Part shown: positions 1 to 64,000 of the stretch, in pieces
How positions within the stretch are numbered: position 1 is the stretch's first letter
How the letters are laid out: each line of letters opens with the position of its first letter
Source: Eledone cirrhosa
Lineage: Eukaryota
Assembly: GCA_964016885.1 (NCBI GenBank)
Contig: OZ024760.1
Coordinates: 17,236,001-17,300,000 of the forward strand
Reading direction: 5' to 3'
DNA length: 64,000 nt
The notes under the pieces: generated by a model
Told to the model about the DNA's origin: nothing
Databases searched by the model: none
Seen by the model: the letters and a program-made list of their open reading frames with translations, nothing else
Translations under genes and position numbers: made by a program

Positions 1-23955: not shown

Positions 23956-26781
23956 CCGGTTGGATCCCTAAGCGAGACCAAGCCAAGCTTATGAATGCTA
24001 TCCAACCATGGGTCTCCCACCTGTTGGTTTTGCCCGTAAAATCTATCTATCGATTCTTTCCTGTGACATTCTATCCACATGTCCATAGTATCAGGGCAGT
24101 GATCTCTCAATTCGGAGAAGTAGCAGCTCTATCTGGAGTGACTCTCTGATCGCCGAGCTACAAATATGCCCAGTGATTCTTTCCTGAGGCATTCTAACCA
24201 CATGCCTATAGTATCGGGGCAGTGATGTCTCAATTCGGAGAAGTAATAACACCGAACATCCGAAATCTTCAGGCAGGAAGGACTACAAAAACTCTGAAGG
24301 TCGCTGTTACATAGTGTCTAAATACAAACTTCTTTGCACCTCGCATAGAATCTATACTACAATATTCACATTAATGAAAATAGAGATAGAAGCTTTCGTG
24401 GTCTGATAATGGGGTTTAGAACATTTCTTAGAGCGTTCTAAACCCCACTATCAGACTGAAATTTCTTTAGTAAAAAATACGGTGAAAGCTTCTATTTTTA
24501 TTTTCAAAACTCGCTCGCTGTTTTAAAACAAACTTGCTTATTCACATTAAAGTTGTTCTTGCAGGCTTGTTCCAGAGATTTTTTATTTCAAATTTAGTTG
24601 AGCTCAACTTTGCTCTTCACCCCTTTCTTTACCACTAAAATTAAGTTACCAGCTCGACCTCAGCCTGTCGGTTGAAACATGAAATAGAGAAATAGAGTAA
24701 CGCACTGGGGTTGATAAAATAAAGTACCAGTAACGTACTGGAGTCGATTTAATCGACTTTCCCCTCCCCATCAAATTACTGGCCTTGTGCCTAAATCGGT
24801 TAGACGTCATGCTTTGCAGCGTTGAGTTACGTCTCTTTGCGTTCTGAGTTCAAATCCTGCCGAGGTTAGCTTTGCCTTTCATCCTGACAGGGTCGATAAA
24901 ATAACGTACCAGTAATGCACTAGGATAATTGCTGGCCTTGTGCCAAAAGTAGAAACATTTGTTATTGCTATTCTGGTTGTTATAGTATCACATTTGTTTG
25001 TTAATGTTATCATATCTGTTATTGTTGTTATTGCTGTTGCTGTTTATTCAGTGCACACCCCACCCCACCCTCCTCACCTATTGTATTATTTCGAGTGGAG
25101 GAAAATAATGTTTTGAAAATAATTTTTAATCATCTTATCTTTCCACCACCCAAAACAACACCACTTCTGCCGCCATCCCTGCTATCTCTACTGCCGTCAT
25201 TACCACCAAAAAACAACACCACCTCTGACGTCACTATCACCTCCACCACGGCCACCATCCTTACTATCACTACTACCCTCTACTTTGCCTTTCGTCCCTT
25301 CGGGGTCGATAAACAAATGTACCAGTTTAGTACTGGGATCGATTCTTCCTCTACATCTCTTTCTCACCCCCCCCCCCCCCCTCTCTCTCTCTCTCTAACC
25401 TACTCTGGTAGAAATCTGCTGTGTTTAGACCTTTGCCTTTCATCCTTTCGGGATCAATAAAAAAAATGTACCAGTAATGGGGTCGATTCTTCTTCTATAT
25501 CTCTTTCTTACTTCTATTCCCTCACTTTCTATCCTTCTCAGACCTGGAAAGAATTGGACTCCATCAGGATTTAAAATGTCCCAGTAACGTCGTATGTCAC
25601 TACGATGCCCCTACGACTCTCTCGGGAGTTAAGGGACCATGTATGCATGTTAAAAATATTGATTATGTCTTTGATTCTATTCCACAATTAAGTTTGTTAA
25701 AGGCGTAACACAGGAACATTCCGTGACACACCAGAGCAGATTGGTAGTTTCTAGAAGTTTAGCACTGTTGTCAATGTCATCGTTGTTGTAGTTGAAGTCT
25801 GTGGAGACGACGGGGGGAAGGTGTAATTTTGGGGAGATTTCGCTACTTTTTCTAATAACAGGTCAAAGGACCGCGAAGAGACTCCTTCGCTGGATATTAC
25901 ACCAGGGTTTCAAATACAGAAAGAAACATTGGAGAATTTAGTCATAAAAATGGTCGTCAATTAAGGAGCGGAGCAGAGAATGGGAACGTAGAAACACAAG
26001 GATTTGGTGTTCAGTTAAGCGGAAGTGATTAGAGTTATCGCACTTGGAATCTGTGTCTGTGAAGAGAAGGGAAATTATGGAGGGGTTGTTTGAATGGAAG
26101 GAGGGGTGATAAACGAAGGGTAAAGAGAAAACCTTTAAACAGGTGTTAGCTTGGTTTCGAAAATTGCTATCCCTTCACCTTTTTCTCATACATTTTAGAT
26201 TATTTCTGCATATGCTGCGGAGAAAGAAAAGGCCATGCTTATGCAACACACGTAAAAGTCGTTTAAATCAAGTTATGCCTGTGCTTGAATGTTTTATAAG
26301 TGAAGAAAGGCCTTGCACTGGACAAATCCCACTCTATAAACAACGGTGGCAGGTATTGAAACATAAATACAGGTCAACATCATTGGCTGTCACCAGTTGC
26401 AGGTTTTACATCACAGTTTTCCTTCTAGAATGATATCCTAACAAGAACTAGGGATCTCTCATTCCTTGTAAGCTAACTGCATACTTAGCATCAGATATAC
26501 ATGTCATATTGCTCTCGAGCGCTACTGGTAAACATGTAACCCAGTACAACCTGTTGCATGGGCGGGTCGCCGTCGACTAAACCGGCATCCCCATCAAGGG
26601 GTGATATTGTTGGGGAGGCATCTAGCAGGAGGAAAAACAAAACCCGTCAGAGATGGAAAGAACTCGTGTCAATGGCCACCCAAAAGTTTACTAGGAGAGG
26701 GGAAACTGATATAAAACGTACGTACATAATACATATGATGATGGCTACCCCCTCTTTATAGAGTATGGCCATTGCACGAGA

Positions 26782-26812
<31 letters not shown>

Positions 26813-26919
26813 TATTAATAACAATAATAATAATAATAATAACAACAATAATAATATACATATATATATATATACACACACACGCACACACATAAACATA
26901 TCTATAGTGTGTATAGCAA

Positions 26920-27912
26920 TTAACAGCGCTGCGATCGAATGAGGCTTTTTAGCCCAGCCAATGATCTAAAATGTCTTGCAGAGTCGGCAACCAAAACATT
27001 CACTGGGAATAGCCGGCTGTGGTTGGAGTTCGTGTACTTTTGCATGTCGTTTGAACCCTCCTGCTGATTTACATTCTCTACCACATGCTTGGCAAGCATG
27101 ATGAGTAGCATCTCCAACAGCAGCCTGGTAGTCAACCACTGGTCTTACTTTATGACTGCGAAGATGACTTTCGAGTCCAGCTTTGCTTAGGCAGAGTCTC
27201 GCACAGACGCTGCATATCAGCACCATATGAGGACCCTCGCCGTCTGGAAGTGCAACAGCAATGCCCTTCCTCACATCCCGCTTTACTTTCTCGTATGCGA
27301 TTCGAGATACCTCAAAGGCAACTTTTCCCTCATATACAGTCTTTCTCCATTTATTACGATCAGCAGCAATATTTTTCCATGTATCAGCAGAGATGTTAGT
27401 GTCTTTCAAAGAGGCTTTCAAGGAATCCTTATACCTCTTTTTTGGTTTATGTGGCGGTCGTTTTCCTTTAACTAACTCTCCATAAGAGTTGTTTTGGTAT
27501 TCTAGAATCCTTCATCCTGGCAAGGTGACCACTCCAATGGAATCGTTGCTTAAGCACAAGAGCTTCTATACTGTCACACATAGAGCTTTACAAAATCTCG
27601 ACATCACTGATGTGGTCCTTCCAGTGAACGCCATGGATCCGTCTGAGACACATCTGATGGAAACGCTCCAATTGCTTAAGGTGGTGTCGACCCAGGTCTC
27701 GCAGGCATAAAGAAGACAAGAGAGCACACATGCCTTGTACACCCTTACCTTTGTCTTCTTGCATATGTCTCGCCGACCCCAGAGTCGCCTTTCTAGCTTT
27801 CAGAAAGCATCACTTGCTTTCCTAATCCTATGTGAGATTTCACTATCAAGGTTGTTGTATCGATTGACAGTGCTTCCCAGGTAGACAAACTGATCAACCA
27901 CTCCAAGTCGTT
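26920..27912 (-). mobile_element. RTE-clade (BovB-like) LINE 3' fragment, degraded, with C-terminal C2H2 zinc fingers
   Basis: Frameshifted VDQFVYLGS...EISHRIRKAS..F..L..RLW...TKVRVYKACVLSCLLYACETW; GKRPPHKPKKRYKDSLKASLK..W..IAADRNKWR; CSVCARLCLSKAGLESHLRSH and CQACGRECKSAGGFKRHAKVH. Confidence 0.85.
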
Positions 27913-27934
27913 TACATAATACATACATACATAT

Positions 27935-28549
27935 ATGGTGGCTGCCAACTCGTTTTCGAGTACAGCCACTACTTTACATCCATGTAGGAGAAGCCCCACC
28001 GATGCGTTGAACGAGCGTGTCTTTTTAGTCCAGCCAGCGACTTGAAAACTCTGGTACAAACACTACACTTGTGACAATTATTGACACATAGTGCTGGGTC
28101 CATGGTGCCATATGACGACAAGTGCAGAGAGATCTCCAGATATAAAGCAATGCCTGTGCCGTGAAGCTTTTATAGTGAGAAAAGGCACTGCACAAAGCCA
28201 GTCCCACTCTCTTAACCAAGATGATATTTACCAAAAAGAAGAACAAGTCAAGATCATTGGATACCATCAGGGTTGCAGGTGTTATATCAGAGTTTTCCGT
28301 CTCCTAGAATTCTGCCTTGACAAAGGCTAAGGGGTCATCTCTCCCGGTGATTTTGGATGGCCATTGACTCTTAAGCGCTCCTTTGCCCTTTGACAGGTGT
28401 TGTTTTTAGTCCTGCAGGATGTCCAAAGTCACCCTCCTCACCAAGAAACCTTGGTGGGGTTGCCAGTTTAGTCGCCAACGACCCGACTATGGGACAGGTT
28501 GTACTGGGATACATGTTACCAGTAGCACCAACTGGTGACCTGACCTGAC
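27935..28549 (-). mobile_element. Second copy of the non-autonomous RTE-related element, in a (CATA)n tract
   Basis: Highly similar over its full length to 22484-23094; diverged relatives at ~26380-26460 (-) and ~26518-26720 (+). Confidence 0.75.
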
Positions 28550-28696
28550 ATACATATATACATACATATATACATACATACACACACACATACATATACA
28601 CATACATACACACACGTATATGCATACATATACACACACATATATACATACAAACACATACATACACACATAACTACATACATATATACAAGCATA

Positions 28697-28755
<59 letters not shown>

Positions 28756-30182
28756 CGATAGATCGATAGTTAGACAGACAGACATGCAGATAAGCATGAT
28801 AAATATAACTTGATGAGAATACAATCGGAAGATTGTATGAGTCAAGCCTTGCTTTATTGATTTAAGAATGATAAATCAGCAGATTTTTCTCCAATAAAAA
28901 CATCATAAAGATTTCTCGTTGTTACAAATCAACTCAATTTTTTTTTATTTCCTTTTCGTGGTGGCCACGTAACAAATACAGACGTGGCTTCTACGACTTC
29001 TAAACGGCAAATGCAAAGTTGTTTAATTAATTCAAATCATTGAGAGAGTTTCTATGTCAGTTGGTTTTCAACCCGAGTTGCAACACACGGGCAAAAACCC
29101 GAGGTTGTCGTGGAAGCGGCGGAGAGACAGGAGGACCAGTTAATGTGGACCTACGTTATTTATTTTGCCTTTCATCCTTACGGGGTCGATAAAATAAAGT
29201 ACCAGTAATGCACTGGTTAATTGCTGGCCTTGTGCCTAAAGTAGAAACAGTTATTTTATTTTTTTTTTTTAATGGCACTTATTTACCTTAAGTTCTTGGT
29301 GTCATTTATTCTATTCTGTTATCTGTAAGTATATCATGTACACAACATACAATGTATATATACCTGTAACCAGGGCCTATGCGAGGGTGTCCAGCCGGTA
29401 CTTTGTTCCGGAGCCCAAGAGATAAGAAGGTCCCACAGAAACCATGCAACATCCATTTTGAGAGAAAAATATTTGCCTGCTTCGTCGCCCCCCCCCCCCC
29501 CCTCCAAATGGGAAGATTTTACATAATGAAAGCTATAGCCATTTTAAAAAGAGAAGACATCTTTCACCCACCACAAAGTGGGTGAGAGATCTCCCCGGCG
29601 GACGGGAAGAGTTGACAGGTCTGTTATATATAAATATCATCATGGTCCACAAAAAGAGTTGCGTGGCTCACTTCTGAATCATATGGCCCATCTTGTGTGC
29701 ATTACTATTGAAAAGCATAGGTTACCAAAATATTTTTTACTTGAGGTGCACTTTGGTACAAATAAAAATGTTTCGGCGCACTTTGAACATAAAGTTAAGA
29801 AAAAAAAAAAAGAACGAACTCTAAATTAAATGAACTATTGATATATTTATAGTCTATAAATATAGATATTTTAAACTATAGAACATTTATTAAGAATGTT
29901 CGAATGTTTAAAAAAAAATTTGAAGCATAATTATCAATATTTTATATTTAGACAAGTAAGTTTGTTTTGACACAGCGAGCGAGTTTTAAAATAGAAATCG
30001 AAGCTTTCGCCGTATTTTTGACTAAATAAATTTTAGCCTGATAGTGGGGTTTAGAACCCTCTAAGAAAGGGGAAAAGATGAGTATTGACGTCAATTCTCA
30101 TACTATCAGGCTAAAATTTCTTTAGTAAAAAAGATACGGCGAAAGCTATTTTTATTTAGAATTTTAGTTAGTTATTTTTATG

Positions 30183-30312
30183 TCTTCCCAATTTCCCTGT
30201 AACGACTGGCTCAACACAGTACCATCATTCTCGACTGGCACTCAGCTGGACAGTGACTGCTTTCGGTCCCTGAAGCTCGGCCTCCGGATCTGTGAGCCTC
30301 ACAAATGCCGCT
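30183..30312 (+). mobile_element. CRE-clade element fragment (pre-zinc-knuckle region)
   Basis: DWLNTVPSFSTGTQLDSDCFRSLKLGLRICEPHKC resembles CRE AWL.A.P...LG..LD...FR....RLG..IC.PH.C. Confidence 0.6.
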
Positions 30313-30786
30313 GGTTCCACAGTGGATTCATTCTACAAGTAAATTGTTCAAAATTTGTTCTGCCCATCCCAATTCAGAAATGCTTCCACCGTCCCTGTAT
30401 AAGGATGTTTTGTTAAGAAAGTGAAAGCATTTAAACAGAAATAAATATATATATTATCTAGAATTCGTATAATTGTTTTTATCAGAAATTGCAAAAAACC
30501 CAAACTGTTTGTTTTATATTTATCATTTAATTCTTGTGAACATTTTCGTTGCGTCGTTTCCAACTAGAGGAGATTTCATTTATGTCAACACTAATTCTCC
30601 ACTAGAATGGAAGTGTTGGATAAATACAAATAAATAAATAAGTATATAAGTGTTAATGTTCTCGTCCTTTCACTCACTGCCTCCGTCTCTCCCGCTCTCC
30701 TCATCTCTCACTATTCATAAGGATGAAAGGCAAAGCTAAACTCGGCGGGATTTGAACTCAGATCGTAAAAGGTCGTAACTTTATGC

Positions 30787-31312
30787 CAGCGGCGTGCAAT
30801 AGGCGGCCCGCGGGTCACAATCCAGCCCACGATGACCGTTTTTAATTTTTACTTTGTAAGTTTATTTAGAATTTGTTCGTAACTGTAATACAATTTTCTG
30901 TTAGTTGATCTATACTGAAGGGCTTCACTGATGTGTTTTATAATTTCCTAGTTCCTTGTTATGGAAAGACGTTGTGGATTACATATTTTTGACAGTGACT
31001 GGCCCTAATAGTTGTTCCTGTGGTTAGCTAAATTCCACTGCAGGTACTCCTCTTCCACGTGCGTCCGACTGCTTAACACCGGGAGCTGCCCAAAACTCGC
31101 GTCCACACCGTGAGCTGGTCACCACTAGAGAGAGGCCCTCTCCTGGCCCTTCCGGTCGAGCATCCTTCCGGCCAAAGACCCCTTCCGGTCGAGCACTCAA
31201 AAACCCCTTCCGGTCGAGCACTCCCCCCGCCTCCGGCCACCGCACGCCACACCATACCCACAGTTCCAATGTTCAAAAGTGGCCCGCCAACGGAATATGT
31301 TGCACACCCCTC
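30787..31312. mobile_element. hAT (Charlie-like) MITE with GC-rich internal insert
   Basis: CAGCGGCGTGCAA..GCGGCCCGCGGG start, GGCCCGCC..GTTGCACACCCCT end, degenerate TSD CTTTATGC/CTCTATAC; internal CCTTCCGGTCGAGCA x3. Confidence 0.6.
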
Positions 31313-31749
31313 CTCTATACCATAAAGCTTGTTGTCCAACGCTCCACCGATACTTCCAATCCACAACCCTATTATTAATATTATTTGATCTAAATTATGC
31401 CTACATATCTTGATCTGCAACACACGTGATGTTGAAACATTTTAGTATGACCACAAAGGAAGTCGATTGAAGTAACTGATAAGGCGTCACTTAACACAAA
31501 GAAAGCCGCTATAGATTTCTTATCTATTGAAAAGCAGTCCCTAACTAGCCGCACCCTCGCTCTTTTCTGATGCATGAGTAAGAAATCTTTCATCATCTAA
31601 TAAATGCGATGGTAATAAAACTAGCAATATTTTATCATTTATATTTTTAAGACGAACTCGATTGTTTAGCATCTGTAATCAGAGACAGCGTCTGGGTAGT
31701 TAGAACTTTTGGCTAGCAACACAATGTTTGTCTGGGGGTTTAACACACG

Positions 31750-32135
31750 ACGCACTAGGTTAGCCCTACAATGTGTGCCTGGCTATTTACCTCCCTAGAC
31801 TGGGTCTACACAGTGTGCCTGAGTATTTAGCACTCTAGATTAGCTGTCCTAGGCTAGCCCTACAATGTATGAGTGGGTATTATTGGCCTGGGATATCCCT
31901 ACAATGTCTGCTCGAGTATTTAGTGCCCTGGGCTAGCCCTACAATGTGTGCCTGGGTATTTAACGCACTAAGTTAGCCCTGCAACATGTGCCTGGGTATT
32001 AAAGCACTAGGCTAGCTCTACAATATGTATATGGACATTTAACGCACTAGGTTAACTCTACAATGTGTGTCTGGGTATACAGCACTCTAGATTACCCTAC
32101 AATGTGTGCCTGGGTATTTAGTGTCCTAGGATAGC
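31750..32135. repeat. Degenerate ~41-bp tandem repeat
   Basis: GCACTAGG.TAGCCCTACAATGTGTGCCTGGGTATTTA. Confidence 0.8.
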
Positions 32136-32544
32136 TCCCATACTTCCTGAGATTCGCCAACACTACACCTAATATTCCCCCTCCATACACACGCACACAA
32201 TGTATATCATGACTCATACACTATTCACTTCCCTGGCATTTGTATATTATTCTAGGTACTATACTTGCACCTTTGATGAGTTGTAGTGCACCTGAGCATT
32301 GTACACAATAATTTCATTATTATTATTAATAATAGTAGGGCGGTGGATTGGCAGTATCGGTAGAGGGTCGGACGCCATGCTTTGCAGCAAAGAGTTACGG
32401 CCCTTTATGGTCTGAGTTCAAATCCCGCCGAGGTTAACTTTGCCTTTCATCCTTACAGGGTCGATGAAATAAAGTACCAGTAATGCACTGGGATAATTGC
32501 TGGCCTTGTGCCAAAAGTAGAAATAATAATTATTATTAATAGTA

Positions 32545-32900
32545 GTGTGTTGGTGATGGTGGTGTGTTGGTATTGTTGATGTGTTGGTATTGTTGATGTG
32601 TTGGTATTGGTGGTGTGTTGGTATTGGCGGTTTGTTGGTATTGGTGGTGTGTTGGTATTGGTGATGTGTTGGTGATGGTGGTGTGTTGGTATTGTTGATG
32701 TGTTGGTATTGGTGGTGTGTTGGTATTGGTGATGTGTTAGTATTGGTGGTGTGTTGGTATTGGTGATGTGTTGGTATTGGTGATGTGTTGGTATTGGTGG
32801 TGTGTTGGTATTGGTGATGTGTTGGTATTGGTGATGTGTTAGTATTGGTGATGTGTTGGTATTGGTGATGTGTTAGTATTGGTGGTGGTGGTGTTGGTAA
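32545..32900. repeat. 18-bp minisatellite
   Basis: GTGTTGGTATTGGTG(A/G)T. Confidence 0.85.
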
Positions 32901-33036
32901 TGATGGTGGTGGTGGAGACAGTCGGATCACGCCACGTTTCTATTGTTATGTGTCTCAGAACGACAGGTGTTACTTCTGAAATACAAACTTAGGATTTTCA
33001 TCACGTGAATATATCTAACTATGTATGTATGTATGT

Positions 33037-33113
<77 letters not shown>

Positions 33114-33464
33114 CGAAGAAGAAGAAGACAGGGATAAGGAGGAAGAATCAACTCCAGTACTAAACTGGTACTTTTTTAATCGACCTCGAAAGGATAAATG
33201 GCATAGCTAACTTCGGTGGGATTTGAACCCGGAGATCAAAAAGCCAGAACGAATACCACAAAGTATTCTATCCGACGTTCTAACGACTCCGCCATTTCGC
33301 CGCCTATACGTTGCCCTGTAGCGTGGATTAAATTCATATTCCAGGAAGACCAAGGATATTTGACAGAACCTCTCCACTTTAACCCACCCCCTAAACTCAC
33401 AAACTCACTAATACAAATTTCTCTTCTCTACGACCTTTCATCCGTCCGCCTTGTGTCATTTACC

Positions 33465-33667
33465 TCAGGTCCTCAGAGTACCGGCTGGACCCATCCTGTG
33501 AGAGGGGGGGGGGGGGGGGGTCCAGCCGGTACTTTGTTCCGAGGCCCAAGAGCTAAGAAGTCCCCACAACAACCATGCAACATTCATTTTGAGAAAAAAA
33601 ATCTTTGCCTGCTTCGGGCCCCAAAGGGGTCTTGTACAGCCTTGCAAAATTTATCTTGGAGGCCCTA
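33465..33667. mobile_element. hAT-like MITE (CAGG.CC...GGCCCT); partial copy at 29371-29490, with adjacent shared segment 29505-29625 ~ 33945-34060
   Basis: Direct similarity between the two loci (TCCAGCCGGTACTTTGTTCCG..GCCCAAGAG). Confidence 0.5.
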
Positions 33668-34164
33668 TCGTCAGGTCGATCCAAGCCTTGTAAGTGAAAT
33701 TGGGTAGACGGAGGCTATATGGAAGTCCGTCAGATGGACTGCATTTGTAATGGACAGAACTAGTCTTTTGTTACACGCTGAATCTCCCTGCAAATTACGT
33801 TTAGGATACACGTGTCTGTGTATTTTTCAAACCGGTTACAAGTACGGGATCATTGTTAGTAACGCAGACCTACCAACTCCTAAAGGCCCAAACGGGGAGT
33901 ACCATGAAAAAAGGTGCCCCGAACGGGGAGAAATGAAGCAAAATGGGGAGATTTTACATAATGAAAGCTATACCCATTTTCATAAGAGAAGACATCCCTC
34001 ACCCACCCCAAAGTGGGTTGGGGATCTCCCCGTCGGACGGGAAGTGTTGACAGGTCTGCCAAAATACATGACCAGAGCGATAGAAAGAAAATAAAAAGAG
34101 AAACTAAAATGACCTTCAATTCACCACCAAGTGCGACAATCGGCCCCACATCACAAGGGTTAAC

Positions 34165-34475
34165 GAAATATTTTGAGGCAAGCCAGTACGCTCACAGCAT
34201 TACCACGGGTGATGGAAAGGCTAAGGCTCTGAAACAACCAGGCACCCGTTCGGGCATCACCTGATACATCGGTGAGGTCGGGAGATGGCGAGGCTAAGGC
34301 GCTGAAACAACCGGGTACCCTCACGGGCATCACTTGATACATCAGTAAGACCGGGAGATGGCGAGGCTAGGGTGCTGAAAAAAGCAGGCACCCTCACGGG
34401 CATCATCTGGCACTCCAGTAACACGAGCCGCCAACGACGACAAGAATTTCGCTGTCAGCGACCCAACTCCACCAA
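34165..34475 (-). mobile_element. CRE-clade element 3' end with internal ~70-bp triplication
   Basis: DVSGDARTGAWLFQSLSLSITRGNAVSVLACL (QRLS..IQRGNA motif); homologous to 23770-23955. Confidence 0.65.
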
Positions 34476-34959
34476 AACTGTGGCATTCTCGTCTTTTTTT
34501 CTTATCCTAGATATAATTTTACGAAGAACGACATTATCTAATGTGACCTTTCTTCTTAAGAACTATATTTCTAATAAAAGACATTTCATGGTTATTTCAG
34601 TGAATCTATTGTGTAAATACCACCAATATTATGATTTATTTATTACGAATTTATTATTTATATGGTAATAATAATCTAGAAATTAATTGTTTCAATTTGA
34701 AATTAAAATAGAGAGTATTAACTCGTCATAAAAATCAATAAAAAATATCCGATATGATTTGAAATACTATTTATAATTTGTTGTTTGTTAAACGTTAAGA
34801 TAATTTATTGGACAGTTATAATTAGTTAATTTATATATATATTGTTTAAAAATCAGCACGAATATTTTTAATTAATGCTAATATTTTTAATTAGACATTA
34901 AATTAACTTATAAAATATTTCTTTTATTCAACAATTTTAATGAAATTGATTCATTTACT

Positions 34960-35007
34960 GCGAGTCACCGGAAGTCAGTTATTTTTACTTCCGAGTCGAA
35001 AATCAAC
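34960..35007 (+). promoter_or_regulatory. CHERP core promoter/5' UTR: two ETS-type sites and an Inr-like motif
   Basis: CCGGAAGT at 34968-34975, TCAGTT at 34975-34980 and ACTTCCG at 34987-34993 immediately upstream of the ATG, after a long AT-rich tract. Typical TATA-less housekeeping layout. Confidence 0.6.
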
Positions 35008-35032
35008 ATGGATATTCCCAACCCGCCTGAAG
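35008..35032 (+). CDS. CHERP: CHERP coding exon 1 (MDIPNPPE + G, phase-1 donor)
   Basis: aacATG GAT ATT CCC AAC CCG CCT GAA G|gtgag. Splices in frame to 41876 to give MDIPNPPEDLEQKNIIDKLANFVARNGPEFE, matching the CHERP N-terminus as I recall it (MEMPLPPDDQELRNVIDKLAQFVARNGPEFE). Confidence 0.9.
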
Positions 35033-35401
35033 GTGAGAAAAAGCTTTTAAATTGATATTAACTTTTATTATTTCAGTTTAATCGAATAAGAGAAATATAA
35101 GGCATCTCCCAGGCTCTGTTTACTACAATCGAGAGAGGTAGACCGACTGTATGTATCCTGTTTGATGCAGTAATTATCACACATGTGTTGTATATCGTCC
35201 GGTGCCAAACATGTTTTTATGGTGAAATCTACAACTTAACTTGAAAGATTTTTAAACAATCTATTTCTAACTCTTAGATTTTCTTCCACTAATACTCAAC
35301 AAAAACAACATCTGTGACATTTTATATACACATATTACATCATGCGTTATATATATAGATAGATATATACTGAGAGAGAGAGAGAGGTATGTATAGAAAG
35401 T

Positions 35402-35479
35402 GCTTCTACAGGACTAGAACTGTTTCGTTCGTATGAACTCATCGAGTTCATACGAACGAAACAGTTCTAGTCCTGTAGA
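35402..35479. ncRNA. Fold-back pair of family-A hammerheads broken inside the catalytic core
   Basis: (GAU)GA GUUC auac GAAC GAAA CAG uucuaguc CUG UA on both strands, joined at 35443/35444; canonical G-C stem II closure, CU of CUGAUGA lost. Confidence 0.7.
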
Positions 35480-35753
35480 GTCCTTTTCTATATATAAACC
35501 TCTATCGTCCCTTTACACATGTATTCAGTACCTCATTTACTGTGGTTACCCCCGACCGACTCAACTCGTGATCACCATCTATCATATATATATGTATATG
35601 TATGTATGTATATTTAAATTGGGGTTTACCAATATAGATCCTGGTATATTATAATAATAAGGGTTTAGATCGATATCCAGTGATTTCGATCTTGTTTACA
35701 ATTTGCTCATCAAATTCATTTGGAGCATCCTCAAAAGACTGATCGTAATACAA

Positions 35754-35792
<39 letters not shown>

Positions 35793-36023
35793 ATATATAT
35801 ATATAAACGAGCCGTTGATGACAGAGTCGGGGTAGATCGATATAGATCGAACCTTGAGTTGATCAGTGGCGAAACGCGCGTCACCAACCAATGAACGTAA
35901 TCCCTGTTTTATTTTATCATATATATATATATATATACGTGTGATTGTGATATTGATCGCGTGAGAGTGAGTACTCAATACCGAAGTAGGGGTTAATAAT
36001 ATTCTTTATTATGGCTAACTGAT

Positions 36024-36071
36024 GAGTCTTGGTATTCTGGAGTTTCACCTGTGTACTCATAGGATCATCAC
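36024..36071 (-). ncRNA. Degenerate hammerhead motif (GUGAUGA core); related 3' half at 8600-8635
   Basis: gUGAUGA uCCU..AGGu GAAA CUCCAGAaUA; the 8.6-kb copy reads GAAA CUC ca GAG UA. Confidence 0.4.
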
Positions 36072-36548
36072 TTAACCATACTATCTATCTATCTATATAT
36101 AATTGAAGGTGAGAGTGGAGAGAGAGGTGCTACACCCCAGTAAATTCGCTGAAAGGTGGGTGAATGTGGCAAAAATGGGCCTTCTCTGTATATAAACCTG
36201 TAGGTTGAGGAAGATAAACAGAGGGAAGACAGGAACACCTACAACGTGTTCCTGGTGTTGAGGGTTGTTCTATCCACGGGGTGTAAAACAACCCTGCAGT
36301 AACGTTCCCCCCTATTGGGGATTTCAATTGTTATTTTATTATATATAGTTTATTGTTATTTATTAATGTTAAAGTTATTTTTATGTAAAACCCCCGCCGT
36401 CACGTCTTGTAATGTCCCATTTTTGTACGCCCCTGTGGCAAATAAAGAAAGATATCTATATATATATCTATCTATATCTATATATACCTGTATATCTAAC
36501 AATATTCGAGGTTATAGTTATCAAGAATAGTAGAGGATTCAAAACATG

Positions 36549-36594
<46 letters not shown>

Positions 36595-36692
36595 CGAAGG
36601 AAATGTGGTAAGGAACCAGGTGGACCATAACGCACCAAAGTACTCAATACTTAGGGTAGTAGAGTGGGTAATAGGAACAGGTCTTACCTGTT

Positions 36693-36747
<55 letters not shown>

Positions 36748-37344
36748 GTTTGAATATGTATAATAAAGCCAAAATAATGCAGGTATGGACATAGAAAAAA
36801 GAATGCAATTGCAAAAGATATTGTTGACAAATCGTCTTATACCTTAGATTTATTTAAATGTCCTTAATTTTCGAGATAATATCTCTTCTTCAGAGGGAAA
36901 TAAAGGTCTCAAACCAGCCTTCTAAATATCTTGCCAAGCCATGCAGCATGGCTTGGCAAGATATTTAGAAGGCAACTAGCTGATACATATCGAAAGTTAA
37001 CTAACATAGACTAGCGTCCTATCCCAAGGAAGACTTGTCCTCTCACCTGCTTAACGTTAATCGGAGTTAAATACCTTTTTCATTGGACCTCTCTGATTCA
37101 TTTTATTGTATATCGCGTTGGTGTGAACACTAGCCGTTGTTACTAATAGGTTTCTAACGAGGTAATTACTGGTTTAAGACATTTAATGTGGTGAGATACA
37201 TCTTCATCATAAAGGTACGTGCCCTAGTTATTAGGGCATTCAGGGTTCCATTCTCAGTTCAAGTGACATGTTGGGTCGTTGAGTAAGCCACTTCATTTTA
37301 CATTGCTTCAGTTCACTCAGCCGAAAGTGAGTACCTCCTCCTCC

Positions 37345-38030
37345 TCCTCCTTCCAGAGAGCCCTTTCAGAAGCAACCCTCTCCAACAGATCCAGCTGGAT
37401 CCATAAGTAAGACCAACTGAATTTATGGATGTTATCCAACTATCATGCTTGTGGTCTACCTCTGGGTTTCTTGTCTGTTGACTTTGCCCATAAAATCTGT
37501 CCAGTTATTCTTTCCTTAGACATTATAAACACATGTCTATAGTACTGGAGTTGTGATCTCTTGATTCAGAGAAGTAGCAGCTCTGATCCCTGGTCTGTGC
37601 ACCCTATTGAATAATATTACTCCAAAGACCCTTTAGAGATTCTCTATTCTGGCCTTTTGTACTTGAGATTGTATTTTTGGTCATTACCCATGCACTGCTC
37701 AGGCTTTCTTGAGAGAGTGAGTGTCTCAGTCTTCACAGCACTGTTGTGTAGTAATCAACAGCAAGCCTATCAAGTCCATGTTGGAGATCATCTTCCGACA
37801 AGTTTAGTAACACCATGTCATCTGCAACTATCAGCTGACTGATCTTACACTTGCCAGTCTTGATACCACTTCCAACATGGCTGTGCAAATCAATTCTGTT
37901 CATGACGATTATGAATGGGCAATGTGGCAGTACCCACTTGGCAGAGTTCAACACTTACATTGAATGGTTTCAACTTAGCACCATTTAGCCAAACATAAAT
38001 ACTGAGGCATTCATATTGGGGCTTCAGTCA
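37345..38030 (-). mobile_element. RTE-clade LINE reverse transcriptase and 3' end fragment
   Basis: FIIVMNRID...ISQLIVADDMVLLNLSEDDLQHGLDRL (degenerate FADD motif) followed by RTE-type 3' region. Confidence 0.8.
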
Positions 38031-38039
38031 GTAAGAAGC

Positions 38040-38630
38040 ATGTTGGCACTGATTACCTGACAGGGAAAGGAATGATTGAAAGTAACAGTGACCCTGATCT
38101 AAATGTGAACAGAGAGGCCTTATTAGACTTCTGTTCTAGTTATGGGGTCTCTATTATGAACACCTTTTTTCAGCACAAAGATTTTCATAAGTATAAATGG
38201 TATAAGGGAAATCAGGGTCAGAGGACAGTAATTGCTTTTTTTTTTATTGGTTCTAATCTCTTTGATTCTGTGCTGGATCTTTGTATTAAGAGAGGAGTTG
38301 AGCTGTCAACTGATCTCCATCTAGTTATCTGCAAACTGAGATCTAAAGTGAAGAAAACCTACAGAAGTGTCAGCTCCAGCTTGACATATAGGATAAAGTG
38401 AGAAGCTCTGGCTGATGAAGATGTCAGGACTAAGTATGTGGATACTATTGCGTCCAAATTCAGAGAACTTCCTCCACAAACTGAAGACATTTTGAAACAT
38501 AGTATTAAATGGTGCGGGTGAGAGTTACACAGTATGATGGTAGATAGCAGGAAAACTCCCTTCCTTGTTCAACCCAGGAGATAAATATGCCATCTGAGCA
38601 AAGAACGAGGCTTACAAAGCTTGATTTGGA
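38040..38630 (+). mobile_element. RTE-clade LINE AP-endonuclease fragment
   Basis: DLNVNREALLDFCSSYGVSIMNTFFQHKDFHKYKWY...RGVELSTDLHLV (degenerate TDH motif). Confidence 0.85.
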
Positions 38631-40225
38631 AATAACTCACGGTGTCCAAAACATGACATGGTTGTGAACCCATAATCTGAAAGACATGACCTGGGCCAAA
38701 ACTGCCTGAAACCTATCAAAGTTATATGCAGTAAGGGAGGAGAGATTTATCTTGAAACTCGAGCTGAGTATTGCCTCTGAAGTAACAATTTAGGGTTGAA
38801 GGAGGTTGTTATTTTCTTCAAGGTAACCACTATTGACAACAGGAGAGAGGATATTGCAATCTCCTACAACCTATAACAAATAGTTTTGGGCAAACATTTA
38901 GCTTTAGGTCCATTGAGTTACCTCTTGGACATACCTAAATCACAGTTGTTTGGTGACTTTTTCAATGTTGGCCTTGGTCTACGTCAGAGGTTCTTTGGCC
39001 ACTCTCAGGGGGTGGGTAGTGCCCACATTGAGTACCCCTGCTTTAGGTCCATTAAATTATTTCTTGGACATACCTAAATCACAGCTTGGAGATTTTTTTT
39101 CAATATAGGCCTTGGTCTACGTGCTTGCTATGACTACTAAAAATATGTATATATTTATTTCAGAAGTTTAATCCCTGTTTGAATTGTCTATTGTTGTTGT
39201 TAAAACTTCCACCAGGATGTTAAAGGTCAAGGAATGGAATAAGTAAAGCCAGCCAAAAAAGAAAAAATATATATTTTTAAAAAAGCTGCCAATGACCTCA
39301 GTGCTTGGTGTCATTCATAAATGTGAAGGAAAGATGGGATAGGTTTGTTGTGAATATTGTCCAGATGTCAATCAACGAAGATGTATTATTACACTATTGC
39401 ACTCATCCATGTTAAGTGTTGTAGGGTGCAGTACGTGGCAGGTTAGGTCATGTCGTGTCGTGTCGTGTCATGTCATGTCATGTCCTCTGGTTGTTGTGGT
39501 GAAGGTGGTGGTGGTGGTGGTGTTGGCGATGCTGGAGGTGTTGGTGGTGGTGATAGTGGTGATGGTGTTGGCAATGATAGTGGTGGTGGTGGTGGTGGTG
39601 GTGATGATAATGGTGTTGGTGGTCGTGGTGGTGATGATAATGGTGCAGGTGGTGGTAGTGGCGATGATGGAGATCTTGGTGGTTGTGATGATTAAGGTAT
39701 TGTTGGTGGTGATGATGATGATGATGATGGAGGTATTGTTATTGGTGGTGGTGTTGGTGATGATGAAGCCGGTGGTGGTGGTGGTGGTATGGCATTAGTA
39801 CATGTATATATTTTTTGTTTGATTAGTGAAGACGAGAAGGGTAACTAAAGTAATGAAGGAGTCATCTTAGCCACAGTTGTACATGTCTGGCACCTTGAGC
39901 AAGTCTCTTCCATGCTGTAATTGATATATTTTCTCATTTTTCATTAACTCTACTTATTCCTTAGCCTTCCAAGCTCTTTTTTACCAAATTTTTCTCTCAT
40001 TTAACTATCATATAGTTGAACTACCTAACGGAAGCTCTTCTTCCTCAGTTTATTTCAATATAAAGATATATATACACACATATACATACATGCTAGGGAT
40101 TTCCTCACAATTTCCATCTACAAAACTCCCCTGACAAGACATTGGTCAGCCCAAGACTATGGTAGAAGACACTTGCCCAAGGTTCTAACTCAACATTATA
40201 TAATTAATGAACTTCTCTCTCTCAT

Positions 40226-40293
<68 letters not shown>

Positions 40294-40752
40294 AAGGATT
40301 CTAGACCCCAATGGCTGAGCTCCTGCCATTTCAACAGCTAGATCCGAAACTGGATTCAGTTTGGGTCTAGCTGTTGAAACAGCAGGAGCTCAGCCATTGG
40401 GGTCTAGAATCCTTCCTATTACCCACTCTACCACCTCAAGTATCGAGTACTCTGGTGAGTAATGATCTAACTGCTTTTTACTGCATCCATTCTGATTTAT
40501 ACATATATATATATGTATCATCATCCTTTTATGCCCGCTTTTCCCTGCTTGAAAGGGTGGCATGGGTCTTATTAAAGCACGTCATCTCCTCCGTGAGCTT
40601 CAGCAATCTGAGGTCTGCTCTCACCACCTCCGCCCATGTTTTTCGTGGTCTTCCTTCTACTGGGATTCCTTGGCACTTCTTTACCCAGCACATTTCATGT
40701 CCATACCAATGCAGTCTTCTCTCCCACACACTACAGCCTATCCCTCTTATAT

Positions 40753-40838
<86 letters not shown>

Positions 40839-40945
40839 AAGTAATTCCATCGGAATTTTTCCTTTCCTTCTCCCTTTTCCAGCCTCACTTTCATATAGAT
40901 TGCATTTTTGTTTTTAAAATCCATATTCAATAAACAAACCAGGAT

Positions 40946-41006
40946 TTTTCATTCTGAGGATTGAAAGCAAAACCTTTTGCTTTTAAGAAACCACTGGTAA
41001 ATGGAA
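40946..41006 (+). ncRNA. Complete type I hammerhead motif, family D, sense in CHERP intron 1
   Basis: UUUCAUU CUGAGGA UUGAAAGCAAAA cc UUUUGCUUUUAA GAAA CCA c UGG UA / AAUGGAA. A 5'-truncated relative on the - strand at ~57575-57654 has stem-preserving changes. Confidence 0.78.
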
Positions 41007-41060
41007 TAATTGCCTTATGTTGTTTATTACATAATAATAATATATATATATATATATATA

Positions 41061-41410
41061 TTCATTAGGTAAGCAAAACAAGGCCACAAATTTCATAAGG
41101 AAGACATTATTAAAAGATTGTCAGCATATTTTAGTTTGATGTAAGGAATGTAGAGAATAATAATAATAATATTAATAATAATAATGTCCGTTTCCAATTG
41201 TTTCGCTACTCCATATAATATTTCTGGATCAGATGACTATATATCATTATTGATCTGGTTCATATTATATGGAGTAGCGAAACAATTGTAAACGGACATT
41301 ATTATTATTATTATTCTTTATATTCCTTACATCAAACTAAAATATGCTGACAATCTTTTAATAATGTCTTCCTTATGAAATTTGTGGCCTTGTTTTGCTT
41401 AACTAATGAA
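41061..41410. mobile_element. ~150-bp-arm fold-back with hammerhead 3' half (family F)
   Basis: Arms 41061-41221 / 41262-41410; GC GAAA CAAUUG UA with palindromic ACAAUUGU at ~41277-41291; preceded by (TA)n. Confidence 0.65.
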
Positions 41411-41576
41411 TATTTCCAGCTCTGCGCGCCTAACTTCTGCATGAACCCAGCCACCTAGCTGCTTTCTACTGCATATTGCACATTGAGTACATGCCTTTAT
41501 GCTTTCGCTTCTAACTAATTCACCAATCTCTCCTCTCCTATTTCCATCTCTCTCTTTAAGATTGGTTAGTCTTGAA

Positions 41577-41607
<31 letters not shown>

Positions 41608-41875
41608 CAGTCCACGCTGTAATATGGTCGTGTAGGTAACACAGTAAAAAGCTCCCAGTCCACACTGTAAATGTGGTTGGTGTTAGGCAGGGCATCCAGC
41701 TGTAGAAAACCTGCCAGATAGTCCTATATGAGCGAGACACGGTCACCCGACCACCCTGCCTCAAATTGGGACAACTGTCGACTAACCCATGTTAGCGTGG
41801 AAGATAGACGTTAAACGATGATGATGATATAATTTATTTATCTATTTATTTTCTCTTTGTTTTTCGGGTGTTTAG

Positions 41876-42046
41876 ATCTTGAACAGAAGAATATCATTGA
41901 TAAACTGGCCAATTTTGTTGCTCGAAATGGCCCTGAATTTGAACAGATGACCAAACAGAAACAGAAGGACAATGCAAAGTTCAGTTTTCTGTTCGGAGGA
42001 GAATATTACCAATACTATCAGTTCAAAGTTAATGCTGAGCAAACAG
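41876..42046 (+). CDS. CHERP: CHERP coding exon 2, SURP/SWAP domain
   Basis: Polypyrimidine tract + tttag| acceptor; encodes (D)LEQKNIIDKLANFVARNGPEFEQMTKQKQKDNAKFSFLFGGEYYQYYQFKVNAEQT; ends ACA G|gtgag (171 nt, phase 1/1). The rest of ORF 41857-42486 is intronic repeat. Confidence 0.93.
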
Positions 42047-42305
42047 GTGAGAAAGTTGTTATTTTTCTACCTCTTTCTCTGAGCAATCAGGTGAGAGAGT
42101 TGTTATGTCTGTATCTACCTCTTTCTCTGAGCAATCAGGTGAGACAGTTGTTATGTCTGTATCTACCTCTTTCTCTGAGCAATCAGGTGAGACAGTTGTT
42201 ATGTCTGTATCTACCTCTTTCTCTGAGCAATCAGGTGAGAGAGTTGTTATGTCTGTATCTACCTCTTTCTCTGAGCAATCAGGTGAGACAGTTGTTATGT
42301 CTGTA
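42035..42305 (+). repeat. 48-bp tandem repeat made from the CHERP exon-2/intron-2 junction (5 extra CAG|GTGAG donors)
   Basis: Unit CTGAGCAATCAGGTGAGASAGTTGTTATGTCTGTATCTACCTCTTTCT; GT at 42047 (true), 42091, 42139, 42187, 42235, 42283. Confidence 0.92.
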
Positions 42306-42606
42306 TGTGTGTGTGTATATGTACCTGTGTATGTGTGTGTATGTACCTGTGTATGTGTGTGTGTGTGTGTGTGTATGTATCTGTATGTGTGTGGTGGGAT
42401 TATCTCTCACTCATCTTTATCACTTGGGTTATCTTATTGGGTTATATATTATATTTTATTGTGGGGTGAGAGGGAAGTTGAAGTAGCCTAGGGTTGTTGT
42501 TGTTGTTAGTGGTGTTGGTTGTAGGGATGGGTGTGTGTGTGGGGGGGGAGTTATATCATTTATGGTTTCTTTCTTTTTCCTTCTTCCTCCTCTTTATCAC
42601 ACCCAT

Positions 42607-42648
<42 letters not shown>

Positions 42649-42864
42649 AACATATATACACACACACATATATATATATGTGTATATATATATATATATA
42701 AATATATACACATATATATGTAAATATGTGTATGTGTATATATATATATATATACACATATATATATATATATATACACACATACACATATTTACATATA
42801 TATGTGTATATATTTATATATATATATATACATATGTATATAAGTATATAGATATAGATATATA

Positions 42865-42923
<59 letters not shown>

Positions 42924-43100
42924 ATATATATATATATATGTGTGTGTGTGTATATATATATATATATGTGTGTGTGTGTATATATATATATATATGTGTG
43001 TGTGTATATATATATATATATATGTGTGTGTATATATATATATGTGTGTGTATATATATATATATATGTGTGTGTATATATATATATGTGTGTATATATA

Positions 43101-43139
<39 letters not shown>

Positions 43140-43211
43140 ATATATATATATATATATAAAATATATGTATGTGTGTGTATATATATATATAGATAGATAT
43201 ATATGTGTGTG

Positions 43212-43245
<34 letters not shown>

Positions 43246-43735
43246 TATAAATCTGGAAGGGTGTAGTGGAGGTGAGGTGCAGTGGTGGAGTTGTTATTTC
43301 TCCACTTCACATGGTTATCATGTTTGTTATTTATGTTGGAAGTTGGAAATAGGTGAAGACAATGTTTTAACATTCAACAATTGACTCCTTACTATCTCTC
43401 TCTCTCCCTCCCTACTATCACTGTCCCTCTCTTCCTCCCTACTATCACTGTCCCTCTCTCCCTCCCTACTATCACTGTCCCTCTCTCTCCCTCCCTACTA
43501 TCACTGTCCCTCTCTCTCTCTTCCTCCCTACTATCACTGTCTCTCTCTCCCTCCCTACTATCACTGTCCCTCTCTCTCCCTCCCTACTATCACTGTCTCT
43601 CTCTCTCTCTCTTCTCCCTCCCTACTATCTCTCTCTCTCCCTCCCTACTATCACTGTCCCTCTCTCTCTCCCTCCCTACTATCACTGTCTCTCTCTCTCT
43701 TCCTCCCTACTATCTCTGTCTCTCCCTCCTCCCTA

Positions 43736-43781
<46 letters not shown>

Positions 43782-43982
43782 GCTTTCTCTCCTGCTCTCT
43801 CACTTCTACTCTCTCTCTCTCTTCTTTCTCTCTTTCATCTCTCTCTCTCTCTCTCTCTCACATACGTAGATGAATGTCTCAAGTGTTATTGAATAATGAT
43901 GGTTGTTTGCTCATAATAAGCATATACATACATGCACACATATATACATATATACATACATGCACACCCATATACATACATG

Positions 43983-44015
<33 letters not shown>

Positions 44016-45635
44016 CATCATCACCATCATTTAACATCTATCTTCCACGCTAGCATGGGTTAGACGTGAATTGTCCCATTTGAGGTACGATTGGTTGGGT
44101 GACTGTGTCTCGCTCATATAGGACTATCTGCCAGGTTTTCTACGGCTGGATGCCCTTCCTAACACCAACCACATTTACAGTGTGGACTGGGAGCCTTTTT
44201 ACCGTGTTACCTACACGGCCACATTACAGCGTGGACTGTGTTTGTTTATATATATATATATAGTAATAATGAGATAAATGTGAAGATTAAAATTCAAAGA
44301 GGGCTCGATAAGGATAATATATATATATATACATACATATATACATATACACACATATATATATATACATACATGCACATACACATACATGATGATGGTT
44401 GCAACTTGTTTTGGCCTGGATGTTGTGGTACCAGCATAAATTTACATTGAAAGGGGTGGTGTGGATGAGGTGGGGGCGTAGTGGGACATTATATATGTAT
44501 ATAATGTAAATGCAAAAAGGTTAAGCTACAGCGAGTTCAATGCTTTTTCTTGGACAGGACACCAGTCCATTATAAAGGGCAGTCCATCACAGGGCTGTCA
44601 AACACCCAACAAACTTCCTGTGTGATGCAACCTCACAGGAGGCTGGCTAAACATGTACAAGAGTGAGCTGTAATAAAAACAATAGTTATTGTAGTAGTTG
44701 TTGTTGTAGCCAGATTGTTTATCCTGCTTAGAGCTGTCAGCATTAAGACAGTTTTAACTAACTTTCCTGTCTTCAGAAGACACACACCTGTTCTCCCTCA
44801 GCCCCTCTCTTCCCCACCACCATAACTTAGAGGTGGTAGTGGTGGTGATATATATATATAACAATATTAATGAAGTTCGCTAGTATAAATACAGCATCCT
44901 TCGGCCAGTGTCTAACTCACTCAACAAATCTAGTAAATTGCAGTTATGCAGCTGCAATCACCTGTTCAGAGTGCACACAATTAGTTTTAGTTTAGAGCAT
45001 TGGCTGCGTTTTTAATTAGAGAATATATATAAGAAAAGGAATAAAAGCGACAGGAGGCTGGAAAGTTGAAATTCCTTCATGGGCTTCCTCTACTGTGTCT
45101 TCCTTCTACTGGGATTTCTTATATATATATATATATATATATATACAAATATTAATAAAGTGGGGAGACCCAAGATGACTTGGGATGAGGTGATAAAAGC
45201 CGACCTTACCCAACTACACCTCTCAAAGTCAATGACACACGACCGTGACTTCTGGCGTCACGCAGTAATACAGGGTACCCGACCTCCCATGGGTACATGC
45301 TGAAGCATATAAACAATATGCCCCCCCCCCTCCACCGCAAGGTGGCCGTGGACGTGCCACGGCAAAAAAGCACCCAGCCCACACTGTAAAGTGGACGTGT
45401 AGGCGCCACGAAAAAGCACCCAGCACTCACTGTAAATGAGGTTGGTGTTAGGAAGGGCATCCAGCTGTAGAAATCAAGCCAGATCAGTTCCTGTATGAGC
45501 AAGGCATGGTCAGCCGACCAGACACTGCCCACAACAGGACAACCCGTCTAACCCATGCTAGCGTGGAAGAACGGACGTAAAACGGTGATGATGATGATGA
45601 TGATGAATAAAATAGATGTTCTTTTGATCAATTAC

Positions 45636-45688
45636 ATTTTATTATACATATTTCGGATGTACAACAGTACGTCCTCATCAGACAAAAT
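45636..45688 (-). ncRNA. Type I hammerhead motif, family C (intact arm of ~134-bp fold-back)
   Basis: AUUUUGU CUGAUGA GGAcGUAC uguu GUACaUCC GAAA UAUGUA UA / AUAAAAU. Confidence 0.8.
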
Positions 45689-45796
45689 ATAATGATACAT
45701 GACATACCCTGAGATGTTAAATGGTTAAGATTTAATCAATCTACCTTGATTAAATCTTAACCATTTAACATCTCAGGGTATGTCATGTATCATTAT

Positions 45797-45849
45797 ATTT
45801 TGTCTGATGAGGACGTACTGTTGTACATCCAAAATATGTATAATAAAAT
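45797..45849 (+). ncRNA. Family C hammerhead, GAAA>AAAA core mutation
   Basis: Inverted copy of 45636-45688 with G>A at 45831. Confidence 0.7.
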
Positions 45850-45979
45850 GTAATTGATCAAAAGAACATCTATTTTATTAATATTTGTATTTTAATATAT
45901 ATATATATATACACACTCTATTTTGAATATTGAGTTCTTCCTCCTTTGTGGACTATGAAGGTTACTAGAACAGAACACA

Positions 45980-46035
<56 letters not shown>

Positions 46036-46722
46036 GGGACTATATATATTATGTATGTAGAAGCATGCACGTCAAGTGTATACATTAATGTTTATACATG
46101 ATTATGTGTACGTGTGCATACATAAATGATTTATGCATACATAGCTGTGTGAGTGTGTGTATATATAATGCTGAAACATTAATTCTTTCAAGAGAATGAG
46201 GAAGGGTGTACTCAATACATAGTGCGGAGTGTCTGATTTATTTCAGCTGAATTTTCTTTTTTGTTAATGAAACAGTGAGAAAGATAATTTAATATAATTA
46301 TATCATCATCATCAATTAATGTCTATCTTCCACGTTAGCATGGGTTAGATGGGTTTGTCCCATTTAGAGGCAAGTTGGGTCGGGTGACTGTCTCGTTTAT
46401 ATAGGAGAGTTTCTGGCTGGTTTTCTACGGCTGGATGCCCTTCCTAATGCCAACCACATTGACAGTGTGTGCTAAGTGCTTTTTGCCGTGTCTTTTATAC
46501 GTCCACTTTACAGTGTGGGCTGGATGTTATATACATATATACACACATGGTCTATATATAGCTACCTACCTAGGATGGGTAAAATTCACGAGATCCATGG
46601 GCGAGTTCTCTCCAACGGTCTCCATCCCTCATCATCACTGCTATTTCCTGCGACTCCAACAGACCTGTGTCTGTCCTCAGGGCATCAACATACACATATG
46701 ATATATATATATATATATTTAA

Positions 46723-46941
46723 CCCTTTAGCATTTACATTACTCTATATATACTATTGTATTTTCACAGTAAAGGCTTTATCTTATATAATTATCACACA
46801 ATATCGAATCTATGAGATTTTGATATTATTTATTTTCAGAACAATACTTTAACATCAGTATGAGTGGCTAGTTAGGGTTGGTGTGAACAGAAAGAGGTGA
46901 GAAAATTCTGGCTGGTTACGGCCGGCTTGAATGCTTAAGGG
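46723..46941. mobile_element. piggyBac-type MITE (same family; also 48336-48556 and truncated 56638-56790)
   Basis: TTAA TSDs, CCCTTTAGCATT TIRs, shared interior. Confidence 0.85.
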
Positions 46942-46955
46942 TTAATATAGAAATG

Positions 46956-47005
46956 GCTTCTACAGGACTAGAACTGTTTTATTCGAAGGAAATCATCAGG
47001 AAAGC
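46956..47005 (-). ncRNA. Family A hammerhead, GAAA>AAAA core mutation
   Basis: GCUUUC CUGAUGA uUUC cuuc GAAu aAAA CAG uucuaguc CUG UA / GAAGC. Further partial family A copies at ~8268-8310 (-) and ~14912-15017 (+). Confidence 0.65.
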
Positions 47006-47429
47006 TATGTATTGAGTACTTTACTTACTGTGGTTACCCCCGATTGAACCCTGGATACACACACACACACACATAAATATATATATATAGTTGCATATAC
47101 ACACATATACATACACATATATAGACATAGAAATATATATATATATATATAATATATATATATCATCATCATCATCGTTTAACGTCCATCTTCCACGCTT
47201 GCATGGGTTTGTATATATATATATATGTAGAAACCTTATCAAATTCAGCAATTTGAGATGTCATGTGAAGGTCAATGGCACTGTCCCTCTTCACCTGATT
47301 AAGTGTGGAAAACACATCTAAATAATAATAATAGCTCTTATCTTGCATTTACCTTTGTTCAGGTATTTTTGTTTTCTTTTCAATTTTTATCTTTTGTTTA
47401 TCTCCTCTTGCAATTTGCTGGCTACTCAA

Positions 47430-47970
47430 CATCACCATATTTCTGGGTACACATCACCATATTTCTGGGTACACATCACCATATTTCTGGGTGCACATCA
47501 CCATATTTCTGGGTACAGCATCACCATATTTCTGGGTACAGCATCACCATATTTCTGGGTACACATCACCATATTTCTGGGTACAGCATCACCATATTTC
47601 TGGGTATATATCACCATATTTCTGGGTACAGCATCACCATATTTCTGGGTACACATCACCATATTTCTGGGTACACCATCACCATATTTCTGGGTACAGC
47701 ATCACCATATTTCTGGGTACACATCACCATATTTCTGGGTACAGCATCACCATATTTCTGGGTACAGCATCACCATATTTCTGGGTACAGCATCACCATA
47801 TTTCTGGGTATATATCACCATATTTCTGGGTACAGCATCACCATATTTCTGGGTACAGCATCACCATATTTCTGGGTACAGCATCACCATATTTCTGGCT
47901 ACACATCACCATATTTCTGGGTACACACCACCATAGTACTGGGTACACAACATCACAATATTTCTGGGTA
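47430..47970. repeat. 22-23-bp minisatellite
   Basis: CATCACCATATTTCTGGGTACA(G). Confidence 0.95.
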
Positions 47971-48998
47971 CTTGTACCCCATAAGTTGTTACATACATGT
48001 ACTAAATGAGAAAAACTGAAAATTACAGGTCACATCTTTATAAGTTTAACTGGCCTTTTGGGTATATGAATGATAGAGTCCCTAGTCCTCTTATGTAGGT
48101 ATATATGTATATATGTATGAAGAAAACCCCCTTTGATGACGAATGACCATTGGGGTAGTAGAGTATGGTTATATTATAAAGAGTTGGGGCCTGACGGCTG
48201 AGCTCTGCCGTTTCAACAGCTAGTTCCAGACTCTCTTTCTCTATATATATATCTTGTTATTACACTTCACCCCTATCTAGGTTTAGCTGGTCTCCTACAT
48301 GGCTGTATCCCATAAGTTTCTCTTGTGTTTTTTAACCTTTTAGCATTGACATTGCTCTATATTTACTATTATATTTTCACGGTAAAGACTTAACCTCACA
48401 TAATTATCTCACATAATATTGAATCTATGAAATTTTGATGTTATTTATTTTGAGAACAATACCTTAACATCAGTATGAGCGGCCAGTTACAGTCGGTTTG
48501 AACAGAAAGAAGTAAGAGTATTCTGGCTGGATATGGCCAGTTTAAACTCTAAAGGGTTAATGGTATGTCCCCAGTCCTATCATGAAAAGCAATGTGAAAG
48601 AGGAATGCAATATGCTTCCTAGTCTAGGAATTAAACCCATGATCCTATGGTTGTCAGCCCAATGCCGTAACCAATGGGCCACACATGTGTATGTGTGTAT
48701 TGAAAGGACACCTGTGTTAGACCTGGGAATTAAATCAAGGTTAGCTGTCAACTTTGACACCAAAACACACCATTTCTATGCTATATATATACACTTTGTT
48801 GTACATTTTTAGCTGTTATCTACTAATGATATAAATAAGAGTCTATCTTGCTATTTATTCCAGCTTTCCTTCTTGTTTCTGTGTGACTAAGTAAGGAGGT
48901 GATGTTAGGGTTAACTGATTGGTGGTGCAGCTACCCTTATCTATAATGGGAGGGAGGTGGTAGGGTATTATATATATATATAATACCATACCACCAAG

Positions 48999-49187
48999 GG
49001 CGGTGAATTGGCAGTATCAGTAGAGGGTCGGACGCCATGCTTTCCAGCATAGTTACGTCCCTTTACGATCTGAGTTCAAATCCCACCGAGGTTGACTTTG
49101 CCTTTCATCCTTACGGGGTCGATAAAATAAAGTACCAGTAATGCACTGGGTTATTGCTGGCCTTGTGCCTATAGTAGAAACAATTAT
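48999..49187 (+). mobile_element. Octopus-type tRNA-derived SINE, full length; other copies 19601-19786(-), 23226-23378(+), 24700-24958(+), 32339-32525(+), 33150-33305(-), fragments at 13.7, 14.1, 18.3, 25.3, 29.2, 30.7 and 61.4 kb
   Basis: A-box-like TGGCAGTATC.GTAG, B-box GAGTTCAAATCC, body TTTGCCTTTCATCC..CGGGGTCGATAAAATAAAGTACCAG, tail GGCCTTGTGCC.AAAGTAGAAAC. Confidence 0.85.
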
Positions 49188-49436
49188 ATATATATATATA
49201 TACACATACATATCAAAGGTTAGAAACTCAAAATAGTCTCTTACAATTATATAGCTCAAGGAAAAAGAGTTTTCCAAGCCGTGTAATATAATTGAATATA
49301 AAAGAGAGATAAACACAGATATATACATATATGTGTTCAAATTGTAAGGGACCAGATTCGCTAGGGTGAAAAAAGTACTAACTATGAACAATAGGGTTTG
49401 CCAGACTCAAGAATAAATCAAGAAAAGAAATACAAA

Positions 49437-50940
49437 CTTTAGTTGTGATACCTACACAACCACTTTACAGTGTGGACTGGGTACTTTAGTTGTGATACCT
49501 ACACAACCACCTTACAGTGTGGACTGGGTACTTTAGTTGTGATACCTACACAACCACCTTACAGTGTGGACTGGGTACTTTAGTTGTGATACCTACACAA
49601 CCACCTTACAGTGTGGACTGGGTACTTTAGTTGTGATACCTACATGACCACTTTACAGTGTGGACTGGGTACTTTAGTTGTGATACCTACACAACCACCT
49701 TACAGTGTGGACTGGGTACTTTAGTTGTGATACCTACACGACCACTTTACAGTGTGGACTGGGTACTTTAGTTGTGATACCTACATGACCACTTTACAGT
49801 GTGGACTGGGTACTTTAGTTGTGATACCTACACAACCACTTTACAGTGTGGACTGGGTACTTTAGTTGTGATACCTACACAACCACCTTACAGTGTGGAC
49901 TGGGTACTTTAGTTGTGATACCTACACAACCACCTTACAGTGTGGACTGGGTACTTTAGTTGTGATACCTACATGACCACTTTACAGTGTGGACTGGGTA
50001 CTTTAGTTGTGATACCTACACAACCACTTTACAGTGTGGACTGGGTACTTTAGTTGTGATACCTACACAACCACCTTACAGTGTGGACTGGGTACTTTAG
50101 TTGTGATACCTACACAACCACTTTACAGTGTGGACTGGGTACTTTAGTTGTGATACCTACACAACCACCTTACAGTGTGGACTGGGTACTTTAGTTGTGA
50201 TACCTACACAACCACCTTACAGTGTGGACTGGGTACTTTAGTTGTGATACCTACACAACCACCTTACAGTGTGGACTGGGTACTTTAGTTGTGATACCTA
50301 CACAACCACTTTACAGTGTGGACTGGGTACTTTAGTTGTGATACCTACATGACCACTTTACAGTGTGGACTGGGTACTTTAGTTGTGATACCTACATGAC
50401 CACTTTACAGTGTGGACTGGGTACTTTAGTTGTGATACCTACATGACCACTTTACAGTGTGGACTGGGTACTTTAGTTGTGATACCTACACAACCACTTT
50501 ACAGTGTGGACTGGGTACTTTAGTTGTGATACCTACATGACCACTTTACAGTGTGGACTGGGTACTTTAGTTGTGATACCTACACAACCACCTTACAGTG
50601 TGGACTGGGTACTTTAGTTGTGATACCTACACAACCACCTTACAGTGTGGACTGGGTACTTTAGTTGTGATACCTACACAACCACCTTACAGTGTGGACT
50701 GGGTACTTTAGTTGTGATACCTACATGACCACTTTACAGTGTGGACTGGGTACTTTAGTTGTGATACCTACATGACCACTTTACAGTGTGGACTGGGTAC
50801 TTTAGTTGTGATACCTACACGACCACCTTGCAGTGTGGACTGGGTACTTTAGTTGTGATACCTACACAACCACCTTACAGTGTGGACTGGGTACTTTAGT
50901 TGTGATACCTACACAACCACCTTACAGTGTGGACTGGATG
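49437..50940. repeat. 47-bp satellite (~32 units) related to SINE internal repeat
   Basis: TTTAGTTGTGATACCTACACAACCACYTTACAGTGTGGACTGGGTAC. Confidence 0.95.
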
Positions 50941-50950
50941 TTTTTTATAT

Positions 50951-50998
<48 letters not shown>

Positions 50999-51000
<2 letters not shown>

Positions 51001-51342
51001 AGGCACATGGCTTAGTGGTTAGAGCATTGGCCTTGCAATCGAAAGGTTGTGAGTTCAATTCTCAGACTGGGTGATGTGTTGTTTCCTTGAGCAAGACACT
51101 TTATTTCACATTGCTCCAGTTTACTCAGCTGTAGAAATGAGATGATAGGGACTGGGGTCCCTATCATTCCACTGCAGAGTGGTCGTGGAGGTGCCATGGC
51201 AAAAAAGCACCCAGCACTCACTGTAAATGAGGTTGGTGTTAGGAAGGGCATCCAGCTGTAGAAATCAAGCCAGAATCAGTTCCCGTCCCACCCTTGCAAG
51301 CAGGGAAAAGCGGACGTAAAATGATGATGATGATGATGATGA
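50999..51342 (+). mobile_element. Second tRNA-derived SINE family with RTE-type (GAT)n tail; head copy at 2603-2768, tail copies at 41605-41828, 44015-44238(-), 45330-45605, 46303-46525(-), 54990-55163, 58036-58207(-)
   Basis: TGGCTTAGTGGTTAG A-box, GAGTTCAATTC B-box, CCTTGAGCAAGACACTTTATTTCAC core, GGTGTTAGGAAGGGCATCCAGCTGTAGAAA...GGACGTAAAA(TGA)n tail. Confidence 0.8.
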
Positions 51343-51599
51343 TTGGAAGAAGAGATGTTAATCTCAAAATATCAGGACATATGAATAAATTAAGGTAAAA
51401 AAATACCCCTCGTTTCTTACGACTTCATTATTTATCTGTCCAATCAGCATTGATGTGGCTGGAGAGATATTTTAAGGCTCCCAAATGCCGACTTGTATGC
51501 CGGCATATACCATAGTTACAGTTACAACAAAGTATTCTAATTCAATTTTCAAATTCCGCTTGCTGTTTGCTTAACACACATGCTTTCTTAATATATACA

Positions 51600-52980
51600 A
51601 GTGGTGGTGGTGGTGGTGGTAATGGTGGCGGGGGTGTTGGTAATGGTGGTGGGGGTGGTGGTGGTGTTGGTAGTGGTAGTGGTGGTGGTGGTGGTGGTGT
51701 TGGTAATGGTGGTGGTGGTGTTGGTAGTGGTGGTGGTGGTGGTGGTGGTGCTGGTGGTGGTGTTGGTGGTGGTGGTAGTGGCGGTGCTGTTGTTGGTGTT
51801 GGTGGTGGTGGTGGTGTTGGTAATGGTGGTGTTGGTGTTGGTAGTGGTGGTGGTGGTGGTGGTGGTGGTAGTGGTGGTGGTGGTGGTGTTGGTAGTGGTG
51901 TTGGTAGTGGTAGTGGTGGTGGTGGATGTGCCGTTGTTGTTGGTGGTGGTGGTGGTGGTGGTGTTGGTGGTGGTGGTGTTGGTAGTGGTAGTGGTGGTGG
52001 TGGTGGTGGATGTGCCGTTGCTGTCGGTGCTGTTGTTGGTGGTGGTGGTGGTGGTGGTGGTGGTGGTGGTGTTGGTAATGGTGGTGCTGGTGGTGGTGTT
52101 GGTAGTGGTGGTGGTGGTGGTGGTGGTGGTGTTGGTAATGGTGGTGCTGGTGGTGGTGTTGGTAGTGGTGGTGGTGGTGGTGGTGGTGGTGGTGGTGGTG
52201 GTGTTGGTAATGGTGGTGCTGGTAGTGGTGGTGGTGGTGGTGGTGTTGGTAGTGGTGGTGGTGGTGGTGGTGGTGGTGGTGGTGGTGGTGGTGTTGGTGG
52301 TGGTGGTGGTGGATGTGCCGTTGTCGGTGGTGGCGGTGCTGTTGTTGGTGGTGGTGGTGGTGTTGGTGGTGGTAGTGGTGGTGGTGGTGGTGTTGGTAGT
52401 GGTAGTGGTGGTGGTGGTGGTGGATGTGCCGTTGCTGTCGGTGGTGGCGGTGCTGTTGTTGGTGGTGGTGGTGGTGGTGTTGGTAGTGGTGGTGTTGGTA
52501 GTGGTGGTGGTGGTGGTGGTGGTGTTGGTAGTGGTGGTGGTGGTGGTGTTGGTAGTGGTGTTGGTAGTGGTAGTGGTGGTGGTGGATGTGCCGTTGTTGT
52601 TGGTGGTGGTGGTGGTGGTGGTGTTGGTAGTGGTGGTGGTGGTGGTGTTGGTAGTGGTAGTGGTGGTGGTGGTGGTGGATGTGCCGTTGCTGTCGGTGGT
52701 GGCGGTGCTGTTGTTGGTGGTGGTGGTGGTGGTGGTGGTGTTGGTAGTGGTGGTGTTGGTAGTGGTGGTGGTGGTGGTGGTGGTGTTGGTAGTGGTGGTG
52801 GTGTTGGTAGTGGTGGTGGTGGTGGTGGTGGTGGTGGTGGTGGTGGTGGTGGTGGTGGTGTTGGTAGTGGTGGTGGTGGTGGTGGTGTTGGTAGTGGTGG
52901 TGGTGGTGGTGGTGGTAGTGTTGGTAGTGGTGGTGGTGGTGGTGGTGTTGGTAGTGGTGGTGGTGGTGGTGGTGGTGGTA
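51600..52980. repeat. Interrupted (GGT)n tract
   Basis: Directly visible; source of the poly-G/P/T/V ORFs. Confidence 0.95.
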
Positions 52981-53030
52981 TAATTACTGCTGTTGGGAAG
53001 AAAGCCAAGTGTTCCATGTGTAATCATTCA

Positions 53031-53081
<51 letters not shown>

Positions 53082-53867
53082 TAATCACAGGTAAATTACT
53101 CACCCACCTCACCCTATCCCACCCCGCTTGGTAAAGTATTGAATCCGGTTTACCTGGCAGGTTTTTTATTATTTTTTTACCTGATCCAGGGATGACAGCC
53201 ACCATTTTTCCATCTCACTTTCAGTAAGATTGGGGTGGGGTGGGGTAGACCACCACCCCGGGGGAGGGGGTAGACCACCACCCGGGGGGGGGGGTCTGCT
53301 AAAGGTGAAGGAGTGGAGTGGGGGGGTTGTTTAGTCAGTCTGCTAGAGATGTAGCTCGGCTACACATATATATATATATATCCATTCATCATCTACTGAT
53401 GATAGTGGTGGTGGTGGTGGTGTGGTGGTGGTGGTGTGGTAGTGGTGGTGGTGGTGGTGGTGTGGTGGTGGTGTGGTAGTGGTGGTGGTGGTGGTGGTGG
53501 TGATTGTTGTGGTGGTGGATTTGATGGTAAGGGTTATAGTGATGGTGGTTGTGTTGGATATGGTGATAGTGATTGTTGTGGTGGTGGTGGTGGTGGTGGT
53601 GTTGATTGTTGTGGTGGTGTGGTGGTGGTGGTGGTGGTGGTGGTTGTAGTTATTGTTGTGTTGGTGGCAGGAGTTGATGTGGTGATAGTGATTGTTGTTG
53701 TTGTGGTGGTGGAGGTAGTTATTGTAGTGGTGATAGTAGCGGTGGTGGTTGTGGTGATAGTAGTGATTTTTGTGGTTTAGGTTGTAGTTATTGTAGTGGT
53801 GGTGAATGTGTTGGTGTAGGTGGTGAATGGGAGAGGATCTGTCTGCTGATGATGTCAGATGGAATCT

Positions 53868-54437
53868 ACCCCCCTCCCTACCTCACCTGACTATTCCACA
53901 CCCTCAATCTACCCATATATTCCCTGGGGTGGCAGTATTACCCCCTCCCTACCTCACCAGACTATTCCACACCCTCAATCTACCCACATATTTCATGGGG
54001 TGGCAGTATTACCCCCCTCCCTACCTCACCTGACTATTCCACACCCTCAATCTACCCATATATTCCCTGGGGTGGCAGTATTACCCCCTCCCTACCTCAC
54101 CAGACTATTCCACACCCTCAATCTACCCACATATTTCATGGGGTGGCAGTATTACCCCCCTCCCTACCTCACCAGACTATTCCACACCCTCAATCTACCC
54201 ACATATTTCATGGGGTGGCAGTATTACCCCCCTCCCTACCTCACCAGACTATTCCACACCCTCAATCTACCCACATATTCCCTGGGGTGGCAGTATTACC
54301 CCCTCCCTACCTCACCAGACTATTCCACACCCTCAATCTACCCACATATTCCCTGGGGTGGCAGTATTACCCCCTCCCTACCTCACCAGACTATTCCACA
54401 CCCTCAATCTACCCACATATTCCCTGGGGTGGCAGTA
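53868..54437. repeat. ~70-bp tandem repeat (8 units)
   Basis: CCCCTCCCTACCTCACC.GACTATTCCACACCCTCAATCTACCCA.ATATT.C.TGGGGTGGCAGTATTA. Confidence 0.95.
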
Positions 54438-55504
54438 TGTCTGCAGAAAGTAGCAAAGAATGGAAGCTACTCTCTTTTCATTGATTCTTAGTTTTTACTT
54501 CCTGGCTTCAAGTTTGTTTGCTTCTTTCATGCTTCCATCACTCTGATATCCCGGGGGAGAAAGGCCTCTACACCCTACAACACCTTATGCACCCTCACAC
54601 CCTCCATATTCTACACCCTATATATAACATATATATACCCTCGCACCCACCTTTTTATATTCTATACCCTATATATAACATCTATATAATCTCACACCAA
54701 CCTTATATATACCCAATATATAACATATATATATATCCTCACACCTTCCATATTATACACCCCATATATAACATATATATACACCCTCACACCCTCCATA
54801 TTCTATACCCTATAGTACACCTATAGCCTCACACTTTTCATATACTAGTGGTTAGGGTGTTGGACTCTCAATCATAAGGGTATGGGTTTGGGTTCCTGGA
54901 GTGGGTAGTAGATTATGTTTTTGATCGAGAGGCTTCAAGTAACCATTGCAATGGACTGGTGTCTGCTCCAGGAGAATGGGGGGCCCCTATACTCACTGTA
55001 AATGAGGTTGGTGTTAGGAAGGGCATCCAGCTGTAGAAATCGAGCCAAAATCAGTTCCCGTATGAGCAAGACATGGTCACCTGACCTGATATTGCTCACA
55101 ACAGGACAACCATGCTAGCGTGGAAGAATGGATGTAAAACGGTGATGATGATGATGATGATGATATATATATATATATGAACTATTAACATACTAGAAAT
55201 ATTCAGCAGTGTGTTTGCTATCTTTTGTTCAGAATTGATTATATCATATGTAGGACAGCCTGAGAATTGAACCAGATGTTCTCTGTTTACAGCACGTGAT
55301 CCTTCTATATTATGGCGTCTCACCATTATTCATTGAGTCTATCACAAATAACCTCAATTTAATTTTATTTTTCCATCAGTTATTTGTTTCTGCTTGAATA
55401 CATGTTTATTATGTTGTTGTTGTTACATACTAGGTCAGCCATAAACAAGTACGCCTATGGCATGTAGCTAGTCAGTCAAGCAACCCGTCCACGTGACTCT
55501 AGAT

Positions 55505-55685
55505 CACGGTTTCCCAAAATGGGTTCTGCAGAGCCTAAGAGTTCCGCAAATGGGTGTCTGGGGTTCTGTGAAAAAAAAGGTAGAGGTGTATATTTATATT
55601 ACAACCATATAACAGTATTAGAATTTGAGGTTAACCCCAAAAGTTTCTGAACCAAAAAGGGTTTGAAAAAGTTTGGCAAACCCTG
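55505..55685. mobile_element. hAT MITE
   Basis: CACGGTTTCCCAAA / TTTGGCAAACCCTG TIRs, TSD CTCTAGAT/ATCTAGAT. Confidence 0.75.
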
Positions 55686-57458
55686 ATCTAGATATACAAT
55701 GTTTTTGACGGGTTAAGGACCTTCTCTTTGCATTCCACCATACAGTTTTTTCCCTCAACCATGTCTGTTTGCTGCTGTATAATTGTGGTCGTTGTTTAGC
55801 TTCAGTTTAGCCTTGACCCAAACATGTTCCAGCTGTGACCAACTTGTATTTACTTCAGACATAGTGTAGCTAGGATAAAATGTGCCAAGTACATTGGTTG
55901 ACTATAAACAGAGACTATCTAGGGAGGAAGGGAGTCTGCACCCTTGTTGAGGACATGACACTCCCTTTAGTGCTGTATCCAGTACACTCTCTCATCTTCT
56001 TAACACTCCATAACACTTGAACTAACTATGCTGTCCTGGTGATGTTTAGGTTTATATTTACTACTGTTAACTCTCTACTCTGAACCAGGCAGATTTTACT
56101 GGCAAAACTAATGGATAGAATCTGAGCAAGTTTGTTGGATAACATCCATGAGCTCGGCTGGTTTTGCTTAGGGATCCAGCTCGATCAATTGGAGACTGTT
56201 GCTTCTGACAGGACCTTCTGGAAGGCATGCCTGCCTGGCTTGACAGATTTTATAAGCAAAACAAAATGACAGGAGACACAGGGATAGAATCTGAGCAAGA
56301 TAGTAAGATAATATCTATGAGCTCGGCTGGTCTTGGTTGACGATTTAGCTGGATCAATTGGGGACAGTTGCTTGTGACAGGACCTACTGGAAAGCGTGCT
56401 TCAGGATTCTGCCTCCACAACCTTCTCAGGAATAAGCAGACAGAAGAAGTAGAATTCGGTACTCAGTGACTGCCAAGCAGGAGTGGCCTTATATAACAAA
56501 CAGAGGCCGTATGACAAGGTTTAAACTGTCATGCTTCAGTGACCGTGTTTATAGTTAAATATATGATATTAAGTAAACATGTTTACTGTTGCTGTAAAGA
56601 AATATATTTTCATGAGTAGATGAGAGCTCGAGGTTAACTCTTTAGCATTTACATTACTCTATATTTACTGTTATATTTTCATGGTAAAGGCTTTACCTCA
56701 CATAATATCGAATCTATGAGATTTTGATGTTATTTCTTTTGAGAACACTACCTTAACATCAGTATGAGTGGCCAGTTATGGTCAGTTTGAATTTTCGTTA
56801 CGATGAATTTTTTTTCATATTCTGTGAATTTCATTATAAGTGTGGTAAGGAACCAGGTGGACCATAACGCACGAGAGTACTCGATCCTTTATAAGATGAC
56901 CTCTCTAGTGCTGGTGGCACGAATAAAAGCACCCGGTCCATGCTGTAAAGTGGTGCTGGTGTTAGGAAGGACATCCAACCAGTATATATACTACTGCCAA
57001 AAACTATGAGTACAACAAAATGAGAATTTCACTGTATTTGGAGAGCACTTTAAATAAAAAAGAGTGCACACATCAGATGGGTTGTTTCTGTGACTCAGAT
57101 TTAGTTCTGTTTCTACCTCTACACCTTCCCACACCTGTTACCTCAATGCTTTTTAATGTTTGTAATAAAATTGACTCCAATGTAAATTGCTTTACCTTGT
57201 GGTATACATGATGTCAGCGAAGGTAAATTACTTTACCTGTTGCACACCTGACGTCAACTGCCTCACCTGTAACACCTGATATCTGCTGAAGTTAATTACA
57301 TATTGACAGATAGTCATGCAGAAAGTGATAAAGCCATTTCAGTGTTTTGTTAGTGAAATTGTTTGTCACTGATTTTTTGAATATATATAAGTACATGTGT
57401 TTATGGGCGGGGTCAGTGAGGCCTCCTATCATTTTATTCAAAATAATATATATATATA

Positions 57459-57503
<45 letters not shown>

Positions 57504-57880
57504 GCAGTAATTCCGTCGGAAAAGTCCAGGAAAAAAGAGTGCTCTATGTAGGTTACGGAGCTTAATAATAAGAGTTATGTAATAAACAACATAAGATAAT
57601 TATTTCATTTACCAGTGGTTTCTTGAAAGCAAAAGAAATTTGCTTTCAGTCCCGTATATATATATATATATATATAACGAAAGAAATGTGGTAAGGAACC
57701 AGGTGGACCATAACACACCAAAGTACTCAATACTTAGGGTAGTAGAGTGGGTAATAAGAATGAGTAGGACCCCGACGGCTGAGCTCAACCCGTTTCGACG
57801 GCTAATTCTGGACTACTAATTCTAGTCCAGAATTAGCCGTCGAAACGGCTTGAGCTCAGCCATCGGGGGTCCTACTCGTT

Positions 57881-57918
<38 letters not shown>

Positions 57919-58206
57919 ATAGGTGGATTCACAATGGGTATAGATAAACAAACAGATAGATAGTTAGATATGTATGAGAGACAGACTGATAGATAGATAG
58001 ATAGATAGGGATAAACAGATAGATACTTATATATATCATCATCATCATCGTTTAACGTCCATCTTCCACGCTAGCATGGGTTAGACGGGAGTTGTCCCAC
58101 TTGAGGCAAGGCTGGTCGGGTGACCGTGTCTCGCTCATATAGGACTGTCTGGCAGGTTTTCTACGGCAGGATGCCCTTCCTAACACCAACCACATTTACA
58201 GTGTGG

Positions 58207-58247
<41 letters not shown>

Positions 58248-59669
58248 ATGATGATGATGATAAAGAGAGAGAGAGAGTGGTAGACTGTGGTATGGTGACA
58301 TAAACAAAGTGTAAATATGAAAACCAGTCCTGCTCACACTGCAGTCATAACAGTAAAAATGGCTGATGCAGCTGCACTTAGTTACACCTATACTTCTTGT
58401 TGTTGTCACTACAGTTTGTAATGTTGTTACTGTTGTTGTTGTTGTTGCTGTCACTGTTGTTGTTACTGTCACTGATGTCGTTGTTGTCACCAATGTTGTT
58501 GTTGTTACTGTTGTTGCTGTACCAATATCTGGTGTTATTGTTGTTACTGTTGTTGTTGCTGTCACTGTTGTTGTTGTCGTTGTCGTTACCATTGTTGTTA
58601 CTGTTGTACCAATGCCTGGTGTTATTGTTGTTACTGTTGTTGTTGTTACTGTTGTTGTTGTTGTTACTGTTGTTGTACCAATGCCTGCTGAGTTCAGTAG
58701 AAAACAACAGATGCACTTGATCAATATCTGGCCCACTTCTCTCTTACTACTACCACCACCACCACTACTACTGCTTCTACTACTGGCACTACTACAGCCA
58801 CTACCACCGCCTCTACTACTACCTCTACTACTACCACTCCTACCACTGTTAATACCACCTCTACCACTGCCACCTCTACCACTACCACCTCTGCATTTAT
58901 GGTTGACGACTGATAGAAAAGTGTACTCAATACCGAAGTAGTTTCAATGTTCTATAGTTAGGACAACATAGTCCAAGGTGTCACTCATTTTCCATAACAG
59001 TAGGAGAGTAATTTGAAGGAAACTCGGTTGTTATTTCTAGCAGGTTGTGGTAAATGGCAGTGTTGTTGATGATGTTGTTATGTTCACTTTGCAGTAGTTC
59101 TATCTCCTGACTAATCTACGTTAAACCCCTTTTCTCTCTCTCACCCCATCCCATTCCCACCCCACTGCACCCCATCTCCACCCCTGTATCATCAATATGA
59201 TGACTCAGCAGTAAACAACATCGCATCATGTCTGCTTGCTGCATAGTTACCAGCATCCCTTTTTTTACATCCATATCTTGCTTTCATCTACCCAGCCACC
59301 GTTTCACATTTCTCTCCATCTACCCAGCCACCCAGCCTCATTTCCCTCTATCTACCCAACCATCTAGCCACTTTTCTCTCCATCTACCCAGCTATCTAGT
59401 TACCATCCTTCCAGATACCCACCACTCCATCCACACCCCTCAATCTACCCAGTTCTCCAGCCCCATTTCCTTCCATCTACCCAACCACATAGCACTTGTC
59501 CCTCCATCCAGTCTAGTTTATCATCCTTCCATATATCCAGTACTTCACCCACACTTCGCTCCATCTATCCAATTACCATCCCTGCATCTATCCAGCTATC
59601 CAGCCCTATTTTTTCCCTTCCACCTACCCTGTCACCCAGCATTCCACCCACATTTACCTCCACCCTCCA

Positions 59670-60234
<565 letters not shown>

Positions 60235-60307
60235 TAGATAACACCTGGTCATTAGTCTAGAAGTCACTGAACGTTTGGACATACATCAGATCGCTTGTAT
60301 AACCTGA

Positions 60308-60349
<42 letters not shown>

Positions 60350-60501
60350 TCAAATCTCTTATGTAAAATATAGTTAATTTATATTGTATAACTTGAGTGT
60401 CTATATATATATATATGTAAGGTAAACAGAAATAACAACACAATCAGTACAGTATATGGAAGGGATACATTAGATTAACGCTTGATATAGCAGGAAGAGG
60501 G

Positions 60502-60537
60502 TCTTAACGTTTTGGATGCTAGTCCTTCATCAGAAGA
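60502..60537 (-). ncRNA. Minimal hammerhead motif, family E (core G>A)
   Basis: UCUU CUGAUGA aGGA cuagca UCC aAAACGUU / AAGA; palindromic AACGUU stem III. Confidence 0.55.
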
Positions 60538-60639
60538 AAGAATGAGAAATAAGATAGATTGAGGGGACGGGCGGGGTGGAATTGGAAAAAATGTCTTTAG
60601 ATAAAAATAACAGGTCCATTCATGTTGACATCTCTTGCA

Positions 60640-60671
<32 letters not shown>

Positions 60672-60826
60672 AGATTCAGGACTTCGACAGCTAGATCCAA
60701 ACTAACGAAACGGCCGGAGCTCAGCCGTCGGGGGGTCCTGAATCTTTTCATATAACCCACTCTACTACCCCAAGTATCGAGTACTCTGGTGGGTTATGGT
60801 CCACTTGGTTTCTACCACACCCTATT

Positions 60827-60910
<84 letters not shown>

Positions 60911-61246
60911 CCAGTGGTATGTTATATACCCTCAAATCTCTTAAAATATAGTAAAATGATGATGATGATGATATGTTATATATACTCTAGAAAGGAAATA
61001 AATTGTGAGATTTCCAAAAAATGTATCTTTAAAACTTTCTTCACTCTCTCTCTATATATATATATCATCATCATCATCATCATTTTATGTCCGCTTTTCC
61101 CTGTTTGCAAGGGTGGGACATATATATATATATATATATATATAGTATTTAAAAAAAAAAAAAAAATACAACAGATTCATATAAATTAATCTATATTATT
61201 CAAATAGTTTAGAACCAGAAGGAAAAATAATGTAAAAATTTAAAAA

Positions 61247-61291
<45 letters not shown>

Positions 61292-61878
61292 ATCTCTCTC
61301 TCTTCATGGCTCTCTTCCTCTCTATCCATCTTTCTCTTGTTGATGTTTCTTACAATAATAGATTTAATATTTTTCAAGAAAACTAACCATTACTACTGCT
61401 TCTATGGTTGCTCTTTAACTTTAACGATTAAATAAAGTACCAGTAATGTACTGTGGGTAATTGCTGGCCTTGTGCCAAAAGTAGAAACAATTATATATAT
61501 ACACTCATACACACACATATACGCTCACACATATACACACACACATATATATATATATATATACTTTTCGTTGCCTTCATTTTACCATCCATTTCACATT
61601 GTCTTAGCTTTCTTATATATAACTTTCTACATTATATACTATACATAATGCTTCTGGAAATTGTTGTTTAACCCCAGGTCAGCCATGACCAAGCAGATGT
61701 ATGATTAAAGGTGTCAACTGCTTTAATAATTCAAATAGCTTTTAAAAAGTGGGAGATTGAGCAGCGGTGGGTGATTTAATTTTCTTTTCCACACTTCATT
61801 ACCATTGAGTTTGTTTCTGTGTATATTTACCTGTCATTCATGTATGTCTACCTATCATTCATGTGTGTATATATTCCA

Positions 61879-61909
<31 letters not shown>

Positions 61910-62208
61910 CATAGTTTCATTAATTTTTCCGTTGTCTTCACCCACATTTTTTATTCATTATATATATGTGTGTGTGTATATACAGACATATATATATATA
62001 TGTATATATATATGTGCAGATTTATATGTATGTATATATACACAGGGTATCACCAAAAAATGTATACACACTTCAACAGCAGTCTAATAAATAGTGCTTG
62101 TACAGGTAATCAAAATGTGTATACATTTTTTGGGGACACCCTAAATATATATGTATGTATGTATGTATGTATATATATATACACATATATATATATATAT
62201 ACACACAC

Positions 62209-62298
<90 letters not shown>

Positions 62299-62382
62299 AC
62301 ATATACACACATGTATATATATATACACATATATATATACATATACACACGTATATATATATACACAGATGTATATATATAA

Positions 62383-62425
<43 letters not shown>

Positions 62426-62427
62426 TG

Positions 62428-62458
<31 letters not shown>

Positions 62459-62459
62459 G

Positions 62460-62493
<34 letters not shown>

Positions 62494-62953
62494 TATATGT
62501 ATATATATATACATGTATATATATATATACACATATATATATATATACACATGTATATATATATATACACATATATATATATATACACATGTATATATAT
62601 ATATATGCATGTATGTATACATACATACAAATATATATATATATATGTATGTATGTATACATACATACAAATATATATATTTATATATCATGCTGTCCTT
62701 CATTTTCCTGCCATATTGTTGCTCCTTTAAAGCTGTCACCTTATTAACTGTTGGTTTTATCTTTCTGTTAAAGGTTTTCTGCAAAGTCCTCACATTGTTC
62801 CTGAGTCTGGTCCACATTTCCATTATCAGGGTCCTCCTAGCTGCCTCCTCAGTGGTAATGTGTGTTTTGTCTCATTCCATGGCCTCTCATGCTATATATA
62901 TATGTATATATATATAATATATAAGATCAAAAGATGGTTAAAAGAGTTCCAAA

Positions 62954-63024
62954 TATTTTATTATGCGCATTTCAAAAACAAATATCATCATGGGATGATA
63001 TCTGCGTTCTCATCAGATAAAATA
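62954..63024 (-). ncRNA. Type I hammerhead motif, family C variant (intact arm)
   Basis: UAUUUUAU CUGAUGA long stem II (CAGAUAUCAUC ccau GAUGAUAUUUG) GAAA UGCGCA UA / AUAAAAUA; perfect palindrome AUGCGCAU in stem III. Confidence 0.82.
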
Positions 63025-63078
63025 GTTTTAAAACTTCACTGCTCACAAGTGTTTTTTAAACTTCATATCATGTCTCCG

Positions 63079-63150
63079 TATTTTATCTGATGAGAACACA
63101 GATATCATCCCATGATGATATTTGTTTTTGAAATGCGCATAAATAAAATA
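63079..63150 (+). ncRNA. Family C variant hammerhead, right arm, extra A at the cleavage-site/stem I junction
   Basis: Inverted copy of 62954-63024; arms of ~100 bp (62923-63024 / 63079-63183). Confidence 0.75.
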
Positions 63151-63419
63151 CTTGGAACTCTTTTAACCATCTTTTGATCTTATTTTATTTATACTCCAGT
63201 CCTACAACTGTTGAGTGCTACTTATCTGATATTTGCATTGCTTTATTGTGCTACATTAAAACTCACCTCCTACATGTATATATATATATCTATATCTCGT
63301 GTGTATATATATATATATATACACATTATATATACATATATGTACATAATACATACATATAAATAAATGTTGCTCCCATCCTCTGCCAACAGCCACCCCT
63401 AACAAACATCACCTCTAAC

Positions 63420-63835
63420 CATCATACCACACCATACTACACCATACCATACCACACCATACTACACCATACCATACCACACCACACCTTACAATACCAT
63501 ACCACGCCATACTACAGCACACCATACCATACCACACCATACTATATTACACCACACCTTACAATACCATACCACACCATACTACAGCACACCATACCAT
63601 ACCACACCTTACTACACCATACCACACCATACCATACTACACCATACCACACCTTACTACACCATACCACACCATACCATACCACACCACACCATACCAT
63701 ACCACACCATACAATACAATACTACACCATACTATACTACACCACACCAAACCATACCATACCATACTACACCATACCACACCTTACAATACTATACTAC
63801 ACCATACCACACCATACCATACTACACCATACCAT
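63420..63835. repeat. (CACCA/TACCA)n pentanucleotide tract
   Basis: Directly visible. Confidence 0.9.
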
Positions 63836-64000
63836 GCTATGCTATTACCATCTCATTCACCATCGCTGGTTACTAAAAGTTAGTGACCCTTCAACTCCCT
63901 ACCCTCTCTTTTCAAAAATAAATATCAGCAAAAAAGAGGCCAAAAGGAATATGTCTGTTATCACTATTACTGTTATTATTATTATTATTATTAATACCAT

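Follow-up and report, generated by a model that had tools for sequence, protein, structure and literature searches.

The stretch of DNA analysed here, referred to as the window, comprises 64,000 nucleotides of the Eledone cirrhosa genome and contains the first exons of CHERP, which we take to be a splicing-related gene. Coding exon 1 (35008-35032, + strand) encodes the same 8 residues as cuttlefish CHERP and is followed by a GT donor at 35033; exon 2 (41876-42046, + strand) carries the Surp module and is 98% identical to Argonauta CHERP; later exons were mapped to about 65 kb beyond the window end. Sequence inspection and a motif scan revealed a complete type I hammerhead on the + strand at 40947-41006, and because exons 1 and 2 bracket the motif it is placed in CHERP intron 1 (6,843 nt), on the sense strand. 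The earlier note on this DNA had reported a complete core on the transcribed strand of this intron, about 870 nt upstream of exon 2; sequence, motif scan and exon mapping bear out both statements, the motif ending 870 nt before exon 2 and the predicted cut site lying 876 nt from the 3' splice site.

One contig of run X4 (the kind of run is not on record) matches exon 2 without differences (41874-42048) and leaves its flanks uncovered, as would spliced mRNA. A 48-nt tandem repeat (42035-42306) starts at the 3' end of exon 2 and contains a donor-like sequence several times over; by their sequence these are possible alternative donors. In intron 2, a tRNA-like Rfam match (51006-51069; 29.9 bits, just over threshold) is probably the head of a tRNA-derived SINE.

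Anatomy and covariation of the hammerhead

Stem I pairs 40947-40953 with 41000-41006 and has the 7 bp previously described, one of them G-U. It is followed on the + strand by the core CUGAGGA (40954-40960), stem II (40961-40986), GAAA (40987-40990), the palindromic stem III region ACCACUGGU (40990-40998) and GUA, with cleavage predicted after A40999. Core, stem II, GAAA and GUA were identified both in the sequence and in the motif scan, stem II being seen by covariation as well, and all the hallmarks of a type I hammerhead are present: CUGANGA, GAAA, NUH, three helices and an open stem I. Two details of the fold needed correction. The 12 bp formerly assigned to stem II would require a 2-nt loop; 10-11 bp is realistic, and the outermost pair of the 12-bp version (U-A) is kept in 11 of 20 family variants. 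The 1-nt loop III proposed before cannot close in a monomer, where stem III instead forms 3 bp with a 3-nt loop; in the predicted homodimer it forms 8 bp with a central C-C mismatch.

The motif scan found no hammerhead in 60 first-order Markov shuffles of the window. The Rfam hammerhead model was not reached in the window at its gathering threshold, the single listed match being the tRNA-like one, and the folding energy of the hammerhead is by itself not unusual (z -1.37). Since Rfam is silent and the folding energy unremarkable, the case rests on motif and covariation; the hammerhead in CHERP intron 1 is real.

For covariation, 20 variants were aligned: the window copy, 18 of 30 loci found with a looser pattern, and one neighbour, duplicates and overlaps being excluded. 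Across these variants 91% of cells pair, and two-sided changes are present in 7 of 21 pairs, against 0-3 with the partners slid; shuffles scored as high in 6 of 500 cases for the 7 two-sided pairs and in 0 of 500 for 18 cells. The aligned rows are related and were found via the core pattern, so that invariance of the core is partly forced, as is that of the three stem III monomer pairs (20 of 20 variants); the stem II changes are not. Stem II thus covaries across subfamilies, which argues that the fold matters to the element, within which it has likely been selected.

The minimal hammerheads of metazoan Penelope-like elements (PLEs) are, like ours, of type I with a long helix II and a short palindromic helix III for dimers (PMC4209133; PMC6765202), and are mostly dispersed single copies from truncated PLEs (PMC4209133). 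The closing of helix II differs. In the PLE minimal consensus a conserved G10.1-C11.1 pair lies next to the core (PMC4209133), whereas in our family a G-C or G-U pair is third from the core (G-U in the window copy and its subfamily), with N-U before it and A-A after it. The first position of stem II is variable, pairing in 11 of 20 variants, and the combination of an extra nucleotide after A9 with a G10.1-C11.1 closing pair was not found in the 20. Helix II is also longer, at 10-11 bp against 7-8 (PMC4209133).

The Penelope-like family and its insertions

The 59-nt hammerhead motif has 1,197 exact copies in the genome (592 + 605), the reversed pattern, used as control, having no genome match; a looser family pattern gave 9,650 matches, some of them counted twice, and 0 for its control. 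When 40880-41030 was compared with its own genome 954 candidates were obtained, and the 40 that were scored are all 99-100% identical. A full element is present in L031, where a hammerhead precedes a 710-aa ORF and recurs after a long 3' UTR of simple repeats; the window stub (40855-41042) is identical to both of its pLTR copies at 187 of 188 nt, and the spacing of the two hammerheads gives a unit of about 4.1 kb. A Pfam search of the 710-aa ORF (P0001) named no family; of 7,997 candidates scored against it, 1,339 are homologues at E<=1e-40. In an alignment of P0001 with ten chosen homologues, all 11 rows carry DKT in place of DKG, a CxCX5C linker and an RT motif of YRDD type; in P0001 itself the interval from the GIY-like to the YIG-like motif is free of Cys, and CCHH is lacking. 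At least 20 full-length, stop-free copies of the ORF, at >=96% identity, are found among the 64 genome matches listed, which suggests a young family that is probably still mobile.

These ORF motifs, the 1,339 homologues and the anatomy of the copies form the basis on which we assign the stub to a Penelope-like element, apparently of the Hydra clade, for which hammerheads and insertion into (TA)n are also given as features (Craig et al. 2021, bioRxiv 10.1101/2021.04.23.441226 = PMC8557442). The resemblance extends to a single ORF with RT then GIY-YIG-like domain, as in the clade's C-terminal EN+ PLEs, with DKT and the CxCX5C linker; to the absence of a Cys pair inside the GIY-YIG core, the hammerhead in the pLTR and the (TA)n targets; and to 5' truncation, an inverted arm and a tail at one end only (PMC8557442). 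Our element departs from the clade in size, about 4.1 kb rather than 'generally <3 kb', because of its long simple-repeat 3' UTR, and in its tail of 64 nt rather than 30-40 nt (PMC8557442). A non-LTR retrozyme was considered as the source and rejected: tandem non-coding units are absent, and the locus holds one stub derived from an element that codes for protein.

The window copy is a 5'-truncated, tail-less Hydra-clade 3' end of 188 nt (40855-41042, + strand), adjoined by an inverted arm of 20 nt (40836-40855, - strand) that ends at the second, tailed 3' end of the element and matches the tail end at 100%. On the left it is flanked by a (TC)n(TA)n target tract (40757-40835) and on the right by a (TA)n tract (41043-41061). 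The only other family copy found within the mapped CHERP gene lies antisense in intron 2 (57503-57652, - strand); it is an older stub, about 90% identical and with a truncated core. Copies of the family in general terminate at either of two points, 64 nt from each other, with (TA)n following in both cases. Among the first 30 copies, each of the 7 head-to-head pairs is tailed at one end only, and a single tail-to-tail pair at both; with its tail-less 188-nt arm and inverted 20-nt tailed arm, the window copy fits the one-tail pattern. Of the 1,197 copies, the first 100 share one contig; 46 of these are without an exact copy within 15 kb, 50 make up 25 head-to-head pairs, and for 26 a partner lies within 500 nt.

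In the Poseidon element PAc of Anolis (Frangieh et al. 2024, PMC11167929), two 3' end points likewise define the tail, the targets are AT-rich, both strands are used and the hammerhead lies near the ends; PAc belongs to a different clade and has hammerhead and end points within the ORF, whereas ours are upstream of the ORF start. For the anole element two internal reverse-transcription starts explain the inverted, one-tailed arrangement (PMC11167929). By extension from Frangieh et al. (2024), the RT/endonuclease of our element would have nicked both strands of the AT-rich target, reverse transcription would have been primed from two internal sites separated by 64 nt, and each cDNA would have stopped early, one at 188 nt and the other at 20 nt.

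This arrangement bears on the claim that the copy is unpaired unlike most other complete ones. The claim holds against other families, since 3 of the 4 other complete hammerhead loci of the window sit in fold-backs, but not within its own: an inverted arm overlapping the hammerhead is present within 1.5 kb in 11 of 30 sampled copies and lacking in 19, of which 6 have a partner at 1.6-4.9 kb. Likewise, the statement that no inverted arm is adjacent is true for the hammerhead itself, but the 20-nt inverted tail arm adjoins the stub. The hammerheads of the other families, which have a short palindromic stem III, are located at 9363-9602, 45603-45882 and 62909-63193, with a further core at 3109 (- strand); the fold-backs at 45603-45882 and 62909-63193 lie in CHERP introns 2 and 3, and GAAA is broken in the sense-arm copy at 45804.

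The full element contains a second hammerhead in its 3' UTR (L031:8538-8597; about 82% identical), which is without counterpart in the window stub. Such second hammerheads are typically found 1.1-1.5 kb upstream of the terminal one and have G at position 17, which is not cleavable under the NUH rule; among the first 100 family matches, which comprise several subfamilies, 11 have G17 and the other 89 A. The second hammerhead ends like a tail-less 3' end, so that the UTR may have captured an older end. Most of its rows keep the core, and 7 of 55 matched rows, overlapping loci being recounted, have a broken one; a role for it as a built-in dimer partner found no support, given these broken cores and the predicted A-B dimer, which is not the active fold. 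Two GCUC...GAGC hairpins (L031:5767-5787 and L031:5834-5908; z -2.1 and -1.2) immediately follow the two 3' end points seen in inserted copies, one hairpin per point.

Predicted folding and cleavage of CHERP pre-mRNA

Nearest-neighbour folding, which leaves out tertiary contacts, Mg2+, co-transcriptional order and protein help, gave the active monomer fold a share of the ensemble of 1.2e-2 when the 60-mer was folded alone, of 1.3e-3 within 151 nt and of about 1e-6 in contexts from 188 to 720 nt. The predicted rarity in long contexts is due to a pyrimidine tract of the element (40871-40882, + strand), whose predicted partner is 40994-41005, so that the cut site is covered; in the partition function the G41003-C40873 pair has P 0.66-0.85 at 37 C. 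The hammerhead had been described as unmasked; on these predictions it would be masked by the stub's own tract. The same pairing over the cut site is predicted in the young subfamily and in several older copies, and is possibly a built-in off state.

For two 60-mers the predicted minimum-energy structure is the active dimer, at -31.4 kcal/mol against -23.4 for two monomers, and the predicted fold has the palindromic helix III that allows dimers of PLE minimal hammerheads. The predicted folds thus support the earlier proposal of a weak monomer in need of a dimer partner. No second sense copy of the family was found within the mapped CHERP gene, and the antisense stub at 57503-57652 could at most mask the hammerhead.

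The time available for cleavage can be estimated from mammalian transcription, which proceeds at 3.5-4.1 kb/min (PMC10919898): at this rate the 876 nt correspond to about 15 s until the 3' splice site is made, and intron removal can last far longer. Published work on PLE hammerheads describes a single Schistosoma PLE minimal hammerhead with no cleavage in vitro and dimers that cleaved weakly (PMC4209133). The anole PLE hammerhead depended on protein, could be dispensed with for insertion in vitro, and showed no RNA-seq read ends at its cut site (PMC11167929). Splicing has been described as unaffected by slow intronic ribozymes (Fong 2009, as cited in PMC10919898).

A probable passenger in the intron and its alternatives

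Our interpretation, which we hold with high confidence, is that a young Hydra-clade Penelope-like element left a stub in CHERP intron 1, within a (TA)n tract, and that the hammerhead is here likely a passenger without activity. For RNA of the element itself, we infer from the structure and from Cervera and de la Pena (2014) that the hammerhead would act in dimeric form, joined by the palindrome of stem III, or assisted by the element protein. Within CHERP pre-mRNA it would misfold with its own upstream tract and then likely leave uncut with the intron, given the lack of an exact partner in cis, the predicted misfold and the interval of about 15 s to the 3' splice site. Its presence and intactness reflect youth and not a role in CHERP, since it is the end stub of a retroelement with 1,197 exact copies. 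The copy is ordinary for its family, and the hammerhead is not a gene-specific device. The earlier note was right in its complete sense core and weak monomer, and we agree that the motif is probably tolerated; it missed that the motif belongs to a high-copy retroelement stub, and the unpaired state that it stressed is not distinctive.

The intact core and selection at the level of the family mean that a partner RNA or the element protein could activate the hammerhead in trans. Element transcripts or RT protein would then refold or pair with the copy and cut part of the CHERP pre-mRNA, measurably lowering CHERP mRNA, an outcome that we consider improbable. In its favour, the core is intact and the homodimer predicted through the palindromic stem III is favourable; the genome holds some 1,200 identical copies that could act as partners and no fewer than 20 intact ORFs that could provide protein; and the anole PLE hammerhead was protein-assisted (PMC11167929). 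Against this, the local misfold is predicted to cost about 8-9 kcal/mol, which equals the dimer's gain, published PLE dimers are slow to cleave (PMC4209133), and with a short-lived intron a bimolecular encounter in time is unlikely. Selection of the motif as an intronic regulator tuning CHERP splicing, after the manner of CPEB3, is a good deal less credible still. It is the intact core on the sense strand, in the first intron of a splicing-related gene, that invites the idea. The Cpeb3 ribozyme offers a precedent as a self-cleaving motif on the sense strand of an intron (PMC10919898, PMC10274809), but it is a conserved HDV-like monomer with measured fast cleavage and 9.9 kb to the next exon (PMC10919898, PMC10274809), whereas the CHERP-intron motif is multi-copy, young, predicted to be of dimer type and 0.9 kb from the exon; the likeness to co-opted intronic ribozymes is one of position only. 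For Cpeb3 a half-life of 2-3 min is needed over 9,931 nt (PMC10919898), against 876 nt here. Nothing marks the CHERP copy as adapted, since 187 of its 188 nt agree with the family end sequence and the state of the remaining one is also present in older subfamilies. Further, the motif is a current repeat with 1,197 exact copies, not one specific to the locus, and among so many some sense intronic copies are expected by chance. In frog, 42-44% of retrozyme copies overlap introns, with net depletion after size correction (10.64898/2026.07.22.740005).

That the motif arose by chance, or that a repeat was misplaced in the assembly, we rate no higher than such co-option. Microsatellites lie on both flanks, and among the contigs listed over 40836-42060, which are swamped by other copies of the repeats, none bridges the stub and a unique flank. 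A chance motif is ruled out by the 60 motif-free shuffles and the 0 matches of the reversed pattern; misplacement is opposed by a normal two-armed insertion anatomy with (TA)n flanks and by the base at 40917, which is absent from 84 other locus hits.

The passenger reading leaves the locus itself of little consequence, dispersed PLE hammerhead stubs being already known from many animals. The family is of more use: about 1,200 identical recent hammerheads provide a clean test, by counts of intronic sense and antisense copies, of whether PLE ribozymes harm host pre-mRNAs, and the 20 or more intact ORFs are material for Hydra-clade biochemistry. Trans cleavage of CHERP pre-mRNA, if true, would offer a retroelement a direct route to regulate or damage host genes. 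In its widest form, to which we assign a slightly lower probability again than to trans cutting at CHERP, young Hydra-clade stubs in host introns would be cut in trans through dimer partners or protein supplied by the active element, and the ~1,200 identical hammerheads, the CHERP copy included, would make up a network switched by the retroelement and clipping host pre-mRNAs upon element expression; such a network should show as depletion of sense-strand intronic copies.

Literature searches on octopus hammerheads and on Hydra-clade Penelope-like hammerheads found no published study of this family's ribozyme; Penelope-like elements as such are known from Octopus vulgaris, with recent activity there (PMC13282606). 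Other Penelope-like ORFs stand beside family copies at L041:3876-6136 and L039:9142-9999, the L041 pieces being without a Pfam family. Directly after the window stub, in the same (TA)n tract, lies a 356-nt palindrome (41058-41413) with arms 86% alike, which has a GAAAC-palindrome-GUA half resembling a decayed hammerhead of another family. In run X5, from another organism, a 95-nt piece (record 19) has one difference from the stub at 40887-40981, and a near-identical subfamily therefore exists in a relative.

What the first reader, a model, noticed from the sequence alone, without database searches (positions are those of the whole stretch)
42035..42305. Tandemly amplified splice-donor array after CHERP exon 2
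Seen: the exon/intron junction has been copied five times. The first extra donor is +44 nt and the rest add 48 nt, so all five CAG|GTGAG sites are shifted out of the phase of the true donor, with no stop codon before them. Each is preceded by a pyrimidine tract and CAG, giving the AG|GT form of a recursive-splicing site. Known: CHERP is a U2-associated splicing factor, and such factors often autoregulate through unproductive splicing and NMD. Inference: a copy-number-tunable decoy/poison donor array, or a tolerated accident.
Basis: partly seen in the sequence, partly recalled or inferred. Interest (0 to 1): 0.7.

Follow-up and report, generated by a model that had tools for sequence, protein, structure and literature searches.

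The report
Repeated splice donors in octopod CHERP
In an octopus-like animal's CHERP splicing-factor gene, a 48-base repeat has copied the end of exon 2 and its splice signal five more times into the intron; the one transcript assembly examined uses the first signal, so the copies are likely a tolerated accident of a kind already known from human and lancelet genes.

Summary
A 48-bp minisatellite (42035-42306, 5.8 copies) spans the exon 2/intron 2 border of an octopod CHERP gene. It leaves five extra donors at +44, +92, +140, +188 and +236, all frameshifting, with no stop before them; use would put a stop 31 nt into exon 4.

The regulatory reading is not supported. The one spliced contig from the same species leaves the genome at the first donor. 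AG|GT comes automatically with copying a donor (93 of 163 donors end in AG). As acceptors the copies score below all 17 true CHERP acceptors tested. Common phase follows from a unit of 16 codons. This 95-kb gene holds 12 homogeneous minisatellites, and 2 of 162 other donors also have a nearby copy.

This is the arrangement of human F7 intron 7 and amphioxus 'mirages', where the most upstream donor wins; the scan has noted it before in other genomes (LIG1, RPL12). Low-level or NMD-hidden use cannot be excluded: no raw RNA reads, no NMD block and no relatives' DNA were available. Verdict: new member of a known kind, likely inert.

The parts
35008..35032 (+). CHERP first coding exon (ATG to phase-1 donor)
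   Evidence: same N-terminus as cuttlefish CHERP P0002
41876..42046 (+). CHERP exon 2, 171 nt, phase 1/1, SURP domain
   Evidence: spliced contig of run X4 lies on 41874-42048 with 0 differences
42035..42306 (+). 48-bp minisatellite, 5.8 copies. The first unit holds the last ~12 nt of exon 2 and the start of intron 2 and is 44 nt long; later units differ from each other at one position
42047..42048 (+). authentic donor GT of intron 2
42091..42092 (+). pseudo-donor 1 (+44)
42139..42140 (+). pseudo-donor 2 (+92)
42187..42188 (+). pseudo-donor 3 (+140)
42235..42236 (+). pseudo-donor 4 (+188)
42283..42284 (+). pseudo-donor 5 (+236), in the last, incomplete unit
42047..62773 (+). intron 2, 20,727 nt, rich in other micro- and minisatellites
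62774..62854 (+). CHERP exon 3, 81 nt, begins with GT

Best explanation
A 48-bp minisatellite spans the exon 2/intron 2 border of an octopod CHERP gene and repeats the splice donor five times; the copies are likely silent pseudo-donors that the spliceosome passes over in favour of the first, making the array a probably neutral by-product of repeat turnover. Shown: the array, its phase, the premature stop that use would cause, and one spliced contig that leaves at the first donor. Inferred history: one local duplication of the border came first (unit 1 differs from the rest by three changes, and the copies keep a Ser codon like Argonauta and cuttlefish while the real exon has Thr). The second unit then expanded or was homogenised recently (one variable position among five copies). 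Inferred mechanism: the most upstream donor wins, as shown for human F7 intron 7, helped by its full exon context and by one extra possible U1 pair at +7. Any rare slip would be frameshifted and probably removed by NMD.
For: RNA-type run X4: one 2,056-nt contig lies on 41874-42048 with 0 differences and continues for 1,851 letters unlike the genome. The 2-nt overhangs match the end of exon 1 (AG) and the start of exon 3 (GT). The gene is 37% tandem repeat, with 12 homogeneous minisatellites in 95 kb; the crude expectation that one starts on a donor is 0.13. 2 of 162 other donors have a near-copy of their own junction within 400 nt against 0.04 in swapped controls, both in myosin genes, and TRF shows 2 more candidates. 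AG|GT occurs at 93 of 163 donors. There is no fold beyond shuffles (z -0.19). Precedents: F7, LMNB2 and PDGF use only the authentic donor (PMC1557585); amphioxus mirages do not disturb splicing and show the same boundary-versus-interior turnover (PMC3087553).
Against: The RNA evidence is one contig from one run whose library type is not on record. Contigs drop rare forms, NMD would hide them, and the 1,851 onward letters were not displayed. None of the 162 control donors had five intact copies. All five copies keep the same -3..+6 9-mer as the true donor. In human 6-16 and CBS, two pseudo-sites are used besides the authentic one (PMC1557585 introduction). The F7 rule was tested in mammalian cells, not molluscs. 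No relative's DNA covered the exon, so age and conservation are untested.
Confidence: 0.78

Rival explanations
1. Leaky but unregulated use. The nearest one or two copies are used in a minority of transcripts, as in human CBS and 6-16, giving NMD substrates and slightly lowering CHERP output in proportion to copy number, with no feedback.
For: Identical 9-mer donors. No in-frame stop before them. Products end 31 nt into the 323-nt exon 4. Human precedents for use of the two nearest pseudo-sites.
Against: The X4 contig runs through the first donor without a break. In F7, normal use of pseudo-sites was not detected even when their match to consensus was raised to 91.
Confidence: 0.12
2. Regulated poison-donor array. 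CHERP or its SPF45/SR140 complex shifts donor choice to the copies, coupling its own level to NMD, with copy number tuning the set point.
For: All copies frameshift and would be NMD substrates. CHERP's complex regulates alternative splicing, including alternative 5' sites (PMC8594467 passages). Many splicing factors autoregulate this way (general knowledge).
Against: Common phase is forced by a 48-nt unit, and 2 of the 3 frames of the unit are open anyway. Only three changes separate unit 1 from the rest, so sparing of the donor 9-mer carries no sign of selection (inference). No CHERP poison event surfaced in two searches; the cross-regulation described is at protein level. Similar duplications occur in myosin genes. 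Exon-2 read-through proteins of the cuttlefish type stop right after the donor (5 of 5), so the first unit's open frame is not shared with them.
Confidence: 0.05
3. Recursive (ratchet) splicing. Exon 2 is first joined to an AG|GT copy, regenerating the donor, so the array is removed stepwise and the mRNA is normal.
For: AG|GT juxtaposition with an upstream pyrimidine run. The intron is long (20.7 kb). The final mRNA would look the same as the X4 contig.
Against: Acceptor scores are 1.8 for the first copy and -0.5 for the other four, against 3.4-9.7 for 17 of 17 true CHERP acceptors, and 6.5% of 917 intron-2 AGs score as high. Drosophila recursive sites have 3' motifs stronger than ordinary acceptors (PMC6110457 passage). 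The first step would need a 44-nt intron. Removing at most 236 of 20,727 nt does not subdivide the intron. Better AG|GT candidates lie at 53091 and 47363.
Confidence: 0.03
4. Assembly artefact: the repeat was created or inflated in assembly.
For: No read or contig spanning the whole array was seen.
Against: Unit 1 differs from the others, and the later units alternate at one position. A DNA contig identical to 41805-42095 includes the first extra donor, and further contigs cover later units.
Confidence: 0.02

Closest known systems
Human F7 intron 7 37-bp VNTR (Borensztajn et al. 2006, PMC1557585; read abstract, synopsis, introduction, first results section and discussion)
   Same: The first monomer spans the exon-intron border. 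A handful of identical pseudo-donors follow (4-8 there, 5 here). Only the most upstream donor is seen in the mRNA.
   Different: The unit is 48 nt with about 12 exonic nt (37 nt with 4 exonic nt in F7). All copies here share one shifted phase. The first unit has diverged from the rest. Polymorphism and silent-but-functional status are shown for F7 and untested here.
Human 6-16 (IFI6), CBS IVS13, LMNB2 and PDGF border-spanning minisatellites (as summarised in the introduction of PMC1557585; primary papers not read)
   Same: Same architecture of reiterated donors.
   Different: In 6-16 and CBS two pseudo-sites are used besides the authentic one; no such use was seen here, at low sensitivity.
Amphioxus 'mirages' in Adh3 and globins BflGb6/BflGb9 (PMC3087553; passages)
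   Same: Invertebrate tandem duplications of exon-intron borders that leave splicing intact, with interior units homogenised and boundary units excluded.
   Different: There, haplotypes differ in copy number (6 versus 3); here one assembly only. Here the host gene is a splicing factor in a mollusc.
Recursive splice sites / ratchet points of Drosophila long introns (PMC6110457; passages)
   Same: AG|GT juxtaposition inside a long intron.
   Different: The 3' motif is weak here and strong there; the sites here lie 44-236 nt from the donor; they are explained as copies of a donor that already ended in AG.
Poison exons / unproductive splicing of SR and hnRNP splicing factors (recalled, not read here)
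   Same: A frameshifting alternative event in a splicing-factor gene that would trigger NMD.
   Different: Those are typically highly conserved and detectably used; here a young repeat with no detected use and no shown conservation.

Membership tests
Border-spanning minisatellite (F7 IVS7 / mirage type) | Tandem array whose first unit spans an exon-intron border | tested here: met
Border-spanning minisatellite (F7 IVS7 / mirage type) | Splice signal reiterated in the downstream units | tested here: met
   5 of 5 copies keep the -3..+6 9-mer
Border-spanning minisatellite (F7 IVS7 / mirage type) | Authentic (most upstream) donor gives the main mRNA | tested here: met
   one contig of run X4 leaves at 42048; single run, minor forms invisible
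Border-spanning minisatellite (F7 IVS7 / mirage type) | Copy-number polymorphism between alleles | not tested
Recursive splice site | Juxtaposed AG|GT | tested here: met
   but 93 of 163 ordinary donors have it
Recursive splice site | Strong 3' splice-site motif | tested here: not met
   scores 1.8 and -0.5 versus 3.4-9.7 for 17 true acceptors; home-made model, biased against an upstream AG
Recursive splice site | Junction or lariat intermediates in nascent RNA | not testable with these tools
   only assembled contigs were available
Autoregulatory poison splicing event | Use creates a premature stop upstream of later junctions | tested here: met
   stop 31 nt into exon 4 of 323 nt for all five
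Autoregulatory poison splicing event | Isoform detectable, stabilised by NMD block, responsive to the factor's level | not testable with these tools
   no raw RNA reads or perturbation data
Autoregulatory poison splicing event | Sequence conserved across species | tested here: inconclusive
   runs X5 and X6 did not cover the exon; cuttlefish-type read-through proteins stop right after the donor, DNA beyond not seen; no other octopod DNA found

The most novel reading that the evidence does not exclude
A young minisatellite has given a core splicing factor a ready-made, copy-number-tunable poison switch. The five out-of-frame donors are used at a low rate that responds to CHERP/SPF45/SR140 levels and is hidden by NMD, showing how an autoregulatory loop can arise in one mutational step.
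Probability: 0.05. Interest if true: 0.7.

Novelty: new member of a known kind. Interest (0 to 1): 0.2.

Why it matters
As it most likely stands, it is one more natural example of identical tandem donors where the first is used. It extends the F7/mirage pattern to a cephalopod and offers a compact minigene for testing whether upstream-first donor choice holds in molluscs. The control suggests that junction duplication touches roughly 1-2% of donors in this genome, so such arrays should be expected by annotators and not read as regulation. It would matter more if NMD-hidden, CHERP-responsive use were found, because it would show autoregulation arising from a repeat.

Tried and rejected
(1) Run X4 has no contig depth on 42052-42291. 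Not counted as evidence, because contigs drop rare forms.

(2) Relatives. Runs X5 and X6 were laid for array presence but matched only a high-copy element upstream and a microsatellite, not exon 2.

(3) Three protein searches (best 120 listed of 321, 240 and 266 hits) returned no other octopod CHERP except Argonauta and no protein with the array-encoded extension.

(4) I first read the cuttlefish 12-residue optional insert at this junction (4 of 5 cluster members) as a downstream in-frame donor. Five genomic read-through proteins with the cuttlefish-type exon end stop two residues after it, so a separate small exon or alternative acceptor is more likely unless they come from another species. 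No convincing match to the insert was found in this intron.

(5) Among 120 short read-through proteins, 1 had a repeated 5-mer, unrelated to the exon end. This is a weak test.

(6) RNA structure masking the copies: z -0.19, rejected.

(7) A dispersed family: a DNA search of the own genome gave one place, and the junction pattern was in 1 of 142 loci. Both are lower bounds.

(8) Literature: no paper on octopus intron minisatellites at splice sites (2 unrelated hits) or on a CHERP poison event (listings, one paper read in passages). Supplements were not consulted.

(9) Earlier scan notes near this place: none.

Full report
Observation. Tandem Repeats Finder reports one array at 42035-42306 with period 48, 5.8 copies and 96% matches. 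The motif CAG|GTGAG occurs six times in the window, all here, with GT at 42047, 42091, 42139, 42187, 42235 and 42283. Offsets from the first are 44, 92, 140, 188 and 236, each 2 mod 3, and the coding frame is open across the array until a stop at 42484. A DNA run of the same species holds a contig identical to 41805-42095, including the first extra donor. It may be the assembly's own source, so it argues against an artefact but says nothing on polymorphism.

The gene. The exon at 41876-42046 encodes a SURP module and is 98% identical to Argonauta hians CHERP and 95% to cuttlefish CHERP, so the organism is most likely an octopod. Exon 1 has its ATG at 35008 and exon 3 is 62774-62854. The rest of the gene continues beyond the window on the same contig, and it is the only full match in the genome search. 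Exons 1-7 join into an open frame that follows the Argonauta protein. Intron 2 is 20,727 nt.

Consequence of use. Splicing any of the five copies to exon 3 shifts the frame and ends translation 31 nt into the 323-nt exon 4, with or without exon 3. By the usual junction rule these would be NMD substrates; that cephalopods follow the rule is assumed.

Which donor is used. Run X4 (same species, another sample, 88 million letters of contigs, library not on record) has one 2,056-nt contig at depth 23.6. It lies on 41874-42048 with no differences and continues unlike the genome for 30 letters on one side and 1,851 on the other. The two-base overhangs fit the AG at the end of exon 1 and the GT at the start of exon 3, so I infer a spliced exon 1-2-3 transcript using the first donor. 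The onward letters were not shown. Contigs drop rare forms and NMD would deplete them, so this shows the main product only.

Are the special features special? The common phase follows from a unit of 16 codons, and two of the unit's three frames are open. AG|GT follows from copying a donor: 93 of 163 donors examined end in AG. As acceptors the copies are weak. A matrix trained on 164 heuristically chosen acceptors from myosin and kinesin exons scores them 1.8 (first) and -0.5 (other four), against 3.4-9.7 for 17 of 17 true CHERP acceptors, and 6.5% of 917 AGs in intron 2 score as high. The pyrimidine run is separated from the CAG by a short purine-rich stretch with another AG. The training choice penalised upstream AGs, which biases the model against the copies, and about 5% of training sites scored as low. 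Recursive sites in flies have unusually strong 3' motifs (PMC6110457, passages). The region folds no better than shuffles (z -0.19). All six donors share the -3..+6 9-mer; the true one has one more match at +7 to a recalled U1-complement consensus.

Background rate. 37% of the 95-kb gene lies in tandem repeats, and 12 arrays have period 20-150, at least 4 copies and at least 90% matches. A crude expectation that one of them starts on one of 19 donors is 0.13. For an outside control I took 178 of the 179 myosin and kinesin exon matches in this genome (one antisense duplicate left out) and called donors heuristically with a rough matrix from general knowledge. 144 distinct donors passed, and I added the 19 CHERP donors. 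Besides this locus, 2 of 162 have a copy of their own 18-nt junction (at most 3 mismatches) within 400 nt downstream, against 0.04 in swapped controls; one of the two copies scores as well as the true donor. TRF and inspection show two more candidates that this test missed, a 24-nt and a 51-nt duplication over myosin exon ends. None has five intact copies, so this case is at the upper end of a recurring process, not outside it. Donor calls are unverified by RNA, and some kinesin loci are near-identical paralogues.

History (inferred). Unit 1 differs from the later units at -4, at +7 and by a 7-to-3-nt replacement; the later units differ from each other at one position. The copies encode Ser at the last full exon codon, as Argonauta and cuttlefish do, whereas the real exon has Thr. 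The simplest reading is an older single duplication, a later coding change in the exon, and a recent expansion of unit 2. Three changes in 48 nt have no power to show selection on the 9-mer.

Known systems. Borensztajn et al. 2006 (PMC1557585; abstract, introduction, first results section and discussion read) describe the human F7 intron 7 VNTR, whose first 37-bp unit spans the border. Four to eight identical pseudo-donors follow, are functional when upstream sites are destroyed, and are otherwise silent. The same introduction lists LMNB2 and PDGF (only the authentic donor used) and 6-16 and CBS (two pseudo-sites also used). The amphioxus globin paper PMC3087553 (passages) describes 'mirages' that leave splicing intact, vary in copy number and homogenise interior units. 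I reached the second paper through an earlier scan note; the scan has recorded the same arrangement in several other genomes (unchecked notes, one of which reports use of the last copy). On CHERP itself, PMC8594467 (passages) describes mutual stabilisation of SPF45, SR140 and CHERP proteins, with mRNAs affected only by their own knockdown. Two searches surfaced no CHERP poison event; the library lacks most subscription papers.

Against my reading. The RNA evidence is thin. Human precedents for partial use exist. No control donor had as many intact copies. No relative's DNA was obtained: runs X5 and X6 missed the exon, and cuttlefish-type read-through proteins stop right after the donor, which shows only that the open first unit is not shared with them.

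Verdict. A real, accurately described border-spanning minisatellite: a new member of a known kind, most likely inert (0.78), possibly leaky (0.12), unlikely a regulated poison array (0.05), recursive sites (0.03) or an artefact (0.02). Interest 0.2.

Noticed in passing
window 53091 and 47363 (intron 2): Two AG|GT sites with acceptor scores 6.7 and 4.9, in the range of true acceptors; 53091 lies near the middle of the 20.7-kb intron. They are better recursive-site candidates than the array. No RNA evidence; no match to the cuttlefish insert.
   Followed up: partly
cuttlefish CHERP cluster P0002, P0121-P0124, at the exon 2/3 junction: An optional in-frame 12-residue insert (4 of 5 members). Genomic read-through proteins of the same type stop right after the donor, suggesting a small cassette exon or alternative acceptor.
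   Followed up: partly
window 62774-62854: Exon 3 (81 nt, symmetrical phase 1, weak donor score 1.0) encodes a segment present in Argonauta and cuttlefish but not evident in Mytilus or chiton CHERP: a candidate cephalopod-specific cassette exon.
   Followed up: no
window about 41610-41830 and 49436-50937: A very high-copy SINE-like element ends about 45 nt upstream of the exon 2 acceptor (thousands of contigs). The 47-nt x 32 array in intron 2 looks by eye like the reverse complement of part of it.
   Followed up: no
L017 (G000:C6:96149764-96149997), L019 (C5:20234717-20235046), L026 (C3:145259478-145259693), L139 (C6:99955519-99955749): Myosin exons whose donor region is locally duplicated into the intron; in L017 a copy at +109 scores as well as the true donor.
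   Followed up: partly
G000:C21 about 17302371, 17325724 and 17337116 (L002, L004, L005): The same 48-nt minisatellite unit, unrelated to the donor array, is amplified at three separate places in CHERP introns 3 and 4 (6.9, 14.9 and 8.2 copies).
   Followed up: no
G000:C21:17341182-17348164 (L006): A 53-nt x 132 array (7 kb, 96% matches) fills half of CHERP intron 7.
   Followed up: no
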